Shown: piece after piece, positions 1 through 64,000 of the stretch
How the letters are laid out: each line of letters begins with the position of its first letter
Position numbering within the stretch: position 1 is the stretch's first letter
Assembly: GCF_048403405.1 (NCBI RefSeq)
Contig: NZ_CP183129.1
DNA from: Escherichia coli
GTDB taxonomy: Bacteria; Pseudomonadota; Gammaproteobacteria; Enterobacterales; Enterobacteriaceae
DNA length: 64,000 nucleotides
Strand: one strand, 5' to 3'
The notes under the pieces: model-generated
Told to the model about the DNA's origin: nothing
Databases searched by the model: none
The model's input: only the letters and a program-made list of their open reading frames with translations
Position numbers and translations under genes: made by a program

Positions 1-2
1 AT

Positions 3-551
3 CCGGTCAGCGATAACGCGGCGCTGACTGGGTTAAGTAAGCTTTTCCGGCACATTCAACCCGCCGTGAACGATCCTCAGGATCTGCGCGCAAAACTGGA
101 AATGCTGTGGGCGTCTTACTATGGCGGCGTAGCGATAACCCATGCGGGCACGCATCTCGTTCATGCGCTCTCCTACCCGTTAGGTGGCAAATATCATCTG
201 CCGCATGGCGTCGCGAATGCCATCTTGCTGGCGCCGTGCATGGCGTTTGTTCGCCCCTGGGCGGTCGAGAAATTTGCCCGGGTCTGGGATTGCATTCCCG
301 ATGCGGAAACCGCCCTGAGCGCGGAAGAAAAATCTCATGCCCTGGTGGCCTGGCTACAGGCATTAGTCAATCAACTCAAGCTACCCAACAATCTCGCGGA
401 TCTCGGCGTACCGCCAGAGGATATTGCCTCTCTTAGCGAGGCGGCACTGAACGTGAAGCGCCTTATGAACAATGCGCCGTGCCAGCTTGATCTACAGGAC
501 GTACAGGCCATTTACCAAACACTGTTTCCGCAACATCAATTTAAGGAATAA
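3..551 (+). CDS. Iron-containing alcohol dehydrogenase family protein, C-terminal part (gene continues upstream of the window)
   Basis: Open frame runs from the window edge to the stop at 551. The His-rich motif THAGTHLVHALSYPLGGKYHLPHGVANAILL resembles the metal-binding region of FucO/YqhD-type Fe-ADHs. The stop lies 3 nt before the next start codon. Confidence 0.6.
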   Translation, partial: PVSDNAALTGLSKLFRHIQPAVNDPQDLRAKLEMLWASYYGGVAITHAGTHLVHALSYPLGGKYHLPHGVANAILLAPCMAFVRPWAVEKFARVWDCIPDAETALSAEEKSHALVAWLQALVNQLKLPNNLADLGVPPEDIASLSEAALNVKRLMNNAPCQLDLQDVQAIYQTLFPQHQFKE

Positions 552-554
552 ATC

Positions 555-1442
555 ATGCCGAAAACCATTGAAGGTGTATTAACCGCCATCGTCACCCCGT
601 TTACCGCGACCGGCAGTCTGAATATCCCGGCGTTAAAAGTGCAGGTGAATCGTCAACTGGAAGCGGGTAACGCGATTTTTTGCGGCGGCACCAACGGCGA
701 GTTTTTTGTGTTGAATGAACAGGAGAAGCTCAGCGTTACGCAAACCTGCGTGGATGAAGTGGCTGGTCGTGCGCCGGTCGTGGCACACATTGGCGAGATC
801 TCGACGCGCGAAACGATTCGTCTGGGTCAGCAGATTGAAAAACTTGGCGTAGATGCTGTGTCGGTCATTACCCCTTACTTCGTACCGCTGAAACAGGAAG
901 AGTTGATTGCGCATTACAGCGCAATTGCCGACGCGCTGAGCATTCCGATGTTTCTCTATAACATCCCGGCCCGCACTGGCAATACGATCCAGCCGGAAAC
1001 CGCGCGTGCTCTGGCGTCGCATCCCAATATCATTGGGATTAAAGACAGCGCCGGAAGCGACGAAAGCCTGAAGGGTTTTCTCGATGCTGTGCGCAACATT
1101 GACGGCTTTAATGTACTCAACGGCCCGGATTCGCTGATCCATAAAGGGTTTGTCGAGGGGTGTTCAGCCTGTATCTCTGGGCTCGCCAACGTCGCACCGC
1201 GGGAAATCAATGCTATCTGGTCTCGCGTCCATGCCGGTGATATTGAAGGGTCTTATGAAGCACAGGAGAGTGTAACGGGCCTGCGTACCGACCTTTATAA
1301 AGTAGCGTTCTCCCCGGCTGCGGTGAAAAAAGCGTTGCAGCTTATGGGGCATGATGTTGGTGATAGCCGCTACGCGGTTAATTTCACGCCTGAACAGATC
1401 AGCGAGATTCAACAAATTATTCGTCATTATAACATTAATTAA
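555..1442 (+). CDS. DHDPS/N-acetylneuraminate-lyase family class I aldolase
   Basis: 295 aa. GGTNGEF motif resembles GTTGES of DapA; PYF and IIGIKDSAG contain the conserved Tyr and the Schiff-base Lys context of the DapA/NanA/KDG-aldolase family. RBS AAGGA lies upstream. Confidence 0.7.
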   Translation: MPKTIEGVLTAIVTPFTATGSLNIPALKVQVNRQLEAGNAIFCGGTNGEFFVLNEQEKLSVTQTCVDEVAGRAPVVAHIGEISTRETIRLGQQIEKLGVDAVSVITPYFVPLKQEELIAHYSAIADALSIPMFLYNIPARTGNTIQPETARALASHPNIIGIKDSAGSDESLKGFLDAVRNIDGFNVLNGPDSLIHKGFVEGCSACISGLANVAPREINAIWSRVHAGDIEGSYEAQESVTGLRTDLYKVAFSPAAVKKALQLMGHDVGDSRYAVNFTPEQISEIQQIIRHYNIN

Positions 1443-1501
1443 ATTAACTCTATTATCCAGCCCGCGATAAAGTTTAGATAAAGAGAATAAAGGATTACTC
1501 C

Positions 1502-2260
1502 ATGTTTTTGTGGTTTATGCAGCCAGATATCTGGCTCACTTTAATTACCCTCACCTTTCTGGAAATTATTCTTGGGGTGGATAATATTATTTTTCTTTCA
1601 CTGGTGGTGGCAAAACTTCCGTTATCACAACAAAATATGGCGCGTAAACTGGGTTTAAGCTGCGCGATGATTATGCGGATATTATTGCTGATATCCATTG
1701 CGTGGCTTTCACATATTACCCAGCCGCTTTTTACCGTGCTGACGCTGGAGATTTCGTTCCGCACGTTGATTCTGCTCGGGGGCGGGCTGTTCCTGATTTA
1801 TAAAGCGATACAGGAGATACGCGAAGAGCTGTCGCCCGCGCAGGAAGACGAACATGGCAGCGGATCGCGGCAACTGTCGTTGTGCGGTGCCATCGTACAG
1901 ATAATGCTGCTCGATATCGTGTTTAGCCTGGATTCGGTGATCACCGCCGTCGGCCTTTCTCAGCATATATTTATCATGATTGCCGCCGTAATGATTGCCG
2001 TCGGTGTCATGATGTTTGCGGCGAAAACAATTGGTGATTTCGTTAACGCCACGCCGTCAATAAAAATACTGGCGTTAACCTTTTTATTATTTGTCGGTGT
2101 ATTGCTGGTTGCCGATAGTCTCAACATTCATATTGCCAAAGAGTATCTCTACTTCGCGATATTTTTCTCATTAAGTGTTGAGACACTCAATATTATCCGT
2201 GAAAGAAGAAATAAAAAAGTTTCGACATTGATCGAAACGCATGAATCGCACTCGCATTAA
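1502..2260 (+). CDS. TerC/YgdQ-like (UPF0053) integral membrane protein
   Basis: 252 aa polytopic protein with LEIILGVDNIIFLSLVVAKLP and LDIVFSLDSVITAVG motifs typical of the TerC family. AAAGGA RBS. Visibly lower G+C (about 40 percent by eye) than its neighbours. Confidence 0.6.
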   Translation: MFLWFMQPDIWLTLITLTFLEIILGVDNIIFLSLVVAKLPLSQQNMARKLGLSCAMIMRILLLISIAWLSHITQPLFTVLTLEISFRTLILLGGGLFLIYKAIQEIREELSPAQEDEHGSGSRQLSLCGAIVQIMLLDIVFSLDSVITAVGLSQHIFIMIAAVMIAVGVMMFAAKTIGDFVNATPSIKILALTFLLFVGVLLVADSLNIHIAKEYLYFAIFFSLSVETLNIIRERRNKKVSTLIETHESHSH

Positions 2261-2295
2261 TAAATCTATTACCGACTTTAAGATGGAGTCTAACT

Positions 2296-3465
2296 ATGTC
2301 TGTAGCCCTTATTCGTGACGGCGTCATCCGTCCATCCGAAAACGATTCGCATGTGCTTACCGCCATGCTGCCCTCGTCCTGCCCACAAAACCACGCGGCG
2401 AATATTCTGCCTTTGCCGGATGGCGCGTTAATGTGCGTCTGGTTTGCGGGAACGCAGGAAGGTATTGCCGATATTTCTGTCTGGGGATCGCGATTGCCCG
2501 CTGGCGGGATGCAGTGGAGCGATGCGGTCAAACTTTCCCACGATGACACGCGTTCAGAGCAAAACCCAGTGCTGTTTCTCGCGCCGGATAACGTGCTGTG
2601 GCTGCTATGGACCGCACAAATATCCGGGAATCAGGACACCGCCATCGTCCGCTACCGTAAGTCAGACGACCTCGGACAAACCTGGGGCGAGATTGCCACG
2701 CTGCTCGATAAACCCGGCACGTTCATTCGCCAGCCGATCACGGTGCTTGATAACGGCAACTGGCTGCTGCCCGTCTTTTATTGCCGTACCCAACCCGGTG
2801 AAAAATGGGTCGGCAATGATGATATCAGCGCAGTGAAAATTTCCGCTGACGGTGGTCACTCCTGGCGCGATGTCGTGGTGCCGCAAAGTCTCGGCTGCGT
2901 TCATATGAATATCACAATGCTGCACGACAGTACGTTGGTTGCTCTCTTTCGAAGCCGTTGGGCAGACAACATCTATATCAGCCATTCAGTGGACAACGGC
3001 GAGAGTTGGTCGGTGCCGCAAGCTACCGAATTGCCCAACAACAATTCGTCTATTCAGGTAACGACGCTTGCCAGCGGCGAACTGGCGCTGGTGTACAACG
3101 CGATGAGTGCGGCAGGCGCAGTAGAACGTCGCGCGTCGCTTTATGACGAAATCGACGATGGCGACGACAGCCGCAAAGAACCGACAGCCGTCGGACGCTC
3201 CGCTTTCTGGGGGGCCCCACGCGCGCCGATGACGGTAGCGATTTCTGCCGATGGTGGGAAAAGCTGGCCGTGGCGGCGCAATCTCGATGAAGGCGACGGC
3301 TACTGCATGACCAACAATTCCCTGGAAAAGCTAAATCGTGAGTTCTCCTACCCCAGCATCAAACAAAGCCCGGACGGTACGCTACATATCGCTTACACCT
3401 GGTGGCGTCAGGCCATCAAGTACGTGCGCATCTCCCCCGAGTGGGTTAAGGGGCAGGCATCATGA
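2296..3465 (+). CDS. BNR/Asp-box repeat sialidase-like beta-propeller protein (GH33-like), apparently cytoplasmic
   Basis: 389 aa with four Asp-box motifs (SDDLGQTW, SADGGHSW, SVDNGESW, SADGGKSW). The N-terminus has no hydrophobic signal peptide. GGAG RBS. Confidence 0.65.
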   Translation: MSVALIRDGVIRPSENDSHVLTAMLPSSCPQNHAANILPLPDGALMCVWFAGTQEGIADISVWGSRLPAGGMQWSDAVKLSHDDTRSEQNPVLFLAPDNVLWLLWTAQISGNQDTAIVRYRKSDDLGQTWGEIATLLDKPGTFIRQPITVLDNGNWLLPVFYCRTQPGEKWVGNDDISAVKISADGGHSWRDVVVPQSLGCVHMNITMLHDSTLVALFRSRWADNIYISHSVDNGESWSVPQATELPNNNSSIQVTTLASGELALVYNAMSAAGAVERRASLYDEIDDGDDSRKEPTAVGRSAFWGAPRAPMTVAISADGGKSWPWRRNLDEGDGYCMTNNSLEKLNREFSYPSIKQSPDGTLHIAYTWWRQAIKYVRISPEWVKGQAS

Positions 3466-3932
3466 TTATCGGTAATCTCAACCATTTGTCGCTGGCGGGG
3501 CTTCCCGCCTGGGTGAGAAATATTCTGCTGTGCCCGGAGTGTTCGTTATCGGCGTTATCCGCCAGAGAGGACGGTCGCTGGCAACCTGAAGGATGTCGGT
3601 GGTTCTGCACGCTGGGAACTTCAGACACGCAACCCGCCGAACTCCGCCATACGGAGTATCACCATCTGTGGGCCGATATCCAGGTGGTGATTACTGGTTG
3701 TGAGGGCATTAATGCGGGAACGCGGCCCATCGCTCGCGAAAACGATGAAGAACGTAAGCCCGATCTGTTTATCGCCCCATCCCCTGAAAACAGTGTCGCC
3801 ATCACTCTACACCCCGGTGATTTCGCCGTCTTTATGCCTGAGGAACCTCACCAGGCGCTGTGCGCGATTGGCGCGGCTACGTCAGTACGCAAAGCGGTCT
3901 TTAAGGTACCGCGCGACATGCTGGAAGCCTAA
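3462..3932 (+). CDS. YhcH/YjgK/YiaL (DUF386) family protein, NanQ/EbgC-like
   Basis: 156 aa. C-terminal GDFAVFMPEEPH closely matches the conserved motif of E. coli YhcH. Start codon overlaps the upstream stop (ATGA), suggesting translational coupling. Confidence 0.65.
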   Translation: MIIGNLNHLSLAGLPAWVRNILLCPECSLSALSAREDGRWQPEGCRWFCTLGTSDTQPAELRHTEYHHLWADIQVVITGCEGINAGTRPIARENDEERKPDLFIAPSPENSVAITLHPGDFAVFMPEEPHQALCAIGAATSVRKAVFKVPRDMLEA

Positions 3933-3945
3933 AAGGAGAGAAAAA

Positions 3946-5226
3946 ATGACAATGGAAATGATCCTGGCATTAGGAATACTGGTCCTGATGATCGTGCTGA
4001 TCATGTCGGACAAAATGCCATTTGGCGCACCGCCACTGCTTGCGTGTTTATTGCTGGTTGTCTCGGGACTTTCGACCGTTCAACAGGCTTTTGCCGGATT
4101 CGTCAATCCAAGCGTGGTGATGATTGCAGGGTTTATGGTGGTCATGGCAGCGCTACAAAAAACCCGGCTTATCAGCAACGTTAAATCTGCGATGATAAGC
4201 CTGGTCAATAAAGGCAGTTACCGCAGCTACGGGCTGTTGTTAGTCATTGTTATGCTGGGTGCCAGTCTTGCAGGCACCGGCGCGACCGGTTATTACGTGC
4301 TGATTCTGTCGCTGGTATCCACCATTCCGTACAGTAAAAAGCTACCAACATCGAAATTAATGATGCCCCTGGGATTTGCCACCAACCACCCGCTTCTTCC
4401 TATCAATCTCGCGCTTCTCTTTGGCGTTACGGCGACCGTACTCGAAACCGCGGGTTTTCATCAGGAGATTTCGATGGGGCGCTTTGCGCTGGTGAATCTC
4501 ATCATGTCAGCGGCGTTCCTCGCATGGAGTCTTATTGCCTACCGTTTTCTTCCGGATCATCCCATTGCGGATGCTTCCGAGGATGCGCTGGCGGCACGCG
4601 AGGAAACGTTTAACGCCCTTCCTGCCTGGAAAGAATATTGCACTATTGCCGCATTCGCTGTCAGCGTTATCGGCATGATGCTAATGAACATTCTGGGAAA
4701 TATCGCCTTCGTTATTCCGGGTCTTGCGGGTGCGTTTGTTCTGATGATCGATGTACTGGACTTTAAAGAAGTTCGCGATCATATGGGAGCGCCGGTCATT
4801 TTAATGATGGCGGGGGTGATCGGTGTAGCTGATGCACTGGCGGGCACCGGCTTTACGGCGATGGTTGGCGATGCCGTTGCAGGTGTGCTCGGTTCTGGCG
4901 TCTCACCGTTTGTATTTATTGTCGCCTTTGCTTTGCTTACCAGTACCTGCGCCACCTTCACGGGTTCGAATATGGGGTCTGTTTATATTTTTGCCCCCAT
5001 CGCCATTGCCGCCTGTACCAGCCTTGGGCTTAACCCGACCGCTGCAGCGATTGCGGTGGTGATTTCAGGCTGGAACGGCGGCTATATGCCTATTGACGGA
5101 ATGCCAGCCATGATCCTCGGAATGGGGAAATACAAACTTCCCGAATTCTGGGTGTTCTCTGTACCAATGTATCTCATCCGCATTCTGGCGCTTTGTGCAG
5201 GCGCTGTTTTTATCTTCCCAATGTAA
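3946..5226 (+). CDS. Polytopic permease with two-repeat architecture (ion-transporter superfamily-like; exact family unresolved)
   Basis: 427 aa from the ATG preceded by a strong AAGGAG RBS; the ORF track's longer 508-aa frame overlaps the upstream gene. Multiple hydrophobic segments and an internal repeat (NPSVVMIAGFMVV / GAPVILMMAGVIGV). Confidence 0.5.
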   Translation: MTMEMILALGILVLMIVLIMSDKMPFGAPPLLACLLLVVSGLSTVQQAFAGFVNPSVVMIAGFMVVMAALQKTRLISNVKSAMISLVNKGSYRSYGLLLVIVMLGASLAGTGATGYYVLILSLVSTIPYSKKLPTSKLMMPLGFATNHPLLPINLALLFGVTATVLETAGFHQEISMGRFALVNLIMSAAFLAWSLIAYRFLPDHPIADASEDALAAREETFNALPAWKEYCTIAAFAVSVIGMMLMNILGNIAFVIPGLAGAFVLMIDVLDFKEVRDHMGAPVILMMAGVIGVADALAGTGFTAMVGDAVAGVLGSGVSPFVFIVAFALLTSTCATFTGSNMGSVYIFAPIAIAACTSLGLNPTAAAIAVVISGWNGGYMPIDGMPAMILGMGKYKLPEFWVFSVPMYLIRILALCAGAVFIFPM

Positions 5227-5233
5227 TCTCAGA

Positions 5234-5271
5234 CAAAAAAAGCGGCAGAGAAGATCCCTGCCGCTTTTTAT
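5234..5271. terminator. Bidirectional rho-independent terminator between the convergent permease gene and nagE
   Basis: A-tract, GC hairpin AGCGGCAG...CTGCCGCT, then T-tract. Confidence 0.55.
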
Positions 5272-5314
5272 TGTTGGATGCGACGCTGCCGTGTCGCATC
5301 AGGTATAAAGCAGA

Positions 5315-7261
5315 TTACTTTTTGATTTCATACAGCGGCGTTTGACCCGCCACGACATGGCCCTGAGCTTTAATGATCAAGCCGCTGAAATCGTCGATAT
5401 TGCTGCAAACCACCGGGCTAATCATCGAGCGGGCGTTAGCGTTCAGGTAATCCAGATCCATTTCCAGAATCGGTTGTCCTGCGCTTACCTGCGCGCCCTC
5501 TTCCACCAGACGTTTAAAACCTTTACCTTCCAGCGCTACGGTGTCGATACCCATATGGACGACGATCTCCGCGCCTTTTTCGGTTTCCAGGCAGAACGCG
5601 TGGTTGGTATTGAAGATTTTCACGATTGTCCCTGCGGCTGGTGATACGACGATTTTATCTGTCGGTTTCACCGCCACACCGTCACCCACCGCTTTGCTGG
5701 CGAATGCTTCGTCAGGAACCTGATCCAGTGCCACAACATCACCGGTAATCGGCGATACCAGCTCCGCGACAGACACCGCGTTTGGTATAGCCTGCGGTTT
5801 TGCTACAGGCGCGGCAGTTGCAGGCGCAGTTTCAGCTGACGTAGCGGCTACCGGACCACGGGCAACAACTTTCTTCATTGCATCGCCAATGGATTCCGCT
5901 TTCGCGCCAACAATCACCTGAATAGTCTGTTTGTTCAGTTTCACTACCCCAGAAGCACCCAGCCGTTTACACATCGCATCGTTGACGCGAGCCGAGTCAA
6001 CCACGGTCAGGCGCAGACGAGTAATACAGGCGTCAATTGCTTTCAGGTTGTCAGTGCCGCCAACCGCAGCAATATAGTTGGTCGCCAGTTGATTGAGGCC
6101 TTCTTCAGTGTTGCTGTTGGCTTCTTCAGTAACGATCTCATCTTCTTTATCTTCACGACCCGGCGTTTTCAGGTTGAACATGCGGATAACCAAACTGAAC
6201 ACCACGAAGTAGATAGCGAAGAAGACAACACCCATCACCAGCAGCATCCAGACGTTCTGGCTGGCGGCCGGCAGGTTATACATCAACGCGTAGTCGATAG
6301 CCCCCGCAGAGAAGGAGAAGCCCGCGTGGATACCCAGCAGCGTTGCCACAAACAGGCTGATACCGGTCAGCAGTGCGTGCAGGAGGTACAGCAGCGGCGC
6401 AAGGAACATGAACAGGAATTCCAGCGGCTCAGTCACACCGGTCAGGAACGCAGTAACAGCAACAGAAAGCAGCATACCGCCAACCATCGGACGACGCTCT
6501 TTCGGTGCTGCAAAGTACATCGCCAGCGCCGCACCCGGCAGACCGAACATCATGATCGGGAAGAAGCCGGACATGAACATCCCCGCGGTGCCGTCACCGG
6601 CATAGAAGCGGTTGATGTCACCGTGGAAAACCGTACCCGCCGCGTTGGTGAATTCACCAATCTGGAACCAGGCGATGGTGTTCAGTACCTGATGCAGACC
6701 GGTTGGGATCAGCAGACGGTTGATGAAACCAAAGATACCGGAACCCAGCGCGCCCGCAGAAACGATCCACTCGCCGCCTGCATGGATAGCGTGCTGTACC
6801 GGCGGCCAGACGTAACCAAAAATGGCCGCCAGCACCAGGCAGAAGAAGCCGGTGGCAATCGGCACAAAGCGTTTGCCGCCGAAGAAACTCAGGAAGTCCG
6901 GCAGTTTAATATCGGACCAACGGTTATAAGCTGCGCCACCAACCAGACCGGTAATGATACCCGCCAGTACACCCATGTTAATTTCCGGGTTGATGGTCAC
7001 CATCGCTTTGGTTAACACAAAGTAACCTACCGCACCCGCCAGCGCCGCCGCACCTGCGCTGTCTTTCGACCAGCTGGATGCCACACCGATGGCGAAGATT
7101 AATGCGAGGTTATCAAAAATCGCACCGCCCGCCTGGGCAATAAACGCAACGTTAAGTAAATCTGGCTGACCGAATCGCAGCAACAGCGCCGCCACCGGCA
7201 GCACCGCGATAGGGAGCTGTAACGCCCTACCGAGTCGCTGGAAAAAACCTAAAATATTCAT
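5315..7261 (-). CDS. nagE: PTS N-acetylglucosamine-specific EIICBA component
   Basis: 648 aa; sequence and position divergent from nagB match E. coli NagE. Confidence 0.93.
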   Translation of the reverse strand: MNILGFFQRLGRALQLPIAVLPVAALLLRFGQPDLLNVAFIAQAGGAIFDNLALIFAIGVASSWSKDSAGAAALAGAVGYFVLTKAMVTINPEINMGVLAGIITGLVGGAAYNRWSDIKLPDFLSFFGGKRFVPIATGFFCLVLAAIFGYVWPPVQHAIHAGGEWIVSAGALGSGIFGFINRLLIPTGLHQVLNTIAWFQIGEFTNAAGTVFHGDINRFYAGDGTAGMFMSGFFPIMMFGLPGAALAMYFAAPKERRPMVGGMLLSVAVTAFLTGVTEPLEFLFMFLAPLLYLLHALLTGISLFVATLLGIHAGFSFSAGAIDYALMYNLPAASQNVWMLLVMGVVFFAIYFVVFSLVIRMFNLKTPGREDKEDEIVTEEANSNTEEGLNQLATNYIAAVGGTDNLKAIDACITRLRLTVVDSARVNDAMCKRLGASGVVKLNKQTIQVIVGAKAESIGDAMKKVVARGPVAATSAETAPATAAPVAKPQAIPNAVSVAELVSPITGDVVALDQVPDEAFASKAVGDGVAVKPTDKIVVSPAAGTIVKIFNTNHAFCLETEKGAEIVVHMGIDTVALEGKGFKRLVEEGAQVSAGQPILEMDLDYLNANARSMISPVVCSNIDDFSGLIIKAQGHVVAGQTPLYEIKK

Positions 7262-7593
7262 CTTATTCCCCCTACGAGAACCCTATTTGGCTCGTTTAAA
7301 GCCGTATTTTTATTTTGCTGCAAATTGTACTGCCGATGTTCTGTAATCAGATTGTTAGATCATCTGCTACAGAGTGTGTGAAAATTTAATTCGTATCGCA
7401 AATTAAACGCGTGTCTTTTGTGAGTTTTGTCACCAAATATCGTTATCATCACTCCCTTTTACTGGCTAAACCAGAAAACTTATTTTATCATTCAAAAAAT
7501 CAGGTCGGATTGACGCCTGTCTGCGCAAATCCAGGTTACGCTTAAAGATGCCTAATCCGCCAACGGCTTACATTTTACTTATTGAGGTGAATA
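7262..7593. promoter_or_regulatory. Divergent nagE / nagBACD control region with CRP site and NagC operator-like palindrome
   Basis: CRP-like site TGTGAgttttgTCACC at 7419-7434; AT-rich palindrome TTAATTCGTATCGCAAATTAA at about 7386-7406 resembles a NagC operator. Confidence 0.55.
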
Positions 7594-9602
<2,009 letters not shown>

Positions 9603-9610
9603 GAGAAAGT

Positions 9611-10831
9611 ATGACACCAGGCGGACAAGCTCAGATAGGTAATGTTGATCTCGTAAAACAGCTTAACAGCGCGGCGGTTTATCGCTTGATTGACCAGTAC
9701 GGGCCAATCTCGCGGATTCAGATTGCCGAGCAAAGCCAGCTTGCCCCCGCCAGCGTAACCAAAATTACGCGTCAGCTTATCGAACGCGGGCTGATTAAAG
9801 AAGTTGATCAGCAGGCCTCCACCGGGGGCCGCCGCGCTATCTCTATCGTCACCGAAACCCGCAATTTCCACGCAATCGGCGTACGGCTTGGTCGTCACGA
9901 CGCCACCATCACTCTGTTTGATCTCAGTAGCAAAGTGCTGGCAGAAGAACATTACCCGCTGCCGGAACGTACCCAGCAGACGCTGGAACATGCCCTGCTG
10001 AATGCCATTGCTCAGTTTATTGATAGCTACCAGCGCAAACTGCGCGAGCTGATCGCCATTTCCGTGATCCTGCCAGGACTTGTTGACCCGGACAGCGGCA
10101 AAATTCATTACATGCCGCATATTCAGGTAGAAAACTGGGGGCTGGTAGAAGCTCTGGAAGAACGTTTTAAAGTGACCTGTTTCGTCGGTCACGATATCCG
10201 TAGTCTGGCGCTGGCGGAGCACTACTTCGGTGCAAGTCAGGATTGCGAAGACTCCATTCTGGTGCGTGTACATCGCGGAACCGGGGCCGGGATTATCTCT
10301 AACGGGCGCATTTTTATTGGCCGCAACGGTAACGTCGGTGAAATTGGCCATATTCAGGTCGAACCGCTGGGTGAACGCTGCCACTGCGGCAACTTTGGCT
10401 GCCTGGAAACTATCGCCGCCAACGCTGCCATTGAACAACGGGTGTTGAATCTGTTAAAGCAGGGCTACCAGAGCCGTGTGCCACTGGACGACTGCACCAT
10501 CAAAACTATCTGCAAAGCCGCGAACAAAGGCGATAGCCTGGCGTCGGAAGTGATTGAGTATGTCGGTCGTCATCTGGGCAAAACCATCGCCATTGCTATC
10601 AACTTATTTAATCCGCAAAAAATTGTTATTGCCGGTGAGATCACCGAAGCCGATAAAGTGCTGCTCCCTGCTATTGAAAGCTGCATTAATACCCAGGCGC
10701 TGAAGGCGTTTCGTACTAATCTGCCGGTGGTACGTTCTGAGCTGGATCACCGCTCGGCAATCGGCGCTTTTGCGCTGGTAAAACGCGCCATGCTCAACGG
10801 TATTTTGCTCCAGCATTTGCTGGAAAATTAA
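9611..10831 (+). CDS. nagC: ROK-family transcriptional regulator of the nag regulon
   Basis: 406 aa; N-terminal HTH then ROK sugar-kinase-like domain; synteny. Confidence 0.93.
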   Translation: MTPGGQAQIGNVDLVKQLNSAAVYRLIDQYGPISRIQIAEQSQLAPASVTKITRQLIERGLIKEVDQQASTGGRRAISIVTETRNFHAIGVRLGRHDATITLFDLSSKVLAEEHYPLPERTQQTLEHALLNAIAQFIDSYQRKLRELIAISVILPGLVDPDSGKIHYMPHIQVENWGLVEALEERFKVTCFVGHDIRSLALAEHYFGASQDCEDSILVRVHRGTGAGIISNGRIFIGRNGNVGEIGHIQVEPLGERCHCGNFGCLETIAANAAIEQRVLNLLKQGYQSRVPLDDCTIKTICKAANKGDSLASEVIEYVGRHLGKTIAIAINLFNPQKIVIAGEITEADKVLLPAIESCINTQALKAFRTNLPVVRSELDHRSAIGAFALVKRAMLNGILLQHLLEN

Positions 10832-10878
10832 TGTGCTTTTATAGTGGCGCTTATTGTTGTCAATATTCTGGGTAGTCC

Positions 10879-11631
10879 ATGACCATTAAAAATGTAATTT
10901 GCGATATCGACGGCGTGCTGATGCACGATAACGTCGCCGTACCGGGTGCAGCGGAATTTTTGCACGGGATTATGGATAAAGGCCTGCCGCTGGTGTTGCT
11001 GACCAACTATCCTTCGCAGACCGGGCAAGATCTGGCGAACCGCTTTGCCACTGCCGGTGTCGATGTACCGGATAGCGTGTTTTATACCTCCGCGATGGCA
11101 ACCGCCGATTTCCTGCGTCGCCAGGAAGGCAAGAAAGCATATGTGGTGGGCGAAGGCGCACTGATTCATGAACTGTACAAAGCCGGTTTCACTATTACCG
11201 ATGTGAACCCTGATTTTGTGATTGTTGGCGAAACGCGTTCCTACAACTGGGACATGATGCATAAAGCAGCCTATTTCGTCGCTAACGGTGCACGCTTTAT
11301 CGCCACCAACCCGGACACCCACGGGCGCGGTTTTTATCCCGCGTGTGGCGCGTTGTGTGCAGGCATCGAAAAAATCTCCGGGCGTAAACCGTTCTATGTT
11401 GGTAAACCGAGTCCGTGGATCATCCGCGCAGCATTAAACAAAATGCAGGCGCATTCGGAAGAAACAGTGATTGTCGGCGATAACCTGCGTACCGATATTC
11501 TGGCGGGCTTCCAGGCCGGTCTGGAGACGATTCTGGTACTCTCTGGCGTTTCGTCGCTCGACGATATCGACAGTATGCCATTCCGCCCCAGCTGGATTTA
11601 CCCATCGGTCGCTGAAATCGACGTTATCTGA
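10879..11631 (+). CDS. nagD: HAD-superfamily UMP phosphatase
   Basis: 250 aa; DxDG HAD motif (ICDIDGVL); synteny after nagC. Confidence 0.9.
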   Translation: MTIKNVICDIDGVLMHDNVAVPGAAEFLHGIMDKGLPLVLLTNYPSQTGQDLANRFATAGVDVPDSVFYTSAMATADFLRRQEGKKAYVVGEGALIHELYKAGFTITDVNPDFVIVGETRSYNWDMMHKAAYFVANGARFIATNPDTHGRGFYPACGALCAGIEKISGRKPFYVGKPSPWIIRAALNKMQAHSEETVIVGDNLRTDILAGFQAGLETILVLSGVSSLDDIDSMPFRPSWIYPSVAEIDVI

Positions 11632-11636
11632 ATAGC

Positions 11637-11670
11637 AACCACGCCTCAGGGCGTGGTTTCTTATTTTTAC
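11637..11670 (+). terminator. Rho-independent terminator after nagD
   Basis: Hairpin CCACGCC-tca-GGCGTGG followed by a T-rich run. Confidence 0.55.
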
Positions 11671-11887
11671 CCATCATTAAAATTCACCCATTCAATAAAA
11701 CCCGCCAAAAATTATCGATTCATCAATAAATACACCTCCACACCCTACCCTTTTTCATTAATCAGCAATCACCATTACGTTTTTTATTTACCCCCTGCCA
11801 AATCGCTTGCGTACAGTGCTGCTTTGCGGCATTTTTTTAAACAAGCAAACACAACAAGCAACAAATACCAGGTTAACGGAGAAGGTT

Positions 11888-13552
11888 ATGTGTTCAATTT
11901 TTGGCGTATTCGATATCAAAACAGACGCAGTTGAGCTGCGTAAGAAAGCACTCGAACTGTCACGCCTGATGCGTCATCGTGGCCCGGACTGGTCCGGTAT
12001 TTATGCCAGCGATAACGCCATTCTCGCCCACGAACGTCTGTCAATTGTTGACGTTAACGCGGGGGCGCAACCTCTCTACAACCAACAAAAAACTCATGTG
12101 CTGGCGGTAAACGGTGAAATCTACAACCACCAGGCACTGCGCGCCGAATATGGCGATCGTTATCAGTTCCAGACCGGATCTGACTGCGAAGTGATCCTCG
12201 CGCTGTATCAGGAAAAAGGGCCGGAATTTCTCGACGACTTGCAGGGCATGTTTGCCTTTGCCCTGTACGACAGCGAAAAAGATGCATATCTGATTGGTCG
12301 CGACCATCTGGGGATCATCCCACTGTATATGGGCTATGACGAACACGGTCAGCTGTATGTGGCCTCAGAAATGAAAGCCCTGGTGCCAGTTTGCCGCACG
12401 ATTAAAGAGTTCCCGGCGGGGAGCTATTTGTGGAGCCAGGACGGCGAAATCCGTTCTTATTATCACCGCGACTGGTTCGACTTTGATGCAGTGAAAGATA
12501 ACGTGACCGACAAAAACGAGCTGCGTCAGGCACTGGAAGATTCCGTTAAAAGCCATCTGATGTCTGACGTTCCTTACGGTGTGCTGCTATCTGGTGGCCT
12601 GGATTCCTCAATCATTTCCGCGATCACCAAGAAATACGCCGCCCGTCGCGTGGAAGATCAGGAACGCTCTGAAGCCTGGTGGCCGCAATTACACTCCTTT
12701 GCTGTAGGTCTGCCGGGTTCACCGGATCTGAAAGCAGCCCAGGAAGTGGCAAACCATCTGGGCACGGTGCATCACGAAATTCACTTCACTGTACAGGAAG
12801 GTCTGGACGCCATCCGCGACGTGATTTACCACATCGAAACCTATGATGTGACCACTATTCGCGCTTCAACACCGATGTATTTAATGTCGCGGAAGATCAA
12901 GGCGATGGGCATTAAAATGGTGCTGTCCGGTGAAGGTTCTGATGAAGTGTTTGGCGGTTATCTTTACTTCCACAAAGCACCGAATGCCAAAGAACTGCAT
13001 GAAGAGACGGTGCGTAAACTGCTGGCCCTGCATATGTATGACTGCGCGCGTGCCAACAAAGCGATGTCAGCCTGGGGCGTGGAAGCACGCGTTCCGTTCC
13101 TCGACAAAAAATTCCTCGACGTGGCGATGCGCATTAACCCACAGGATAAAATGTGCGGTAACGGCAAAATGGAAAAACACATCCTGCGTGAATGTTTTGA
13201 GTCGTACTTGCCCGCAAGTGTGGCCTGGCGGCAGAAAGAGCAGTTCTCCGATGGCGTCGGTTACAGTTGGATCGACACCCTGAAAGAAGTAGCGGCACAG
13301 CAGGTTTCTGATCAACAGCTGGAAACTGCCCGCTTCCGCTTCCCGTACAACACGCCGACGTCCAAAGAAGCGTATCTGTACCGCGAGATCTTTGAAGAAC
13401 TGTTCCCGCTTCCGAGCGCCGCTGAGTGCGTGCCGGGCGGCCCTTCCGTCGCGTGTTCTTCCGCTAAAGCGATCGAGTGGGATGAGGCGTTCAAGAAAAT
13501 GGACGATCCGTCTGGTCGTGCGGTTGGTGTTCACCAGTCGGCGTATAAGTAA
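11888..13552 (+). CDS. asnB: Asparagine synthetase B (glutamine-hydrolysing)
   Basis: 554 aa from the ATG preceded by a GGAGAAGG RBS; N-terminal MCSIFGV (Cys2 nucleophile) typical of AsnB. The ORF-track N-terminal extension is rejected. Confidence 0.93.
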   Translation: MCSIFGVFDIKTDAVELRKKALELSRLMRHRGPDWSGIYASDNAILAHERLSIVDVNAGAQPLYNQQKTHVLAVNGEIYNHQALRAEYGDRYQFQTGSDCEVILALYQEKGPEFLDDLQGMFAFALYDSEKDAYLIGRDHLGIIPLYMGYDEHGQLYVASEMKALVPVCRTIKEFPAGSYLWSQDGEIRSYYHRDWFDFDAVKDNVTDKNELRQALEDSVKSHLMSDVPYGVLLSGGLDSSIISAITKKYAARRVEDQERSEAWWPQLHSFAVGLPGSPDLKAAQEVANHLGTVHHEIHFTVQEGLDAIRDVIYHIETYDVTTIRASTPMYLMSRKIKAMGIKMVLSGEGSDEVFGGYLYFHKAPNAKELHEETVRKLLALHMYDCARANKAMSAWGVEARVPFLDKKFLDVAMRINPQDKMCGNGKMEKHILRECFESYLPASVAWRQKEQFSDGVGYSWIDTLKEVAAQQVSDQQLETARFRFPYNTPTSKEAYLYREIFEELFPLPSAAECVPGGPSVACSSAKAIEWDEAFKKMDDPSGRAVGVHQSAYK

Positions 13553-13565
13553 GAAATGCGGTACT

Positions 13566-13591
13566 GCCCCGGAGAAATCCGGGGCTGTTTT
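13566..13591 (+). terminator. Rho-independent terminator after asnB
   Basis: GCCCCGGA-gaaa-TCCGGGGC hairpin followed by TGTTTT. Confidence 0.6.
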
Positions 13592-13863
13592 AGTTATTGA
13601 GCTGCTTGTTGATTCTGATATGCAGTAAGGAAATGTTCCGGGTTTGCCACATCACTGTTTGACAACTCATCACTGTAGGCCAGTACTTCATAGATTAATT
13701 TCCCACCACTATTGTTGAATTCCGAATTTCATCCTGTATGACAAAAGAATGGCTGTAGGGTGGGGAAAAAACACAAAGTAAACAATAATTGACGAATATA
13801 GCGCCACGCTGTTCGCAACCTAACCAAACAGTCACTTTCGAGCAATTTTCCTTGAAAAAGAGG

Positions 13864-13892
13864 TTGACGCTGCAAGGCTCTATACGCATAAT
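13864..13892 (+). promoter_or_regulatory. Sigma70 promoter of the tRNA operon
   Basis: TTGACG -35, 17-bp spacer, CATAAT -10, then a GC-rich discriminator (GCGCCCCGC) typical of stringently controlled stable-RNA promoters. Confidence 0.6.
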
Positions 13893-13931
13893 GCGCCCCG
13901 CAACGCCGATAAGGTATCGCGAAAAAAAGAT

Positions 13932-14008
13932 GGCTACGTAGCTCAGTTGGTTAGAGCACATCACTCATAATGATGGGGTCACAGGTTCGAATCCCGTCGT
14001 AGCCACCA
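13932..14008 (+). tRNA. metT: tRNA-Met (CAU), elongator
   Basis: 77-nt cloverleaf ending CCA; anticodon loop CTCATAA. Confidence 0.9.
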
Positions 14009-14016
14009 TCTTTTTT

Positions 14017-14101
14017 GCGGGAGTGGCGAAATTGGTAGACGCACCAGATTTAGGTTCTGGCGCCGCAAGGTGTGCGAGTTCAAGTCTCGCCTCCCGCACC
14101 A
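14017..14101 (+). tRNA. leuW: tRNA-Leu (UAG)
   Basis: 85-nt class II tRNA with long variable arm; anticodon TAG; ends CCA. Confidence 0.9.
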
Positions 14102-14124
14102 TTCACCAGAAAGCGTTGTACGGA

Positions 14125-14199
14125 TGGGGTATCGCCAAGCGGTAAGGCACCGGTTTTTGATACCGGCATTCCCTGGTTCGAATCCAGGTACCCCAGCCA
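14125..14199 (+). tRNA. glnU: tRNA-Gln (UUG)
   Basis: 75 nt; TGGGGTATCGCCAAGCGG..., anticodon loop TTTTGAT; ends CCA. Confidence 0.9.
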
Positions 14200-14233
14200 T
14201 CTTCTTCGAGTAAGCGGTTCACCGCCCGGTTAT

Positions 14234-14308
14234 TGGGGTATCGCCAAGCGGTAAGGCACCGGTTTTTGATACCGGCATTCCCTGGTTCGAATCCAGGTAC
14301 CCCAGCCA
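14234..14308 (+). tRNA. glnW: tRNA-Gln (UUG)
   Basis: Identical copy of the preceding tRNA-Gln (UUG). Confidence 0.9.
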
Positions 14309-14323
14309 TCGAAGAAACAATCT

Positions 14324-14400
14324 GGCTACGTAGCTCAGTTGGTTAGAGCACATCACTCATAATGATGGGGTCACAGGTTCGAATCCCGTCGTAGCCACCA
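14324..14400 (+). tRNA. metU: tRNA-Met (CAU), elongator
   Basis: Identical copy of the first tRNA-Met. Confidence 0.9.
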
Positions 14401-14448
14401 AATTCTGAATGTGTCGAATATGTTCGGCAAATTCAAAAACCAATTTGT

Positions 14449-14523
14449 TGGGGTATCGCCAAGCGGTAAGGCACCGGATTCTGATTCCGGCATTCCGAGG
14501 TTCGAATCCTCGTACCCCAGCCA
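14449..14523 (+). tRNA. glnV: tRNA-Gln (CUG)
   Basis: 75 nt; anticodon loop TTCTGAT; ends CCA. Confidence 0.9.
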
Positions 14524-14560
14524 ATTTATTCAAGACGCTTACCTTGTAAGTGCACCCAGT

Positions 14561-14635
14561 TGGGGTATCGCCAAGCGGTAAGGCACCGGATTCTGATTCC
14601 GGCATTCCGAGGTTCGAATCCTCGTACCCCAGCCA
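14561..14635 (+). tRNA. glnX: tRNA-Gln (CUG)
   Basis: Identical copy of the preceding tRNA-Gln (CUG). Confidence 0.9.
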
Positions 14636-14640
14636 CATTA

Positions 14641-14672
14641 AAAAAGCTCGCTTCGGCGAGCTTTTTGCTTTT
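14641..14672 (+). terminator. Rho-independent terminator of the tRNA operon
   Basis: A-tract, GCTCGC-ttcg-GCGAGC hairpin, T-tract. Confidence 0.7.
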
Positions 14673-14757
14673 ATGAAATCCGAAAAAATCACCCATACAT
14701 AGTGGTCGTTAATGACCAGTGATACATTGCCTGCCTTCATAACAAAAGGATCTTGCA

Positions 14758-15342
14758 ATGAATTATCAGCTATTCTCACCATTCTTTACCAAAGTCATCA
14801 TGCTGCTTATCGCATTGCTTTGCATTGTTCTTGCCTCATTTGGTATTTCTGCCCCATTTTGTTACATCGTTTTTATCGGCATCATTTTCCCCGTTGCTAT
14901 ATCAATGCGCATACACCGTCTCAATGAAACAGGAACAGCACTCACACTAACCGAAAGCTCACACTGGATCGTTTACATCCATGGTTTTCCAGCTGAGGAA
15001 CAACGTGAAGTTTTGAAAAACCCCTGTTTCTGGTCAACAGAAAGAGTGAAACAGTTTTTCCTTCGCGGTCTTGCTGGCAAGGTTATTCTTCAACTCGCCT
15101 GCCTTGCACTTCTGGTCAATGAATATTTCCGCTCAACACCAGGTTCCGGGCAAGACTTACTCGCAGCAGGCGTGCTGTTTTTTATTTTGTTTTCGATAAG
15201 CAAAAATTTCTGGACGATGTATCTTCTCGCCACAGATAAATGGCAGTGCGAATCCCTGACCACCACCAGCGGTAGCCTTTGGTATCAGGGATTTCTGTGT
15301 AAAGGAAACAGAAGAGTTACGCTGTTTTCGCGGCTGGTGTAA
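14758..15342 (+). CDS. Hypothetical small polytopic membrane protein (194 aa), AT-rich, no recognisable family
   Basis: ORF with AAGGA RBS 8 nt upstream; about four predicted hydrophobic helices. G+C roughly 40 percent by eye against about 50 percent for neighbours. Stop lies 6 nt from the convergent ubiF stop. Confidence 0.45.
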   Translation: MNYQLFSPFFTKVIMLLIALLCIVLASFGISAPFCYIVFIGIIFPVAISMRIHRLNETGTALTLTESSHWIVYIHGFPAEEQREVLKNPCFWSTERVKQFFLRGLAGKVILQLACLALLVNEYFRSTPGSGQDLLAAGVLFFILFSISKNFWTMYLLATDKWQCESLTTTSGSLWYQGFLCKGNRRVTLFSRLV

Positions 15343-15348
15343 CAGCTA

Positions 15349-16524
15349 CTACAACCCTAACGCATATTTCAGCGCCTGACGTTTCAACATGCCAGCACGC
15401 TCCGCCGCCATCAAACCAAGATTACGCACAAAACGCAGTGGTGGCAGATTATTGCTGAATCCGGCATAGAACAGATCCATACCGCTCTGCATAATGAAGT
15501 TATCCGCCATGCGCCGCATCTGGTAACGCTTGAGGATCGGATAACTGGCCCACGCTTCGCCATAGCTGCGAGCGTTGACCAGAACGTCAATCAGGGCATC
15601 GACATCACGATAACCAAGATTCACCCCCTGCCCCGCCAGCGGATGGATGGTATGCGCGGCATCGCCCACCAGCGCAAGCCCCGGCTGCACATACTGCAAC
15701 GCATGGCGGCGCGTCAGCGGAAAAGCGCCAGCGGCAAGCGGTGTTACATACCCAAGACGCGACGGGAAATGCTTCGCGATTTCCGCCTGTAACTGCGCCA
15801 TATTCATATTCTGCAACTGGCGAATGCGTGCCGGAGAGTCATACCACACCAGCGATGCCCAGTTATCAAACAACGGCAGAAACGCACGAGGTCCATCCGG
15901 GGTAAATTGCTGCCAGGTGCTGTCGCCGGGATCGTTCTCACACTGTACGCTAATTAACATACACGACTGTGCATACTGCCAGGCATGAACGCCAATTCCC
16001 GCCATCTGCCGCACCTGGGAATTTGCGCCGTCGGCACCAATCACCAGCTTCGCGCGGATCGTTTCACCGCCCTTCAGTTCCAGCTCCTGAAGATCATTAT
16101 GGCGATGCAGCGCAATCAGCGAGCCTGGCACACGTAACGTTACTTTCGGATGCGCTTCCAGCGCCTGCCACAGCGCCTGTTGCAGAACAGTGTTTTCCAC
16201 CATGTAGCCAAGCACAGGCAGCTTTAATTCGGCTGCATCAAACACCACATGCGCCGTTTCCCACTCCCAAGTTTCCAGTCTGCGGTAAGGATGGCAACGC
16301 ATAGCCTGTACCGCGTCCCAGACGCCTAAACCTTTAAGCAATGATACCGAAGCCGCACTGATCGCCGAGATCCGCACGTCCGGCTGGCTATCAACAACAA
16401 ACGTCGCAGATTGGGCATGTTCGATAACCGTTACCGAAAATCCGTGCTGAGCCAGTCCCAGCGCCAGTGCGCCGCCGACCATTCCTCCGCCGACAATGGC
16501 AATTTCCGTTGGTTGATTTGTCAT
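15349..16524 (-). CDS. ubiF: FAD-dependent ubiquinone biosynthesis hydroxylase
   Basis: 391 aa from MTNQPTEIAIVGGGMVGG (Rossmann GxGxxG); recognised as UbiF. Confidence 0.9.
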   Translation of the reverse strand: MTNQPTEIAIVGGGMVGGALALGLAQHGFSVTVIEHAQSATFVVDSQPDVRISAISAASVSLLKGLGVWDAVQAMRCHPYRRLETWEWETAHVVFDAAELKLPVLGYMVENTVLQQALWQALEAHPKVTLRVPGSLIALHRHNDLQELELKGGETIRAKLVIGADGANSQVRQMAGIGVHAWQYAQSCMLISVQCENDPGDSTWQQFTPDGPRAFLPLFDNWASLVWYDSPARIRQLQNMNMAQLQAEIAKHFPSRLGYVTPLAAGAFPLTRRHALQYVQPGLALVGDAAHTIHPLAGQGVNLGYRDVDALIDVLVNARSYGEAWASYPILKRYQMRRMADNFIMQSGMDLFYAGFSNNLPPLRFVRNLGLMAAERAGMLKRQALKYALGL

Positions 16525-16669
16525 GGTCAATCATCCTGTTAGCAATATGCTTTAAGTTTACAGGATTTTTACCCCTAAGGGCTGATAACGCTCATACTGG
16601 TCACAACGGCAGCAAAGCATTACACTATGCGCCCTGCATTCCTGGCTACTATTTCGCAAGAGCAAGTCG

Positions 16670-18094
16670 ATGACCAAAAAACTCCATATTAAAACCTGGG
16701 GCTGTCAGATGAACGAGTACGATTCATCGAAGATGGCCGATCTGCTGGATGCCACCCACGGCTATCAACTGACCGACGTGGCGGAAGAAGCGGATGTGCT
16801 GCTGCTGAACACCTGCTCAATCCGCGAGAAGGCTCAGGAAAAAGTCTTCCATCAGTTGGGTCGCTGGAAACTGTTAAAAGAGAAGAATCCAGACCTGATT
16901 ATCGGCGTCGGCGGCTGCGTGGCATCGCAAGAAGGTGAGCACATTCGCCAGCGCGCCCACTATGTCGATATTATTTTTGGGCCGCAAACGCTGCACCGTC
17001 TGCCGGAGATGATCAACTCCGTGCGCGGCGACCGCAGCCCGGTTGTAGATATCAGCTTCCCGGAAATCGAGAAGTTTGACCGTCTGCCGGAACCGCGTGC
17101 CGAAGGGCCGACCGCGTTTGTCTCCATCATGGAAGGCTGCAATAAATATTGCACCTACTGCGTAGTGCCTTACACCCGTGGTGAAGAGGTAAGCCGTCCG
17201 TCCGACGATATTCTGTTTGAGATCGCCCAGCTTGCGGCTCAGGGCGTGCGTGAAGTCAACCTGCTCGGTCAGAACGTGAACGCCTGGCGTGGTGAAAACT
17301 ACGACGGCACCACCGGATCGTTTGCCGATCTGCTGCGTCTGGTTGCGGCGATCGACGGGATCGATCGTATTCGCTTTACCACCAGCCATCCGATCGAATT
17401 CACCGACGATATCATCGAAGTGTACCGCGACACGCCGGAGCTGGTGAGCTTCCTGCATCTGCCGGTACAGAGCGGTTCCGATCGCATTCTGAACCTGATG
17501 GGACGTACCCATACAGCGCTGGAGTACAAAGCGATCATCCGTAAGCTGCGTGCGGCGCGTCCGGATATTCAGATCAGTTCTGACTTCATCGTTGGCTTCC
17601 CTGGCGAAACCACCGAAGACTTCGAGAAAACGATGAAGCTGATTGCCGACGTCAATTTCGACATGAGCTACAGCTTTATCTTCTCCGCTCGTCCAGGTAC
17701 ACCAGCCGCCGATATGGTTGATGATGTTCCGGAAGAAGAGAAGAAGCAGCGTCTGTATATTCTGCAAGAGCGCATTAACCAGCAAGCGATGGCATGGAGC
17801 CGCCGGATGCTCGGCACCACCCAGCGTATTCTGGTAGAAGGTACATCGCGTAAGAGCATCATGGAGCTTTCCGGGCGTACCGAAAATAACCGCGTGGTCA
17901 ACTTCGAGGGCACACCGGATATGATCGGTAAATTCGTCGATGTAGAAATTACCGACGTCTACCCGAACTCTCTGCGCGGTAAAGTGGTGCGTACTGAAGA
18001 TGAAATGGGTCTGCGCGTGGCAGAAACACCAGAATCGGTGATTGCCCGTACCCGCAAAGAAAACGACCTTGGCGTGGGTTATTATCAGCCGTAA
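16670..18094 (+). CDS. miaB: tRNA-i6A37 methylthiotransferase (radical SAM)
   Basis: 474 aa; radical-SAM CxxxCxxC (CNKYCTYC) and N-terminal MTTase cysteine triad. Confidence 0.93.
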
Positions 18095-18100
18095 TTCTCA

Positions 18101-18130
18101 GGCCCGCCGTTCCGGTGGGCCTTGTTTTTT
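18101..18130 (+). terminator. Rho-independent terminator after miaB
   Basis: GGCCCGCCG-ttcc-GGTGGGCC hairpin followed by TTGTTTTTTCTC. Confidence 0.55.
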
Positions 18131-18246
18131 CTCTCTTTATCCCCATCTTTATTGCAATGCTTGCGCCTTTTTCCTGTGGCGTGAATAATTTCCTTATAGG
18201 CCGGTGAATGTTCAGCTTCCGGCGGCATACAGATAAGAGGAACGGT

Positions 18247-19287
18247 TTGAACATAGACACTCGCGAAATCACCCTGGAGCCAGCAGACAATGCGCGTCTG
18301 TTGAGCCTGTGCGGCCCGTTTGATGACAACATCAAACAACTCGAACGCCGTCTCGGCATCGAGATCAATCGCCGCGATAACCACTTTAAACTGACCGGCC
18401 GTCCGATTTGCGTCACCGCTGCGGCAGACATTCTGCGTAGCCTGTATGTCGATACCGCCCCGATGCGCGGTCAGATTCAGGATATCGAACCGGAACAGAT
18501 CCACCTTGCGATTAAAGAAGCGCGAGTACTGGAGCAAAGCGCGGAGAGCGTGCCGGAGTACGGCAAAGCGGTCAATATCAAAACCAAACGCGGCGTAATT
18601 AAGCCGCGCACACCAAACCAGGCGCAGTACATCGCCAATATTCTCGACCATGACATCACCTTCGGCGTTGGCCCGGCGGGTACGGGTAAAACCTACCTGG
18701 CAGTGGCTGCGGCAGTTGATGCCCTGGAGCGTCAGGAAATTCGCCGTATTCTGCTGACTCGTCCGGCGGTAGAAGCCGGTGAGAAACTGGGCTTCCTGCC
18801 TGGCGATTTAAGCCAGAAAGTAGATCCGTATCTGCGCCCGCTGTACGACGCGCTGTTTGAAATGCTGGGCTTTGAGAAAGTCGAGAAACTGATTGAGCGC
18901 AACGTTATTGAAGTCGCGCCGCTGGCCTATATGCGTGGTCGTACGCTGAATGACGCCTTTATCATTCTCGATGAGAGCCAGAACACCACCATCGAACAGA
19001 TGAAGATGTTCCTGACCCGTATCGGTTTTAACTCAAAAGCGGTTATCACCGGCGACGTCACACAGATCGACCTGCCGCGTAATACTAAATCAGGCTTACG
19101 TCACGCCATCGAAGTGCTGGCCGATGTTGAAGAGATCAGCTTTAACTTCTTCCACAGCGAAGACGTGGTTCGTCACCCGGTGGTGGCGCGTATCGTTAAC
19201 GCTTATGAAGCCTGGGAAGAAGCAGAACAAAAACGTAAAGCGGCGCTGGCAGCAGAACGCAAGCGCGAAGAACAGGAACAAAAATGA
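18247..19287 (+). CDS. ybeZ: PhoH-like ATPase
   Basis: Walker A GPAGTGKT. Start placed at an in-frame TTG to give the 346-aa length I recall for YbeZ; the ORF-track start at 18208 is an alternative. Confidence 0.8.
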
Positions 19288-19751
19288 GTCAGGTGATCCT
19301 CGATTTACAACTGGCATGTGAAGATAATTCCGGGTTACCGGAAGAGAGCCAGTTTCAAACATGGCTGAATGCGGTGATCCCGCAGTTTCAGGAAGAGTCG
19401 GAAGTGACTATTCGCGTGGTCGATACCGCCGAAAGCCACAGTCTGAATCTGACCTATCGCGGTAAGGATAAGCCGACCAACGTGCTCTCCTTCCCGTTTG
19501 AAGTGCCGCCTGGCATGGAAATGTCGCTACTGGGCGATCTGGTTATCTGCCGTCAGGTGGTTGAGAAGGAAGCTCAGGAGCAAGGCAAACCACTGGAGGC
19601 GCACTGGGCGCATATGGTGGTGCACGGCAGTCTGCATTTGTTAGGTTACGATCACATCGAAGATGACGAAGCAGAAGAAATGGAAGCCATCGAAACAGAG
19701 ATTATGCTTGCTCTGGGCTATGAGGATCCGTACATTGCCGAGAAAGAATAA
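19284..19751 (+). CDS. ybeY: Endoribonuclease YbeY (16S rRNA maturation)
   Basis: 155 aa; HGxLHLxGYDH metal-binding motif; ATGA overlap with ybeZ. Confidence 0.93.
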
Positions 19752-19840
19752 TTTGCCAGGCATTTGACTGGCAGACGTCCCCGCCGTTGGTGATTAACGA
19801 CGGCGTTTTGATTAACTAACATGAGAACCCATACGACGCC

Positions 19841-20719
19841 ATGAGCGACGACAATTCACACAGTAGTGACACGATAAGCAACAAGAAGGGATTTTTCTCC
19901 CTGTTACTCAGCCAACTTTTCCACGGTGAACCGAAAAACCGTGACGAACTGCTGGCGCTGATCCGTGATTCCGGGCAGAACGACCTTATCGACGAAGATA
20001 CGCGCGATATGCTCGAAGGGGTGATGGACATCGCAGACCAACGCGTCCGCGACATCATGATCCCCCGCTCCCAGATGATTACCCTGAAACGCAACCAGAC
20101 GCTGGACGAATGCCTTGATGTCATCATCGAGTCCGCCCACTCACGTTTCCCGGTGATTAGCGAAGACAAAGATCACATTGAAGGGATTCTGATGGCGAAA
20201 GACTTGCTGCCGTTTATGCGCAGCGATGCTGAAGCCTTCAGCATGGACAAAGTGTTACGTCAGGCGGTTGTCGTTCCTGAAAGTAAGCGCGTAGACCGGA
20301 TGCTGAAAGAGTTTCGCTCTCAGCGTTACCACATGGCGATCGTCATTGACGAATTCGGTGGGGTTTCCGGTCTGGTGACCATTGAAGACATCCTGGAACT
20401 GATTGTTGGTGAGATTGAAGACGAGTATGACGAAGAAGATGATATCGACTTCCGTCAGCTGAGTCGTCATACCTGGACCGTGCGCGCACTGGCTTCCATC
20501 GAAGATTTCAACGAAGCGTTCGGCACCCACTTTAGCGATGAAGAGGTTGACACTATCGGTGGTCTGGTGATGCAGGCATTTGGGCATCTTCCGGCGCGTG
20601 GCGAAACCATCGACATCGACGGTTACCAGTTCAAAGTGGCGATGGCCGACAGTCGGCGTATTATTCAGGTTCATGTCAAAATCCCGGATGACTCACCCCA
20701 GCCGAAGCTGGATGAATAA
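19841..20719 (+). CDS. corC: CBS-domain Mg/Co efflux-associated protein CorC
   Basis: 292 aa; recognised as YbeX/CorC. Confidence 0.9.
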
Positions 20720-20743
20720 AACCGAAACTGGATAGATAACTAC

Positions 20744-22282
20744 ATGGCTTTTGCCTCATTAATTGAACGCCAGCGCATTCGCCTGCTGCTGGCGTTATTA
20801 TTCGGTGCCTGCGGAACGCTGGCCTTCTCTCCTTACGACGTCTGGTCTGCGGCGATTATTTCGCTGATGGGGCTTCAGGCGCTGACCTTTAACCGCCGTC
20901 CACTCCAGTCTGCCGCTATTGGCTTTTGCTGGGGATTTGGCCTCTTTGGCAGCGGTATTAACTGGGTCTATGTCAGCATCGCGACTTTTGGCGGAATGCC
21001 TGGCCCGGTTAACATCTTCCTGGTGGTACTGCTGGCGGCGTATTTGTCGCTGTATACCGGATTATTTGCTGGCGTGCTGTCGCGTCTGTGGCCGAAAACC
21101 ACCTGGCTGCGCGTGGCGATTGCCGCCCCTGCTCTCTGGCAAGTGACCGAGTTTCTGCGCGGTTGGGTGCTGACTGGTTTCCCGTGGTTACAGTTCGGCT
21201 ATAGCCAGATTGATGGCCCGTTAAAAGGGCTGGCACCGATAATGGGCGTGGAAGCCATTAACTTCCTGCTAATGATGGTTAGCGGCCTGCTGGCACTGGC
21301 GTTGGTCAAACGCAACTGGCGTCCGATGGTGGTGGCCGTCGTGCTGTTCGCCCTTCCCTTCCCGCTGCGTTACATCCAGTGGTTTACCCCGCAACCGGAG
21401 AAAACCATTCAGGTTTCGATGGTTCAGGGCGATATTCCGCAATCGCTGAAGTGGGACGAAAGCCAGCTTCTTAATACGCTGAAAATTTATTACAACGCGA
21501 CGGCACCGCTGATGGGCAAATCGTCGCTGATTATCTGGCCGGAGTCGGCGATAACCGATCTGGAAATTAATCAGCAACCGTTCCTCAAAGCACTGGACGG
21601 TGAGTTGCGCGATAAAGGTAGCTCGCTGGTCACCGGGATTGTCGACGCGCGTCTCAATAAGCAGAACCGCTACGATACCTACAACACCATCATCACGCTG
21701 GGGAAAGGTGCGCCGTACAGCTACGAATCAGCCGATCGCTATAACAAAAACCATCTGGTGCCGTTTGGCGAGTTTGTCCCGCTGGAGTCGATTCTGCGTC
21801 CGTTAGCGCCGTTCTTTGATCTGCCGATGTCGTCGTTCAGCCGTGGGCCATATATCCAGCCGCTGCTGTCGGTAAACGGTATTGAGCTTACTGCGGCTAT
21901 TTGCTACGAGATCATTCTTGGCGAGCAAGTGCGTGATAACTTCCGCCCGGATACCGACTACCTGCTGACTATCTCCAACGATGCGTGGTTTGGTAAATCT
22001 ATTGGTCCATGGCAACACTTCCAGATGGCGCGAATGCGTGCGCTGGAGTTGGCGCGCCCGCTACTGCGCAGCACCAATAACGGCATTACGGCGGTGATTG
22101 GCCCGCAGGGTGAGATTCAGGCGATGATCCCGCAATTCACCCGCGAAGTATTAACCACTAACGTGACGCCGACTACCGGACTCACACCGTACGCACGTAC
22201 CGGCAACTGGCCGCTGTGGGTACTGACGGCATTGTTTGGTTTTGCTGCTGTGCTGATGAGCCTGCGTCAACGACGTAAATAA
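20744..22282 (+). CDS. lnt: Apolipoprotein N-acyltransferase
   Basis: 512 aa; N-terminal membrane helices and C-terminal nitrilase-like domain. Confidence 0.93.
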
Positions 22283-22327
22283 TCCCTTCTTATCGTGCCG
22301 GAATACATCCCGTATTTCGGCACGCTC

Positions 22328-22357
22328 ACCGGATGCGGCATCAGTGCGTTATCCGGA
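22328..22357. repeat. REP-like palindromic element (imperfect)
   Basis: ccGGATGCGGCatcagtGCGTTATCCGG resembles the E. coli REP consensus; sits in the lnt-gltI intergenic region. Confidence 0.4.
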
Positions 22358-22678
22358 TAACAAAATTCCCCTATCCAACTTTGGCACATCTATTGCTTTG
22401 TTATACAAGGCAAAGCTTGAACCAGCATCAGTACAACCCGGTTGCACCACAGCAATCCACGGGTAGCACCAAAAGAGTGCATTTTAAGAATTTTGCTTCG
22501 GAATGGTGCGGCGCATCTCGCAAAAACAAACAATAAAACAGCAATATCTTTACATTTAACCAAACTAAATGTTACCTAACAGGCACAACACTGCACAATA
22601 AAGTTGCAGACGATAACAACACAAACACTCACAACAGGTATCCATGCGTTCTTAACGCAGAAGATAAAGGAGTTGGAT

Positions 22679-23587
22679 ATGCAATTACGTAAACCTGCCA
22701 CAGCAATCCTCGCCCTGGCGCTTTCCGCAGGACTGGCACAGGCAGATGACGCCGCCCCGGCAGCGGGCAGTACGCTGGACAAAATCGCCAAAAACGGTGT
22801 GATTGTCGTCGGTCACCGTGAATCTTCAGTACCTTTCTCTTATTACGACAATCAGCAAAAAGTGGTGGGTTACTCGCAGGATTACTCCAACGCCATTGTT
22901 GAAGCAGTGAAAAAGAAACTCAACAAACCGGACTTGCAGGTGAAACTGATTCCGATCACCTCACAAAACCGTATTCCACTGCTGCAAAACGGCACTTTCG
23001 ATTTTGAATGTGGTTCCACCACCAATAACGTCGAACGCCAAAAACAGGCGGCTTTCTCTGACACTATTTTCGTGGTCGGTACGCGCCTGCTGACCAAAAA
23101 GGGCGGCGATATCAAAGATTTTGCCGACCTGAAAGACAAAGCCGTAGTCGTCACTTCCGGCACTACCTCTGAAGTTTTGCTCAACAAACTGAATGAAGAG
23201 CAAAAAATGAATATGCGCATCATCAGCGCCAAAGATCACGGTGACTCTTTCCGCACCCTGGAAAGCGGTCGTGCCGTTGCCTTTATGATGGATGATGCCC
23301 TGCTGGCCGGTGAACGTGCGAAAGCGAAGAAACCAGACAACTGGGAAATCGTCGGCAAGCCGCAGTCTCAGGAAGCCTACGGTTGTATGTTGCGTAAAGA
23401 TGATCCGCAGTTCAAAAAGCTGATGGATGACACCATCGCTCAGGTGCAGACCTCCGGTGAAGCGGAAAAATGGTTTGATAAATGGTTCAAAAATCCAATT
23501 CCGCCGAAAAACCTGAACATGAATTTCGAACTGTCAGACGAAATGAAAGCACTGTTCAAAGAACCGAATGACAAAGCACTGAACTAA
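22679..23587 (+). CDS. gltI: Glutamate/aspartate ABC transporter periplasmic binding protein
   Basis: 302 aa from MQLRKPATAILALA (signal peptide) with AAGGAG RBS; ORF-track N-terminal extension rejected. Confidence 0.93.
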   Translation: MQLRKPATAILALALSAGLAQADDAAPAAGSTLDKIAKNGVIVVGHRESSVPFSYYDNQQKVVGYSQDYSNAIVEAVKKKLNKPDLQVKLIPITSQNRIPLLQNGTFDFECGSTTNNVERQKQAAFSDTIFVVGTRLLTKKGGDIKDFADLKDKAVVVTSGTTSEVLLNKLNEEQKMNMRIISAKDHGDSFRTLESGRAVAFMMDDALLAGERAKAKKPDNWEIVGKPQSQEAYGCMLRKDDPQFKKLMDDTIAQVQTSGEAEKWFDKWFKNPIPPKNLNMNFELSDEMKALFKEPNDKALN

Positions 23588-23742
23588 TTACAAGAACCAG
23601 GGGCGGAAATTCCAGCCCTCTCGATTGTTACGTAGCACGGACAGACTATACGCCTGATGGTCGTTCCCCATCGGGCCTGAAAACCGCAATACGCTGGGTA
23701 ACAATCTTCGAGGGTAGCAGTTAACGCTGCTACCCTCTTTTT
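23588..23742 (+). ncRNA. sroC: SroC-type sRNA derived from the gltI-gltJ spacer (boundaries approximate)
   Basis: Established location of SroC in the gltI-gltJ intergenic region; terminator hairpin GGGTAGCAG-ttaac-GCTGCTACCC plus U-tract at 23711-23742. The 5' end is not determinable from sequence. Confidence 0.45.
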
Positions 23743-23756
23743 TCTGGAGTAGATTT

Positions 23757-24497
23757 ATGTCTATAGACTGGAACTGGGGTATTTTTTTACAACAAGCCCC
23801 GTTCGGCAACACCACCTATCTTGGTTGGATCTGGAGTGGTTTTCAGGTGACGATCGCTTTGTCGATCTGCGCCTGGATTATCGCTTTCCTCGTCGGTTCA
23901 TTTTTCGGCATTTTACGTACCGTTCCAAACCGTTTTCTCTCCGGTCTGGGTACGTTGTATGTCGAACTGTTCCGCAACGTGCCGTTGATTGTGCAATTCT
24001 TTACCTGGTATCTGGTGATCCCGGAGCTGCTGCCGGAGAAAATCGGCATGTGGTTTAAGGCCGAGCTGGATCCCAATATTCAGTTTTTCCTTTCATCCAT
24101 GCTCTGCCTGGGGCTGTTTACCGCCGCCCGTGTTTGCGAACAGGTACGCGCCGCGATCCAGTCGCTGCCGCGAGGGCAAAAAAATGCCGCGCTGGCGATG
24201 GGCCTGACGCTACCGCAGGCTTATCGATACGTACTGTTGCCTAATGCTTATCGCGTTATCGTCCCGCCGATGACCTCCGAGATGATGAACCTGGTGAAAA
24301 ACTCTGCCATCGCCTCGACTATTGGTCTGGTGGATATGGCGGCGCAGGCGGGTAAATTGCTTGATTACTCAGCCCACGCCTGGGAGTCGTTTACCGCCAT
24401 CACGCTGGCGTATGTATTGATTAACGCTTTTATCATGCTGGTGATGACGCTGGTTGAACGTAAAGTTCGCCTGCCTGGCAACATGGGGGGCAAATAA
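23757..24497 (+). CDS. gltJ: Glutamate/aspartate ABC transporter permease
   Basis: 246 aa; synteny. Confidence 0.92.
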
Positions 24498-25171
24498 TGT
24501 ACGAGTTTGACTGGAGTTCCATTGTCCCTTCCCTGCCATATCTGCTCGACGGGCTGGTGATCACGCTGAAAATCACCGTCACAGCAGTCGTGATTGGTAT
24601 TTTGTGGGGCACCATGCTGGCGGTGATGCGCTTGTCCAGCTTTGCGCCCGTAGCGTGGTTTGCCAAAGCCTACGTTAACGTATTCCGCTCGATTCCTTTA
24701 GTTATGGTTTTGCTGTGGTTTTACCTGATCGTGCCGGGTTTTCTGCAAAACGTACTGGGATTATCACCAAAAAATGACATCCGTTTAATTTCGGCGATGG
24801 TGGCGTTTTCGATGTTTGAAGCAGCCTACTATTCAGAGATTATCCGTGCCGGTATTCAAAGTATTTCCCGTGGTCAGTCGAGCGCCGCGCTGGCGTTGGG
24901 GATGACTCACTGGCAGTCGATGAAACTGATTATTCTGCCGCAGGCTTTCCGCGCGATGGTGCCGCTGCTGCTCACTCAGGGCATCGTACTGTTCCAGGAT
25001 ACCTCACTGGTGTATGTGTTATCTCTGGCCGATTTCTTCCGTACCGCTTCAACCATTGGTGAGCGTGATGGTACGCAGGTCGAGATGATCCTGTTTGCCG
25101 GATTTGTTTATTTCGTTATTAGCCTTAGCGCGTCGTTGTTGGTCAGCTACTTGAAAAGAAGGACAGCTTAA
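24497..25171 (+). CDS. gltK: Glutamate/aspartate ABC transporter permease
   Basis: 224 aa; start overlaps gltJ stop. Confidence 0.92.
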
Positions 25172-25896
25172 TGATTACCCTGAAAAATGTTTCAAAATGG
25201 TATGGTCACTTTCAGGTGCTGACCGACTGCTCAACCGAAGTGAAAAAAGGCGAAGTGGTGGTGGTTTGCGGCCCGTCTGGTTCCGGCAAATCAACGCTGA
25301 TTAAAACCGTCAACGGCCTCGAACCGGTGCAGCAAGGTGAAATTACCGTCGATGGCATCGTGGTTAACGATAAGAAAACCGATCTGGCAAAGCTGCGTTC
25401 CCGCGTCGGGATGGTGTTCCAGCATTTCGAGTTGTTCCCCCATTTGTCGATTATTGAAAACCTGACCCTGGCGCAGGTGAAAGTGCTTAAACGCGATAAA
25501 GCACCCGCTCGTGAAAAAGCATTGAAATTGCTGGAGCGCGTCGGGCTTTCCGCTCATGCCAATAAGTTTCCGGCGCAGCTTTCCGGCGGTCAGCAGCAGC
25601 GTGTGGCGATCGCTCGCGCATTGTGCATGGATCCTATCGCGATGCTGTTCGACGAACCGACATCGGCGCTGGATCCGGAGATGATCAACGAAGTGCTGGA
25701 CGTGATGGTGGAACTGGCGAACGAAGGAATGACCATGATGGTGGTGACCCACGAAATGGGCTTTGCCCGTAAAGTGGCGAATCGGGTGATCTTTATGGAC
25801 GAGGGTAAAATTGTCGAAGACTCGCCGAAAGACGCTTTCTTCGATGATCCGAAATCGGACCGCGCAAAAGACTTCCTCGCGAAAATCCTGCATTAA
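25171..25896 (+). CDS. gltL: Glutamate/aspartate ABC transporter ATP-binding protein
   Basis: 241 aa; Walker [10 protein letters not shown] and LSGGQQQR signature. Confidence 0.93.
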
Positions 25897-26013
25897 TCAC
25901 TCTGGCGCGCATACCCAAGTGCGCGCCATCTCACGCTTTATCGTTTCACTCCTCGTATCTGTTACATCCTGGCGTTACCCTTGTCGCAAAGAAGCACACA
26001 ACAAGGAGCAACA

Positions 26014-26949
26014 ATGGCACTGCCAATTCTGTTAGATTGCGACCCAGGTCATGACGACGCTATCGCAATAGTTCTTGCCCTCGCCTCACCAGAGCTTGAT
26101 GTCAAAGCAATTACGTCTTCCGCCGGAAACCAGACTCCAGAAAAAACCTTACGCAATGTTCTGCGTATGCTGACCTTGCTTAATCGCACCGATATTCCGG
26201 TAGCAGGCGGCGCGGTAAAACCGTTAATGCGTGAGTTGATTATCGCGGACAATGTGCACGGCGAAAGCGGTCTCGACGGCCCGGCATTACCGGAACCGAC
26301 GTTCGCACCGCAAAACTGTACGGCGGTGGAGCTGATGGCGAAAACGCTGCGTGAAAGTGCGGAACCTGTCACGATTGTGTCTACCGGACCGCAAACTAAC
26401 GTTGCCTTGCTGCTCAATAGCCATCCGGAACTGCATAGCAAAATTGCCCGTATCGTGATTATGGGCGGCGCAATGGGGCTTGGTAACTGGACGCCAGCCG
26501 CCGAGTTTAATATTTATGTTGACCCGGAAGCGGCAGAAATTGTTTTCCAGTCAGGGATCCCGGTGGTGATGGCCGGTCTGGATGTTACTCACAAAGCACA
26601 AATTCACGTTGAGGACACCGAGCGTTTCCGCGCGATTGGCAACCCTGTTTCAACCATTGTTGCCGAACTGCTGGATTTCTTCCTCGAATATCATAAAGAC
26701 GAAAAATGGGGCTTTGTCGGCGCACCGCTGCATGACCCATGCACCATCGCCTGGCTGTTAAACCCGGAGTTGTTTACCACTGTTGAGCGCTGGGTTGGCG
26801 TGGAAACACAAGGGAAATATACCCAGGGTATGACGGTTGTTGATTATTATTATCTGACCGGCAATAAACCGAATGCTACTGTAATGGTCGATGTTGATCG
26901 TCAGGGCCTTGTTGATTTACTGGCTGATCGTCTGAAATTTTACGCTTAA
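26014..26949 (+). CDS. rihA: Pyrimidine-specific ribonucleoside hydrolase
   Basis: 311 aa from [15 protein letters not shown] (nucleoside hydrolase motif) with AAGGAG RBS. Confidence 0.92.
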
Positions 26950-26993
26950 TCACTCGCCGGATGACATCACGCCATCCGGCACCACTCATTTCA

Positions 26994-27476
26994 TTAAGGC
27001 TCGAACGGGCGTCTCTGGAACTGGTCATGACCACATTTCGGGCATAGCGTCAGCACTTCCGGTGTGTAGATCGGGAGATGGAAATGACATTTCTCGCAGA
27101 CCAGATTACCCAGCCCTACCACTTCTCCGCTGTGATAAACCCCGTGATGATTGAGGTCCTGGAAAACTTCGCGCCATTCAAGCTGCGTTTTATCGGTGAT
27201 GTCTGCCAGCTCCTGCCACAAGCTTTCTTTAATCACCCGCATAAAGACGCTGTCAGACTCTTCTTTCAGGCTCTCTTCATAGCTCATGGCGAACTCTTCC
27301 AGGTCACGTCTGACAGCTCGCGTCAGCTCATCGACTTCGGTTCGCGTTAACTCCCCTGTTTTTATTACGCGCTCGCGCGCCTGTTCCACCAGTGCGTCGA
27401 TATCACGTTCGCCATTGCGCAGGCGTTCGCTCAGTGACGCGACCAGTTCACGGTAATATTGAGCAACCTTGTTCAT
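26994..27476 (-). CDS. ybeL: DUF1451 zinc-ribbon protein YbeL
   Basis: 160 aa; C-terminal CxxC...CPKC pairs; convergent with rihA. Confidence 0.85.
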   Translation of the reverse strand: MNKVAQYYRELVASLSERLRNGERDIDALVEQARERVIKTGELTRTEVDELTRAVRRDLEEFAMSYEESLKEESDSVFMRVIKESLWQELADITDKTQLEWREVFQDLNHHGVYHSGEVVGLGNLVCEKCHFHLPIYTPEVLTLCPKCGHDQFQRRPFEP

Positions 27477-27710
27477 CGTTTCATCTCCCGGGTCGTTAAC
27501 TGACTATAATAATAGACGTTCTTTGTTCCTTGCTTTGCTAATACGCCCACAAACTCTGTAAATTAATGTATGAATAATCCGGGCATCATTTCAACGTCGA
27601 ATGCGCGAAAGGCTGTTTTGACGCGGACGTTTGGGCTATGCTATGCGGATCTGAAAAACCACCTCAACGCTACATTTGTAGCCGTATTGAAAACAGGACC
27701 ACTGGCTGCC

Positions 27711-30293
27711 ATGCAAGAGCAATACCGCCCGGAAGAGATAGAATCCAAAGTACAGCTTCATTGGGATGAGAAGCGCACATTTGAAGTAACCGAAGACGAG
27801 AGCAAAGAGAAGTATTACTGCCTGTCTATGCTTCCCTATCCTTCTGGTCGACTACACATGGGCCACGTACGTAACTACACCATTGGTGACGTGATCGCCC
27901 GCTACCAGCGTATGCTGGGCAAAAACGTCCTGCAGCCGATCGGCTGGGACGCGTTTGGTCTGCCTGCGGAAGGCGCGGCGGTGAAAAACAACACCGCACC
28001 GGCACCGTGGACGTACGACAACATCGCGTACATGAAAAACCAGCTCAAAATGCTGGGCTTTGGTTATGACTGGAGCCGCGAGCTGGCAACCTGTACACCG
28101 GAATACTACCGTTGGGAACAGAAATTCTTCACCGAGCTGTATAAAAAAGGCCTGGTATATAAGAAGACTTCTGCAGTCAACTGGTGCCCGAACGACCAGA
28201 CCGTACTGGCGAACGAACAAGTTATCGACGGCTGCTGCTGGCGCTGCGATACCAAAGTTGAGCGTAAAGAGATCCCGCAATGGTTTATCAAAATCACCGC
28301 TTACGCTGACGAGCTGCTTAACGATCTGGATAAACTGGATCACTGGCCAGACACCGTTAAAACCATGCAGCGTAACTGGATCGGTCGTTCCGAAGGCGTG
28401 GAAATCACCTTCAACGTTAACGACTATGACAACACGCTGACCGTTTACACTACCCGCCCGGACACCTTTATGGGTTGTACCTACCTGGCGGTAGCGGCAG
28501 GTCATCCGCTGGCGCAGAAAGCGGCGGAAAATAATCCTGAACTGGCGGCCTTTATTGACGAATGCCGTAACACCAAAGTTGCCGAAGCTGAAATGGCAAC
28601 GATGGAGAAAAAAGGCGTCGATACTGGCTTTAAAGCGGTTCACCCATTAACGGGCGAAGAAATTCCCGTTTGGGCAGCAAACTTCGTATTGATGGAGTAC
28701 GGCACGGGCGCAGTTATGGCGGTTCCGGGTCACGACCAGCGCGACTACGAGTTTGCCTCTAAATACGGCCTGAATATCAAACCGGTTATCCTGGCAGCTG
28801 ACGGCTCTGAGCCAGATCTTTCTCAGCAAGCCCTGACTGAAAAAGGCGTTCTGTTCAACTCTGGCGAGTTCAACGGTCTTGACCATGAAGCGGCCTTCAA
28901 CGCTATCGCCGATAAACTGACTGCGATGGGCGTTGGCGAGCGTAAAGTGAACTACCGCCTGCGCGACTGGGGTGTTTCCCGTCAACGTTACTGGGGCGCG
29001 CCGATTCCGATGGTGACGCTGGAAGACGGTACCGTAATGCCGACCCCGGACGACCAGCTGCCGGTGATCCTGCCGGAAGATGTGGTGATGGACGGTATTA
29101 CCAGCCCGATTAAAGCAGATCCGGAGTGGGCAAAAACTACCGTTAACGGTATGCCAGCGCTGCGTGAAACCGACACTTTCGACACCTTTATGGAGTCCTC
29201 CTGGTACTATGCGCGCTACACTTGCCCGGAGTACAAAGAAGGTATGCTGGATTCCAAAGCGGCTAACTACTGGCTGCCGGTGGATATCTACATTGGTGGT
29301 ATCGAACACGCCATTATGCACCTGCTCTACTTCCGCTTCTTCCACAAACTGATGCGTGATGCAGGCATGGTGAACTCTGACGAACCAGCGAAACAGTTAC
29401 TGTGTCAGGGTATGGTGCTGGCAGATGCCTTCTACTATGTTGGCGAAAACGGCGAACGTAACTGGGTTTCCCCGGTTGATGCTATCGTTGAACGTGACGA
29501 GAAAGGCCGTATCGTGAAAGCGAAAGATGCGGCAGGCCATGAACTGGTTTATACCGGCATGAGCAAAATGTCCAAGTCGAAGAACAACGGTATCGACCCG
29601 CAGGTGATGGTTGAACGTTACGGCGCGGACACCGTTCGTCTGTTTATGATGTTTGCTTCTCCGGCTGATATGACTCTCGAATGGCAGGAATCCGGCGTGG
29701 AAGGGGCTAACCGCTTCCTGAAACGTGTCTGGAAACTGGTTTACGAGCACACAGCGAAAGGTGATGTTGCGGCACTGAACGTTGATGCGCTGACTGAAGA
29801 TCAGAAAGCGCTGCGTCGCGATGTGCATAAAACGATCGCTAAAGTGACCGATGATATCGGCCGTCGTCAGACCTTCAACACCGCAATTGCGGCGATTATG
29901 GAGCTGATGAACAAACTGGCGAAAGCACCGACCGATGGCGAGCAGGACCGCGCCCTGATGCAGGAAGCGCTGCTGGCGGTAGTCCGTATGCTTAACCCGT
30001 TCACCCCGCACATCTGCTTCACGCTGTGGCAGGAACTGAAAGGCGAAGGCGATATCGACAACGCACCGTGGCCGGTTGCTGACGAAAAAGCGATGGTGGA
30101 AGACTCCACGCTGGTCGTGGTGCAGGTTAACGGTAAAGTCCGTGCAAAAATCACCGTTCCGGTGGACGCAACGGAAGAACAGGTTCGCGAACGTGCTGGC
30201 CAGGAACATCTGGTAGCAAAATATCTTGATGGCGTTACTGTACGTAAAGTGATTTACGTACCAGGTAAACTCCTCAATCTGGTCGTTGGCTAA
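27711..30293 (+). CDS. leuS: Leucyl-tRNA synthetase
   Basis: 860 aa from [11 protein letters not shown]; HMGH and KMSKS class I motifs; ORF-track N-terminal extension rejected. Confidence 0.95.
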
Positions 30294-30307
30294 GCGCGGG
30301 AGGAAGC

Positions 30308-30889
30308 GTGCGATATCTGGCAACATTGTTGTTATCTCTGGCGGTGTTAATCACCGCCGGGTGTGGCTGGCATCTGCGTGATACCACGCAGGTTCCTTCC
30401 ACTATGAAGGTCATGATCCTGGACTCAGGCGATCCGAACGGGCCATTAAGCCGTGCGGTGCGTAACCAGTTACGTCTGAATGGTGTCGAGTTGCTTGATA
30501 AAGAAACCACGCGTAAGGACGTTCCATCCCTGCGTTTGGGTAAAGTGAGCATCGCGAAAGATACCGCATCGGTATTCCGTAACGGTCAAACAGCAGAGTA
30601 TCAGATGATCATGACGGTCAATGCGACCGTGTTGATCCCCGGCCGTGACATCTACCCGATTAGCGCCAAAGTCTTCCGTTCGTTCTTCGATAACCCGCAA
30701 ATGGCGTTAGCGAAAGATAACGAACAAGACATGATCGTAAAAGAGATGTACGACCGTGCTGCCGAACAGCTGATTCGTAAGCTGCCAAGCATCCGTGCTG
30801 CGGATATTCGTTCCGACGAAGAACAGACGTCGACCACAACGGATACTCCGGCAACGCCTGCACGCGTCTCTACCACGCTGGGTAACTGA
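30308..30889 (+). CDS. lptE: LPS assembly lipoprotein LptE
   Basis: 193 aa; GTG start; lipobox LITAGC. Confidence 0.9.
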
Positions 30890-31920
30890 TGATTCGGTTG
30901 TACCCGGAACAACTCCGCGCGCAGCTCAATGAAGGGCTGCGCGCGGCGTATCTTTTACTTGGTAACGATCCTCTGTTATTGCAGGAAAGCCAGGACGCTA
31001 TTCGTCAGGTAGCTGCGGTACAAGGATTCGAAGAACACCACACTTTTTCCATTGATCCCAACACTGACTGGAATGCGATCTTTTCGTTATGCCAGGCCAT
31101 GAGTCTGTTTGCCAGTCGACAAACGCTATTGCTGTTGTTATCAGAAAACGGACCGAATGCGGCGATTAATGAACAACTTCTCACACTCACCGGACTTCTG
31201 CATGACGACCTGCTGTTGATCGTCCGCGGCAATAAATTAAGCAAAGCGCAAGAAAATGCCGCCTGGTTTACTGCTCTTGCGAATCGCAGCGTGCAGGTGA
31301 CCTGTCAGACACCGGAGCAGGCTCAGCTTCCCCGTTGGGTTGCTGCGCGTGCAAAACAGCTCAACTTAGAACTGGATGACGCGGCGAATCAGGTGCTCTG
31401 CTACTGTTATGAAGGTAACCTGCTGGCGCTGGCTCAGGCACTGGAGCGTTTATCGCTACTCTGGCCAGACGGCAAACTGACATTACCTCGCGTTGAACAG
31501 GCGGTGAATGATGCCGCGCATTTCACCCCTTTTCATTGGGTTGATGCTTTGTTGATGGGAAAAAGTAAGCGCGCGTTGCATATTCTTCAGCAACTGCGTC
31601 TGGAAGGCAGCGAACCGGTTATTTTGTTGCGCACATTACAACGTGAACTGTTGTTACTGGTTAACCTGAAACGCCAGTCTGCCCATACGCCACTGCGTGC
31701 GTTGTTTGATAAGCATCGGGTATGGCAGAACCGCCGGGGCATGATGGGCGAGGCGTTAAATCGCTTAAGCCAGCCGCAGTTACGTCAGGCCGTGCAACTC
31801 CTGACACGAACGGAACTCACCCTCAAACAAGATTACGGTCAGTCAGTGTGGGCAGAGCTGGAAGGGTTATCTCTTCTGTTGTGCCATAAACCCCTGGCGG
31901 ACGTATTTATCGACGGTTGA
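30889..31920 (+). CDS. holA: DNA polymerase III delta subunit
   Basis: 343 aa; overlaps the lptE stop; synteny. Confidence 0.92.
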
Positions 31921-31921
31921 T

Positions 31922-32563
31922 ATGAAATCTTTACAGGCTCTGTTTGGTGGCACCTTTGATCCGGTGCACTATGGTCATCTTAAACCCGTGGAAACGCTGG
32001 CGAATTTGATTGGTCTGACGCGGGTCACAATCATCCCTAATAATGTTCCTCCGCATCGTCCCCAGCCGGAAGCGAACAGCGTACAGCGTAAACACATGCT
32101 TGAACTGGCGATTGCCGACAAGCCATTATTTACTCTTGATGAACGCGAGCTAAAGCGCAATGCCCCCTCTTACACTGCGCAAACACTGAAAGAGTGGCGG
32201 CAGGAACAAGGGCCGGACGTGCCGCTGGCGTTTATTATAGGTCAGGATTCACTGCTGACCTTTCCGACCTGGTACGAATACGAAACGATACTCGACAATG
32301 CACATTTGATCGTCTGTCGGCGTCCAGGTTACCCACTTGAAATGGCGCAACCGCAATACCAGCAATGGCTGGAAGATCATTTGACACATAACCCGGAAGA
32401 TCTTCACCTTCAGCCTGCCGGTAAAATTTATCTGGCTGAAACGCCGTGGTTTAACATCTCGGCGACCATTATCCGCGAACGTTTGCAAAACGGTGAATCG
32501 TGTGAGGATTTATTGCCGGAACCGGTACTGACTTACATTAACCAACAAGGCTTGTATCGCTGA
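31922..32563 (+). CDS. nadD: Nicotinate-mononucleotide adenylyltransferase
   Basis: 213 aa; [11 protein letters not shown] nucleotidyltransferase motif. Confidence 0.93.
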
Positions 32564-32586
32564 TACCTGTCGTTACGGAGGGCATG

Positions 32587-33198
32587 ATGCGACTGTGGTT
32601 AATTCGTCATGGTGAAACGCAAGCGAATATCGATGGTCTGTACAGCGGTCATGCTCCCACACCCCTGACTGCGCGCGGTATTGAGCAAGCGCAAAATCTG
32701 CATACGCTGCTACATGGTGTTTCCTTTGACCTGGTTTTATGCAGTGAACTGGAACGTGCACAGCATACCGCGCGACGGGTTCTCAGTGATCGCCAGCTTC
32801 CCGTGCAAATCATCCCTGAACTCAACGAAATGTTTTTTGGCGACTGGGAGATGCGACATCATCGCGACCTCATGCAAGAAGATGCCGAAAACTATAGCGC
32901 GTGGTGCAATGACTGGCAGCATGCTATCCCCACGAACGGTGAAGGATTTCAGGCATTTTCACAACGAGTGGAACGGTTTATCGCAAGGCTTAGTGAATTT
33001 CAGCACTATCAGAATATTTTAGTCGTCAGCCATCAGGGTGTACTGAGTCTGTTAATCGCCCGTTTAATTGGTATGCCTGCCGAAGCTATGTGGCATTTTC
33101 GCGTTGACCAGGGGTGTTGGAGCGCCATTGATATCAACCAAAAATTCGCGACGCTACGCGTCCTCAATAGCCGTGCCATCGGGGTCGAGAATGCATGA
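32587..33198 (+). CDS. cobC: Alpha-ribazole phosphatase (histidine phosphatase family)
   Basis: RHGET motif. Start chosen at the second ATG (203 aa); the ATG at 32584 is an alternative. Confidence 0.85.
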   Translation: MRLWLIRHGETQANIDGLYSGHAPTPLTARGIEQAQNLHTLLHGVSFDLVLCSELERAQHTARRVLSDRQLPVQIIPELNEMFFGDWEMRHHRDLMQEDAENYSAWCNDWQHAIPTNGEGFQAFSQRVERFIARLSEFQHYQNILVVSHQGVLSLLIARLIGMPAEAMWHFRVDQGCWSAIDINQKFATLRVLNSRAIGVENA

Positions 33199-33439
33199 CT
33201 TTTCTGTTTTTTTACGGGTAAGCCGCAACGACCATTGACAGCCCCGGGCAGGCTGATATTCTCCGCAGCCAGACTTTTTTCGCCAGACACGACTTTGTAG
33301 AAATTGTTTTACAAAAATGGCGATGCAATCTGCGGCGCGGGGTGGGATGATAGCCCACTTTCGAAAGCCGATTCGGCGACAATTGTCCCGAAATCGCCTC
33401 TGGTTCAGGTATACTGACAGACCATTTTTATCTATTTGA

Positions 33440-33775
<336 letters not shown>

Positions 33776-33778
33776 TGC

Positions 33779-34246
33779 GTGAAGCTGCAACTTGTCGCCG
33801 TGGGAACGAAAATGCCGGACTGGGTACAAACTGGTTTTACCGAGTACCTGCGTCGTTTTCCGAAAGATATGCCCTTCGAGCTGATTGAAATTCCGGCCGG
33901 AAAACGCGGCAAGAATGCGGACATCAAGCGCATACTCGACAAAGAGGGTGAGCAGATGTTGGCGGCCGCAGGCAAAAACCGCATTGTCACCCTCGATATT
34001 CCAGGCAAGCCCTGGGATACGCCGCAGTTAGCCGCTGAGCTGGAACGCTGGAAGCTGGATGGTCGCGACGTCAGTCTACTGATTGGCGGGCCTGAAGGGT
34101 TGTCGCCTGCCTGTAAAGCGGCGGCGGAGCAGAGCTGGTCGCTGTCGGCGCTTACCCTCCCCCATCCGTTGGTTCGCGTGCTGGTCGCAGAGAGTCTGTA
34201 CCGGGCGTGGAGCATCACCACCAACCATCCTTATCACCGTGAGTGA
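33779..34246 (+). CDS. rlmH: 23S rRNA m3-pseudouridine1915 methyltransferase
   Basis: 155 aa; GTG start; recognised as YbeA/RlmH. Confidence 0.9.
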
Positions 34247-34276
34247 TAAGGGAGCTTTGAGTAGAAAACGCAGCGG

Positions 34277-36178
34277 ATGAAACTACAGAACTCTTTTCGC
34301 GACTATACGGCAGAGTCCGCGCTGTTTGTGCGCCGGGCGCTGGTCGCCTTTTTGGGGATTTTGCTGCTGACCGGCGTGCTTATCGCCAACCTGTATAATC
34401 TGCAAATTGTTCGCTTTACCGACTACCAGACCCGCTCTAATGAAAACCGCATTAAGCTGGTGCCTATCGCGCCCAGCCGCGGCATTATCTACGACCGTAA
34501 CGGTATCCCTCTGGCCCTCAACCGCACTATCTACCAGATAGAAATGATGCCGGAGAAAGTCGATAACGTGCAGCAAACGCTGGACGCTTTGCGCAGCGTG
34601 GTTGATCTGACCGATGACGATATTGCTGCATTCCGAAAAGAGCGCGCACGTTCACACCGTTTCACCTCCATTCCGGTGAAAACTAACCTGACCGAAGTAC
34701 AAGTAGCTCGCTTTGCCGTCAATCAGTACCGTTTTCCGGGTGTTGAAGTTAAAGGCTATAAACGTCGTTACTATCCTTACGGTTCGGCGTTGACCCACGT
34801 CATCGGCTATGTGTCGAAAATCAACGATAAAGACGTCGAACGCCTGAATAATGACGGCAAACTGGCCAACTATGCGGCAACGCATGATATCGGTAAGCTG
34901 GGCATTGAGCGTTACTATGAAGACGTGCTGCACGGTCAGACCGGTTATGAAGAGGTTGAAGTTAACAACCGTGGGCGTGTTATCCGCCAGTTAAAAGAAG
35001 TCCCACCGCAAGCCGGACACGATATTTACCTGACGCTGGATCTCAAACTCCAGCAATATATTGAAACGCTGCTGGCGGGTAGCCGCGCAGCGGTGGTAGT
35101 CACCGATCCGCGTACAGGTGGGGTGCTGGCGCTGGTTTCCACGCCTAGTTATGACCCAAACCTGTTTGTTGACGGTATCTCCAGCAAAGATTATTCCGCC
35201 TTGCTGAACGACCCGAATACACCGCTGGTGAACCGCGCTACACAGGGGGTTTATCCTCCCGCGTCTACAGTTAAACCCTATGTGGCGGTTTCGGCATTGA
35301 GCGCCGGAGTGATCACGCGCAATACGACGCTGTTTGACCCAGGCTGGTGGCAACTGCCAGGTTCGGAAAAACGTTATCGTGACTGGAAAAAATGGGGCCA
35401 CGGGCGTCTGAATGTCACAAGATCGCTGGAAGAATCTGCGGATACCTTCTTCTATCAGGTGGCCTACGATATGGGAATCGATCGCCTCTCCGAATGGATG
35501 GGTAAATTCGGTTATGGTCATTACACCGGTATCGACCTGGCGGAAGAACGTTCCGGCAACATGCCTACCCGCGAATGGAAACAGAAACGCTTTAAAAAAC
35601 CGTGGTATCAGGGTGACACCATTCCGGTTGGTATCGGTCAGGGTTACTGGACAGCGACCCCAATCCAGATGAGTAAGGCACTGATGATCCTGATTAATGA
35701 CGGTATCGTGAAGGTTCCGCATTTGCTGATGAGCACCGCCGAAGACGGCAAACAGGTGCCATGGGTACAACCGCATGAACCGCCCGTCGGCGATATTCAT
35801 TCCGGTTACTGGGAGCTGGCGAAAGACGGTATGTACGGTGTTGCTAACCGCCCTAACGGTACGGCGCATAAATACTTTGCCAGCGCACCGTACAAAATTG
35901 CGGCGAAATCCGGTACCGCTCAGGTCTTCGGTCTGAAAGCGAACGAAACCTATAATGCGCACAAAATTGCCGAGCGTTTACGTGACCACAAACTGATGAC
36001 CGCCTTTGCGCCATACAACAATCCGCAAGTCGCTGTCGCCATGATTCTGGAGAACGGCGGTGCGGGTCCGGCGGTTGGTACGCTGATGCGCCAGATCCTC
36101 GACCACATTATGCTGGGTGATAACAACACCGATCTGCCTGCGGAAAATCCAGCGGTTGCCGCAGCGGAGGACCATTAA
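34277..36178 (+). CDS. mrdA: Penicillin-binding protein 2 (elongasome transpeptidase)
   Basis: 633 aa; STVK active-site motif; synteny with rodA. Confidence 0.95.
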
Positions 36179-36180
36179 TC

Positions 36181-37293
36181 ATGACGGATAATCCGAATAA
36201 AAAAACATTCTGGGATAAAGTCCATCTCGATCCCACAATGCTGCTGATCTTACTGGCATTGCTGGTTTACAGCGCCCTGGTTATCTGGAGCGCCAGCGGT
36301 CAGGATATTGGCATGATGGAGCGTAAAATCGGCCAAATCGCGATGGGTCTGGTCATCATGGTGGTGATGGCGCAAATTCCTCCACGCGTTTATGAAGGCT
36401 GGGCCCCCTATCTCTATATCATCTGTATTATTTTGCTGGTGGCGGTAGATGCTTTCGGTGCCATCTCTAAAGGCGCTCAACGCTGGCTGGACCTCGGTAT
36501 TGTTCGTTTTCAGCCGTCGGAAATTGCCAAAATAGCCGTACCACTGATGGTTGCGCGCTTTATCAACCGCGACGTTTGCCCGCCATCGTTGAAGAACACA
36601 GGCATCGCGCTAGTGCTGATATTTATGCCCACGCTGCTGGTGGCTGCACAGCCTGACCTGGGGACATCAATCCTCGTTGCGCTTTCCGGTCTGTTTGTAC
36701 TGTTCCTCTCTGGCCTTAGCTGGCGTCTGATTGGCGTCGCAGTAGTGCTGGTAGCGGCGTTCATTCCGATTCTGTGGTTCTTCCTGATGCATGATTACCA
36801 GCGCCAGCGCGTAATGATGCTCCTGGACCCGGAATCAGACCCACTCGGCGCGGGCTATCACATTATTCAGTCTAAAATTGCTATTGGCTCCGGCGGATTA
36901 CGCGGCAAAGGCTGGCTGCATGGCACTCAGTCACAACTTGAATTTCTCCCCGAACGCCATACCGACTTTATCTTCGCGGTACTGGCGGAAGAGCTGGGAT
37001 TAGTGGGCATTTTGATTCTGCTCGCTCTCTACATTCTGCTGATCATGCGCGGGCTGTGGATAGCCGCCAGAGCGCAAACCACCTTTGGTCGCGTCATGGC
37101 TGGCGGCTTAATGCTGATATTATTCGTTTATGTCTTCGTAAATATTGGTATGGTAAGCGGTATTCTGCCGGTTGTAGGGGTTCCGCTCCCACTGGTCAGT
37201 TATGGAGGATCGGCGCTAATTGTGCTGATGGCTGGGTTCGGGATTGTAATGTCAATCCACACCCACAGGAAAATGTTGTCGAAAAGCGTGTAA
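36181..37293 (+). CDS. mrdB: SEDS-family peptidoglycan polymerase RodA
   Basis: 370 aa polytopic; synteny. Confidence 0.95.
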
Positions 37294-37303
37294 GAGGTGC
37301 GCA

Positions 37304-38392
37304 ATGCGTAAGCAGTGGCTCGGGATCTGCATCGCGGCAGGAATGCTCGCGGCATGTACAAGCGATGATGGTCAGCAACAGACGGTAAGTGTACCGCAGC
37401 CTGCGGTATGTAACGGCCCCATAGTTGAAATTAGCGGGGCGGACCCGCGTTTCGAACCACTGAACGCGACGGCAAATCAGGATTACCAGCGCGACGGTAA
37501 AAGCTACAAAATCGTGCAGGATCCGTCTCGATTTAGCCAGGCGGGACTGGCGGCAATCTATGATGCCGAACCCGGCAGTAACCTGACGGCCTCTGGCGAA
37601 GCATTCGATCCGACACAGCTGACAGCGGCCCATCCAACGCTTCCGATCCCCAGCTACGCCAGAATCACTAACCTGGCTAACGGGCGAATGATCGTGGTGC
37701 GCATTAATGATCGCGGTCCTTACGGCAACGACCGCGTTATTTCGCTTTCTCGCGCGGCAGCTGACCGTCTTAACACGTCAAACAACACCAAAGTTCGTAT
37801 CGATCCGATTATTGTCGCCCAGGATGGTTCGCTTTCTGGTCCTGGTATGGCCTGTACCACAGTTGCCAAACAGACTTACGCCCTGCCTGCACCTCCCGAT
37901 TTAAGCGGCGGCGCGGGAACAAATTCAGTGTCTGGCCCGCAGGGTGACATTCTTCCGGTCAGTAATTCGACGCTAAAAAGCGAAGATCCGACCGGCGCGC
38001 CGGTAACCAGCAGCGGTTTCCTCGGCGCACCAACGACCTTAGCGCCTGGTGTTCTGGAAGGCAGCGAACCAACACCTGCACCACAGCCCGTTGTTACAGC
38101 TCCGGCGACAACGCCTGCAACCACGCCTGCAATGGTGACACCGCAAGCCACCTCGCAAAGCGCCAGCGGCAACTTTATGGTGCAAGTCGGAGCCGTTAGC
38201 GATCAGGCTCGTGCGCAACAGTACCAACAGCAACTGGGACAGAAGTTCGGCGTCCCCGGTCGCGTAACTCAAAATGGCGCAGTCTGGCGGATCCAGCTTG
38301 GCCCATTCGCCAGCAAAGCCGAAGCCAGTACCTTGCAGCAACGTTTGCAAACCGAAGCCCAATTACAGTCATTTATTACCACCGCGCAGTAG
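37304..38392 (+). CDS. rlpA: Rare lipoprotein A (lytic transglycosylase-like, C-terminal SPOR domain)
   Basis: 362 aa; lipobox LAAC; Pro/Thr-rich linker; C-terminal SPOR-like domain. Confidence 0.92.
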   Translation: MRKQWLGICIAAGMLAACTSDDGQQQTVSVPQPAVCNGPIVEISGADPRFEPLNATANQDYQRDGKSYKIVQDPSRFSQAGLAAIYDAEPGSNLTASGEAFDPTQLTAAHPTLPIPSYARITNLANGRMIVVRINDRGPYGNDRVISLSRAAADRLNTSNNTKVRIDPIIVAQDGSLSGPGMACTTVAKQTYALPAPPDLSGGAGTNSVSGPQGDILPVSNSTLKSEDPTGAPVTSSGFLGAPTTLAPGVLEGSEPTPAPQPVVTAPATTPATTPAMVTPQATSQSASGNFMVQVGAVSDQARAQQYQQQLGQKFGVPGRVTQNGAVWRIQLGPFASKAEASTLQQRLQTEAQLQSFITTAQ

Positions 38393-38531
38393 CGTAAAGC
38401 AGGCATCTGATGTGTCAATTTCTGTAAATGACGTTAACAAAGTCACGCGGAAAGTCAGATGCCTGCCGGTAGTGCATTTGCTATAGTAGGGCACTTTTTT
38501 TAATTCCATCACGGATGTCGTAGTTCAGACC

Positions 38532-39743
38532 ATGAATACCATTTTTTCCGCTCGTATCATGAAGCGCCTGGCGCTCACCACGGCTCTTTGCACAGCCTTT
38601 ATCTCTGCTGCACATGCCGATGACCTGAATATTAAAACTATGATCCCGGGTGTACCGCAGATCGATGCGGAGTCCTACATCCTGATTGACTATAACTCCG
38701 GCAAAGTGCTCGCCGAACAGAACGCAGATGTCCGCCGCGATCCTGCCAGCCTGACCAAAATGATGACCAGTTACGTTATCGGCCAGGCAATGAAAGCCGG
38801 TAAATTTAAAGAAACTGATTTAGTCACCATCGGTAACGACGCATGGGCTACCGGTAACCCGGTGTTTAAAGGTTCTTCGCTGATGTTCCTCAAACCGGGC
38901 ATGCAGGTTCCGGTTTCTCAGCTGATCCGCGGTATTAACCTGCAATCGGGTAACGATGCTTGTGTCGCCATGGCCGATTTTGCCGCTGGTAGCCAGGACG
39001 CTTTTGTTGGCTTGATGAACAGCTACGTTAACGCACTGGGACTGAAAAATACCCACTTCCAGACGGTACATGGTCTGGATGCTGATGGTCAGTACAGCTC
39101 CGCGCGAGATATGGCGCTGATCGGCCAGGCGTTGATCCGTGACGTACCGAATGAATACTCGATCTATAAAGAAAAAGAATTTACGTTTAACGGTATTCGC
39201 CAGCTGAACCGTAACGGTCTGTTATGGGATAACAGCCTGAATGTCGACGGCATCAAAACCGGACACACTGACAAAGCAGGTTACAACCTTGTTGCTTCTG
39301 CGACTGAAGGCCAGATGCGCTTGATCTCTGCGGTGATGGGCGGACGTACTTTTAAAGGCCGTGAAGCCGAAAGTAAAAAACTGCTGACCTGGGGCTTCCG
39401 TTTCTTCGAAACCGTTAACCCACTGAAAGTAGGTAAAGAGTTCGCCTCTGAACCGGTTTGGTTTGGTGATTCTGATCGCGCTTCGTTAGGTGTTGATAAA
39501 GACGTGTATCTGACCATTCCGCGTGGCCGCATGAAAGATCTGAAAGCCAGCTATGTGCTGAACAGCAGTGAATTGCATGCGCCGCTGCAAAAGAATCAGG
39601 TCGTCGGTACTATCAACTTCCAGCTTGATGGCAAAACGATCGAACAACGCCCGCTGGTTGTGCTGCAAGAAATCCCGGAAGGCAACTTCTTCGGCAAAAT
39701 CATTGATTACATTAAATTAATGTTCCATCACTGGTTTGGTTAA
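38532..39743 (+). CDS. dacA: D-alanyl-D-alanine carboxypeptidase PBP5
   Basis: 403 aa; signal peptide; SLTK active-site motif. Confidence 0.93.
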
Positions 39744-39852
39744 AAATCGAACACTTGAAAGTGTAATTTCCGTCCCCATATACTAAGCATCAGTAAAAAA
39801 CTCCCGCCTTCTGGCGGGAGTTGCTATTTAATTACGTTACGCCGGAGCTGAC

Positions 39853-40116
39853 ATGAAAACCAAACTTAACGAACTGCTTGAATTCCCTACTCCTTTTACT
39901 TACAAAGTTATGGGGCAGGCGTTACCTGAGCTGGTTGATCAGGTGGTTGAAGTGGTACAGCGCCATGCGCCAGGTGACTACACCCCAACGGTAAAACCAA
40001 GCAGCAAAGGCAACTACCACTCGGTATCTATCACTATCAACGCTACTCATATCGAGCAGGTTGAAACACTGTATGAAGAACTGGGCAAAATCGATATTGT
40101 CCGCATGGTTCTGTAA
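39853..40116 (+). CDS. ybeD: UPF0250 protein YbeD
   Basis: 87 aa; conserved position upstream of lipB. Confidence 0.88.
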
Positions 40117-40216
40117 CTCGCTTCTCCGTTACCCGGCTCCTGGTCGGGTAACTCCCCTCTCCTCGCTGTGATATACTTTTCCCCCACTTTTACTCATTCT
40201 CCACGGAGATGCCGTT

Positions 40217-40858
40217 TTGTATCAGGATAAAATTCTTGTCCGCCAGCTCGGTCTTCAGCCTTACGAGCCAATCTCCCAGGCTATGCATGAATTCACCGAT
40301 ACCCGCGATGAAAGTACCCTTGATGAAATCTGGCTGGTCGAGCACTATCCGGTATTTACCCAAGGGCAGGCAGGAAAAGCGGAGCACATTTTAATGCCGG
40401 GTGATATTCCGGTGATTCAGAGCGATCGCGGTGGGCAGGTGACTTATCACGGGCCGGGGCAACAGGTGATGTATGTGTTGCTTAACCTGAAACGCCGTAA
40501 ACTCGGTGTGCGTGAACTGGTGACCTTGCTTGAGCAAACAGTGGTGAATACCCTGGCTGAACTGGGTATAGAAGCGCATCCTCGGGCTGACGCGCCTGGT
40601 GTCTATGTCGGGGAAAAGAAAATTTGCTCACTGGGTTTACGTATTCGACGCGGTTGTTCATTCCACGGTCTGGCATTAAACGTCAATATGGATCTTTCAC
40701 CATTTTTACGTATTAATCCTTGTGGGTATGCCGGAATGGAAATGGCTAAAATATCACAATGGAAACCCGAAGCGACGACTAATAATATTGCACCGCGTTT
40801 ACTGGAAAATATTTTAGCGCTACTAAACAATCCTGACTTCGAATATATTACCGCTTAA
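40217..40858 (+). CDS. lipB: Octanoyltransferase (lipoyl(octanoyl) transferase)
   Basis: 213 aa; TTG start; recognised as LipB. Confidence 0.92.
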
Positions 40859-41117
40859 TTGCATACATCAATGGCCCAATTTACACTGGGTCATTACTCA
40901 TAATACCTGCTAATGCTTTACATCTCCTTCGCGTTTGTATATTTTCTTTATCACTTGCAGAAATGCGATGCTACGCCTTGCTCCGTAACTCACCCCATTG
41001 ATTAACTTATTGAAATAGTTGATTATGGTGAGCAAAAGCGTTCCGTTCCAATTAGACATAAGATTATTGTAATTTTTTTTAATATTATTTTTCCATGAAT
41101 AAAATTGGAGTAAGTGC

Positions 41118-42071
41118 GTGGATAGTAATAATCAAATTGAAACCTGTTTAAGCAGAAAGTCGTCAGAAGATAAACCACAAATATTTACAACCTTACGAAA
41201 TATTGATCTTAACCTTCTGACTATTTTTGAAGCTGTATATGTACATAAAGGGATCGTTAATGCAGCGAAAGTGCTTAATCTGACACCCTCGGCAATCAGT
41301 CAGTCTATTCAGAAACTGCGCGTTATATTCCCTGACCCATTGTTTATTCGCAAAGGCCAGGGTGTCACTCCTACCGCATTTGCGATGCATCTACATGAGT
41401 ATATCAGTCAGGGCCTTGAGTCCATTCTTGGCGCGCTGGATATCGAAGGAAGCTATGATAAGCAACGAACGATAACCATTGCGACCACCCCCTCGGTCGG
41501 AGCCCTGGTCCTTCCTGTCATCTATCGGGCGATTAAATCTCACTATCCGCAGCTTTTACTGCGCAACCCCCCCATCAGCGACGCGGAAAACCAACTCAGT
41601 CAGTTTCAAACCGATCTCATCATCGATAACATGTTTTGCACCAATCGTACGGTGCAACATCATGTTCTGTTCACCGACAATATGGTGTTAATTTGCCGCG
41701 AGGGAAATCCACTACTCTCTTTAGAAGATGACAGGGAGACTATCGACAACGCTGCGCATATACTCCTGTTACCGGAAGGGCAAAATTTCAGCGGTCTGCG
41801 GCAGAGAGTTCAAGAGATGTTTCCGGACCGGCAAATCAGTTTCACCAGCTACAACATTTTGACAATCGCTGCACTGGTTGCCAACAGTGACATGTTAGCG
41901 ATTATTCCCAGCCGTTTTTATAACCTGTTTAGCCGTTGCTGGCCGCTGGAAAAACTGCCTTTTCCGTCCTTAAATGAGGAGCAAATAGATTTCTCTATCC
42001 ACTACAACAAATTCAGCCTGCGTGATCCCATCCTGCACGGGGTAATAGATGTTATCCGTAATGCATTTTGA
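41118..42071 (+). CDS. ybeF: LysR-family transcriptional regulator
   Basis: 317 aa; N-terminal LysR HTH (LTPSAISQSIQKLR). Confidence 0.85.
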   Translation: MDSNNQIETCLSRKSSEDKPQIFTTLRNIDLNLLTIFEAVYVHKGIVNAAKVLNLTPSAISQSIQKLRVIFPDPLFIRKGQGVTPTAFAMHLHEYISQGLESILGALDIEGSYDKQRTITIATTPSVGALVLPVIYRAIKSHYPQLLLRNPPISDAENQLSQFQTDLIIDNMFCTNRTVQHHVLFTDNMVLICREGNPLLSLEDDRETIDNAAHILLLPEGQNFSGLRQRVQEMFPDRQISFTSYNILTIAALVANSDMLAIIPSRFYNLFSRCWPLEKLPFPSLNEEQIDFSIHYNKFSLRDPILHGVIDVIRNAF

Positions 42072-42279
42072 AAAAGTATTGTTACAGCCAGATCACAGCG
42101 AAGAACGAAAAAATGGCACAATCCAACAACAATTTTACATTTTCGCGACCGCTTTGGCTGCTTTCAGGTCCGTTTCAATGATATACTGCCAGTCGTTAAT
42201 TCAAAAATAGTTGATAATTACAACAATCTATTGAATTGAAACGCTTTCCTTCGTAATTCGCAACTGGAACACGCACGCT

Positions 42280-43245
42280 ATGAGTAAACCCATTGTGATG
42301 GAACGCGGTGTTAAATACCGCGATGCCGATAAGATGGCCCTTATCCCGGTTAAAAACGTGGCAACAGAGCGCGAAGCCCTGCTGCGCAAGCCGGAATGGA
42401 TGAAAATCAAGCTTCCAGCGGACTCTACACGTATCCAGGGCATCAAAGCCGCAATGCGCAAAAATGGCCTGCATTCTGTCTGCGAGGAAGCCTCCTGCCC
42501 TAACCTGGCGGAATGCTTCAACCACGGCACAGCAACGTTTATGATCCTCGGCGCTATTTGTACCCGCCGTTGTCCGTTCTGTGACGTTGCCCACGGTCGC
42601 CCGGTAGCTCCGGATGCCAATGAACCAGTGAAACTGGCGCAGACCATTGCCGATATGGCGCTGCGTTATGTGGTTATCACCTCCGTTGACCGTGATGACC
42701 TGCGCGATGGCGGTGCCCAACACTTTGCGGATTGCATTACTGCCATTCGGGAAAAAAGCCCGCAAATCAAAATTGAAACTCTGGTGCCGGATTTCCGCGG
42801 TCGTATGGATCGTGCTCTGGATATTCTGACCGCCACACCACCAGATGTATTCAACCATAACCTGGAAAACGTACCGCGTATTTACCGTCAGGTACGGCCT
42901 GGTGCGGATTACAACTGGTCGCTGAAGCTGCTGGAACGCTTTAAAGAAGCGCATCCGGAAATCCCGACCAAGTCTGGTCTGATGGTGGGTCTGGGTGAAA
43001 CCAATGAAGAAATTATTGAGGTAATGCGCGACCTGCGCCGTCATGGTGTGACGATGCTAACGCTGGGGCAATATTTGCAGCCAAGCCGCCATCACCTGCC
43101 GGTTCAACGTTACGTTAGCCCGGATGAGTTCGACGAAATGAAAGCCGAAGCGCTGGCGATGGGCTTTACCCATGCTGCATGCGGTCCGTTTGTCCGCTCG
43201 TCTTACCACGCCGATTTGCAGGCGAAAGGGATGGAAGTTAAGTAA
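42280..43245 (+). CDS. lipA: Lipoyl synthase (radical SAM)
   Basis: 321 aa; CPNLAEC and CTRRCPFC cysteine clusters. Confidence 0.95.
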
Positions 43246-43275
43246 TCCTGTAATAATTACTTACATCTATCTGAT

Positions 43276-43306
43276 AAAAAACCCGCTTTTTGAAGCGGGT
43301 TTTTTT
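43276..43306. terminator. Bidirectional terminator between lipA and tatE
   Basis: AAAAA-ACCCGCTT-tttg-AAGCGGGT-TTTTTT. Confidence 0.7.
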
Positions 43307-43346
43307 GTATCGAACAAGATATTGAGGGAGCGTCCTGCTCGCCACG

Positions 43347-43550
43347 TCACTCTTTATGAGAGAGCTTTTCAGCCTGAAGATCAACGTCTGCGCCTTTTTT
43401 CGCCGCAGCATCGTCATCATTCATCGCCTTCTTGAACCCTTTAATGGCCGCTCCAAGGTCTCCGCCCAGCGTACGTAACTTCTTAGTCCCAAACAGCAGA
43501 ACGACCAGCGCCGCAACTACCAGCAGTTTGGTAATACTAATCTCACCCAT
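43347..43550 (-). CDS. tatE: Sec-independent protein translocase TatE
   Basis: 67 aa; recognised as TatE (TatA paralog). Confidence 0.92.
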
Positions 43551-43678
43551 AGATACCTTCTTGACATATAACCGGCAACAGAACGCGCCTTAAAAACCAG
43601 AGAATATTAACGGTCATTCGACGCGCGCACACAATAGCAATCTGTAACAAGGTGAATCAAGCGCCGAGTAAAAAAACA

Positions 43679-44473
43679 TCATAATAATTGCGGCGGCGCA
43701 AAGCGACGGTTGTTTAAAACGGGAAGTTGCGCGCGCACCTGACGCACACGTTCGGGCGTCACTTCCGCCATAATGAGTGCAGGCATTTCTGACGCTGCCG
43801 CAATGGTGACGCCAAAGGGATCTATAATCCGGCTTTGCCCGATATTTTTGTTCCCGCACTCCCCCGCCGCCACCATATAACAGGTGGTATCCAGCGCACG
43901 AGCGGCAAGCAACGTTGACCAGTGATGCTCTTTGAGCGGCCCACGAACCCAGGCGGCAGGAAGTACCAGGATTTCAGCTCCCTGTAATGCCTGTGCCAGC
44001 GCCAGCTCTGGAAAGCGTAAGTCATAACAGGTCATCAGACCGACCTTCATCCCTTCCACCTCCAGTAACGGAGCTATTTCATTACCAGCATCAACATGGC
44101 GTGATTCCTGAATGGCAAATGCATCATAGAGATGCAGTTTGGCATAACGGGCGACGATGTTTCCTGCCTGTAGCGCCACCAGCATATTCCATGCGCGCCC
44201 CGGCGTTGAAGGAACATGAATCGTCAGAATTGTCGTCATCATGTTACGTTTACTTTCTCGCCGTAAACGTCCGAGGAATTCGCCTTCCAGCAGCTGTGCT
44301 GATTTAACCGATAGATCTGCATCATGATCATCGCGCGCCAGCAATGCTTCCGGCAGGACAAACAGCGATACGTCGTTTTCCGCCGCCTGCGCCATCAACG
44401 AGGCACAAATCTCAGCGTTCTTTTCCCACACAGATGTAACAGCAAACTGTCCTGCGGCAACCAGCATTGCCAC
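43679..44473 (-). CDS. ybeM: C-N hydrolase (nitrilase superfamily) protein, apparently intact
   Basis: 264-aa uninterrupted ORF at the position of ybeM, which I recall as a pseudogene in K-12. Confidence 0.7.
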
Positions 44474-44562
44474 CTCCTCCTGTCAGAGTCGTAAAATTCG
44501 CCAACGGCGATTATTCGGCGTTACACTTATCACTCATACAAATCAAATAGCAGGATTTTGCA

Positions 44563-44946
44563 GTGTTACAACTTCTTTTAGCAGTTTTTATTGGCGGTGG
44601 TACGGGAAGCGTGGCGAGATGGCTGTTAAGTATGCGATTTAACCCGCTGCATCAAGCGATTCCGTTGGGGACGCTGGCTGCAAACCTGATTGGGGCATTC
44701 ATCATAGGAATGGGATTCGCCTGGTTTAGCAGGATGACGAACATTGATCCAGTGTGGAAAGTATTAATCACCACCGGATTTTGTGGCGGTCTAACAACCT
44801 TCTCAACATTTTCGGCAGAAGTGGTGTTTTTGTTACAAGAGGGCCGCTTTGGCTGGGCGTTACTGAACGTTTTCGTCAACCTTTTGGGGTCTTTTGCCAT
44901 GACCGCACTGGCTTTCTGGCTGTTTTCCGCCTCAACCGCACACTAA
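44563..44946 (+). CDS. crcB: Fluoride channel CrcB/FluC
   Basis: 127 aa; GTG start; small four-helix membrane protein. Confidence 0.9.
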
Positions 44947-44951
44947 AGACC

Positions 44952-44980
44952 AAAAAAAACCCGCTGATTAAGCGGGTTTT
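44952..44980. terminator. Bidirectional terminator between crcB and cspE
   Basis: A-tract, CCCGCT-gatta-AGCGGG hairpin, T-tract. Confidence 0.65.
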
Positions 44981-44999
44981 GAATTCTTGCTGACGTATC

Positions 45000-45209
45000 T
45001 TACAGAGCGATTACGTTTGCAGCAGAAGGGCCTTTGGCACCGTTAGTGATTTCGAACTCTACGCGCTGACCTTCAGCAAGAGTTTTAAAACCATTAGTCT
45101 GGATTGCAGAGAAGTGTACGAACACGTCTTTGCTGCCGTCTTCCGGAGTAATGAAACCGAATCCTTTGGACTCATTAAACCACTTAACGTTACCTTTAAT
45201 CTTAGACAT
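45000..45209 (-). CDS. cspE: Cold-shock-domain protein CspE
   Basis: 69 aa from [20 protein letters not shown]; ORF-track N-terminal extension rejected. Confidence 0.95.
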
Positions 45210-45383
45210 CAAAATTACCTTTACATGAAAAATAGACACAAATGCTGTGTCGGTTACCAGTACACCAATTGTGGTACGCTTTGTCCAGTGCAACTTTACT
45301 AAAAAGTGATAAAAGTCGCGTTATTTTTGATGTTACTTATTTTAGTTATTGATTTTAAAGAAGTTACTAAAACTTCATTTGTC

Positions 45384-45944
45384 TCAAAACTGAAAGCGCA
45401 TCCAGGCAAAGTACACATTGCCATTGTTGTAGGTACCCGGAATGTAGGTCATCTGAAAAGTCACTGGGCCATAACCCACGGAGGCCAATGGCAGTAGAAC
45501 CGGGAGAGGGATGTAATTCCAGTTATCGCGTGCCGTTACGCCAGCGGTGAATCCCAGACCTAAATGAAAATTTTCATCCGCCAGCGGTCGCCAGGTACTT
45601 TCCCATCCGTATCCGGCAATCGGTTCCCATTTGTTCCACGAGTCCTTAAATGCCATGGCATACAGGCCATGCCAGTTTCCTTTTTCATCCCAACGCGACT
45701 GACCAAAACCGCCACCCCACGGTCGCTCGTTATAGCGATCGGTTTTTTCTTTGTCGTAAGCGAAACGTGCATGCCAGGTGATGGCAGGAATATATAAATC
45801 ATAATGTTCAGGCTGTTGCCAGGTTTGTGCAATATTTTCTCTAAACGTTGTCATCCACTCATCTGCGTTAGCAAAAACTTTACCAACGCTGATTAACTGA
45901 ATAAAAACAAAGGAAAAGATAGCGACATATTGACTCACGTTCAT
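45384..45944 (-). CDS. pagP: Lipid A palmitoyltransferase PagP
   Basis: 186 aa from an internal ATG (MNVS...) with signal peptide; outer-membrane beta-barrel enzyme. Confidence 0.9.
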
Positions 45945-46532
45945 TTGTGACCATAAAACATTTATCAAAAATCTACTACTAGCATAGCAAAGCTACAATT
46001 AACATAACCTTAATAGCCCCAACATGAAGAATAATCTGAATAGCTGCTCTATTTATTTCCGCTTGTTCAAGATAAATATTTCCGCGCATCGATTAAAGAT
46101 GATTCGTCGTTTTCTGCGATGGGAATAGTCAAAAAAGAAAAACCAAGTATTTTTTGATGACAAAATGCAACCAAGGAAAAATTTCTTTATTTTTTAATTG
46201 GATACAAAAATCACCTTAACGAAGAATATAATATATATCGTCAACCCATGCTCATGGCAGATTATTTTCTGAGCACGCAACCGCAGCTAACACCATTGCT
46301 ATTAACAAATTTGCATCAATCCGCCATCAATTTACACACATTATTATGTGGTAATTGCCAAACGCTAAATATGCGTTTTGTTATCTATGTATAAAAACAG
46401 CAACTTCAATGTCTTAATGGCAGTTTTTCTTGATTTTAATCAGCATTCACCGCCAATTTATTGGGCATATTTTTTCCTTAAGTTTTAGGAATTTTTTATT
46501 ATTTACTTTGGGGCCTGGAGACAGGAAAAATT

Positions 46533-47918
46533 ATGCTGACATTCATTGAACTCCTTATTGGGGTTGTGGTTATTGTGGGTGTAGCTCGCTACATCATTAA
46601 AGGGTATTCCGCCACTGGCGTGTTATTTGTCGGTGGCCTGTTATTGCTGATTATCAGTGCCATTATGGGGCACAAAGTGTTACCGTCCAGCCAGGCTTCA
46701 ACAGGCTACAGCGCCACGGATATCGTTGAATACGTTAAAATATTGCTAATGAGCCGCGGCGGCGACCTCGGCATGATGATTATGATGCTGTGTGGCTTTG
46801 CCGCTTACATGACCCATATCGGCGCGAATGATATGGTGGTCAAGCTGGCGTCAAAACCATTGCAGTATATTAACTCCCCTTACCTGCTGATGATTGCCGC
46901 CTATTTTGTCGCCTGTCTGATGTCTCTGGCCGTCTCTTCCGCGACCGGTCTGGGTGTTTTGCTGATGGCAACCCTGTTTCCGGTGATGGTAAACGTTGGT
47001 ATCAGCCGTGGTGCAGCTGCTGCTATTTGTGCCTCCCCGGCGGCGATTATTCTCGCACCGACTTCAGGGGATGTGGTGCTGGCGGCGCAGGCTTCCGAAA
47101 TGTCGCTGATTGACTTCGCCTTCAAAACGACGCTGCCTATCTCAATTGCTGCAATTATCGGCATGGCGATCGCCCACTTCTTCTGGCAACGTTATCTGGA
47201 TAAAAAAGAGCACATCTCTCATGAAATGTTAGATGTCAGTGAAATCACCACCACTGCTCCTGCGTTTTATGCCATTTTGCCGTTCACGCCGATCATCGGA
47301 GTGCTGATTTTTGACGGCAAATGGGGTCCGCAATTACACATCATCACTATTCTGGTGATTTGTATGCTGATTGCCTCCATTCTGGAGTTCATCCGCAGCT
47401 TTAATACCCAGAAAGTTTTCTCTGGTCTGGAAGTGGCTTATCGCGGGATGGCAGATGCGTTTGCTAACGTGGTGATGCTGCTGGTTGCCGCTGGGGTATT
47501 CGCTCAGGGGCTTAGCACCATCGGCTTTATTCAAAGTCTGATTTCTATCGCCACCTCGTTTGGTTCGGCGAGTATCATCCTGATGCTGGTATTAGTGATC
47601 CTGACAATGCTGGCGGCAGTCACGACCGGTTCAGGCAATGCGCCGTTTTATGCGTTTGTTGAGATGATCCCGAAACTGGCGCACTCTTCCGGCATTAACC
47701 CGGCGTATTTGACTATCCCAATGCTGCAGGCGTCAAACCTCGGTCGTACCCTGTCACCCGTTTCTGGCGTAGTCGTTGCGGTTGCCGGGATGGCGAAAAT
47801 CTCACCATTTGAAGTCGTAAAACGCACCTCGGTGCCGGTGCTTGTTGGTTTGGTGATTGTTATCGTTGCTACAGAGCTGATGGTGCCAGGAACGGCAGCC
47901 GCGGTCACAGGCAAGTAA
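46533..47918 (+). CDS. dcuC: Anaerobic C4-dicarboxylate transporter DcuC
   Basis: 461 aa polytopic protein; synteny next to dpiA. Confidence 0.92.
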   Translation: MLTFIELLIGVVVIVGVARYIIKGYSATGVLFVGGLLLLIISAIMGHKVLPSSQASTGYSATDIVEYVKILLMSRGGDLGMMIMMLCGFAAYMTHIGANDMVVKLASKPLQYINSPYLLMIAAYFVACLMSLAVSSATGLGVLLMATLFPVMVNVGISRGAAAAICASPAAIILAPTSGDVVLAAQASEMSLIDFAFKTTLPISIAAIIGMAIAHFFWQRYLDKKEHISHEMLDVSEITTTAPAFYAILPFTPIIGVLIFDGKWGPQLHIITILVICMLIASILEFIRSFNTQKVFSGLEVAYRGMADAFANVVMLLVAAGVFAQGLSTIGFIQSLISIATSFGSASIILMLVLVILTMLAAVTTGSGNAPFYAFVEMIPKLAHSSGINPAYLTIPMLQASNLGRTLSPVSGVVVAVAGMAKISPFEVVKRTSVPVLVGLVIVIVATELMVPGTAAAVTGK

Positions 47919-47958
47919 ATAGTCATGCCGGAGGCAAGTTTCCTCCGGCTTTATCATG

Positions 47959-48639
47959 TCACCCACTGTGGTATATGCGTTGCGGTCTGCCAACTTTGCC
48001 GTGAACAATTTCAGCAATAATCAGATGGCGGCTGGCGCAATATTCAAGATAACGTCTGGCAGTGGTGCGGCTGATAGTCAGTGCCTGCGCCACCGTTTCT
48101 GCCGTATGTTGCACACCAGGCTCTTTAAACAGTTTTCGCACTGCGTTTAGCGTCAAGGGGTCAATGCCGGTCGGCAGTTCGTCTTTGGGTTCACCGCGAG
48201 CATAGGCATTAAACATCTCATCAATTTGCTTCTGGCTGGCGCTATCAATACTTTCCAGCATATGTTTACGCTGGCGGAAACGGGTTAGCGTTTGCCCCAG
48301 ACGTTCATAGGCAATTGGCTTAATGAGATAATCAAATACACCACAACGTACGGCTTCAGACACCGTTTCCATATCACTGGCTGCAGTGGTAAACACCACG
48401 TCGCCGGGATAATGCGCCTGCACCAGTTCATGCAGTAAATTAATCCCTCTACCGTCAGGAAGATAGTTATCGAGCAAGATTAGCCCCGGCTTAAAACGCT
48501 CGATCATCATTCGGGCCTGCGCCAGGTTTCCCGCCAGTAATATCTGACTGAATCCGGGAATGTGACGAATATATTCCGCATGCATCTCTGCCAGCGGCGT
48601 TTCGTCCTCAACGATCAATAGGGTTAATGGAGCTGTCAT
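47959..48639 (-). CDS. dpiA: Two-component response regulator DpiA (CitB)
   Basis: 226 aa; receiver domain plus HTH; overlaps dpiB end. Confidence 0.92.
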   Translation of the reverse strand: MTAPLTLLIVEDETPLAEMHAEYIRHIPGFSQILLAGNLAQARMMIERFKPGLILLDNYLPDGRGINLLHELVQAHYPGDVVFTTAASDMETVSEAVRCGVFDYLIKPIAYERLGQTLTRFRQRKHMLESIDSASQKQIDEMFNAYARGEPKDELPTGIDPLTLNAVRKLFKEPGVQHTAETVAQALTISRTTARRYLEYCASRHLIIAEIVHGKVGRPQRIYHSG

Positions 48640-50266
48640 TAGGTTTCACTTTCGGAATATAGATTGAAAATAAGGTACCGCAGGGATCATTATCTTCGAG
48701 AGTGATAACACCACCGCAGCGCGTTACGTAGCTGGCAATCAAGTACAACCCAATGCCATGTTCACCGGGCTCGTCAGCACGCGTACTGACACCCTGCTCA
48801 AATATTTTGTCTCGTAGAGACTCTGGAACGCCGCAGCCCTGATCGGCGACTTCAATCACCACATCATCGCCTTCATCGCTGAGGAATAATTCAACGATCT
48901 TGTTTCCTTCATCGCTACGTAGGCTGGCTTCGAAGGCGTTATCAAGTAAATTGCCAACAATGGCTGCAAACTCGGTGCTGTCCAGTCCTGGCGGCAGTTG
49001 CGAAAGCTGACTTCCGGGGACGATGACCATTTTTAGCCCCAGTTCGCGGGCGCGCTGCACTTTACCAAAAAGCAGCCCCGCCACCTGGCGATCGGCAAAC
49101 GCCTCGCGCAGGCTATCAATAAGCTGTTGCTGGGCCTGAGACTCCCCCTGCACCATCGCCAACACGCGATCATACTCTTTCATCTGCAACAGACCATTGA
49201 GCGTCGACATCCAATTGAGATGCTCGTGTCGCAATGTGCGCAGGCTCTCGACGTATTGTTTAATTTGCGTCAGTTGCGCATTGAGGGTGGATATTTCGTC
49301 TTTACTACGAAAGCTGATAATGGCCCCCAGCAAATCATCACCAGAACGAATAGCTTCCCGGTTGGCAATAACGCTCAGACCGTTAAAGTTCGCCACCACA
49401 TCCTGTCGTTTTTCATCAATCTGTTCGGTAAAGAAATCGGCGGGCCTGACCACTTCAGCAATGGGTTTACCCAACCATTGCCGTCCGGGGGAGCTCAGCC
49501 CCAGCATCTTTCTTGCGTTACGATTGATGGCGGTAATGTAACCGTGCGGATCCACCGCAATGAGCCCTTCATAAACCGAACTAAACAGCGCCTCTTGCTG
49601 ACGGACCACGCGTGCGATTTGCTTTGGCTCCATGCCCATCATCTGCCGACGGATATGCGCGGCCAGGAACCACGACAGCAACATCAGAATCCCTAACAGC
49701 ACGACAAACACGCCAGCCATCGGTAATAAAAACTCAGCCCGCCAGCTATCGATTTTACTCACCAGGTAGCCAATCGACACCACGCCGATGACTTTTCCAT
49801 CGTCATCAAAGATTGGCGTTTTGGCACGCATCGCCATGCCAATTGACCCTTTCCCGGTGATGAAGTAGCTCTCCCCTTTCTCCAGCGCGCCCGGTTTGGT
49901 GAACTGCATAGGATAACCAATTTTCTCCGGATTAGGATGGTAAAGACGAATCGAGTGCCGATCGCCAATCACCACATAATCGAAATCAGTATCTCTTTGT
50001 AATTTGTCAGCGATGGTCGCCAGCCTCTTGTAGTCACGCGTTTTCACTGCGCTGATGATACTGTCATTAGAAGCAATAATTTTTGCCTGATTCATTGCCA
50101 TGTCGCGCACATGAAGCGTTAAATAGTCCTCAAAACTGGCCGTAAAATATTGCGCCAGGGCTGCAATGACAAATATTGAGAACACCAGAATCAGCAAAAA
50201 GATACGCAGCGGAAATGCCAGTCTTTGGAAAAATGCAAACTGTTTATTCTCGTTAAGCTGCAACAT
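48608..50266 (-). CDS. dpiB: Citrate-sensing histidine kinase DpiB (CitA)
   Basis: 552 aa from internal ATG (MLQLNENKQ); two transmembrane segments, periplasmic sensor, HisKA/HATPase domains. Confidence 0.92.
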   Translation of the reverse strand: MLQLNENKQFAFFQRLAFPLRIFLLILVFSIFVIAALAQYFTASFEDYLTLHVRDMAMNQAKIIASNDSIISAVKTRDYKRLATIADKLQRDTDFDYVVIGDRHSIRLYHPNPEKIGYPMQFTKPGALEKGESYFITGKGSIGMAMRAKTPIFDDDGKVIGVVSIGYLVSKIDSWRAEFLLPMAGVFVVLLGILMLLSWFLAAHIRRQMMGMEPKQIARVVRQQEALFSSVYEGLIAVDPHGYITAINRNARKMLGLSSPGRQWLGKPIAEVVRPADFFTEQIDEKRQDVVANFNGLSVIANREAIRSGDDLLGAIISFRSKDEISTLNAQLTQIKQYVESLRTLRHEHLNWMSTLNGLLQMKEYDRVLAMVQGESQAQQQLIDSLREAFADRQVAGLLFGKVQRARELGLKMVIVPGSQLSQLPPGLDSTEFAAIVGNLLDNAFEASLRSDEGNKIVELFLSDEGDDVVIEVADQGCGVPESLRDKIFEQGVSTRADEPGEHGIGLYLIASYVTRCGGVITLEDNDPCGTLFSIYIPKVKPNDSSINPIDR

Positions 50267-50644
50267 TGTTTTCCTTGCGGGTTGTCCCGAGCCTCTTTGA
50301 CGAATGTAATTAAAATGTTGAATCAAAATACATAGATATTAAATATAATCGTGGCAAATTTTATTCATTAAATCAATTAAATCACTTAAACCTGCGGGTC
50401 ACTTCGTAATTACATTAATTAAAAAACTTAAAACCATTAAATAAATAAAAAACCACTAACTCTATGTGAAATAAATCAAAATTTCACGCTGCAATACTCC
50501 TTAGGATGTATAGCGAAAGGAGAAAAAGATATACCTCGATCGCCCCCTTTCTCCCAAGTGAAAATAAAAGGTTATCAGTTTGCAACATCGAACAACATTT
50601 GTTGCAAATCGATAACAACATGCACCTTCAGGATACTATTTATT

Positions 50645-51703
50645 ATGTTCGGCAATGATATTTTCACCCGTGTAAAACGTTCAGAAAATAAAAAAATGGC
50701 GGAAATCGCCCAATTCCTGCATGAAAATGATTTGAGCGTTGACACCACAGTCGAAGTATTTATTACCGTAACCCGCGATGAAAAGCTTATCGCGTGCGGT
50801 GGAATTGCCGGAAATATTATTAAATGCGTTGCTATCAGTGAATCCGTTCGCGGTGAAGGACTGGCGCTGACATTAGCCACCGAGCTAATTAACCTCGCCT
50901 ATGAGCGGCACAGCACGCATCTGTTTATTTATACCAAAACCGAATACGAGGCGCTGTTCCGCCAGTGCGGTTTTTCCACGCTGACCAGTGTACCCGGCGT
51001 GATGGTGCTGATGGAAAACAGCGCCACGCGACTGAAACGCTATGCCGAATCGCTGAAAAAATTTCGTCATCCAGGGAACAAGATTGGCTGCATTGTGATG
51101 AACGCCAATCCCTTTACGAATGGTCACCGTTATCTGATTCAACAAGCTGCGGCACAGTGCGACTGGTTGCATCTGTTTTTAGTTAAAGAAGATTCTTCAC
51201 GCTTTCCCTATGAAGACCGGCTGGATCTGGTGTTAAAAGGCACCGCCGATATTCCACGCCTGACTGTGCATCGCGGCTCCGAATACATCATCTCCCGCGC
51301 TACGTTCCCTTGCTACTTCATTAAAGAACAGAGCGTCATTAACCATTGTTACACCGAAATTGATCTGAAGATTTTCCGTCAGTACCTCGCTCCCGCGCTG
51401 GGTGTAACTCACCGCTTTGTCGGTACTGAACCCTTTTGTCGCGTTACCGCCCAGTACAACCAGGATATGCGCTACTGGCTGGAAACGCCGACTATCTCCG
51501 CACCGCCCATCGAACTGGTTGAAATTGAGCGGCTGCGTTACCAGGAGATGCCGATATCCGCTTCCCGGGTACGTCAACTGCTGGCGAAAAACGATCTCAC
51601 GGCTATCGCGCCGCTGGTCCCTGCAGTCACGCTGCATTATTTGCAGAACCTGCTTGAGCACTCCCGCCAGGACGCGGCAGCTCGTCAAAAGACCCCCGCA
51701 TGA
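50645..51703 (+). CDS. citC: [Citrate (pro-3S)-lyase] ligase
   Basis: 352 aa from MFGNDIFTRVK; ORF-track upstream extension rejected. Confidence 0.93.
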   Translation: MFGNDIFTRVKRSENKKMAEIAQFLHENDLSVDTTVEVFITVTRDEKLIACGGIAGNIIKCVAISESVRGEGLALTLATELINLAYERHSTHLFIYTKTEYEALFRQCGFSTLTSVPGVMVLMENSATRLKRYAESLKKFRHPGNKIGCIVMNANPFTNGHRYLIQQAAAQCDWLHLFLVKEDSSRFPYEDRLDLVLKGTADIPRLTVHRGSEYIISRATFPCYFIKEQSVINHCYTEIDLKIFRQYLAPALGVTHRFVGTEPFCRVTAQYNQDMRYWLETPTISAPPIELVEIERLRYQEMPISASRVRQLLAKNDLTAIAPLVPAVTLHYLQNLLEHSRQDAAARQKTPA

Positions 51704-51717
51704 GAAACAGGTGAAAA

Positions 51718-52014
51718 ATGAAAATAAACCAGCCCGCCGTTGCAGGCACCCTTGAGTCTGGGGATGTGATGATACGCATCGCCCCACTCGATACGCAGGA
51801 TATCGACCTGCAAATCAACAGCAGCGTTGAGAAACAGTTTGGCGATGCAATTCGCACCACCATTCTGGACGTTCTCGCCCGCTACAACGTGCGCGGCGTA
51901 CAGCTGAATGTCGATGATAAAGGCGCACTGGACTGCATTTTACGTGCACGACTGGAAGCCCTGCTGGCACGCGCCAGCGGTATCCCGGCTCTGCCATGGG
52001 AGGATTGCCAATGA
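51718..52014 (+). CDS. citD: Citrate lyase acyl carrier protein (gamma subunit)
   Basis: 98 aa; synteny. Confidence 0.93.
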
Positions 52015-52919
52015 TTTCCGCTTCGCTGCAACAACGTAAAACTCGCACCCGCCGCAGCATGTTGTTTGTGCCTGGTGCCAATGCCGCGATGGTCAGCAAC
52101 TCCTTCATCTACCCGGCTGATGCCCTGATGTTTGACCTCGAAGACTCCGTGGCATTACGTGAAAAAGACACCGCCCGCCGCATGGTTTACCACGCGCTGC
52201 AACATCCGCTGTATCGCGATATTGAAACCATTGTGCGTGTCAACGCGCTGGATTCCGAATGGGGTGTCAACGACCTGGAAGCCGTCGTTCGCGGTGGTGC
52301 GGACGTTGTGCGTCTGCCGAAAACCGATACCGCTCAGGATGTTCTGGATATCGAAAAAGAGATCCTGCGTATCGAAAAAGCCTGTGGTCGTGAACCCGGC
52401 AGCACCGGCTTGCTGGCGGCGATTGAATCTCCGCTGGGCATTACCCGCGCAGTGGAAATCGCTCACGCTTCCGAGCGTTTGATCGGTATCGCCCTCGGTG
52501 CAGAAGACTATGTGCGCAACCTGCGTACAGAACGCTCCCCGGAAGGAACTGAACTGCTGTTCGCACGCTGCTCCATTTTGCAGGCCGCGCGCTCTGCGGG
52601 TATTCAGGCGTTCGATACCGTCTATTCCGACGCTAACAACGAAGCCGGATTCCTGCAAGAAGCCGCCCACATCAAACAGCTGGGCTTTGACGGCAAATCG
52701 CTGATCAACCCGCGTCAGATTGATCTGCTGCACAACCTCTACGCACCGACCCAGAAAGAAGTGGATCACGCCCGCCGCGTCGTAGAAGCCGCTGAAGCCG
52801 CCGCTCGCGAAGGCCTCGGCGTGGTTTCCCTGAATGGCAAGATGGTGGACGGTCCGGTTATCGATCGCGCCCGTCTGGTGCTCTCCCGCGCAGAACTTTC
52901 CGGCATCCGCGAAGAATAA
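52011..52919 (+). CDS. citE: Citrate lyase beta subunit (citryl-CoA lyase)
   Basis: 302 aa from [10 protein letters not shown], overlapping the citD stop. Confidence 0.93.
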
Positions 52920-52929
52920 GGCAATCAAA

Positions 52930-54462
52930 ATGACGCAGAAAATTGAACAATCTCAACGACAAGAACGGGTAGCGGCCTGGAATCGTCGCGCTGAATGCGA
53001 TCTTGCCACTTTCCAAAACTCACCAAAGCAAACCTACCAGGCTGAAAAAGCGCGCGATCGCAAACTGTGCGCCAACCTGGAAGAAGCGATTCGTCGCTCG
53101 GGTTTACAGGACGGCATGACGGTTTCCTTCCATCACGCTTTCCGTGGCGGTGACCTGACCGTCAATATGGTGATGGACGTCATCGCGAAGATGGGCTTTA
53201 AAAACCTGACTCTGGCCTCCAGCTCCCTGAGTGATTGCCATGCGCCGCTGGTAGAACACATTCGCCAGGGCGTGGTTACCCGCATTTATACCTCTGGCCT
53301 GCGCGGTCCACTGGCGGAAGAAATCTCCCGTGGTCTGCTGGCGGAACCGGTGCAAATCCACTCTCACGGCGGACGTGTGCATCTGGTACAGAGCGGCGAA
53401 CTGAATATAGACGTGGCTTTCCTCGGCGTCCCGTCCTGTGATGAATTCGGTAATGCCAACGGCTACACCGGTAAAGCCTGCTGCGGCTCCCTCGGCTATG
53501 CAATGGTTGATGCCGACAACGCGAAACAGGTTGTGATGCTCACTGAAGAACTGCTGCCTTATCCGCATAATCCGGCAAGCATTGAGCAAGATCAGGTTGA
53601 TCTGATCGTCAAAGTTGATCGCGTTGGCGATGCCGCGAAAATCGGCGCTGGCGCGACCCGTATGACCACTAACCCGCGCGAACTGCTTATTGCCCGTAGC
53701 GCTGCGGATGTGATTGTCAACTCTGGCTACTTCAAAGAAGGTTTCTCCATGCAGACCGGCACCGGCGGCGCATCGCTGGCGGTAACCCGTTTCCTGGAAG
53801 ACAAAATGCGTAGCCGCGATATTCGCGCCGACTTCGCCCTTGGCGGTATTACCGCGACGATGGTTGACCTGCACGAAAAAGGTCTGATCCGCAAACTGCT
53901 GGATGTGCAGAGCTTTGACAGCCACGCTGCGCAATCGCTGGCCCGTAACCCCAATCACATCGAAATCAGCGCCAACCAGTACGCTAACTGGGGGTCGAAA
54001 GGTGCATCGGTTGATCGTCTCGACGTGGTGGTACTAAGCGCGCTGGAAATTGACACCCAGTTCAACGTTAACGTGCTGACCGGCTCTGACGGCGTACTGC
54101 GTGGTGCTTCCGGTGGTCACTGCGATACCGCGATTGCCTCTGCGCTTTCCATCATCGTCGCGCCGCTGGTACGCGGTCGTATTCCGACTCTGGTGGATAA
54201 CGTGCTGACCTGCATCACCCCGGGCTCCAGTGTCGATATTCTGGTCACAGACCACGGTATCGCAGTTAACCCGGCACGTCCGGAACTGGCAGAACGTCTG
54301 CAGGAAGCGGGCATTAAAGTGGTTTCCATTGAGTGGCTGCGTGAACGTGCGCGTCTGCTGACCGGTGAACCACAGCCGATTGAATTCACCGACCGCGTCG
54401 TTGCCGTTGTGCGTTACCGCGATGGCTCGGTGATCGATGTTGTGCATCAGGTGAAGGAATAA
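52930..54462 (+). CDS. citF: Citrate lyase alpha subunit (citrate CoA-transferase)
   Basis: 510 aa from MTQKIEQSQ; ORF-track extension rejected. Confidence 0.93.
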   Translation: MTQKIEQSQRQERVAAWNRRAECDLATFQNSPKQTYQAEKARDRKLCANLEEAIRRSGLQDGMTVSFHHAFRGGDLTVNMVMDVIAKMGFKNLTLASSSLSDCHAPLVEHIRQGVVTRIYTSGLRGPLAEEISRGLLAEPVQIHSHGGRVHLVQSGELNIDVAFLGVPSCDEFGNANGYTGKACCGSLGYAMVDADNAKQVVMLTEELLPYPHNPASIEQDQVDLIVKVDRVGDAAKIGAGATRMTTNPRELLIARSAADVIVNSGYFKEGFSMQTGTGGASLAVTRFLEDKMRSRDIRADFALGGITATMVDLHEKGLIRKLLDVQSFDSHAAQSLARNPNHIEISANQYANWGSKGASVDRLDVVVLSALEIDTQFNVNVLTGSDGVLRGASGGHCDTAIASALSIIVAPLVRGRIPTLVDNVLTCITPGSSVDILVTDHGIAVNPARPELAERLQEAGIKVVSIEWLRERARLLTGEPQPIEFTDRVVAVVRYRDGSVIDVVHQVKE

Positions 54463-54465
54463 GCC

Positions 54466-55870
<1,405 letters not shown>

Positions 55871-55919
55871 TTATTTAAGCACTTGATAAAATTGGAATAT
55901 TAATTGTCGGAGAACCCGT

Positions 55920-57383
55920 ATGTCTTTAGCAAAAGATAATATATGGAAATTATTGGCGCCCCTGGTGGTGATGGGTGTCATGTTTCTTATCCCTGTACCT
56001 GACGGTATGCCGCCGCAGGCGTGGCATTACTTTGCAGTGTTTGTGGCAATGATTGTCGGCATGATCCTCGAGCCAATTCCGGCAACGGCGATCAGTTTTA
56101 TTGCGGTTACTATTTGCGTTATTGGCAGTAATTACCTGCTCTTTGATGCCAAAGAATTAGCTGACCCAGCGTTTAATGCGCAAAAACAGGCGCTGAAATG
56201 GGGTCTGGCTGGTTTTTCCAGCACCACGGTATGGCTGGTATTTGGCGCATTTATTTTTGCATTAGGGTATGAAGTTTCCGGGTTAGGTCGTCGCATTGCC
56301 CTTTTCCTGGTGAAATTCATGGGCAAACGCACGCTGACGTTGGGTTATGCGATTGTCATTATCGACATTCTGCTGGCACCGTTTACACCGTCCAACACCG
56401 CGCGTACCGGGGGTACGGTTTTTCCGGTCATTAAAAACCTGCCGCCGCTGTTTAAATCATTCCCGAACGATCCGTCCGCGCGTCGTATTGGCGGCTATTT
56501 GATGTGGATGATGGTCATTAGTACCAGTCTGAGTTCGTCCATGTTTGTCACCGGTGCGGCACCAAACGTACTGGGTCTGGAGTTCGTCAGCAAAATTGCC
56601 GGTATCCAGATTAGCTGGTTGCAGTGGTTCCTCTGCTTCCTGCCGGTTGGGGTTATCTTGCTTATCATTGCGCCGTGGCTTTCCTACGTGCTGTACAAAC
56701 CGGAAATCACACACAGTGAAGAAGTGGCAACCTGGGCGGGTGATGAACTAAAAACCATGGGTGCGCTGACACGCAGAGAGTGGACGCTGATTGGTCTTGT
56801 ATTGCTCAGCTTAGGTTTGTGGGTATTTGGCAGTGAAGTCATTAATGCTACTGCGGTAGGTCTGCTGGCAGTTTCGCTAATGCTGGCCCTGCACGTTGTG
56901 CCGTGGAAAGACATTACCCGCTATAACAGCGCATGGAACACACTGGTCAACCTGGCAACTCTGGTTGTGATGGCTAATGGCCTGACTCGTTCTGGTTTTA
57001 TTGACTGGTTCGCCGGTACCATGAGTACGCACCTGGAAGGATTCTCACCAAACGCAACGGTGATTGTACTGGTTCTGGTGTTCTACTTTGCACACTACCT
57101 GTTTGCTAGCCTGTCTGCGCACACCGCAACCATGCTGCCGGTTATTCTGGCCGTCGGTAAAGGTATTCCGGGCGTACCAATGGAACAACTGTGTATCCTG
57201 CTGGTGCTGTCTATCGGTATCATGGGCTGTCTGACGCCGTATGCAACCGGTCCTGGGGTGATTATTTACGGCTGTGGCTATGTGAAATCAAAAGATTACT
57301 GGCGACTTGGTGCAATCTTCGGGGTGATTTACATCTCTATGCTGCTGTTGGTTGGCTGGCCGATTCTCGCCATGTGGAACTAA
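55920..57383 (+). CDS. citT: Citrate:succinate antiporter (DASS family)
   Basis: 487 aa polytopic protein; synteny at the end of the cit operon. Confidence 0.92.
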   Translation: MSLAKDNIWKLLAPLVVMGVMFLIPVPDGMPPQAWHYFAVFVAMIVGMILEPIPATAISFIAVTICVIGSNYLLFDAKELADPAFNAQKQALKWGLAGFSSTTVWLVFGAFIFALGYEVSGLGRRIALFLVKFMGKRTLTLGYAIVIIDILLAPFTPSNTARTGGTVFPVIKNLPPLFKSFPNDPSARRIGGYLMWMMVISTSLSSSMFVTGAAPNVLGLEFVSKIAGIQISWLQWFLCFLPVGVILLIIAPWLSYVLYKPEITHSEEVATWAGDELKTMGALTRREWTLIGLVLLSLGLWVFGSEVINATAVGLLAVSLMLALHVVPWKDITRYNSAWNTLVNLATLVVMANGLTRSGFIDWFAGTMSTHLEGFSPNATVIVLVLVFYFAHYLFASLSAHTATMLPVILAVGKGIPGVPMEQLCILLVLSIGIMGCLTPYATGPGVIIYGCGYVKSKDYWRLGAIFGVIYISMLLLVGWPILAMWN

Positions 57384-57413
57384 TACGTTCGCCAAACGCT
57401 GAATAAATCATCA

Positions 57414-57450
57414 CGCCCGCCAGGTAAGCCCACCTGGCGGGCTTTTTTAT
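57414..57450 (+). terminator. Rho-independent terminator after citT
   Basis: CGCCCGCCAGGT-aagc-CCACCTGGCGGGC hairpin followed by TTTTTT. Confidence 0.7.
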
Positions 57451-57496
57451 GATTTAATAGATAGTATTCAGTGTATGTATGAGTTCCACACCCATT

Positions 57497-58303
57497 ATGA
57501 AAGCATTCTGGCGTAACGCCGCGTTGCTCGCGGTTTCTCTGCTTCCCTTCTCTTCTGCCAACGCCGTAGCGTTGCAGGCAAAACAGTATGGCGATTTTGA
57601 TCGCTATGTCCTGGCCCTCTCATGGCAAACCGGATTTTGCCAGAGTCAACACGATCGAAATCGTAACGAACGAGATGAATGTCGCCTGCAAACCGAAACG
57701 ACCAACAAAGCTGATTTTCTGACCGTACATGGTCTGTGGCCAGGATTGCCTAAATCGGTTGCTGCCCGTGGTGTTGATGAACGCCGCTGGATGCGCTTCG
57801 GTTGCGCTACTCGCCCAATCCCGAATCTGCCAGAAGCACGCGCCAGCCGGATGTGTTCATCGCCGGAAACTGGGTTATCACTGGAAACGGCAGCTAAACT
57901 AAGTGAAGTCATGCCAGGAGCTGGCGGACGTTCCTGCCTGGAACGCTACGAATATGCCAAACACGGTGCCTGCTTTGGTTTTGATCCGGACGCATACTTC
58001 GGTACGATGGTACGCCTGAATCAAGAAATTAAAGAGAGCGAAGCCGGAAAATTCCTTGCGGATAATTACGGTAAAACAGTGAGCCGCCGTGACTTTGACG
58101 CCGCCTTTGCCAAAAGCTGGGGAAAAGAGAACGTGAAAGCAGTTAAGCTAACGTGCCAGGGTAACCCTGCGTATTTGACTGAAATTCAGATCTCGATCAA
58201 AGCTGACGCCATCAACGCTCCGCTTTCTGCCAACTCATTCTTGCCACAACCACACCCAGGCAACTGTGGCAAAACCTTTGTGATTGATAAAGCAGGTTAT
58301 TAA
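57497..58303 (+). CDS. rna: Periplasmic ribonuclease I (RNase T2 family)
   Basis: 268 aa from MKAFWRNAALLA (signal peptide); the ORF-track start at 57479 is an alternative. Confidence 0.9.
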   Translation: MKAFWRNAALLAVSLLPFSSANAVALQAKQYGDFDRYVLALSWQTGFCQSQHDRNRNERDECRLQTETTNKADFLTVHGLWPGLPKSVAARGVDERRWMRFGCATRPIPNLPEARASRMCSSPETGLSLETAAKLSEVMPGAGGRSCLERYEYAKHGACFGFDPDAYFGTMVRLNQEIKESEAGKFLADNYGKTVSRRDFDAAFAKSWGKENVKAVKLTCQGNPAYLTEIQISIKADAINAPLSANSFLPQPHPGNCGKTFVIDKAGY

Positions 58304-58532
58304 TCCTCTGATTTACAAAACACGCTAATTCGTCTTCCATAAACCATGACGATTAAGATTTATACATAATGCGCTACATTGAGGAATTCCCTGAATGTGA
58401 CGCAAATCACTTCAAAGAGTGAGCAACAGTCAGTATCATCATGTGAGTTAAACCCTCGCCGCCTGACGGTGAGGGTTTTCTTTTGGGTATGTTTATCTGC
58501 GACACTCGCAGTACCGACGACATGGAGTAAAA

Positions 58533-58943
58533 ATGTCCAGACCAACTATCATCATTAACGACCTGGATGCCGAACGCATCGATATTCTGCTGGAGCAACC
58601 CGCCTATGCTGGTTTGCCAATCGCCGACGCGTTAAACGCAGAGTTGGATCGCGCCCAAATGTGTTCGCCAGAAGAGATGCCACACGACGTGGTGACAATG
58701 AACAGCCGGGTTAAATTCCGCAATCTTAGCGATGGCGAAGTGCGTGTGCGCACGCTGGTGTATCCGGCAAAAATGACCGACAGCAATACTCAGCTTTCCG
58801 TTATGGCTCCGGTAGGTGCTGCACTGCTGGGGCTGCGCGTTGGCGATTCCATTCACTGGGAACTTCCGGGCGGCGTTGCAACTCACCTTGAAGTGCTGGA
58901 ACTCGAATACCAGCCAGAAGCTGCTGGCGACTACCTGCTTTAA
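58533..58943 (+). CDS. rnk: Regulator of nucleoside diphosphate kinase (GreA/GreB-like)
   Basis: 136 aa; recognised as Rnk. Confidence 0.9.
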
Positions 58944-59298
58944 TCCCATCTGCACAAGCGATAACTCGCTTTGCCCAGAGGATGCACTCGCATCCTCTTT
59001 CCGCTCAAATATCAACCAGATTTATCATTTTGCTCTTAAGCGCAGCATTCTAATCTGAACTGGTTATTCATCTGCGGAACCTCATATGAGCGAAGCTCTC
59101 GGTATCACTGCATTTTATATATTCATAGCAGCAATTATTGTTGCTGCAGTGCTATACCTTGAACAACGCTGGTAGCGCCTGGTTTTATTTATTTTCCAGC
59201 TCAATAGCAAATTCAGATCAAATCAGCCTCGCAAATCATAGATTCATAACCAATAATGTGCTGTTATGTATACATGCAAAAACAAGGAGAGAATGCTT

Positions 59299-59727
59299 AT
59301 GTACAAAACAATCATCATGCCAGTGGATGTTTTCGAAATGGAATTGAGCGACAAAGCGGTTCGCCACGCTGAATTCCTCGCCCAGGATGACGGAGTTATT
59401 CATCTACTTCACGTACTACCGGGGTCAGCCAGCCTGAGCCTGCACCGTTTTGCCGCTGATGTGCGTCGTTTTGAAGAGCATCTGCAACATGAAGCAGAAG
59501 AACGTCTGCAAACGATGGTCAGCCACTTCACCATCGATCCTTCCCGCATTAAGCAACATGTCCGTTTTGGTAGCGTGCGGGATGAAGTCAATGAGTTGGC
59601 AGAAGAACTGGGGGCTGATGTTGTAGTTATCGGTTCTCGCAACCCATCGATTTCGACCCATCTGTTAGGTTCTAACGCCTCGAGCGTGATCCGCCACGCC
59701 AATCTGCCGGTGCTGGTTGTGCGTTAA
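59299..59727 (+). CDS. uspG: Universal stress protein G
   Basis: 142 aa from [11 protein letters not shown] with AAGGAGAG RBS; ORF-track N-terminal extension rejected. Confidence 0.9.
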
Positions 59728-59847
59728 TTGCCAGAATAAATATCCCGCCCTGCCCGGAGCCATCCCGGCGGGGCTTTTTATTGCCATAAAAAAGCCGCCA
59801 GGTTTGACCCCGGCGGCTAAGCAATTGCAGGTGAATCTTACTTCTTC

Positions 59848-61413
59848 TTATGCTGTTTTGGTGCGAATCAGGTAGTCAAAAGCACTCAGAGAGGCTTTGG
59901 CACCTTCGCCAGTGGCGATGATGATCTGCTTGTACGGAACCGTTGTACAGTCACCCGCTGCGAACACGCCTTTCACGTTGGTTTCGCATTTCGCATCAAT
60001 GATAATCTCACCCATGCGGTTACGTTCGACTGCGCCTTCCAGCCAGTTGGTGTTCGGCAGCAGACCAATCTGGACGAAAATACCGGCCAGTTCGATGTTG
60101 TGAATATCGCCGCTGACACGATCGCGATATTCCAGACCAACGACTTTGCTGCCGTCGCCTTTCACTTCCGTGGTTTGCGCATTCAGAATAATTTCGACGT
60201 TTTTCAGGCTGCGCAGTTTGTCCTGCAGAACCTGGTCGGCTTTCATTTCTGGCGCAAATTCCAGCAGCGTTACGTGCTCAACGATACCCGCCAGGTCGAT
60301 TGCCGCTTCCACGCCGGAGTTACCGCCGCCGATAACCGCTACGCGTTTGCCTTTAAACAGCGGGCCGTCGCAGTGCGGGCAGTAGGTCACGCCTTTGGTG
60401 CGATACTGATCTTCGCCCGGAACGTTCATGTTGCGCCATTTTGCACCGGTCGCCACGATAATGCTGCGTGCTTTCAGTACCGCGCCAGAAGCTGTTTCAA
60501 TCTGATGCAGGCCGCCTTCAACCGCTGCCGGGATCAGTTTGCTGGCGCTCTGGCTGTCGATCACATCAACGTCGTATTCATCAACGTGAACTTTCAGCGC
60601 ACCTGCCAGTTTCTGGCCTTCGGTCTTCGGTACAGAAATGTAGTTTTCGATATCAACGGTATCGAGGATCTGACCACCAAAACGTTCGCCCATCAGACCG
60701 GTACGGATGCCTTTACGTGCGGAGTAAATTGCTGCCGCTGCGCCCGCCGGGCCGGAACCGACGATTAATACGTCATAAGCATCACGCTTGTTCAGCTCTT
60801 CTGCCGCACGTTTTTCCGCGCCAGTATCAATTTTGGCGACGATTTCAGTCAACGTCATGCGACCCTGACCAAACTCTTTCCCGTTTACGAACACTGCCGG
60901 AACGCCCATCACGTTGCGATCGGTGATTTCGTTCTGGAAGGTGCCGCCGTCAATTGCAGTGTGCTTGATGCGCGGGTTCAGTACGCTCATCAGGTTCAGC
61001 GCCTGCACCACATCCGGGCAGTTGTGGCAAGAGAGCGAGTAATAGGTTTCGAATTCAAAATCACCGTCAATATGGCGAATCTGCTCCAGCAGAGACTGCG
61101 CTTCTTTCGACGGATGACCACCTGTCCACAGCAACGCCAGTACCAGCGAGGTAAACTCGTGGCCCAGCGGGGAGCCTGCAAAACGTGGCCCCTGGTTGGA
61201 ACCTGGGTTGGTGATCAGGAAAGACGGCTTACGCACTGGCAAGCTGTTATCTTCTTTAAAGGTGACTTTGTCTGACAGTTCTGCGATTTCAGCCAACAGT
61301 TCCTTGATTTCTGCCGATTTAGCGCTGTCATCCAGCGTGGCAATTAACTCAACAGGCTTGGTCAATTTCTCAAGGTAAGCCTTGAGTTGAGTTTTCATAT
61401 TTGTGTCGAGCAT
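59848..61413 (-). CDS. ahpF: Alkyl hydroperoxide reductase subunit F
   Basis: 521 aa from MLDTNMKTQ; CxxC redox motifs (CHNCP, CPHCDG); FAD/NAD-binding motifs. Confidence 0.95.
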
Positions 61414-61583
61414 GTTTATCTCCTGGGCTTTAAACATCATCATGCAAGCGGCCTCTGCGGCTACCTGGATGCAGCTTGCATCATGGTGCGGGGAAGAAAA
61501 TCGGGTGCCGTAGCACCCGAAGAATTAGGTGAATTTCCGAAGTATTTCGCGCCGGAGTTGGTAGCGCGAAAGACGAAGGAAAT

Positions 61584-62147
61584 TTAGATTTTACCAACCA
61601 GGTCCAGAGACGGAGCCAGAGTTGCTTCACCTTCTTTCCATTTAGCCGGGCAAACTTCACCTGGGTGAGAAGCTACGTACTGTGCTGCTTTGATTTTACG
61701 CAGCAGGTCAGACGCGTCACGGCCAATGCCTTCAGCGGTAACTTCGATTGCCTGGATGATACCCTGCGGGTCAACAACGAAGGTCGCACGGTCAGCCAGA
61801 CCTTCATCTTCACGCATGTTGTCGAAGTTACGGGTCAGGGCGCCAGTCGGGTCGCCGATCATCGCATATTTGATTTTAGCGATGGTTTCAGAGCTGCTGT
61901 GCCATGCTTTGTGGGTGAAGTGAGTATCGGTAGATACTGCGTATACGTCTACGCCCAGTTTCTGCAGTTCTTCGTAGTGGTCAGCAACGTCACCCAGTTC
62001 GGTCGGGCATACGAAAGTAAAGTCAGCCGGGTAGAAAAAGAAGACGCTCCAGCGGCCTTCGGTATCTTTTTCGGTGATTTCGATGAATTCGCCGTTTTTG
62101 AATGCCTGGTTTTTAAAAGGTTTAATTTTGGTGTTAATCAAGGACAT
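61584..62147 (-). CDS. ahpC: Alkyl hydroperoxide reductase subunit C (peroxiredoxin)
   Basis: 187 aa; peroxidatic Cys in FTFVCPTE and resolving Cys near the C-terminus. Confidence 0.96.
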
Positions 62148-62518
62148 CTATACTTCCTCCGTGTTTTCGATGAGATGTAAGGTAACCAATTTTTGCCGAT
62201 TCGGCTAATGCGTTTCCATTATCAAATCGATAAGTTTTACCTTACAACCTTCGTAAGACAACTTTGTGAACTTTGCACCGCCAGCGGCGATAAAAAGTAA
62301 AATGGCCCCCTTTCCAGGTGACCGTGTAATCTGAACTACCCTTTGGTATCTTCAGCGCCTGCCTGCAGGCTGAGGTGTTGCCCTTACAAATGCAACAACG
62401 ACATGGATTACAACACCCTCATAAACAAAGGGCAATCACCTGATCTAAGCTCTTACCTATGACAGTGATAGGTTATGCCTTTTACCCGACTTTTGCACTG
62501 ACTGAAAAGGACAAATTA
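62148..62518. promoter_or_regulatory. Divergent ahpC / dsbG promoter region (expected OxyR-dependent control of ahpC)
   Basis: Intergenic region between divergent ahpC and dsbG. OxyR regulation is known for this locus, but I did not locate the site with confidence. Confidence 0.4.
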
Positions 62519-63265
62519 ATGTTAAAAAAGATACTTTTACTGGCTCTGCTTCCTGCAATCGCCTTCGCAGAGGAACTTCCTGATCCAGTAAAAGCGATTG
62601 AAAAACAGGGTATTACGATCATCAAAACATTCGATGCTCCCGGAGGAATGAAAGGTTATCTCGGAAAGTATCAGGATATGGGCGTCACCATCTACCTAAC
62701 TCCAGATGGTAAGCACGCTATCTCCGGTTACATGTACAACGAGAAAGGTGAAAACCTGAGTAACACACTTATCGAAAAAGAAATTTACGCACCAGCCGGA
62801 CGCGAAATGTGGCAACGGATGGAACAATCCCACTGGCTCCTCGACGGTAAAAAAGACGCGCCGGTCATTGTCTACGTCTTCGCCGATCCGTTCTGCCCAT
62901 ATTGTAAACAGTTCTGGCAGCAGGCTCGCCCGTGGGTTGATTCTGGCAAAGTGCAATTAAGAACATTGTTGGTTGGCGTTATCAAGCCAGAAAGCCCGGC
63001 GACAGCAGCGGCAATTCTTGCCTCCAAAGATCCCGCAAAAACCTGGCAAGAATATGAAGCCTCTGGTGGCAAGCTTAAGCTAAACGTGCCTGCAAACGTA
63101 AGTACAGAGCAAATGAAAGTGTTAAGCGACAACGAAAAACTCATGGACAATCTGGGGGCAAATGTCACACCAGCTATCTACTACATGAGTAAGGAAAATA
63201 CGCTGCAACAGGCCGTGGGGTTGCCCGATCAGAAAACGCTTAATATCATTATGGGGAATAAATAA
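62519..63265 (+). CDS. dsbG: Periplasmic thiol:disulfide interchange protein DsbG
   Basis: 248 aa from [17 protein letters not shown] (signal peptide); CPYC active site. Confidence 0.92.
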
Positions 63266-63473
63266 AAGATAATTCATGGATGGTTGAAATATATCCCTGT
63301 TTTTCAACCATCCTAAAAAAGCATGAATTGCTCGCTCTGCCCTAAGTGGCTGTGCTATTTTAGAAAAACTTAACTCTGAGTTAAGCAAAAAAACATAATA
63401 CAAATAAATACAACAGCAACATTATTGAACAAATGAATGATTTATAGAAGAGATAATATAACGGAGTATGTTA

Positions 63474-64000
63474 TGGCGAATCTTTATGACCTAAAAAAAT
63501 TTGATCTGAATTTACTGGTCATATTTGAGTGCATTTATCAACACCTCAGCATTAGCAAAGCAGCAGAATCATTATATATAACGCCATCTGCCGTTAGTCA
63601 GTCGTTACAACGTTTACGTGCGCAATTTAATGACCCGTTATTCATTCGCTCAGGGAAAGGTATCGCGCCGACTACGACAGGGTTAAATCTGCATCATCAT
63701 CTTGAGAAAAATCTCAGAGGCATTGAACAAACGATCAATATTGTTAATAAGTCTGAGCTAAAGAAAAATTTTATTATCTACGGCCCTCAGCTTATTTCTT
63801 GTACTAATAACAACATGCTAATCCGCTGTCTTAGACAAGATACTTCAATCGATATAGAATGCCATGACATACTGCTTTCAGCTGAAAATGCCGAAGAACT
63901 GTTGGTTCAACGCAAAACTGACCTGGCAATTACACTACAACCAGTAATTAGCCGCTCTGTCATCTGCATGCCGTTACATACTATTCGCAATTCTCTTATA
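63474..64000 (+). CDS. ybdO: LysR-family transcriptional regulator, N-terminal part (continues beyond window)
   Basis: ATG at 63474 opens a frame with LysR HTH (ITPSAVSQSLQRLR) running to the window end. Confidence 0.75.

Follow-up and report, generated by a model that had tools for sequence, protein, structure and literature searches.

The nagE-side border of a metabolic island without mobility genes in Escherichia coli: probable insertion at microhomologies and a shared nagE terminator

The window analysed here is a stretch of 64,000 nucleotides from Escherichia coli (contig NZ_CP183129.1 of assembly GCF_048403405.1), and all coordinates refer to it unless another locus is named. It opens on the right-hand part of a cluster of metabolic genes, the last of which encodes a permease that faces nagE, the first gene of the chromosomal backbone, in convergent orientation (Table 1); the nagE stop reads TTA, the reverse complement of TAA, at 5315-5317. 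According to the original prediction, only 88 nt separate the two stop codons, and this space is filled by a single bidirectional terminator with an A-tract, a hairpin and a T-tract. The distance is exact (5227-5314), and a terminator of that build is indeed present, but it takes up just 35 of the 88 nt and is adjoined by a second palindrome.

Table 1. Features at the left end of the window and around the gap between the permease gene and nagE
Feature	Position	Strand	Sequence or remark	Basis
Island, right-hand 5.2 kb	1-5234	+		ORFs, family assignments, RefSeq annotation of GN02461
Fe-ADH gene, 3' part	to 551	+		ORF and family assignment
DHDPS/NanA-family aldolase gene	555-1442	+		ORF and family assignment
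TerC gene	1502-2260	+		ORF and family assignment
Gene for BNR_2 'sialidase-like' protein	2296-3465	+		ORF and family assignment
YhcH/NanQ-like gene	3462-3932	+		ORF and family assignment
SLC13/DASS-family permease gene	3946-5226	+	stop TAA at 5224-5226	ORF list, family assignment
Tail after the permease stop	5227-5234		TCTCAGAC, 8 nt; end of island	
Right crossover interval (proposed)	5235-5244		microhomology AAAAAAAGCG	limits of alignments with island-free strains and Pseudocitrobacter
Symmetric intrinsic terminator (predicted)	5235-5269	both	A7/hairpin/T5	folding, comparison with island-free strains
 A-tract	5235-5241		A7	
 hairpin	5242-5264		GCGGCAG-AGAAGATCC-CTGCCGC	
 5' stem arm	5242-5248		GCGGCAG	
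 loop	5249-5257		9 nt	
 3' stem arm	5258-5264		CTGCCGC	
 T-tract	5265-5269		T5	
 following bases	5270-5274		ATTGT	
REP-like palindrome	5275-5303		TGGATGCGACGCTGCCGTGTCGCATCAGG, 29 nt; between terminator and nagE stop	folding, REP pattern
nagE (GlcNAc PTS IIABC)	5315-7261	-		NCBIfam NF007608 (1445.9 bits), RefSeq annotation

The part of the cluster that precedes the window was read from strain GN02461 (NZ_CP095533.1, here L001), in which the coordinate is that of the window plus 15000 and which shows one mismatch over the first 22,300 nt of the window. That sole difference, at window 15144, falls in a gene for a 'hypothetical protein' (WP_001109102.1, window ~14758-15342) located between the tRNA-Met/Leu/Gln cluster and ubiF. 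The gene is missing from this place in the ST131 strain 2822, in NRG857C and in a musk-deer strain; in ST131 strain 2822, another hypothetical gene separates the tRNA cluster from asnB instead.

In GN02461 the cluster lies between glnS and nagE and consists of nine genes, encoding a DeoR/GlpR regulator, a PdxA2-type dehydrogenase, a DUF1537 kinase, an iron-dependent alcohol dehydrogenase (Fe-ADH), a DHDPS-family aldolase, TerC, a BNR_2 protein, YhcH and the SLC13 permease. RefSeq names the PdxA2 protein 'D-threonate 4-phosphate dehydrogenase', the kinase 'DtnK' and the BNR_2 protein 'sialidase family'. The island so defined is about 9.1 kb long (about 9,123 bp, from L001 11112 to window 5234, with an ambiguity of 7-10 nt at each end), and its other boundary, expected by the original prediction to lie outside the window, is found 3,889 nt to the left of position 1, at L001 11111/11112.

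With its perfectly palindromic stem between A7 and T5, the element behind the permease gene is predicted to terminate transcription in both directions. It folds at -21.7 kcal/mol on the plus strand (z = -7.1) and at -25.0 kcal/mol on the minus strand (z = -8.3), with 0 of 200 shuffled sequences folding as well in either case. On the minus strand U7 (5241-5235) follows directly 3' of the stem, and on the plus strand the stem is followed by U5 and then AUUGUU (5265-5275). From what is known of intrinsic terminators, the predicted ends are about 5238-5235, in the U7 run, for nagE transcripts and about 5269-5274, in the U5 run, for transcripts of the permease operon. Full-length RNA profiling of E. 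coli has revealed bidirectional intrinsic terminators between convergent genes across the genome. The present element is like them in being a G+C-rich hairpin between convergent stops, stable on both strands and bordered by an A-tract and a T-tract, so that each side has its U-tract; it is unlike them in that the sharing would be secondary, the permease cluster having arrived horizontally and lost its own terminator.

The 5' arm and the loop of the hairpin are the same downstream of nagE in K-12 and in all island-free strains examined, and most likely the hairpin is the terminator resident at nagE, which now also faces the permease operon. A simple consensus terminator scanner did not call the element at 5235-5269, because its nominal loop of 9 nt exceeds the scanner's limit of 8; the scanner's call inside the open reading frame at 5186-5206 was set aside, as such calls occur at chance rate (2 found versus 1.2 expected). 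An Rfam scan of 4900-5600 (E <= 1) gave only chance matches to RcsR1, STnc420 and the CsrC tail, far under the gathering scores. In the MG1655 record, the nagE-glnS spacer carries no annotated REP or terminator feature. Mapped nagE RNA 3' ends were not found in the searchable supplements of two studies (eLife 2021, PMC7815308; NAR 2022, PMC9122600), and a literature search for a terminator between nagE and glnS returned nothing relevant.

The second palindrome of the gap has a stem of 8-10 bp (GATGCGAC / GTCGCATC) and is separated from the nagE stop by 11 nt. It is also present in K-12 and other island-free strains; it belongs to the backbone and is independent of the terminator. Like REP/BIME elements it is extragenic, GC-rich and imperfect, with a GATGCGACGC..GTCGCATCAGG core and several related copies per genome, and unlike them it has no REP annotation in the MG1655 record and only about four related places per genome (a 42-nt query around the palindrome found a median of 4 and a maximum of 11 per E. 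coli genome, at the sensitivity used). It is the only copy of the strict REP pattern in the window, where a search with 10-mer cores gave, besides 5275-5303, only two 10-mers at chance level. Strain PF9285 (L003 2890-3010, corresponding to window 5265-5292) has a third backbone allele at this place, with 13 extra nt after the terminator and an insertion of 52 nt inside the palindrome, which adds a canonical REP pair (GTAGGCCTGATAAGACGCG unit) and brings the glnS-nagE spacer to 267 bp versus 202 bp.

The boundary between island and backbone was predicted to lie within or right beside the terminator, and comparison with other genomes places it at 5235-5244, in the A-tract and the first three bases of the stem. 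Two sets of alignments set these limits. When the junction is compared with K-12 and other genomes with an empty site, as the original prediction had recommended, homology to the island-free type begins at 5232-5235: island-free E. coli genomes align from 5232, 5233 or 5235 rightwards, while a minority align only from 5293 because of a REP expansion of the PF9285 type. From the other side, BLAST alignments with two contigs of Pseudocitrobacter that carry the cluster (L015 and L072) both stop at L001 20244, which is window 5244. Behind the permease stop, L072 is identical to E. coli at 15 of 18 nt and L015 at 14 of 18 nt, and beyond these 18 nt the hairpins differ, the one in Pseudocitrobacter being GCGTTCCTTT..AAAGGGACGC. 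After the permease stop, E. coli carriers read TCTCAGACAAAAAAAGCG and then GCAGAG..., and L072 reads CCTCAGGCAAGAAAAGCG and then TTCCTTTCAAATAAAGGGACGCTTT, with its own hairpin of -19.8 kcal/mol; at the same place island-free E. coli reads ...GATGAAAAAAAAAGCG and then GCAGAG.... The ends shared by the two sides coincide in AAAAAAAGCG, which corresponds to AAGAAAAGCG / AAATAAAGCG in the proxy donors, and the right crossover is therefore placed at 5235-5244. The island would thus have kept the first bases of its own terminator before running on into that of nagE.

At the left junction, K-12-type empty sites align with the carrier up to L001 11103 and CB8671-type sites up to 11111. The ~135 bp between the junction and the stop of the DeoR gene are a wrecked gene for a LysR-type regulator, which stands intact beside the cluster in the Enterobacteriaceae genome L014 (1378-2259) and in Pseudocitrobacter vendiensis (L015, 678-1550). 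The junction falls on GTGAAAA, common to the backbone TTAGTGAAAA and to codons 49-51 of the LysR-type gene of L014, TTCGTGAAAA, so that the gene is cut at about codon 50. Within the remnant, L001 11138-11173 is identical at 36 of 36 nt to codons 63-74 of the LysR-type gene of P. vendiensis (L015 865-900); since the last ~25 codons of the gene follow directly after this segment, the remnant has suffered an internal deletion, which came later than the cut. For a pseudogene, an identity of 36/36 to P. vendiensis is unexpectedly perfect, compared with 86% for the rest of the island.

The island occupies the interval between the nagE terminator and the glnS promoter, and its left junction lies 17 nt upstream of the -35 hexamer of the predicted glnS promoter (TTGTCA, 17-nt spacer, GATCAT); what precedes this essential tRNA-synthetase gene therefore depends on whether a strain carries the island. 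The DeoR/PdxA2/DtnK operon points in the same direction as glnS, with only the LysR remnant standing before the glnS promoter (L001 11104-11246). No terminator is recognisable in this interval on the strand of the DeoR operon, and read-through from the operon into glnS is conceivable.

The empty sites show what the island replaced. In K-12 the glnS-nagE spacer is 202 bp long and, in the orientation of the window, comprises the glnS promoter, 44 bp (TTTTAAAATTGATAATCTAACAAGGATTATGGGGATGATTGATG), A9, the hairpin, the REP-like palindrome and the nagE stop. A second empty allele, found in CB8671, N-01, AST215 and PF9285, has AGTGAAAA followed by TCGAAAATCTCACTGAGATTATGGGGATGATTGATG in place of the 44 bp. 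Carriers retain AGTGAAAA and lack the next 36 bp, so that the island replaces 36 bp of spacer, or 44 bp relative to the K-12 type. To see whether the 36-bp filler might be a scar left by deletion, it was compared with the island, and the matches, of <=11 nt, were at chance level; as the filler has no counterpart in the island, the empty allele could not arise again by simply deleting the island. We infer that the empty spacer is ancestral to the island. The two fillers (L002 5948-5991 versus L005 2948-2991) differ from each other at ~9 of 44 positions (~20%), against ~2% in the flanking genes. The filler of the CB8671 type contains a perfect 7-1-7 palindrome, AATCTCA-C-TGAGATT, and some annotations place a 41-aa 'hypothetical protein' across the empty-site filler and the terminator.

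Sequence to the left of the terminator is not part of the backbone in most E. coli, as the original prediction implied. A query with window 1-7300 found nagE in 5,424 of 5,426 complete E. coli genomes, and the part left of the terminator in only 1,042 (19%). Probes for the individual junctions gave matching counts: 1,044 genomes cover the right one (5100-5320), with identities of 97.3-100%, and 1,048 cover the left one. Carriers therefore number ~1,042-1,048 of 5,426, about one in five, with the island between glnS and nagE and with both junctions uniform in every carrier examined. The lineage of the window and phylogroup B2 (ST131, NRG857C) are ~1-2.5% apart in the island and 2-5% apart in the flanks. 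Beyond E. coli, a representative of a second Escherichia species (Escherichia sp. MOD1-EC7003, L035) has an island that is 91% identical and agrees in site and junctions. Because the junctions are common to all carriers and to this second species, and because divergence in the island is similar to that in its flanks, we consider the insertion old and probably a single event. Close relatives of the window lineage nonetheless lack the island (CB8671 and ST2747, with glnS 0.1-0.8% different), and its presence or absence must therefore since have been exchanged by homologous recombination in the flanks. The island thus appears to be non-mobile, being passed on by vertical descent and gained or lost through recombination between flanking sequences. 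A 10-kb contig of a metagenome-assembled genome labelled Citrobacter sp. (L011, DXKH01000039.1) also bears the island, with junctions identical to those of E. coli B2 and proteins 96-100% identical; the contig probably derives from E. coli and was misplaced in a Citrobacter bin.

Outside Escherichia, a scan with the permease protein over one genome per species revealed the nine genes in the same order in Pseudocitrobacter vendiensis (78-98% amino acid identity per gene), in the Klebsiella oxytoca group (L012, L013, L020), in the Enterobacteriaceae genome L014 and in Kluyvera (L047, L070), in all cases in genomic contexts other than glnS/nagE. A core of six genes is widespread in Bacillota. The E. 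coli island is colinear with that of P. vendiensis, with 86.1% identity over 9,013 nt from the DeoR stop to L001 20244, and matches the second Pseudocitrobacter contig, L072, at 94.9% over 507 nt. The island of the second Escherichia species is 92-98% identical to that of E. coli save for most of the permease gene (L035 ~8140-9290, corresponding to window ~4050-5200). There the identity falls to 52-84% at the nucleotide level, and the protein is of Kluyvera type, with 86-89% amino acid identity to the proteins of L070 and L047 versus 75% to that of E. coli; the first ~100 nt and the last ~30-70 nt of the gene are E. coli-like. This looks like an internal allelic replacement.

The island has already been published as "GR 6 nagE..glnS" of the extraintestinal pathogenic (ExPEC) strain BEN2908 (700554..710344; PLoS One 2026, PMC12928451), and is reported there to be complete in APEC O1, IMT5155, RS218, IHE3034, 78-Pyelo, CFT073 and LF82, with its function uncharacterised. 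The gene predictions given for GR 6 comprise a CitT-like permease, an EbgC/NanQ-like and a COG4692 sialidase-like protein, DapA-like, Fe-ADH, OtnK/DtnK-like, PdxA2 and GlpR-like proteins (PMC12928451), and match those for the island described here, at the same locus. Relative to the B2 copies, the lineage to which the copy in the window belongs has diverged by ~2%. The passages on GR 6 define the region by gene-level limits, and do not give junctions at the level of bases, the replaced 36-44 bp, the LysR remnant or the shared terminator; nor do they mention the copies of the cluster in Pseudocitrobacter, Klebsiella and Kluyvera, and a search of the main text for 'Pseudocitrobacter' was negative (PMC12928451). 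What is added here to the known island is base-level detail, namely the crossover intervals, the replaced filler, the LysR remnant and the loss of the island's own terminator.

Taken together, we propose, with a probability of roughly 80%, that an old, non-mobile island of metabolic genes has its right edge in the gap between the permease gene and nagE, that it entered by illegitimate recombination at two microhomologies and that it shares the terminator of nagE. On the left, the crossover would have joined the backbone sequence TTAGTGAAAA to TTCGTGAAAA in a LysR-type gene that lay beside the donor's cluster. At the right end, the A-tract and GCG of the nagE terminator would have been joined to an A-rich run and GCG opening the cluster's own terminator, which was cut after the first three bases of its stem, with loss of its hairpin. 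With that hairpin gone, the resident nagE terminator would be the stop signal for both convergent transcripts. The ends of the island cut through elements that are whole elsewhere, both junctions show microhomologies of 7-10 nt and 36 bp of target were lost, which together argue for illegitimate recombination and not site-specific integration. Short identity at both junctions, truncated donor elements and the lack of a target duplication were found in comparison with proxy donors; as Pseudocitrobacter (86-95% nucleotide identity) and L014 are only proxies, the lengths of the microhomologies are approximate.

Acquisition of integrase-free accessory regions ('islets') by illegitimate or microhomology-mediated recombination is an established concept. 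The island resembles such islets in its presence or absence at a fixed site, its lack of mobility genes, its microhomologies of 7-10 nt, the small target deletion and the truncation of donor elements, and it differs from them in that its donor is only approximated and that it apparently moves between lineages by homologous recombination in the flanks. With classical genomic islands it shares variable presence at a fixed chromosomal site, but it lacks an integrase, a tRNA or tmRNA target, flanking repeats and an atypical base composition. The original prediction had seen no direct repeats, integrase gene or tRNA fragment on the nagE side, and this absence extends to the whole island: its nine genes are all metabolic, transport or regulatory, no integrase or transposase is annotated among them, neither the island nor its flanks contain a tRNA gene (L001 9000-23000), and the longest repeats shared by its ends, 7 nt direct and 8 nt inverted, stay at chance level, the mode in shuffled sequences being 7 nt. 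G+C content offers no contrast either, being 0.48-0.57 in windows of the island and 0.48-0.56 in the flanks. These features, along with the deletion rather than duplication of 36 bp of target and the passage of both ends through functional donor elements, make it extremely unlikely that the island was integrated by a since-decayed site-specific element, whether an integrase with an att site or a transposon, for which the sole favourable point is the presence of the cluster in different genomic contexts in different genera.

If the island were ancestral to E. coli and had been lost from most strains, the empty sites would be deletion scars. The identity of the junctions in the second Escherichia species and in divergent E. 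coli lineages is compatible with such a history, as is a divergence comparable with that of the flanks. However, the empty sites hold 36-44 bp that are missing from carriers and are not derived from the island, which deletion cannot create, and the alleles of this filler differ at ~9 of 44 positions, implying a long independent history. The ends of the island, a truncated gene and a truncated terminator that are intact elsewhere, are furthermore the marks of an inserted fragment, and we give an ancestral island very little credence. Scarcely more probable is a boundary farther to the right, between 5270 and the REP-like palindrome, with a terminator that came with the island and merely resembles that of nagE. 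Such an origin would account for the fact that ~1,042 of the 1,075 genomes with the terminator allele of the window are island carriers, and for CB8671 (nagE 0.63% from the window lineage), which lacks the island and pairs a window-type REP with a terminator of K-12 type, as would be expected had terminator and island been removed together by a crossover on the REP side of the terminator, between the two elements. It is largely refuted by 33 island-free genomes, from at least three flank backgrounds, that have the same allele. Moreover, the window does not differ from K-12 in A-tract, 5' arm or loop, the most similar foreign copies of the island carry another hairpin beyond the 18 nt in common, and linkage over <30 bp explains the association without further assumptions.

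In their terminator alleles, K-12 and CB8671 read ..GATCTCCACCGCTTGTCATTG and the window reads ..GATCCCTGCCGCTTTTTATTG, with five changes in 13 nt (5257-5269). Both fold well on the nagE-sense strand, at -17.5 kcal/mol with U9 for K-12 and -25.0 kcal/mol with U7 for the window. On the permease-sense strand the allele of the window forms its full stem at -21.7 kcal/mol, followed by U5, and that of K-12 reaches -12.7 kcal/mol with no U tract (CUUGUCAUUG). Of the 1,075 genomes with the symmetric allele (..ATCCCTGCCGCTTTTTATTG), ~1,042 are island carriers and 33 are island-free, the latter belonging to at least three flank backgrounds (N-01/MS1718, ST2747 and O158:H23); the notion that the allele is exclusive to carriers is thereby ruled out. 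In the second Escherichia species the allele is intermediate and less symmetric (-13.9 kcal/mol on the plus strand, with an interrupted U tract), and as this genome carries the island, a perfect bidirectional terminator is not required for carriage. It is doubtful that the nagE terminator was remodelled by selection after the convergent operon arrived, with five substitutions turning a one-way into a two-way signal. Such remodelling is favoured by the 1,042 of 1,075 symmetric-allele genomes that carry the island, and weakened by the 33 island-free ones and by the intermediate allele of the second species. Since the allele lies <30 bp from the junction, tight linkage to the island is expected without selection.

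The gene content of the island hints at its role. Acid-sugar catabolic clusters with PdxA2 and DUF1537 proteins serve the D-threonate, L-threonate and D-erythronate pathways. Clusters of this kind are also cited in the account of GR 6 (PMC12928451). The island is like them in having a DUF1537 kinase annotated DtnK and a PdxA2 protein annotated D-threonate 4-phosphate dehydrogenase, and unlike them in adding an aldolase, Fe-ADH, a BNR_2 propeller, YhcH and a DASS permease. These extra genes suggest a longer pathway with D-threonate only at its end. The gene set of the whole island (L001 11247-15551 and window 1-5226) might fit the catabolism of a 7-carbon 2-keto-3-deoxy diacid, possibly 3-deoxy-D-lyxo-heptulosaric acid (Dha), which is a sugar of pectin RG-II. 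After uptake via the DASS permease, the DHDPS-type aldolase would cleave the substrate to pyruvate and a C4 aldehyde-acid, which Fe-ADH would reduce to D-threonate, as the D-lyxo stereocentres give D-threo; DtnK and PdxA2 would then convert D-threonate to DHAP and CO2. The cluster is found in pectinolytic taxa, namely the K. oxytoca group, Pectobacterium, Brenneria, Paenibacillus and Lachnospiraceae. A literature search returned no paper linking heptulosaric acid with threonate, and a search of PDB sequences with the BNR_2 protein gave no relative.

The present analysis changes no general view, but provides an account, at the level of bases, of how a cluster without mobility genes entered a chromosome. 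Should the remodelling of the nagE terminator prove true, it would be a natural example of the co-option and tuning of a terminator after horizontal transfer. For a widespread ExPEC-associated island, exact borders are now given, which are useful for clean deletions and for the annotation of pan-genomes.

Follow-up and report, generated by a model that had tools for sequence, protein, structure and literature searches.

The feature that we analysed in a 64,000-nt stretch of Escherichia coli DNA (hereafter the window) is almost certainly the sroC locus, the source of an RNase E-cut sponge of GcvB that acts in a feed-forward loop. Indeed, the covariance model RF00369 (sroC) of Rfam matches positions 23583-23745 of the + strand over its full length (model positions 1-163 of 163), with a score of 174.8 bits for a gathering score of 45 and an E-value of 7.4e-37. 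These 163 nt are identical, at 163 of 163 positions, to sroC b4763 of K-12 MG1655 (NC_000913 686681-686843), the only nearby difference from K-12 being a synonymous AAA/AAG codon in gltI. As in K-12, sroC overlaps the end of gltI by 5 nt and leaves a gap of 11 nt to the gltJ ATG. This context, with the three elements on one strand, the RNA starting in the last gltI codons and stopping shortly before gltJ, also holds in other genera. In the whole analysis we met no sequence evidence against the sroC identity.

An earlier note on this DNA had read the spacer between gltI and gltJ as the source of an SroC-type sponge small RNA. This reading is borne out by the Rfam match, the identity with K-12, the shared neighbours and the two intact GcvB-pairing sites described below, and the alignment with annotated K-12 sroC that the note had suggested placed SroC here and not elsewhere. 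The statement that SroC comes from the gltI-gltJ spacer is mostly right, but the spacer alone does not hold the RNA, whose 5′ end lies 5 nt inside the gltI coding sequence; the interval considered there, 23588-23756, starts 5 nt late because the RNA begins at 23583. We took the exact 5′ end from the annotation and from Rfam; between the E. coli annotation and the Salmonella numbering of PMC4474525 there is an offset of 3 nt. As the note had also said, the SroC found here is an already known feature rather than a novel one, and its sequence is that of the K-12 reference. In the literature, SroC goes back to 2003 and its mechanism as a sponge to 2015.

The gltIJKL operon

The stretch 23588-23756 is the exact spacer between two ORFs of the + strand, gltI and gltJ. 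The first, gltI (22679-23587), encodes a periplasmic glutamate/aspartate-binding protein of 302 aa (Pfam SBP_bac_3, 6e-29), and gltJ (23757-24497) an ABC permease of 246 aa (Pfam BPD_transp_1). They are followed on the same strand by gltK (24497-25171), for a second permease of 224 aa, and by gltL (25171-25896), for an ATPase of 241 aa; in the ORF list the stop and start codons of gltJ, gltK and gltL overlap. The four proteins have the lengths of their K-12 counterparts (b0655, b0654, b0653 and b0652, respectively) and sroC is unaltered, in agreement with the earlier view that the locus is intact in this strain. The operon is oriented in the window opposite to the K-12 record. Among complete E. 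coli genomes, 5421 of 5426 carry the gltI/gltJ annotation over the corresponding stretch, which together with the ORF neighbours identifies the operon of the window as E. coli gltIJKL.

In this operon gltI is the first cistron, and SroC would be cut from the 3′ end of the gltI precursor. A consensus scan found no promoter-like site between gltI and gltJ on the + strand. The terminator described below is therefore probably leaky, since gltJKL lie downstream of it without an intervening promoter-like site, and we infer that gltJKL are expressed only via terminator read-through. A putative Shine-Dalgarno sequence of gltJ, GGAG (23746-23749, +), assigned to this role from its position, stands directly 3′ of the U-tract of the terminator and is kept in most species of the sroC alignment.

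Some 3′-UTR small RNAs arise from a promoter of their own, and SroC could in principle be such an independent gene, transcribed from within the 3′ end of gltI. We hold this to be highly improbable, since nothing similar to a sigma-70 site came out of the consensus scan of the + strand in 20000-28000. Moreover, the published SroC has a 5′ monophosphate and no transcription start site, and its production requires RNase E together with a leader of 20 nt or more (PMC4474525). Release of SroC by processing of the gltI transcript is thus the reading that we retain.

Upstream of gltI, K-12 MG1655 carries an IS5 element (IS5D, insH3) inserted about 100 nt before the gltI ATG. This element is absent from the window, in which the lnt-gltI spacer is uninterrupted at 22572-22579. 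Compared with K-12, the lnt-proximal part of this spacer is 95.3% identical and its gltI-proximal part 98.9%. At the other end of gltI, we observed in E. coli RM9088 (NZ_CP042298, locus L002, 449-475) a tandem duplication of 27 nt (GCACTGTTCAAAGAACCGAATGACAAG) at the extreme 3′ end of the gene, which adds 9 residues to the protein. It precedes the SroC 5′ end by a short distance, within the leader on which processing by RNase E depends, and sroC itself is unchanged in this strain.

The terminator hairpin

The terminator hairpin (23710-23737, +) comprises 11 perfect base pairs plus a closing G.U, with a loop of 4-6 nt. Its 5′ arm, GAGGGTAGCAG (23710-23720), and its 3′ arm, CTGCTACCCTC (23727-23737), are exact reverse complements of each other; they enclose the loop TTAACG (23721-23726), whose outer T and G can pair as G.U and so leave a loop of 4 nt. 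The hairpin is followed by a U-tract (23738-23745) made of T6 (23738-23743) and CT, the last nucleotide of which corresponds to the annotated 3′ end of K-12 SroC. With 12 pairs, 7 of them G-C, and T6 straight after the stem, this element has the make-up of an intrinsic (Rho-independent) terminator. Its folding energy is -22.7 kcal/mol (z = -4.9), and none of 200 shuffled sequences was as stable. These results confirm the strong hairpin with its T-run that had been noticed a short way before gltJ, and place it on the + strand. The stem had been described as perfect, which it is, and as 9 bp long, which counts only the inner GGGTAGCAG/CTGCTACCC pairs. The distance of 15 nt to gltJ has to be corrected: measured up to the ATG, it is 19 nt for the stem, 13 nt for the last T of the T-run and 11 nt for the 3′ end of sroC as annotated.

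A generic terminator scan of 20000-28000 returned 12 sites for 9.7 expected; as a class, such matches are thus at chance level and the scan alone proves little. The sroC terminator (12 pairs, 7 G-C) is nonetheless its top site by a wide margin. With a stricter scan of both strands of the 64 kb, in which a stem of 11 or more perfect bp and a T-rich tail were required, only two sites were found, the sroC terminator and a hairpin at 57415-57442 (+), and 40 Markov-simulated sequences contained no hairpin of at least 10 bp with a T-rich tail. In Salmonella, a leaky and conserved Rho-independent terminator in the gltI-gltJ spacer was shown to make the 3′ end of SroC (PMC4474525). Neither sroC nor gltI is named in the main text of a study that maps 3′ ends in E. 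coli (PMC7815308).

Fold and conservation of SroC

The whole 163-nt SroC has a minimum free energy (MFE) of -66.3 kcal/mol (z = -6.5). In the MFE fold, two stem-loops precede the terminator: SL1 (SroC nt 18-37; 23600-23619, +) and SL2 (nt 41-124; 23623-23706, +), a long irregular helix that bears both GcvB-binding sites. A 163-nt sroC is present in 5421 of the 5426 complete E. coli genomes, with an identity of at least 99% in 5249 of them. At the level of species, each represented by one genome, scanning with AGCACGGACNNACTATA yielded 97 matches, of which 58 were sroC-like, and sroC was found between gltI and gltJ in 58 species of Enterobacteriaceae, in genera that include Escherichia, Salmonella, Citrobacter, Enterobacter, Klebsiella, Raoultella, Kluyvera, Kosakonia, Siccibacter and Phytobacter.

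Conservation was assessed on an alignment of 57 sequences. For the SroC fold predicted from the window, 88.5% of cells were paired in it, versus 37-54% with slid partners. Compensatory changes, affecting both sides, were found in 16 pairs, and none of 500 shuffles reached the observed covariation score. In SL1, 87.7% of cells are paired across the 57 species and 2 pairs have changed on both sides; in SL2, the upper helix, which carries the second binding site (BS2) in its loop, is 97.3% paired with compensatory changes in 6 of its 9 pairs, and the lower helix shows them in 6 of 13 pairs. The predicted stem-loops SL1 and SL2 are thus supported by compensatory changes. The terminator stem, in turn, is 96% paired across the alignment yet almost invariant in sequence, and its core, GAGGGTAGC...GCTACCC, is nearly the same in all 57 species. 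This near-invariance fits a remark of PMC4474525, according to which nucleotides that are conserved apart from the GcvB sites could have a part in regulating termination.

In two species, Siccibacter turicensis and S. colletis (loci L051, 11975-12075, and L016), an insertion of about 95 nt interrupts the descending strand of SL2. The terminator seemed to be lost from these two loci, an interpretation that we rejected: the insertion shifts an intact terminator beyond the fixed interval that was extracted. Both Siccibacter loci keep the two GcvB-binding sites (BS1 and BS2) and the terminator, and their gltJ starts 11 nt past the U-tract.

This pattern of conservation bears on two other readings of the region. 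The first is that the hairpin is a mere intercistronic attenuator or stabiliser, which sets the ratio of GltI to GltJKL and shields the gltI mRNA from 3′ exonucleases, the RNA being an inert by-product. Such a role agrees with the place of the hairpin, behind the first cistron of an operon for an ABC importer, and with a terminator stem conserved by sequence and not by covariation, and PMC4474525 itself notes that the terminator yields a monocistronic gltI mRNA. Attenuation is however compatible with the sponge role and does not exclude it, and it is insufficient alone: the hairpin is preceded by 120 nt that are conserved and structured, with compensatory changes and two invariant sites complementary to GcvB, and mutational and compensatory tests have shown the regulation of GcvB (PMC4474525). 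In Salmonella, point mutations in BS1 and BS2 were already reported to alter GcvB levels without altering the gltI/gltJKL ratio. We therefore regard an attenuator with an inert by-product as very improbable.

The second reading is a protein encoded on the opposite strand, in a 75-aa ORF at 23815-23588 (-), whose open frame, with a GTG start, covers the whole spacer. Its product has no Pfam match. Furthermore, species differ by indels that are not multiples of three (such as the 7-nt insertion in the terminator loop and gaps of 6-8 nt in SL2), and the pattern of conservation is that of a paired RNA, so that the probability of such a protein is close to nil. The structured sponge RNA remains our reading of the region.

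Complementarity to GcvB

Both sites through which SroC contacts GcvB are present. BS1, GGACAGAC (SroC nt 57-64; 23639-23646, +), can form 8 contiguous Watson-Crick pairs with nt 156-163 of K-12 GcvB, and BS2, TCGTTCC (UCGUUCC in the RNA; nt 79-85, in the SL2 loop; 23661-23667, +), 7 contiguous Watson-Crick pairs with GcvB nt 13-19. Their spacing of 14 nt is the published one (PMC4474525). After the 3-nt offset, they are the published contacts C63/G160 and C87/G14 of the Salmonella numbering, and BS1 as defined by G61/C63/G65 in PMC4474525 is the same site. In the alignment, BS1 is invariant in 57 of 57 sequences, an invariance partly forced by the search pattern, and CGTTCCCC of BS2 is invariant as well.

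Two further complementary runs of 7-8 bp between SroC and GcvB sit inside closed helices. Altogether there are four runs of at least 7 bp, a number that is not strongly significant as 7% of mononucleotide shuffles reach it; the case for BS1 and BS2 rests thus on their match to published sites that were tested by mutation, and not on statistics. We searched for pairing by exact complementary runs and by a duplex restricted to the R1 region, full-length RNAduplex having given meaningless pairings all over the molecules. The gcvB gene was not matched within the 64-kb window, as expected from its location elsewhere on the chromosome, and the pairings of SroC and of the gltI leader were computed with K-12 GcvB, the strain's own gcvB being outside the window.

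In the 5′ leader of gltI, a CA-rich target site for the R1 seed of GcvB (22601-22641, +) is predicted to form a duplex of -39.6 kcal/mol with nt 60-95 of K-12 GcvB. The leader differs from that of K-12 by one base over its last 90 nt. Such a site was shown in Salmonella to make the parental mRNA itself a target of GcvB (PMC4474525). At the level of sequence, all components of the published feed-forward loop are therefore present in the window.

Lineage differences in the terminator

The terminator differs between lineages. In most genera, including Salmonella, it reads GAGGGUAGC-GCU-GCUACCCUU, with 9 pairs, a 3-nt loop and an energy of -13.7 kcal/mol. In Escherichia, 7 extra nucleotides (AGTTAAC) turn loop bases into stem, which gives the 12 pairs and -22.7 kcal/mol of the window; across the Escherichia loci the energy ranges from -16.0 to -22.7 kcal/mol, the former value being that of E. 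albertii (L006), where a G-to-A change creates a mismatch in the extended stem. A different insertion has the same effect in Kluyvera (-20.4 to -21.2 kcal/mol). We also observed that one species representative named E. coli (L018) has a T in place of the C found at position 23737 of the window, which turns the closing pair into a G.U (-20.3 kcal/mol). Overall, a 9-pair hairpin of -13.7 kcal/mol is replaced by hairpins of 11-13 pairs and about -20 to -24 kcal/mol in Escherichia and Kluyvera (-16.0 kcal/mol in E. albertii).

A second structure may bear on termination. In folds of nascent transcripts that end at SroC nt 131-143, the GAGG at the foot of the terminator's 5′ arm first pairs within an extended helix at the base of SL2, UCUCG/CGAGG, which is also the pairing drawn in the Rfam consensus. 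This helix (nt 37-41 with nt 127-131) is 94.7% paired across species and almost invariant, with one compensated change only. As soon as the 3′ arm can pair, the terminator is favoured, by 10.3 kcal/mol in the SroC of the window and by 8.0 kcal/mol in the two Salmonella loci; conversely, a fold in which the UCUCG/CGAGG helix is imposed is less stable by 10.3 kcal/mol in the former and by 2-13 kcal/mol in other species. We rejected this helix as an anti-terminator at equilibrium on the grounds of its energy cost and of the near absence of covariation, which would make it at most a transient co-transcriptional intermediate, or kinetic brake. On the basis of these folds, it could work as an anti-terminator that is built in and transient, or serve as a target for the trans-acting factor speculated upon in PMC4474525. 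That the ratio of termination to read-through is tuned by lineage and set by the kinetics of RNA folding is a tentative proposal, to which we give a low probability.

Other features of the window

The window holds further RNA elements. According to Rfam, seven tRNA genes are clustered at 13932-14632 (+), which is consistent with the K-12 tRNA cluster near asnB. Rfam also places a leader of the cspA-thermoregulator type with its cold-shock gene at 44952-45394 (-; 123.9 bits), an rnk leader at 58379-58487 (+; 124.9 bits) and, at 62292-62385 (-), a marginal and short match to STnc70 (44.1 bits for a gathering score of 40, over 94 nt of a 149-nt model). A palindromic hairpin at 43279-43302 has a T-rich tail on each strand and resembles a terminator that works in both directions.

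Discussion

The locus described here has the sequence, location, SL1/SL2/terminator fold, BS1 and BS2 sites and parental operon, with its GcvB site in the leader, of K-12 SroC b4763; as a system, it differs from K-12 only by the missing IS5 upstream of gltI. With respect to the SroC of Salmonella characterised by Miyakoshi, Chao and Vogel in 2015, and to that of most genera, it has a longer terminator stem (12 pairs and -22.7 kcal/mol versus 9 pairs and -13.7 kcal/mol) because of the 7-nt insertion in the loop. SroC shares with CpxQ, SdhX, NarS, OppZ and MalH a 3′ end made by an intrinsic terminator of the mRNA, a 5′ end made by RNase E and a dependence on Hfq (PMC9438474). It differs from them in that it comes from an operon-internal terminator and not from the end of an operon, and in that its main target is another small RNA, which makes it a sponge, and not an mRNA. 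Like the intercistronic elements of other ABC operons, such as the REP hairpins of malE-malF, the sroC element follows the first cistron and would favour the binding protein over the membrane components. Unlike a REP stabiliser, it is a true terminator, with a hairpin and a U-tract, and the fragment that it delimits acts in trans.

From the study of Miyakoshi, Chao and Vogel, the 5′ monophosphate end of SroC lies inside gltI and is made by RNase E with Hfq, and SroC contacts GcvB through two sites, each of 7-8 nt and separated by 14 nt, which leads to the decay of GcvB by RNase E; the E. coli SroC/GcvB pair works likewise and E. coli SroC, identical in sequence to that of the window, is functional (PMC4474525). 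In stationary-phase E. coli, SroC accounts for up to about 70% of GcvB chimeras (PMC9299463), and the topic has been reviewed (PMC9438474). By analogy with these published data, the 5′ end of the SroC described here would be made by RNase E, the terminator making the 3′ end only.

We can propose the following sequence of events. Transcription would start upstream of gltI, and part of it would stop at the terminator (23710-23745), whose sequence we observed, to yield a monocistronic gltI mRNA; the remainder would read through into gltJKL, as published for Salmonella and as suggested here by the operon layout. As published, RNase E guided by Hfq would then cut the terminated transcript a few nt before the gltI stop, at about 23583, and the product would be the stable, tightly folded SroC of 163 nt. 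BS1 and BS2, whose complementarity to GcvB we observed, would pair with two distant parts of GcvB (156-163 and 13-19) and expose it to the RNase E degradation described in the literature. The loss of GcvB would in turn de-repress mRNAs of amino-acid and peptide transporters, gltI included, which, given the target site found in the gltI leader, would close the published feed-forward loop. The same terminator would also set a high ratio of GltI to GltJKL. A high ratio of binding protein to membrane components is typical of ABC importers.

The value of this finding is that of an annotation check and not of a discovery. Under positions 23583-23745, pipeline-annotated E. coli RefSeq genomes name only gltI or gltJ, and the K-12 reference annotates sroC. 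The small RNA is thus unlabelled in most E. coli genomes annotated by NCBI, though it is present in 99.9% of the complete ones. For specialists, the point of interest is the source of the leakiness inside the operon. If the UCUCG/CGAGG helix does act on termination, it would set the amount of SroC relative to gltJKL, and hence the levels of GcvB; likewise, the longer stem of Escherichia may shift the ratio of SroC to gltJKL with respect to Salmonella.

Follow-up and report, generated by a model that had tools for sequence, protein, structure and literature searches.

A 44-nt junction between convergent rihA and ybeL in Escherichia coli is probably the empty allele of an old presence/absence polymorphism

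Introduction

The annotated record of Escherichia coli K-12 gives the gene order leuS, ybeL, ybeQ, ybeR, djlB, ybeT, ybeU, djlC, hscC, rihA, gltL, in which rihA and ybeL stand at either end of a block of genes that includes the Hsp70 paralogue gene hscC. In the window analysed here, by which we mean a whole stretch of 64,000 nucleotides of an E. coli genome (contig NZ_CP183129.1, assembly GCF_048403405.1), the same two genes converge on a spacer of only 44 nt. This raises the question of what the short junction represents: a site from which the block was lost, a site which the block has yet to enter, or one of two forms which have existed side by side for a long time. A preliminary description of the window had given the K-12 order from ybeQ to hscC, and this order matches the annotated record exactly; rihA and ybeL are not neighbours in K-12, where the block lies between them.

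Results

The rihA–ybeL junction compared with K-12

The pyrimidine-specific ribonucleoside hydrolase gene rihA occupies 26014–26949 on the plus strand and ends in a TAA codon at 26947–26949 (Pfam IU_nuc_hydro, E 2e-105; 99% amino-acid identity to K-12 RihA). The DUF1451 zinc-ribbon protein gene ybeL lies at 26994–27476 on the minus strand, with its stop codon at 26994–26996 (Pfam DUF1451, E 7e-50; 100% amino-acid identity to K-12 YbeL). Both genes were assigned from their open reading frames and from the annotation of a junction-identical genome, and the order around them is gltJ-gltK-gltL-rihA on the plus strand, ybeL on the minus strand and leuS on the plus strand. The spacer of what we call the “empty” allele is the 44 nt between the two convergent stop codons, at 26950–26993. 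The open reading frames and the hairpin sequence agree with the preliminary description, in which the two genes were convergent, 44 nt apart and separated by a hairpin.

In BLAST comparison with K-12, homology stops at 26949 (K-12 683477), the last base of the rihA stop codon, and restarts at 26993 (K-12 675501), one base outside the ybeL stop codon. Going by these breakpoints, 7,975 bp of K-12 are replaced by 43 nt here, and homologues of the block genes were found nowhere in the 64-kb window, hence there is no displaced copy and the block is absent, as had been proposed. The flanks are 97.2% and 98.5% identical to K-12 on the two sides of the junction. Together with the missing block and a missing IS5 between gltI and lnt, these values uphold the view that the window comes from a non-K-12 strain. 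The IS5 copy concerned (IS5D/insH3 in K-12) would lie in the gltI–lnt intergenic region at approximately 22574 of the window, where the K-12 alignment has a gap of ~1.2 kb.

The preliminary description had suggested aligning the junction and looking for a scar or repeat. Nothing of the kind was seen at the breakpoint when the spacer was locally aligned to the whole K-12 block and to both block ends. The only resemblance of the spacer to any part of the K-12 block is to a generic REP between djlC and hscC. This palindrome, GCCGGATGCAGCGTTTACGCCGCATCCGGC, is of the REP type; djlC and hscC converge on it in K-12 (locus L001, 11685–11715), and it is kept in Escherichia sp. E1V33, E. whittamii and E. 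marmotae; the K-12 feature table lists no repeat there.

A foreign origin of the empty allele was considered and rejected, since divergence from K-12 near the junction is only mildly raised (4–5% against a background of 1–2%). Peaks comparable to that at the junction were also seen elsewhere in the flanks in a sliding comparison to K-12.

The window shows further differences between strains away from the junction. A second accessory island occupies window positions 1–5230, beside nagE (5315–7261, minus strand), and in the annotation of matching genomes it encodes an SLC13 permease, a sialidase-family protein, a dihydrodipicolinate-synthase-family protein, TerC and an iron-containing alcohol dehydrogenase. 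Strains GN02461, 4621, MS 69-1 and TUM1226 match this island at 100% identity and E2348/69 at 98.9%; 1,046 of 5,426 genomes contain at least 80% of it, a count near that of the empty-site carriers. The genome CFSAN061763 is identical to the window around the rihA–ybeL junction and 99.47% identical over 15349–64000, but its left end differs and the 1–5230 island is absent there. At the tRNA cluster Met-Leu-Gln-Gln-Met-Gln-Gln (~13900–14700), a 560-nt offset and repeated partial matches relative to CFSAN061763 suggest that tRNA repeat units differ in number or arrangement between the two.

A REP-like hairpin in the spacer

A REP-like palindrome of 25 nt lies in the spacer (26956–26980), beginning 6 nt past the rihA stop codon and ending 13 nt short of the ybeL stop codon. 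Its 8-bp arms, GCCGGATG and CATCCGGC, enclose a 9-nt loop, and its sequence reads GCCGGATG-ACATCACG-CCATCCGGC, as given in the preliminary description. The pattern GCCGGATG-N(4–25)-CATCCGGC has this one match in the 64-kb window, with 0 expected from 100 shuffles. The predicted fold has an energy of −14.8 kcal/mol on the plus strand (z −3.1) and −23 kcal/mol on the minus strand (z −4.2), and on both strands it is better than that of 200 of 200 shuffled sequences.

A consensus scan for intrinsic terminators did not call the hairpin on either strand; it is followed by no T-run, the tails being ACCACTCATTTC on the plus strand and GAGTGATTAAGC on the minus strand. It has no match in Rfam either, hence a known RNA family and a canonical terminator were both ruled out.

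REPs of E. coli are characterised by a GTAG tag and an imperfect palindrome with a conserved two-base mismatch bulge, at a length of 29–37 nt, and the GTAG tetranucleotide (CTAC on the other strand) is needed by TnpA-REP (PMC8266576). Neither GTAG nor CTAC is present beside the hairpin, the flanks of which read ...AATCACTC and ACCACTCA...; the nearest tetranucleotide is GTGG, offset by one base. The palindrome has only the arms of a REP, lacks tag and bulge and is 25 nt long, and we therefore term it REP-like, or a decayed REP, and not a true REP. Such an element would be an unlikely substrate for TnpA-REP (RAYT).

REP325 is reported to be a partly Rho-dependent terminator as well as an mRNA stabiliser, and where a REP lies between two convergent genes, its presence correlates with higher expression of the pair (preprint 10.64898/2026.03.23.713779). 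By analogy, the rihA and ybeL messages probably share this hairpin as their 3′ end, where, as described for REPs, it would shield both convergent transcripts from 3′ exonucleases and partly block read-through. In K-12 the 3′ end of ybeL has a separate GC-rich hairpin with a T-run after it, hence the two alleles give rihA and ybeL entirely different 3′ ends.

The block occupying the site in K-12

The genes which fill the site in K-12 encode proteins with Sel1 repeats (YbeQ, YbeT), DUF1266 proteins (YbeR, YbeU), a protein with a weak J-domain match (DjlB) and an HSP70 protein (HscC), according to Pfam. GC content is 0.42–0.49 across most of the block, compared with 0.51–0.54 in the flanks. The block contains no integrase or transposase, its genes being only of the Sel1, DUF1266, J-domain and Hsp70 types. 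Its ends carry no flanking direct repeats, and it lies between rihA and ybeL rather than beside a tRNA gene. A function in anti-phage defence was also considered: in PADLOC-DB 2.0 only the two Sel1 proteins matched, both weakly to PtuA over ~50 residues (E 1e-4 and 5e-3), and the five others had no match, hence the block was not accepted as a known defence system for want of a credible match.

DjlB and DjlC are J-domain partners of HscC, none of the three proteins is detectable during exponential growth, and deletion of hscC does not lower viability, the known phenotypes being sensitivity to Cd2+ and UV (review PMC8215388). HscC is also sporadic across prokaryotes, and horizontal transfer has been proposed for it (PMC8215388). 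Dispensability, phenotypes, sporadic distribution and composition together fit an accessory module.

Frequency of the two alleles in E. coli

Among 5,426 complete E. coli genomes, rihA and ybeL form a contiguous junction in 964. Of these, 889 have the 44-nt spacer of the window (97.3–100% identity over a 76-nt query) and about 71 a 39-nt variant. Carriers of the 44-nt spacer include CFT073, ATCC 25922, APEC O18, an APEC O2:K1:H4 strain and IAI39, the spacer being identical to that of the window in IAI39 and 1 nt different in CFT073; UTI89 has the empty-site junction too. The block is at least 80% present in 3,663 of the 5,426 genomes and occurs in a shorter form of ~5.2 kb in about 786, while 977 have no block match anywhere in the genome. 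K-12 and about 82% of the complete E. coli genomes thus have the block-bearing allele, at 8.0 kb or 5.2 kb.

The 5.2-kb form arose by a genuine deletion inside the block, which removed ybeR and most of ybeQ and djlB and left annotated djlB and ybeQ pseudogene fragments behind (locus L089, NZ_OZ043945.1, 7635–8100). It therefore exemplifies a deletion scar at this locus, which the junction in the window, free of pseudogene remnants, does not resemble.

Probable exchange of alleles between strain backgrounds

Two pairs of strains and six E. coli sequences were examined for signs of recombination. In trees and identity matrices of gltJ, gltK, gltL, rihA, ybeL and leuS, the strains cluster by background and not by allele, and across ybeL and the last 800 nt of rihA there are 0 sites with fixed differences between the allele classes, which rules out an allele-class haplotype in the flanks. 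In the first pair, IAI39 (empty) and SMS-3-5 (full block) are 99.9% identical in gltL and 99.5% in leuS, and 98.0% in rihA and 98.1% in ybeL. Counted per 250 nt outwards from the junction, the differences in this pair number 8, 6 and 4 towards rihA and 3 and 6 towards ybeL, and beyond that approximately none. The second pair, CFT073 (empty) and a strain with the short block, is 100% identical in gltK and 99.7% in leuS.

With flanks which group by background and differences which cluster at the junction, the pattern is most simply read as replacement of one allele by the other. Elsewhere in the flanks there are SNP clusters of comparable size, and the tracts at the junction are suggestive, not proven, as a sign of such replacement. 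Alleles could be switched by homologous recombination in the core flanks, through gltJKL-rihA on one side and ybeL-leuS on the other, and neither site-specific recombination nor transposition nor a fresh deletion would be required.

The site in other species

We scanned the neighbourhood of ybeL at 80 loci, 76 of them from outside Escherichia, and mapped them with K-12 proteins; E. albertii, E. fergusonii, S. bongori and the main E. coli species representative lay outside this sample. The genes ybeL and rihA are directly convergent in 31 of the 76 non-Escherichia loci, and ybeL stands directly against gltL, without rihA, in a further 27. The HscC block was found in none of the 76. The suggestion in the preliminary description that the block is itself accessory is borne out by this result, by its absence from 977 of the E. 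coli genomes and by its lower GC content.

Of the 58 direct spacers, 18 contain a REP-type palindrome. Canonical REPs, or inverted REP pairs, that end in CCTAC are found in S. arizonae and several Citrobacter species, and Citrobacter sp. FP75 has a shortened palindrome of 25 nt, close to that of the window.

About ten loci carry other cargo at the ybeL site. This includes chaperone-usher fimbrial operons in Citrobacter, TPS/ShlB two-partner secretion pairs in Leclercia, Silvania, Klebsiella oxytoca and K. grimontii, and an Hcp gene in Enterobacter. A secreted protein of 318–328 aa with no Pfam match is encoded alone at the site in Superficieibacter and an uncultured enterobacterium (loci L034, L066 and L029). 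Such varied cargo downstream of ybeL across genera indicates a recurrent insertion site in the family. Relatives of the 318–328-aa proteins also occur within Escherichia, as in Escherichia sp. MOD1-EC7003 (locus L005, 10481–12996) ybeL and the block are separated by a further 2.5 kb, with an apparently split J-domain gene (93-aa and 344-aa open reading frames) and a 321-aa secreted protein of this kind.

Age and origin of the two alleles

Each allele has a single conserved junction and is present in several backgrounds within E. coli as well as in other lineages of Escherichia. Three accounts of how E. coli came to have two states were weighed against long co-existence of the alleles.

The first holds that the block was fixed in early Escherichia and that the empty allele was later recombined in from a relative which never had the block. 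The empty state would then be derived within E. coli, although its sequence is ancestral. In favour of this account, the block is present in each of the three Escherichia species other than E. coli for which the whole site could be seen, the empty spacer is similar to those in other genera, and strains appear to exchange alleles through the flanks. The flanks of the empty allele are nevertheless those of ordinary E. coli, at 97–98.5% identity to K-12, and a divergent lineage is also empty. This lineage, locus L004, is labelled E. coli but has flanks only 93–96% identical to other E. coli. Its ybeL and rihA genes are adjacent, and its 39-nt spacer, TAACTCGCCGGATGACATCACGTCATCCGGCGCCATTCA, is clearly homologous to that of the window and has diverged about as much as the flanks, which fits long co-existence better than a recent import. 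We consider such a re-import unlikely.

A second account makes the empty site the ancestral state of E. coli and the block a recent horizontal acquisition in some lineages, including that of K-12. The block is missing at the site in nearly all sampled non-Escherichia genera, its GC content is below that of the flanks and horizontal transfer has been proposed for the sporadic HscC (PMC8215388), all of which would suit a recent gain. Against this, K-12, Escherichia sp. E1V33, E. whittamii and E. marmotae share the same block junction sequences, and E. marmotae (locus L084) has a one-module form of the block. Identical junctions in these lineages point to a single insertion event older than all of them, or to spread of the block together with its flanks. 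The block also lacks integrase and transposase genes and flanking repeats.

Further evidence against a recent gain comes from Salmonella enterica, where a copy of the block was found via relatives of HscC, separately from the ybeL-neighbourhood scan. S. enterica contigs carry gltL, rihA, a 412-aa gene, hscC, djlC, a DUF1266 gene, djlB, a second DUF1266 gene, a 331-aa gene and ybeL, at the same site and in the same orientation as in K-12. An Escherichia-specific insertion of the block was accordingly dropped as an explanation. K-12 and S. enterica share 83% identity in HscC and 48–63% in the remaining block proteins, and synonymous divergence is saturated in the block (dS at least 2.4 or not computable), compared with 0.75–1.6 for gltJKL, rihA and ybeL. 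Saturation means that the two blocks have been apart for at least as long as the species, and recent transfer of the block between E. coli and Salmonella is ruled out. The S. enterica loci have two peculiarities of their own: the 412-aa gene between rihA and hscC (L082 and L083, 8687–9925) is an extra gene with no Pfam match, and one DUF1266 gene is not called in L082, unlike in L083. On these comparisons the block does not appear to be a recent gain of the K-12 lineage, an account which we rate as quite improbable, and the empty and block alleles both appear to be old.

The remaining account, that an ancestor lost a K-12-type block by illegitimate or repeat-mediated deletion and kept the hairpin as a scar, we consider highly improbable: presence of the block in most E. 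coli and several other Escherichia makes loss parsimonious on a simple species tree, and deletions inside the block do happen, as the 5.2-kb form shows, but the 44-nt spacer is unlike either block end, no direct repeats flank the block, the same junction recurs in 889 genomes of differing backgrounds, a diverged version of the spacer exists in the L004 lineage, the site in the window is clean where the 5.2-kb form leaves pseudogene fragments, and a REP-type hairpin occupies the same position in other genera.

Discussion

Taken together, we think it likely that an old presence/absence polymorphism exists between rihA and ybeL and that the window has its “empty” allele. The alleles would be exchanged through their flanks, and the hairpin would form the shared 3′ end of the two convergent messages. 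Read in this way, “absent” relative to K-12 is not the same as “deleted” and should not be read as such, as the spacer appears to be an old allele in its own right. The variation is of an ordinary pan-genome kind, lies at a hotspot, is visible in existing annotations and will not surprise a specialist.

A stronger version of the polymorphism would make the two alleles a balanced trans-species polymorphism, present in Escherichia and in parallel in Salmonella (block in S. enterica, empty site in S. arizonae), older than the species themselves, with the REP-bearing spacer downstream of ybeL as the target behind a family-wide insertion hotspot. This stronger version seems doubtful to us. If it were true, a condition-dependent cost and benefit of the poorly understood HscC-DjlB/DjlC module would be implied.

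The old polymorphism itself has practical consequences. HscC, DjlB and DjlC are often listed as E. coli chaperones, yet they are missing in about 18% of complete genomes, including reference uropathogens. The allele classes of E. coli could be told apart by a single PCR, with 44 nt in one class and 5.2 or 8.0 kb in the other. The site also illustrates an old indel polymorphism that homologous recombination has shuffled, and a convergent junction, marked by a REP, with different cargo in different genera.

Three known systems invite comparison. The HscC-DjlB/DjlC Hsp70 system of K-12 occupies this very position, in company with Sel1 and DUF1266 genes, none of which are present in the window. 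The hairpin shares with REP and BIME elements (y, z1, z2) its nature as an extragenic palindrome, its arms of the GCCGGATG...CATCCGGC type and its place between convergent genes, and canonical REPs or REP pairs fill the same spacer in Citrobacter, Salmonella arizonae and Kluyvera. It differs from a canonical REP (29–37 nt, bulged stem) in its length of 25 nt and its perfect 8-bp stem, with neither bulge nor tag. Core-genome integration hotspots are set apart from this locus by the lack of any integrase, tRNA gene or phage remnants at the site, and by the fact that within E. coli it is essentially two-state, empty or occupied by the HscC block, rather than highly variable. The likeness to such hotspots lies in a fixed site between core genes, the contents of which vary by strain and genus, and in alleles which, here too, appear to be exchanged via flanking homology.

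Follow-up and report, generated by a model that had tools for sequence, protein, structure and literature searches.

Deaminated glutathione (dGSH) arises when transaminases accidentally strip the amino group from glutathione. Amidases of the nitrilase superfamily employ a Cys nucleophile, which forms a thioester acyl-enzyme, together with a Glu that acts as the base and a Lys that stabilises the intermediate. The dGSH amidase, the products of which are 2-oxoglutarate and Cys-Gly, reportedly has its primary source in Peracchi et al. 2017 (PNAS 114:E3233). The eukaryotic Nit1 family is active on dGSH (PMC5714238). In E. coli, YbeM has been equated with NIT1/dGSH amidase and YafV with NIT2 (PMC8788347), and YafV is described as a separate Nit2-type enzyme of this species (PMC8711792). 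YafV (omega-amidase; NCBIfam NF007757) belongs to the same superfamily as YbeM and is likewise described as a metabolite-repair amidase, but its substrate is 2-oxoglutaramate.

The closest described relative of the ybeM gene in the window, i.e. the 64,000-nucleotide stretch of E. coli DNA analysed here, is that of O157:H7 (WP_000959109.1, found also in many other strains and assigned to NF033621). It occupies the same locus, crcB-ybeM-tatE, and encodes a 262-aa protein that is identical to the window protein at 261 of 262 positions and has the same catalytic residues. The sole amino acid difference, R124H, separates the window protein from those of both O157:H7 and AMA1167; codon 124 is CAT in the window (44096..44098, minus strand), and at the DNA level there are also synonymous substitutions, and the ribosome-binding site of the window gene is extended by an insertion of 3 bp. 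His124 is also carried by CFT073 and UTI89, and the position varies in orthologs (H/N/Y/L/S). The ybeM gene of K-12 (b4581) lies at the orthologous locus and shares about 98.4% DNA identity with the window over 961 bp, but it differs by a frameshift and two amino acid substitutions (see below). Eukaryotic Nit1 proteins (NitFhit, 1ems; yeast Nit2, 4h5u and 4hgd) belong to the common CN-hydrolase fold family and have an aligned Glu-Lys-Cys triad, but the relationship is distant, and YbeM has neither the Fhit fusion nor the insertions of the yeast protein.

The window gene is very probably an intact chromosomal gene of an ordinary E. coli strain, which represents the ancestral majority allele of ybeM and encodes a dGSH amidase.

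Reading frame, start site and surroundings

An uninterrupted frame with no internal stop codon was found at 43679..44473 on the minus strand, as the first-pass annotation had stated. The length of 264 aa given there was counted from a GTG (44471-44473) used by the ORF finder, and this part of the claim did not stand. The GTG overlaps the Shine-Dalgarno run AGGAGGAGG (44473..44481, minus strand), which was located upstream of the ybeM ATG by alignment with K-12. In the identical DNA of E. coli 7/2, the RefSeq start is the ATG at 44467 (262 aa, WP_001305561.1), and the YbeM orthologs are all 262 aa long with an N-terminus of the form M-[LFY]-VAAGQF. Given the position of the GTG inside the Shine-Dalgarno run, the RefSeq start in 7/2 and the length of the orthologs, the coding sequence of this putative Nit1-type deaminated glutathione amidase of the nitrilase superfamily runs from 44467 to 43679 (43679..44467, minus strand) and comprises 262 codons and the stop, 789 nt in total. 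The ATG is two codons downstream of the GTG; hence, the earlier coordinates were correct within six bases.

The Shine-Dalgarno run is strong and is located 5 nt from the ATG. As compared with K-12, AMA1167, O157:H7 and CFT073, a 3-bp GGA/AGG insertion at 44479-44481 turns AGGAGG into AGGAGGAGG. A 61-mer containing the insertion had an exact match in 846 of the 5426 complete E. coli genomes, and the insertion is without counterpart in K-12 and most E. coli. The intergenic lengths indicate that UTI89 shares the insertion and that CFT073 and K-12 lack it.

In the ORF listing, ybeM is flanked by tatE (43347-43550, minus strand) with lipA beyond it (42280-43245, plus strand) on one side, and by crcB (44563-44946, plus strand) on the other, with cspE and pagP beyond crcB. 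The order crcB-ybeM-tatE-lipA is conserved in K-12, 7/2, O157:H7, CFT073 and UTI89, and in all of them ybeM occupies the orthologous position between crcB and tatE. Several E. coli chromosomes, those of MS 69-1 and TUM1226 among them, match a 20-kb stretch around ybeM with 100.0% identity. The surroundings of ybeM are ordinary core genome.

A search with Rfam models revealed no fluoride riboswitch upstream of the divergent crcB, where it could overlap the 5' end of ybeM. The cspA thermoregulator model (RF01766) matched cspE and its leader (44952-45394, minus strand) with 123.9 bits versus a gathering score of 78, as expected for a cspA-family gene. The gap that separates lipA from tatE (43173-43372) gave matches on both strands to a large number of unrelated leader and small RNA models, all below their gathering scores. 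Rather than membership of any such family, the matches probably reflect a hairpin or terminator shared by the convergent lipA and tatE genes.

Active site and predicted substrate

The window protein matches the Pfam family PF00795 (CN_hydrolase) with E = 4e-41 and 141.4 bits, as compared with a gathering cutoff of 23.2. The match covers protein residues 5-247 and profile positions 2-255 of 256, and places the protein in the nitrilase superfamily. NCBIfam NF033621 (de_GSH_amidase, deaminated glutathione amidase), a narrow curated model of the 'exception' type, is matched end to end (positions 2-260 of 260) with 451.5 bits versus a cutoff of 355. Together, the two matches argue that the frame at 43679..44473 is not a chance ORF. 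Two other NCBIfam models gave scores far below their cutoffs, namely NF007757 for YafV/Nit2 omega-amidase (61.5 bits versus 249), so that the window protein is not a YafV member, and NF043013 for the Yersinia-type deaminated glutathione amidase (82.7 bits versus 500). In E. coli 7/2, where the DNA is identical, the gene is annotated as 'deaminated glutathione amidase', and the exact window protein belongs to a 3131-member cluster of the same name. Intact ybeM is already known and annotated in thousands of genomes.

The closest solved structures by sequence are C. elegans NitFhit (1ems, E = 1.7e-29) and yeast Nit2 (4h5u, E = 1.1e-26). The Glu-Lys-Cys triad to which the first-pass annotation had drawn attention is present as E40/K110/C147, equivalent to E54/K127/C169 of 1ems. 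Glu40, predicted to be the general base, is encoded by GAA at 44348..44350 and aligns with Glu54 of 1ems; Lys110, the catalytic lysine, is encoded by AAA at 44138..44140 and aligns with Lys127; and Cys147, the predicted nucleophile, is encoded by TGT at 44027..44029 and aligns with Cys169 (all on the minus strand). These three codons were verified by direct reading of the DNA. In the alignment with 4hgd, the structure of the yeast Nit2 C169S mutant, Cys147 falls on the introduced Ser. Glu121 (GAA, 44105..44107, minus strand), the second conserved glutamate of the superfamily, aligns with the Glu of the '(M/K)ES' motif in 1ems and 4h5u. Glu40, Lys110, Glu121 and Cys147 are invariant among the orthologs from E. 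fergusonii, Citrobacter, Leclercia and Salmonella.

Based on what is known of the family, YbeM would be a 262-aa cytoplasmic Nit1-type amidase that clears dGSH. With Glu40 acting as the general base, Cys147 would attack dGSH at its amide carbonyl, and Lys110, together with Glu121, would stabilise the tetrahedral intermediate. Cys-Gly would then leave, and hydrolysis of the resulting thioester acyl-enzyme would release 2-oxoglutarate. Thus drawn, hydrolysis of dGSH by YbeM would be a metabolite-repair step.

The substrate is assigned here from the curated family model and Peracchi et al. 2017, and we infer dGSH on that basis. The intact protein may be an active amidase with a different physiological substrate, such as 2-oxoglutaramate or another alpha-keto-acid amide. 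In support of this, the dGSH assignment is drawn from sequence, the nitrilase superfamily is known for transfer of annotations beyond the evidence, and the window protein also matches other amidase models weakly. However, the narrow dGSH amidase model was passed well above its cutoff (451 versus 355), the omega-amidase model was failed, and the best solved relatives, NitFhit and yeast Nit2, are of the Nit1 type. E. coli moreover has its own Nit2-type enzyme in YafV (PMC8711792, PMC8788347). A substrate other than dGSH is accordingly considered improbable, and dGSH is retained as the predicted substrate of YbeM.

The codon-67 frameshift and other disrupted alleles

The statement in the first-pass annotation that ybeM is an interrupted pseudogene in K-12 proved accurate. 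In NC_000913.3, ybeM/b4581 is annotated as a 788-nt pseudogene, and the gene of an MG1655 derivative is labelled 'frameshifted' by PGAP. Alignment of the window with K-12, which the first-pass annotation had put forward as the way to locate the disruption, traced it to a single G that is missing in K-12. In the window this G is present at 44268 (minus strand; coding nucleotide 200) as the second base of the Arg67 codon CGT. The K-12 frame consists of 66 native residues followed by nine aberrant ones (LYGEKVNVT) and a stop; the 75-aa product keeps Glu40 and loses Lys110 and Cys147. K-12 ybeM additionally has V33A and V37A (the equivalent codons in the window are at 44357-44359 and 44369-44371).

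The distribution of the deletion was assessed by exact matches to short sequences in 5426 complete E. coli genomes. Of these, 860 (~16%) contain a 61-mer that bridges the K-12 deletion. The intact 62-mer from the window was found in 3569, the rest differing from it by a SNP or the deletion. A 61-mer that includes V33A and V37A had an exact match in 365 genomes, and those listed are K-12 and laboratory strains derived from it. By subtraction (860 versus 365), ~495 genomes have the deletion but not the V33A/V37A changes, which means that roughly one in ten complete genomes is frameshifted without the marker substitutions of K-12. An example is the stool isolate 300709 from Mozambique, ybeM of which is annotated as 'frameshifted' and lacks V33A/V37A; its allele is the intact AMA1167 allele minus one G.

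The frameshift is a natural polymorphism, neither a laboratory artefact nor peculiar to K-12. As it occurs in ~495 non-laboratory carriers, it predates the domestication of K-12, and the two Val-to-Ala changes arose after it in the K-12 lineage. This derived 1-bp deletion in codon 67 would destroy the enzyme both in K-12 and in the related natural isolates that carry it. K-12 ybeM has been treated as a pseudogene and used as a neutral integration site (PMC7242477). Given this use and the frameshift in ~16% of the complete genomes, ybeM is evidently dispensable in some backgrounds.

Disruptions of ybeM other than the codon-67 deletion exist but are rare. In O166:H15 isolate JNE21-003 (L006, 3820-5912), the 3' end of ybeM harbours an insertion of the IS21-family element ISEc62. 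In E2863 (L008, 1745-2958), IS1203 is located between crcB and an intact ybeM.

A protein search further revealed that truncated YbeM proteins of E. coli from draft and metagenome assemblies form large clusters (P0058, P0060, P0078 and P0123). The 214-aa protein of P0060 implies the loss of one A from an A5 run at codons 207-208, and the 215-aa protein of P0058 a +1 frameshift near codon 51. A synthetic 64-mer with the A5-to-A4 deletion, which doubled as a negative control for the genome counting, had no exact match in the complete genomes, all 5394 matching genomes being at 98.5%. The P0058 representative occurs in only three contigs, at least one of which has aberrant neighbours (tatE called at 95 aa and lipA broken). 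Because the A4 form is absent in complete genomes and the neighbouring genes are broken, P0058 and P0060 were rejected as major alleles; the truncated clusters probably stem from errors in homopolymers or in assembly, or else represent rare variants. UTME-9, in which the product is named 'nitrilase-related carbon-nitrogen hydrolase', was also rejected as a differently annotated allele, as all genes around it are flagged as frameshifted and the assembly is of low quality.

Ancestry, selection and expression of ybeM

Full-length 262-aa orthologs, aligned with 100% coverage, were found in E. fergusonii (83% identity to the window protein), Citrobacter (78-84%), Leclercia (73-76%) and Salmonella (71-74%), and full-length 262-aa orthologs are present in Enterobacter and Kosakonia too. 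Since such orthologs occur across the Enterobacteriaceae, the intact form of ybeM is ancestral and the deletion is derived. The view of the first-pass annotation that a functional ancestral allele has been retained is thereby supported, with function predicted from the sequence. What is 'retained' is the usual condition of E. coli, as ~84% of the complete genomes are without the K-12 deletion.

A comparison of six intact E. coli alleles (those of the window, AMA1167, O157:H7, E2863, CFT073 and UTI89) revealed 25 codons with purely synonymous differences and four in which the encoded amino acid varies, and the pairwise pN/pS is 0-0.15. Intact ybeM is under strong purifying selection. By contrast, the K-12 lineage has acquired two non-synonymous and no synonymous changes since the frameshift. 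Though the numbers are small, V33A and V37A suggest relaxed constraint after inactivation.

An open frame could also belong to a gene that is silent or decaying in the window strain, a pseudogene that is not yet disrupted. Three observations would fit such a gene: a search of the 95 bp between crcB and ybeM revealed no consensus sigma-70 promoter for ybeM, K-12 and ~495 other genomes have lost the gene with no evident harm, and IS insertions in or beside it are known. Against it stand the low pN/pS, so different from the pattern of change in K-12, the invariance of the catalytic residues as far as Salmonella, and the strong Shine-Dalgarno run close to the ATG. In addition, ybeM transcripts have been measured in the related strain CFT073, where they are regulated and fall to 0.30-fold under NO (PMC5320621). 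It is thus very unlikely that ybeM is silent or decaying in the window strain, and the gene is regarded as an intact one maintained by selection.

In CFT073, an NsrR ChIP peak was mapped within ybeM, at 345 bp, and the peak was seen in K-12 too (PMC5320621). In the window, ATGATGCATTT at 44117-44127 (minus strand; coding nucleotides 341-351) corresponds to the NsrR half-site AANATGCATTT with one mismatch, and sits where the published peak was placed. With one mismatch allowed, AANATGCATTT has five matches in the window as compared with ~8 expected by chance, and the motif alone is not significant; only the coincidence of the putative half-site with the published peak is notable.

A 47-aa out-of-frame ORF is located inside ybeM at 44074-44217 (minus strand). 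In a library screen, a 29-bp ybeM fragment that encodes the start peptide of this ORF gave rise to filamentation when overexpressed; other out-of-frame ybeM fragments have the same effect, but full-length ybeM does not (PMC6206680). Filamentation by the out-of-frame fragments is probably an overexpression artefact.

The codon-67 frameshift may have spread in the K-12-related clade because loss of dGSH repair was selected, as opposed to neutral decay; alternatively, loss of ybeM could alter the expression of tatE, located downstream, via the reported intragenic NsrR site. Either would have some physiological consequence. We consider this unlikely; if true, populations of E. coli would differ naturally in their metabolite-repair capacity.

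By itself, an intact ybeM matters little: this is a core gene of E. coli, and intact is how it is normally found and annotated. What the analysis adds is modest: the allele with the 'K-12' frameshift is a natural one and is carried by ~16% of complete genomes. K-12 is therefore atypical at ybeM, and K-12 together with the other frameshifted genomes that make up this ~16% would be unable to make the predicted repair enzyme. Metabolic models and metabolite-damage experiments based on K-12 would accordingly be without a dGSH amidase that most wild and pathogenic E. coli are predicted to have.

Follow-up and report, generated by a model that had tools for sequence, protein, structure and literature searches.

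What does the AT-rich DNA between pagP and dcuC do in Escherichia coli? The two genes are transcribed divergently around positions 45945-46532 of the window (the whole stretch of 64,000 nt of E. coli DNA that was analysed), pagP on the minus strand and dcuC on the plus strand, and neither the list of open reading frames nor the RefSeq annotation of strain 144 and K-12 places any feature between them. An earlier note had read the gap as the dcuC regulatory region, large enough to hide a small RNA or a peptide. The region is very probably a control region shared by both genes, with a short functional stretch at either end and, between these, an AT-rich, H-NS-coated spacer that is largely unconstrained. 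The attribution to dcuC stands in so far as there is a dcuC promoter with an FNR site, but the region is equally that of pagP, and the dcuC core is confined to its final ~115 nt (46420-46532). The first ~75 nt hold the pagP promoter, and ~400 nt of spacer separates the two.

The composition of the region is distinctive, with a G+C content of 0.32 compared to about 0.50 in the flanks. The AT-richness claimed earlier for a noncoding stretch at 45969-46532 is therefore genuine, as are the A/T tracts, which are 5-6 nt long, but its left boundary is not, as the annotated start of pagP (an ATG on the minus strand) lies at 45944. The boundary at 45968/45969 stems from a TTG-extended reading frame, and the intergenic region consequently runs from 45945 to 46532. 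The spacing between the two genes is 585-588 nt in all sampled E. coli. The intergenic alignment of these strains contains ~5 indel events against 57 substitutions, which we take to be unremarkable by typical ratios, and a constraint on spacer length is not claimed. Published K-12 coordinates were converted by adding 777 to U00096.2 positions to obtain U00096.3 positions, and by subtracting the latter from 702501 to obtain window positions. The features are collected in Table 1.

Table 1. Features of the pagP-dcuC intergenic region and its surroundings, in window coordinates (a dot in the strand column means that no strand is assigned).
Feature	Position	Strand	Remarks
pagP coding sequence (lipid A palmitoyltransferase), context	45384..45944	-	RefSeq annotation of the 100% identical strain 144
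Published H-NS ChIP-chip enrichment (K-12)	45441..47134	.	Two peaks: 45441-46140, 46166-47134
Entire pagP-dcuC divergent intergenic region	45945..46532	.	588 nt, G+C 0.32
pagP -10 hexamer TATGCT, predicted	45981..45986	-	12 nt downstream of the PhoP-box-like repeat
SlyA-like palindrome TAGCAAAGCTA	45985-45995	-	Overlaps the predicted pagP -10 TATGCT
PhoP-box-like direct repeat TATTAAggttaTGTTAA, 11-bp period	45999..46015	-	pagP promoter; also resembles an ArcA repeat
34-codon ORF, chance, lineage-specific	46024..46128	+	Shuffles, allele counts, no Shine-Dalgarno
Fast-evolving spacer centre	46100..46300	.	Discrete haplotypes 10-18% apart within E. coli
48-codon ORF, also chance	46248..46394	+	Broken in several lineages
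Block conserved within E. coli, 5' of the dcuC promoter	46301..46419	.	Low diversity, pi 0.03
Direct repeats CATCAAT	46314-46320, 46325-46331	.	Candidate regulator sites
Palindrome CACAT-N4-ATGTG	46337-46350	.	Candidate regulator site
Palindrome AAACGC-N7-GCGTTT	46360-46378	.	Candidate regulator site
FNR site TTGATTTTAATCAG	46430..46443	.	Consensus TTGAT-N4-ATCAA, one mismatch; published FNR ChIP-seq peak
dcuC -10 hexamer CATATT, predicted	46466..46471	+	Within conserved block TTTATTSGGCAYATTTT
dcuC 5' leader, 55 nt	46478..46532	+	Shine-Dalgarno GGAGACAGGA at 46517-46526
dcuC coding sequence (anaerobic C4-dicarboxylate transporter), context	46533..47918	+	ORF list, RefSeq annotation

Two promoters in H-NS-bound DNA

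The dcuC end is the better defined of the two. The search for FNR half-sites (TTGAT-N4-ATCAA) that had been proposed for this region yields TTGATTTTAATCAG with a single mismatch, and Table S6 of PMC3688515 gives this very 14-mer as an FNR site predicted at 655281 (U00096.2) and marked by an FNR ChIP-seq peak; it is a study that places dcuC among the directly FNR-activated genes and credits an earlier study of dcuC (Zientz 1999, its ref. 137). In a 10-sequence alignment of Escherichia, Citrobacter, Salmonella and Enterobacter, the site is invariant save for its first base. More widely, 58 of 80 Enterobacteriaceae loci have TTGAT-N4-ATCAN about 90-105 nt 5' of the dcuC start codon; judged by eye, the one-base variant TTGAT-N4-GTCAG takes its place in most of the others. 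The SMRT-Cappable-seq start site of b0621 (dcuC) at 656023 (U00096.3; PMC6131387 supplement) corresponds to window position 46478, give or take 1 nt depending on the coordinate convention. The centre of the FNR site (46436.5) is thus at -41.5 (±1) relative to the start of transcription. The predicted -10 hexamer, CATATT, lies 22 nt past the FNR site and 6 nt ahead of the published start and is kept across genera; a sigma-70 ChIP-seq peak at 655235 (U00096.2; PMC3688515) falls at about 46489. The start codon of dcuC is preceded by a Shine-Dalgarno sequence (GGAGACAGGAaaaattATG), and single-sequence folding of the leader against shuffles gave no unusual fold (z = +1.09).

Nothing essential distinguishes this arrangement from that of class II FNR promoters: the near-consensus FNR site lies ~41.5 bp upstream of the start, the -10 is weak and no -35 is evident, and in K-12, according to published data, the site is occupied by FNR in vivo and the gene is activated by it. 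Under anaerobiosis, FNR bound to TTGATTTTAATCAG in the class II activator position would recruit sigma-70 RNA polymerase to the weak -10, and the mRNA made from this promoter would carry the 55-nt leader in an unstructured form. The block immediately 5' of the promoter contains several candidate regulator sites (Table 1) and, in the same 10-sequence alignment, is not conserved beyond Escherichia.

At the other end, a second sigma-70 ChIP-seq peak (655742 in U00096.2; PMC3688515) maps to about 45982, and these are the only two places in the region to which sigma-70 peaks map in the published K-12 data. In E. coli, pagP depends on PhoPQ, and inputs from EvgAS and RcsB/GadE have also been reported (PMC6106083). 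Three putative SlyA sites have been described in its promoter, and an hns mutation derepresses pagP 18-fold (PMC4147861). An ArcA site was predicted upstream of dcuC/crcA, yet binding was not found by ChIP (PMC3798270). On the minus strand at 45999-46015 is the direct repeat TATTAA-ggtta-TGTTAA, the half-sites of which match the PhoP consensus at 4/6 and 5/6 positions. That consensus is the direct repeat (T/G)GTTTA-N5-(T/G)GTTTA, overlapping the -35 region. The divergent gene order and the PhoP-box-like repeat are conserved across Enterobacteriaceae; nearly all genera show a GTTAAG-N5-ATTNA core, but a strict pattern is found in only 6 of 49 loci. PhoP may use this repeat, and the start of pagP transcription probably lies just downstream of the predicted -10, at about 45974.

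Both promoters lie within DNA that is enriched for H-NS in K-12, where Table S3 of PMC3688515 lists peaks at 654590-655558 and 655584-656283 (U00096.2); genomic SELEX also flags the pagP-dcuC spacer for H-NS (PMC3946193). The occupancy right at the dcuC promoter is ambiguous, since Table S6 gives "None" for nucleoid-protein overlap at the dcuC FNR site, whereas an H-NS peak covers it (PMC3688515). Many FNR sites in H-NS-enriched regions are masked, and the dcuC site is occupied despite its location in one. Being AT-rich here, and H-NS-occupied and hns-derepressed according to the K-12 literature, the pagP-dcuC spacer is an H-NS-silenced region. It probably works as a platform for H-NS rather than just tolerating it.

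By this mechanism, H-NS would silence the pagP promoter, with PhoP, SlyA and RcsB/GadE acting as counter-silencers, much as at the H-NS-silenced PhoP promoters of the Salmonella pagC/ugtL type. The likeness extends to the AT-rich, H-NS-bound upstream DNA, the combined SlyA and PhoP inputs, the 18-fold derepression without hns and the 11-bp-period direct repeat just upstream of the -10. On the other hand, pagP is an ancestral core gene and not a horizontally acquired one, and its silenced spacer is common to a second, FNR-dependent promoter.

A fast-evolving spacer centre

Why should the two promoters be separated by so much DNA? Judged by sequence comparison, the ~400 nt spacer is under little or no sequence constraint and evolves fastest in its central 200 nt. 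Nucleotide diversity in the centre (46100-46300) is 0.126, compared to 0.046 at third codon positions, or about 2.7 times as high. K-12 and O157:H7, for instance, differ at 0.8% of third positions in the flanks and by 16.3% in the centre, while the coding flanks of the sampled genomes are 97.5-99.9% identical over their whole length. The divergence is limited to the central ~200 nt, and no haplotype has lost either promoter core. A 2.7-fold rate over third codon positions exceeds what simple loss of constraint would predict, and the genealogy of the centre is decoupled from that of the flanks.

Could the centre instead be a site of adaptive regulatory divergence, in which haplotypes spread by recombination and set the thresholds of H-NS/SlyA silencing for pagP or dcuC? 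Several observations fit this idea. The haplotypes fall into at least 6 discrete classes, and identity to the centre is discontinuous across genomes (285 at ≥99%, 18 at 95-99%, 3,269 at 90-95% and 1,804 at 80-90%), whereas for a control segment in dcuC, 300 nt away, almost all genomes exceed 95%. The decoupling from the flanks goes in both directions, site patterns are mosaic, and the excess of diversity over third positions points the same way. However, an HKA-like comparison shows that divergence from the outgroup is raised in proportion to polymorphism (pi/D of 0.46, against 0.47 and 0.33) and favours unconstrained drift of the centre. Because divergence and polymorphism are raised by the same factor, a high neutral rate fits better than balancing or diversifying selection, and balancing selection on the centre is accordingly not favoured. 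Moreover, haplotypes are stable within clones (the O157:H7 genomes sampled show 100% identity, and a band of ≥99% contains 307 genomes), the transition/transversion ratio of the centre resembles that of the flanks, and equally divergent 200-nt windows occur elsewhere in the same 64 kb. Adaptive divergence is thus an unlikely explanation of the centre.

Horizontal regulatory switching, with divergent intergenic alleles between near-identical E. coli genes, has reportedly been described by Oren et al. (PNAS, 2014) and Thorpe et al. (2017). The pagP-dcuC haplotypes are similar to such alleles in being discrete and divergent between near-identical flanks, with a genealogy that differs from that of the flanks. 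They differ in that only the central ~200 nt diverges and the promoter cores are kept in all haplotypes, and in that polymorphism and divergence rise together, which fits drift better than the import of foreign alleles. Two other sources of variation were considered and rejected: a mobile or repeated element, as no genome has more than one copy of the centre and long inverted or direct repeats were not found, and ongoing hypermutation or phase variation, as the sampled O157:H7 genomes share an identical haplotype.

Candidate products of the spacer

If the spacer drifts, does it also encode something? The most serious candidate is an unannotated small RNA in the direction of pagP, equivalent to Ssr31 of Shigella flexneri 2a 301. 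Ssr31 was assigned to the same intergenic region in the same orientation (pagP/dcuC, 694,274-693,980, ~295 nt) by promoter and terminator prediction, and was scored "Yes" by RT-PCR (PMC4782007). In the window, the minus strand at 46150-46299 folds somewhat better than its shuffles (z = -2.33), but z-scores ranged from -2.3 to +1.6 across 8 single-sequence folds, and one such value among 8 is unremarkable. Since the RT-PCR was not strand-specific, the Ssr31 signal could also be read-through from the pagP or dcuC leader.

The remaining evidence argues against such an RNA. The terminator scan came up empty on the minus strand and gave one weak hairpin, at 46360-46378, on the plus strand; a promoter scan of 45800-46700 gave a single promoter-like match, located inside dcuC. 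At a permissive threshold, the best Rfam hits to the spacer in the window (E-values 3.6 and 10) scored far short of the gathering cutoffs, and at the gathering threshold there were no matches in 10 related loci. RNAalifold covariation terms were +0.8 and -0.13 kcal/mol for the two strands, with 1-2 compensatory pairs out of 77-88, so that covariation is absent despite abundant variation (57 segregating sites in the underlying alignment). The candidate interval would also take in the least conserved sequence of the region. Published maps made under standard growth conditions contain no internal start sites in the spacer, the portion of the Cappable-seq data covering 653,077-656,393 (U00096.2) on the K-12 plus strand includes no start in the pagP direction, and the sigma-70 peaks are confined to the two known promoters. 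Ssr31 itself rests on prediction and non-strand-specific RT-PCR, and its terminator, a conserved structure and a start site were not found here. A small RNA in the spacer is therefore unsupported by the Rfam, terminator, folding and two-strand covariation analyses; an Ssr31 equivalent is very unlikely, and the earlier suggestion of a hidden small RNA finds no backing, with sigma-70 peaks and start sites only at the two ends.

A sigma-54 promoter driving NtrC-dependent transcription towards dcuC from TGGCAG at 46418-46423 or 46255-46260 is more doubtful still, indeed highly improbable. Genomic SELEX gave peaks at the dcuC/pagP spacer for RpoN holoenzyme, for NtrC and for both together, albeit at a low intensity of 35-50% (PMC8743547). 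The two TGGCAG copies are part of a 15-nt direct repeat, and a TGGCAG-type sigma-54 site is listed for the paralogue dcuD (PMC2831329). However, when tested against TGGCAC-N5-TTGCW, both motifs fail in spacing and in the -12 element (TGGCAG-N6-TTGAT at 46418 and TGGCAG-N5-TTTCT at 46255), and the candidate was rejected on these grounds. In addition, the copy at 46418 overlaps the FNR site, the copy at 46255 is destroyed in K-12 (TATTAG), the background in which the SELEX was done, and the mapped dcuC start fits the sigma-70/FNR promoter.

There remain the short reading frames. The 34-codon ORF is located on the plus strand at 46024-46128, with exactly the translation given before. Could it be a young, lineage-specific small-protein gene, its start codon born by an A-to-G change? 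It is intact in the window, the 55-nt context around its ATG is identical in 137 genomes, and de novo micro-ORFs are known to arise from AT-rich intergenic DNA (PMC11188072). However, chance alone yields such frames: when the 588 nt were shuffled 2,000 times with dinucleotides preserved, ATG ORFs of 34 codons or more turned up in 85% of the shuffles (mean 1.7 each), and 24% had at least as many as the real sequence, which has 3. In place of the ATG, K-12 and most E. coli have ATA, as do the cryptic-clade Escherichia L005, E. whittamii and Escherichia sp. E1V33; 157 of 5,426 genomes were found to carry the G allele that creates the start codon, against at least 3,618 with the K-12-type ATA context. 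L084 and L085 carry the ATG, but an in-frame TAG ends the frame after 13 codons. The ORF has no Shine-Dalgarno-like sequence ahead of it (ccccaacATG) and no mapped start site upstream on the plus strand, the DNA around it, between the pagP promoter and the spacer, is bound by H-NS, and its peptide, never called in any annotation, is absent from a collection of 15 billion proteins and has no Pfam match.

The 48-codon ORF fares no better. Its start codon is lost in O157:H7, it is frameshifted in L084 and L085 and broken in E. whittamii and E1V33, and only a few old automatic annotations label it "hypothetical". Its segregating sites show no 3-nt periodicity (6/6/7 by phase), and no conserved ORF was found on either strand of 45945-46532. 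The small-protein gene was rejected on the shuffles, Shine-Dalgarno check, allele counts, frame conservation, periodicity, peptide look-up and Pfam search together, and is hardly credible. The hidden peptide of the earlier note has thus dissolved into one frame that hangs on an unconserved minority SNP and another that is broken in several lineages.

A probably drifting spacer between two conserved promoters

Taken together, the ~400 nt between the promoters presumably encodes nothing, and its central 200 nt would drift faster than synonymous-like sites. Since the spacer stays AT-rich while drifting, it would keep recruiting H-NS. The 34- and 48-codon ORFs would be by-products of this drift, and as chance products they make the finding an ordinary one. 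There is a small chance that the centre is a hotspot of regulatory evolution, in which recombining haplotypes tune the H-NS silencing of pagP, and perhaps of dcuC, by lineage. If so, the thresholds for lipid A palmitoylation, and through it for evading innate immunity, would differ between lineages. As a minor variant of this idea, a young 34-codon micro-ORF, or an internal promoter peculiar to certain strains, may have arisen in one haplotype; the K-12-type sequence ATGACA-N17-AATTAT, for instance, has AATTTC in place of its second element in the window.

The pagP-dcuC control region is already known, and the analysis has little significance beyond good annotation. The FNR site, -10, start site and 55-nt leader of dcuC are placed precisely, the likely pagP promoter is placed in this strain, and the short ORFs should stay unannotated. 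Few 200-nt stretches of the 64-kb region are as polymorphic as the spacer centre; as its haplotypes are discrete and do not track the flanking genes, it would be a convenient typing marker. It also provides a natural experiment on whether spacers bound by H-NS are constrained in composition rather than in sequence.

The pagP-dcuC region and its two promoters

The region between pagP and dcuC is very probably a divergent control region, in which two short functional ends flank an H-NS-coated, AT-rich spacer and the short ORFs are by-products. The earlier note had called it most likely the dcuC regulatory region; it is regulatory and does hold the FNR promoter of dcuC, but it does not serve dcuC only, since the region is divergent and the pagP promoter lies at its other end. 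It is intergenic, as the note had it, but the left boundary of 45969 belonged to a TTG-extended pagP ORF, and the true edge is at 45945. The window is E. coli; from 45900 to 46600 it matches strain 144 at 100% identity and K-12 at 95.6%, and G+C in the spacer is 0.32 vs about 0.50 in the flanking genes.

Features of the pagP-dcuC region and its neighbourhood (window positions)
Feature	Position	Strand	Remarks
cspE mRNA and 5' leader	44952-45394	minus	Rfam cspA thermoregulator RF01766, 123.9 bits, E = 9e-33
pagP	45384-45944	minus	
H-NS peak (K-12 655,584-656,283)	45441-46140		
pagP-dcuC intergenic region	45945-46532		588 nt, G+C 0.32
TATGCT	45981-45986	minus	12 nt downstream of the direct repeat
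Direct repeat TATTAAggttaTGTTAA	45999-46015	minus	11-bp period
34-codon ORF	46024-46128	plus	
Centre of spacer	46100-46300		
H-NS peak (K-12 654,590-655,558)	46166-47134		
48-codon ORF	46248-46394	plus	
CATCAAT direct repeats	46314-46331		11-bp period
Short palindromes	46337-46350, 46360-46378		
FNR site TTGATTTTAATCAG	46430-46443		one mismatch to FNR consensus
dcuC	46533-47918	plus	

The search for FNR half-sites suggested in the earlier note was positive. In an alignment of Escherichia, Citrobacter, Salmonella and Enterobacter, the site found is invariant except for its first base, and a conserved TTTATTSGGCAYATTTT block comes after it. TTGAT-N4-ATCAN occurs in 58 of 80 Enterobacteriaceae loci, in most cases some 90-105 nt before the dcuC ATG, and most of the remaining loci, judged by eye, have TTGAT-N4-GTCAG at a similar position. 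The site is the same 14-mer, CTGATTAAAATCAA (655,281, U00096.2), for which Myers et al. (2013) list an FNR prediction together with a ChIP-seq peak, and they place dcuC among the directly FNR-activated genes (PMC3688515). A class II arrangement would place the start site near 46478, and the published dcuC (b0621) start maps to 46478 (656,023 in U00096.3; SMRT-Cappable-seq supplement, PMC6131387). The offset from U00096.2 to U00096.3 was checked three times: +776 from the ahpC start sites, +777 from the FNR 14-mer and +777 from the cspE promoter signal (656,472 vs 657,249). The resulting dcuC leader is 55 nt long and unstructured (z = +1.09). The CATCAAT repeats and palindromes lie 100-165 nt upstream of the dcuC start, in a block that is conserved among E. 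coli; they look like regulator sites by sequence and are candidates, and two window-specific SNPs (46351 and 46362) change them.

The core of the direct repeat at the pagP end, GTTAAG-N5-ATTNA, is visible in nearly every genus compared. The repeat resembles the PhoP box consensus, and it resembles an ArcA repeat too. Upstream of dcuC/crcA, an ArcA site was predicted by Park et al., who saw no ChIP binding there (PMC3798270). Only two sigma-70 ChIP-seq peaks are tabulated for the spacer, at 655,235 and 655,742 (U00096.2; PMC3688515), which map to about 46489 and 45982, the two promoters. The plus-strand part of the K-12 Cappable-seq table has no pagP-direction start between 653,077 and 656,393, as would be expected if pagP is silent under standard conditions. 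(The strongest plus-strand start listed locally, score 431, is at 656,590 in U00096.2, about 75 nt into the cspE coding sequence; unlike SMRT-Cappable-seq and the sigma-70 ChIP peak, the table has no start at the cspE promoter position, 656,472.) Known inputs to pagP are PhoPQ, EvgAS and RcsB/GadE (PMC6106083); in an hns mutant pagP is derepressed 18-fold, and putative SlyA sites are reported (PMC4147861).

The two H-NS ChIP-chip peaks of Myers et al. (Table S3, PMC3688515) together span all of the spacer and run into the 5' parts of pagP and dcuC, and genomic SELEX also flagged the spacer as H-NS-bound (PMC3946193). K-12 is the source of all the occupancy and start-site data; the divergence between it and this strain is about 5% across the spacer as a whole and 10% in the centre.

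The fast-evolving centre

Why is the centre of the spacer so variable? Between E. coli haplotype classes it is 83-91% identical, vs 97.5-99.9% for their flanking coding sequence. Species-wide, the 201-nt centre matches the window at 99% or more in 285 genomes, at 95-99% in 18, at 90-95% in 3,269 and at 80-90% in 1,804; the corresponding numbers for a control dcuC segment 300 nt away are 2,028, 3,381, 2 and 0. The O157:H7 haplotype as query gave similarly discontinuous identities, with 100% among the O157:H7 genomes sampled. A mobile repeat was ruled out, the centre being single-copy in every genome.

A set of 12 genomes in which both flanking genes are complete falls into at least six discrete haplotype classes, 10-18% apart, and pi in this set is 0.126 for the centre vs 0.046 for the third codon positions in pagP and dcuC (2.7 times). 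The genealogy of the centre is decoupled from these flanks: K-12 and O157 differ by 0.008 at third positions and 0.163 in the centre, O157 and strain CAVP766 by 0.042 and 0.015. Mosaic site patterns indicate recombination. Divergence to outgroup Escherichia (0.252 vs 0.096-0.147) is raised by the same factor as polymorphism, so the polymorphism-to-divergence ratio of the centre (0.46) matches those of third positions (0.47 and 0.33). This HKA-like comparison speaks for a high neutral-like rate rather than for balancing selection. Adaptive regulatory divergence, by which the haplotypes would differ in function, is unlikely. G+C stays at 0.31-0.34 in every haplotype, and any constraint on the centre appears to be on composition rather than sequence.

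For divergence, the centre ranks at about the 99th percentile of 200-nt windows across the 64 kb, but it is not unique. Windows within 11551-11850, 16051-16500, 30451-30750, 49901-50150 and 63301-63950 show a like divergence of 7-25% against K-12 and/or O157:H7. By BLAST, 14676-15348 (673 nt) and 59016-59280 (265 nt) have no counterpart in the homologous region of K-12 or O157:H7. At about 26013-27477 the strain appears to lack the approximately 7.8-kb ybeQ-ybeR-djlB-ybeT-ybeU-djlC-hscC block that sits between rihA and ybeL in both. IS5 (IS5D) near gltI in K-12 is absent from the window.

The spacer itself varies in other ways. In E. coli 23AR1101, most of it (equivalent to about 45945-46460) is replaced by an IS5-family, ISKpn26-like element (2874-3854 of that locus, L003); the intact spacer is missing from about 40-50 of 5,426 genomes, and in K-12 it has been used as a reporter-cassette insertion site (PMC6379681). 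Most genera have spacers of 281-470 nt. Those of L016, L033, L044, L045, L046 and L076 (loci from Enterobacter, Citrobacter amalonaticus S646 and Mangrovibacter) reach 690-900 nt with G+C of 0.38-0.47, which suggests inserted sequence; Rfam found no family in the five of these six that were scanned, all but L045.

Search for hidden genes in the spacer

A small RNA, as the earlier note had envisaged, was not borne out. At a permissive threshold, Rfam found nothing better than chance in the spacer (best E-values 3.6 and 10, far under gathering scores); at gathering threshold it found no family in the homologous spacer of 10 related loci from other genera. Each of the 10 other genera scanned has RF01766 next to pagP. 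A simple scan found no terminator-like sites on the pagP strand and no promoter-like sites inside the spacer, and eight RNA folds had z-scores from -2.3 to +1.6. In an alignment of nine Escherichia sequences over 46040-46420, with 57 segregating sites in 46100-46300 among its E. coli members, RNAalifold covariation terms were +0.8 and -0.13 kcal/mol, with just 1-2 compensatory pairs of 77-88. Ssr31, an sRNA predicted in the Shigella flexneri spacer in the pagP direction, was RT-PCR positive (PMC4782007), but the RT-PCR was not strand-specific and no sequence support was found for the prediction; an Ssr31-like sRNA here is quite improbable. A sigma-54 promoter, to which RpoN/NtrC SELEX peaks in the spacer point (PMC8743547), failed the motif test and is more doubtful still.

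The 34-codon ORF exists, with the translation quoted in the earlier note, but the short ORFs are by-products and not beyond chance: in 2,000 dinucleotide-preserving shuffles, 85% had one or more ATG ORFs of 34 codons or longer (mean 1.7 each; the real sequence has three). No Shine-Dalgarno sequence precedes the 34-codon ORF, whereas dcuC has one. K-12 and three other Escherichia species or clades have ATA in place of the ORF's ATG; counted with a 55-nt probe, each 28-mer seed forced to cover the polymorphic base, the G allele is present in 157 of 5,426 complete genomes (137 with identical context) and the K-12-type A allele in at least 3,618. Two strains with the ATG have an in-frame TAG after 13 codons. 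In O157:H7 the 48-codon ORF no longer has its start codon; two other strains carry a frameshift in it, and in other Escherichia it is broken. By codon phase its 19 segregating sites split 6/6/7, vs 0/0/6 in dcuC.

The 34-residue peptide does not occur in a collection of 15 billion sequences, and Pfam has no match to any of five peptides from the spacer. The 48-residue peptide, in its K-12 form, is found only in a few old automatic annotations, as 'hypothetical protein'. RefSeq annotates nothing between pagP and dcuC in K-12, strain 144 or 15 other E. coli genomes. RefSeq locus tags jump one number from pagP to dcuC in strains 144, Combat11I9 and DA33135 (e.g. RS19085 then RS19095); a small feature may once have been annotated there and later withdrawn, which would fit those old calls. 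With chance-level ORFs, no Shine-Dalgarno sequence, a minority ATG, broken frames and no Pfam match, the hidden peptide of the earlier note falls away, and that the 34-codon ORF is a young micro-ORF is barely credible. Read as a divergent control region, the pagP-dcuC region belongs to a kind of object that is already understood.

Follow-up and report, generated by a model that had tools for sequence, protein, structure and literature searches.

The rnk-uspG interval of Escherichia coli raises the question of what separates these two genes in a genome where ybdR is not found between them. In the window studied here, a stretch of 64,000 nucleotides of E. coli DNA, the interval measures 355 nt (58944-59298), very close to the 350 nt or so estimated by an earlier reading made from the letters alone (hereafter the sequence-only reading). 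That reading had placed ybdR between uspG and rnk in K-12, and the K-12 annotation does place it there, as a gene of 412 aa on the opposite strand; its claim that ybdR is absent from the spacer also held relative to K-12, and a tblastn search with YbdR gave a best E-value of 0.6. It had further pointed to a 29-codon hydrophobic open reading frame (ORF) in the spacer, which it took for a possible remnant or else for a small membrane protein lacking annotation. Our answer, given with high confidence, is that positions 59086-59175 are yldA, a known gene that is conserved in enterobacteria and encodes a predicted single-pass inner-membrane protein, and that the window carries a short rnk-yldA-uspG haplotype devoid of ybdR. 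The window is from E. coli and 100% identical to strain TUM14771, whose RefSeq annotation was used for the gene calls. The features of the locus are the following.

55920-57383: citT, first in the gene order citT, rna, rnk, spacer, uspG, then ahpF and ahpC
57479-58303: rna, between citT and rnk
58379-58487: rnk_leader (RF01771), 5' of rnk, a known element with a full-length Rfam match of 124.9 bits
58533-58943, + strand: rnk coding sequence, nucleoside diphosphate kinase regulator, left flank (ORF list; RefSeq of the identical strain TUM14771 and of K-12)
58952-58998, + strand: rnk 3' UTR with two stem-loops (folding, conservation)
59005-59280, no strand: haplotype-specific segment, 276 bp against 1611 bp in K-12 (blastn)
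59076-59079, + strand: weak Shine-Dalgarno-like GGAA, 7-10 nt 5' of the yldA ATG (sequence)
59086-59175, + strand: yldA coding sequence, 29 codons plus stop, predicted single-helix small membrane protein, MSEALGITAFYIFIAAIIVAAVLYLEQRW (RefSeq WP_001287361.1, NCBIfam NF041476, conservation, codon statistics)
59176-59298, + strand: yldA-uspG spacer, the uspG upstream region of the short haplotype
59284-59289, + strand: uspG Shine-Dalgarno sequence AAGGAG
59299-59727, + strand: uspG coding sequence, universal stress protein G, right flank, 99.3% amino-acid identity to K-12 UspG
beyond uspG, opposite strand: ahpF and ahpC

Identity of the small open reading frame

The ORF starts with ATG, has its codons at 59086-59172 and ends with its stop codon at 59175, so that the end at 59174 given by the sequence-only reading fell one base short. 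Several ORFs of at least 20 aa in the ORF list overlap the same spacer, and for this reason a 29-codon ORF is by itself no better than chance; it is because of its conservation, described below, that we judge it to be real. Its ribosome binding site had been called poor, a fair description of a lone GGAA at 59076-59079, 7-10 nt before the ATG. At the position of this GGAA a G-rich block is conserved in the alignment of the orthologues, and the start region of yldA is less structured than its own shuffles (z +1.46).

The gene already has a name. A megablast of the rnk-to-uspG region was run against 5426 complete E. coli genomes, and RefSeq names the gene at this site "yldA: small membrane protein YldA" in all 10 short-form genomes among the matches listed and in K-12 as well; the annotation of TUM14771 has WP_001287361.1 at the corresponding position. 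The window allele scores 59 bits against the NCBIfam equivalog NF041476, above the cutoff of 45 (E = 3.2e-16, residues 1-29 on profile positions 1-29), and the K-12 allele 57.9 bits against the same cutoff. With the Pfam family PF23689, "YldA-like", the window allele reaches 22.9 bits (E = 9e-5), under the gathering score of 27, and the K-12 allele 73.6 bits: this model evidently fits K-12-like YldA sequences better. The assignment of the window ORF as a YldA orthologue is based on NCBIfam, synteny and alignment. In the one third of E. coli genomes with the window-type allele, YldA would escape an annotation based on Pfam.

Being named and annotated, and with its K-12 allele detected experimentally, yldA is already known. 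VanOrsdel et al. (2018) tagged 80 short ORFs of MG1655 with SPA at their 3' ends on the chromosome (PMC6001520), and K-12 yldA (ybdR/rnk interval, 643330-643419, 29 aa) is among the 36 proteins detected by immunoblot in Table 1 of that work (PMC6001520). Of the "unannotated small membrane protein" of the sequence-only reading the second part stood and the first did not, the gene being covered by RefSeq/PGAP as yldA and by the NF041476 and PF23689 families. Translation of the window allele is expected by orthology with the tagged K-12 allele, to which it is about 58% identical. Other data concern expression: the ExcludonFinder study described ybdR-yldA of K-12 as a convergent overlapping transcript pair, or excludon, in half or more of the RNA-seq samples (PMC12288877), and yldA is among the genes up-regulated in a transcriptome of fluoride stress (PMC10100675). 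No function or partner of YldA was reported in the literature searched.

Conservation of yldA and the transcription signals around it

Using a scan for Rnk with one genome per species, we obtained 80 loci and found, in 34 of these species representatives, a 29-codon YldA ORF about 140-150 nt 3' of rnk on the same strand, which is also its position in K-12. The genera concerned are at least eight and include Escherichia, Citrobacter, Enterobacter, Lelliottia, Leclercia, Kosakonia, Phytobacter and Pseudenterobacter. The selection statistics were computed on an alignment of 34 sequences, those of the window, of K-12 and of 32 species representatives. In all 34 the ORF has a length of 29 codons with fixed start and stop, and the yldA frame is open in every one, the other five frames being open in 0 to 22. 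The summed column entropies at the three codon positions are 19, 14 and 34, the third position being the most variable, and the mean pN/pS is 0.39, or 0.28 for the C-terminal half. Compared with E. albertii, the yldA of the window shows a pS of 0.295 and a pN of 0, and the ORF is 93% identical, against 79% and 85% for the non-coding flanks. At the protein level M1, E3, A21, V22, L25 and E26 are invariant and I7, A16, V19, L23 and Y24 nearly so. The YldA protein is therefore under purifying selection and yldA is a real gene. We count as established the identity of the gene, this selection, the haplotype frequencies given below and the detection of the protein of the K-12 allele.

Many enterobacteria lack the gene, among them Salmonella, the C. 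freundii group and Kluyvera, and it is therefore dispensable. Among the 80 loci, both yldA and ybdR are present in 12, yldA alone in 22 and ybdR alone in 10; about 36, some of them incomplete, contain neither gene. Salmonella has ybdR and lacks yldA. The two genes are gained or lost independently across the Enterobacteriaceae, and the rnk-uspG interval is thus a site of recurrent gene turnover.

Upstream of yldA, the rnk 3' UTR contains two stem-loops, at 58952-58974 and 58977-58998 (fold of -24.2 kcal/mol, z -5.4). The second one, AGAGGATGC-ACTC-GCATCCTCT followed by TTCC, is likely the rnk terminator, and the alignment with K-12 ends 6 nt past it, at 59004. Its core, GGATGC-N3-6-GCATCCTC, recurs in 65 of 83 loci, some 30-45 nt beyond rnk, and loci without yldA are among them. 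Because the T tract is short, the hairpin is not called by a simple terminator scan, and a consensus scan of 58850-59400 detected neither a sigma-70 promoter nor an intrinsic terminator. By eye, TTGCTC-15 nt-TAATCT (59030-59056) and TATCAT (59023-59028) were considered as promoter candidates and set aside, being neither canonical nor conserved beyond Escherichia. After yldA no significant structure was found (fold z -0.25), nor any terminator-like structure between yldA and uspG. In the short haplotype yldA may be transcribed by read-through from rnk, together with uspG, or in both ways, as suggested by the lack of a terminator after the gene and of a consensus promoter before it.

The rnk hairpin presents some features of its own. 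Its core is kept letter for letter from Escherichia to Kosakonia, with no covariation in the stem and a short T tract, a conservation of sequence beyond what a plain terminator needs, and it marks the exact break in the alignment of the two haplotypes (59004/59005). In Citrobacter amalonaticus AUH_CA_2023_1 the terminator hairpin is found twice, at 5447-5464 and 5610-5627 of the retrieved locus, about 160 nt apart; this doubling, with yldA displaced to 5722, suggests a local duplication or insertion 3' of rnk.

The conserved element might also be an RNA feature, either a part of the rnk 3' UTR or a leader of uspG, with the ORF left untranslated in the short haplotype. The weak Shine-Dalgarno sequence, the fact that no promoter of its own was detected and the conserved, structured rnk 3' UTR just upstream all speak for such a reading, as does the fact that the protein detection belongs to the K-12 allele and not to that of the window. 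However, the sequence varies in the way a protein-coding gene does (third position most variable, invariant length, other frames closed, pN of 0 against E. albertii), no stable fold covers the start or the end of the ORF, and the orthologous ORF of K-12 gives a detectable protein. In the Rfam scan the known rnk leader was recovered upstream and the spacer had only sub-threshold matches, that is, nothing except one weak eukaryotic snoRNA (27 bits, gathering score 45). We consider an untranslated RNA element very improbable and continue with yldA as a protein-coding gene.

Two haplotypes of the rnk-uspG interval

Among the 5426 complete E. coli genomes, the interval takes the short form, a contiguous match to the window, in 1816 and the long form, with the K-12 segment, in 3605, together nearly all of them; the former includes UPEC F11 and the latter K-12 and EDL933. 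By blastn, K-12 matches the window collinearly as far as 59004 (98.4% identity) and resumes at 59281 (97.6%), and between these points 276 bp of the window (59005-59280) face 1611 bp of K-12 with no detectable DNA similarity. The alignment with the K-12 uspG-rnk interval, which the sequence-only reading had proposed as a check, thus finds ybdR in K-12 only and a segment that does not align. The 1611-bp segment of K-12 holds ybdR, and both its yldA allele and its uspG upstream region differ from those of the window. The raised divergence extends to about 59358, within uspG, whose first 60 nt contain 7 SNPs, each at a third codon position, and the next kilobase on the uspG side has 0-2 SNPs per 100 nt.

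The simplest explanation for a spacer of this kind would be that an ancestor resembling K-12 recently lost ybdR by deletion, the ORF being a remnant or a product of chance. It can draw on the presence of K-12 ybdR at exactly this site and on the ease with which short ORFs arise by chance in a spacer, but it is contradicted by other results. No YbdR-like sequence was found by tblastn in the spacer or in the 64-kb window, even with very permissive thresholds (best E 0.6), and without ybdR-derived sequence in the spacer the ORF is no remnant, contrary to one of the two options of the sequence-only reading. The 276-bp segment does not align with any part of the 1611-bp segment of K-12, the ORF is orthologous to K-12 yldA and is no part of ybdR, and E. 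albertii and further Escherichia species carry the short form with this same protein. We give this explanation almost no credit. The absence of ybdR is a common natural haplotype of E. coli, found in about one third of the complete genomes, and is not a local deletion, because E. albertii and other lineages of the genus have the short haplotype too. As such, the presence or absence of ybdR is ordinary accessory-gene variation and carries little weight for discovery.

The two forms differ well beyond ybdR. The two YldA alleles of E. coli are about 58% identical (15 of 26 residues aligned by tblastn), with a pS of 0.80 at which synonymous sites are saturated, and are as far apart as those of different genera. 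Upstream of uspG, the proximal part of the window-type region is conserved among Escherichia and, to some extent, in Citrobacter, and this region is unrelated to the ybdR-uspG intergenic region of K-12, which resembles the type found in Enterobacter and C. amalonaticus. The short form is also that of E. albertii, Escherichia sp. MOD1-EC7003 and strain SCPM-O-B-8794, with a YldA identical or different by one residue, and the divergence of the short segment from these three representatives tracks that of the flanking genes. On the other side, K-12 ybdR is about 80% identical in DNA to the ybdR of Salmonella and Citrobacter, no closer than rnk, uspG or ahpF, and no recent donor of the K-12 cassette was found, ybdR being about 75-81% identical to every sampled genus.

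Which of the two forms is the older in E. coli was weighed on this basis. The long form, with ybdR, could be ancestral and the short one recombined in from another Escherichia species: ybdR lies between rnk and uspG in Salmonella, C. sedlakii, Enterobacter, Leclercia and others, the identity of about 80% between the K-12 and Salmonella genes is like that of the flanking genes and is expected from vertical descent, and the long form is the majority, with 66%. However, the short segment diverges from MOD1-EC7003, SCPM-O-B-8794 and E. albertii in step with its flanks, which argues against a recent import, all three of the three non-coli Escherichia representatives are short in a sample that lacks E. 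fergusonii, and the yldA alleles stand at a saturating synonymous distance (pS 0.80). We regard a long ancestral form as unlikely, although it keeps more weight than the other alternatives discussed so far. The short form is probably the native, vertically inherited arrangement of Escherichia, judging from three non-coli representatives that are all short, E. fergusonii being missing from the loci returned. The long cassette would accordingly have replaced it long ago from an enterobacterial lineage outside the sample, with its left end at the rnk terminator hairpin and its right end about 60 nt inside uspG.

Besides the two main forms, a rare third variant of the interval was observed in E. 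coli HH97 (NZ_CP116409.1, 3737314-3737793). It matches 26% of the K-12 segment at 89.8% identity, and a dehydrogenase annotated as "glutathione-dependent formaldehyde dehydrogenase" adjoins yldA. Two genomes fall in the band of 80-90% identity.

These observations bear on how the locus is annotated and used. An annotation modelled on K-12 is misleading here, the K-12 arrangement being the imported-looking one, and findings made with K-12 YldA, like the Pfam model, may not carry over to the one third of strains with the window-type allele. The haplotype-specific tract takes in the whole uspG upstream region and the first 60 nt or so of the gene (59176-59358), where the 7 SNPs are synonymous. 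In roughly a third of E. coli strains the uspG promoter region is therefore unrelated to its K-12 counterpart, and the regulation of uspG may differ by lineage.

The YldA protein and its relation to other small membrane proteins

Between Glu3 and Glu26, residues 4-25 of YldA are 22 uncharged, mostly hydrophobic residues, predicted to be enough for one membrane-spanning helix, and they lead into a four-residue tail in which Gln/Arg-Arg/His-Trp comes after Glu26. A protein of this kind may bind and modulate a larger inner-membrane protein through its helix and the tail containing Glu26, as other small membrane proteins do. We put forward this role by analogy, as a tentative proposal that is somewhat more likely to be wrong than right.

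The closest characterised protein for comparison is YoaI. The NCBIfam model of YoaI, NF041475, gives 30 bits with the YldA of the window (E = 4e-7) and 22.5 bits with that of K-12, and because these scores lie under the cutoff of 45 the window ORF is not filed as YoaI and is at most its distant relative. In the opposite direction, an HMM of YldA scores YoaI at 18.9 bits, a value reached by none of 2000 composition-preserving shuffles (maximum 9.3). Shuffles of the helix core only reach 18.0 bits, against the 18.9 observed, and part of the signal is for this reason due to hydrophobic composition and polar ends, with much of it in the latter. The HMM alignment places Val22 and Glu26 of YldA on Val27 and Glu31 of YoaI, and the invariant Ala21 of YldA where YoaI has Ser26.

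YoaI is induced by PhoB, binds EnvZ in two-hybrid assays and activates EnvZ-OmpR, and the mutations E31A and E31Q abolish both (PMC11429745); its invariant residues are Ser26, Val27 and Glu31 (PMC11429745). From this likeness the partner of YldA could be a sensor histidine kinase. In a bolder version YldA and YoaI would be distant paralogues and YldA would modulate a sensor kinase by way of its invariant Glu26 tail, with E. coli keeping two ancient, non-recombining versions of the rnk-uspG interval that wire YldA and UspG differently by lineage; we hold this for quite doubtful. If it were true, lineages such as UPEC F11 on the one hand and K-12 and O157 on the other would differ in the wiring of YldA and UspG. 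The alignment of Glu26 of YldA with Glu31 of YoaI offers in any case a cheap, testable hypothesis for an uncharacterised small protein.

The nearest known system is the YldA of K-12 itself (b4734-class small protein; WP_000796528.1, MAEAFYILIGFLIMAAIIVMAVLYLENHS). Like that of the window, it has 29 aa and is encoded about 140 nt 3' of rnk on the same strand; both start with M-x-E, are nearly identical in the C-terminal half (AAIIVxAVLYLE) and pass the NCBIfam cutoff. The K-12 gene lies between rnk and ybdR and is convergent with ybdR, their stop codons 3 nt apart, whereas the gene of the window is followed by uspG, on the same strand and 123 nt away. Their DNA does not align, the proteins share about 58% identity overall, and protein detection concerns the K-12 allele only.

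The comparison with YoaI (34 aa, NF041475) is looser. The two proteins are collinear at an offset of five residues, with an acidic N-terminus (E3 in YldA, E8 in YoaI), an I-T motif and one hydrophobic helix, then V-L-x-x-E-(R/Q). They differ in that YldA stays below the YoaI cutoff (30 against 45 bits), that Ser26 of YoaI corresponds to Ala21 of YldA, and that the locus and the neighbouring genes are not the same. Finally, MgrB, MgtS, PmrR, SafA and similar proteins resemble YldA in size class and in having a single transmembrane helix, predicted in the case of YldA, and this likeness is put forward as an analogy. The single-helix small membrane regulators of E. coli bind larger membrane proteins and modulate them (PMC11429745).
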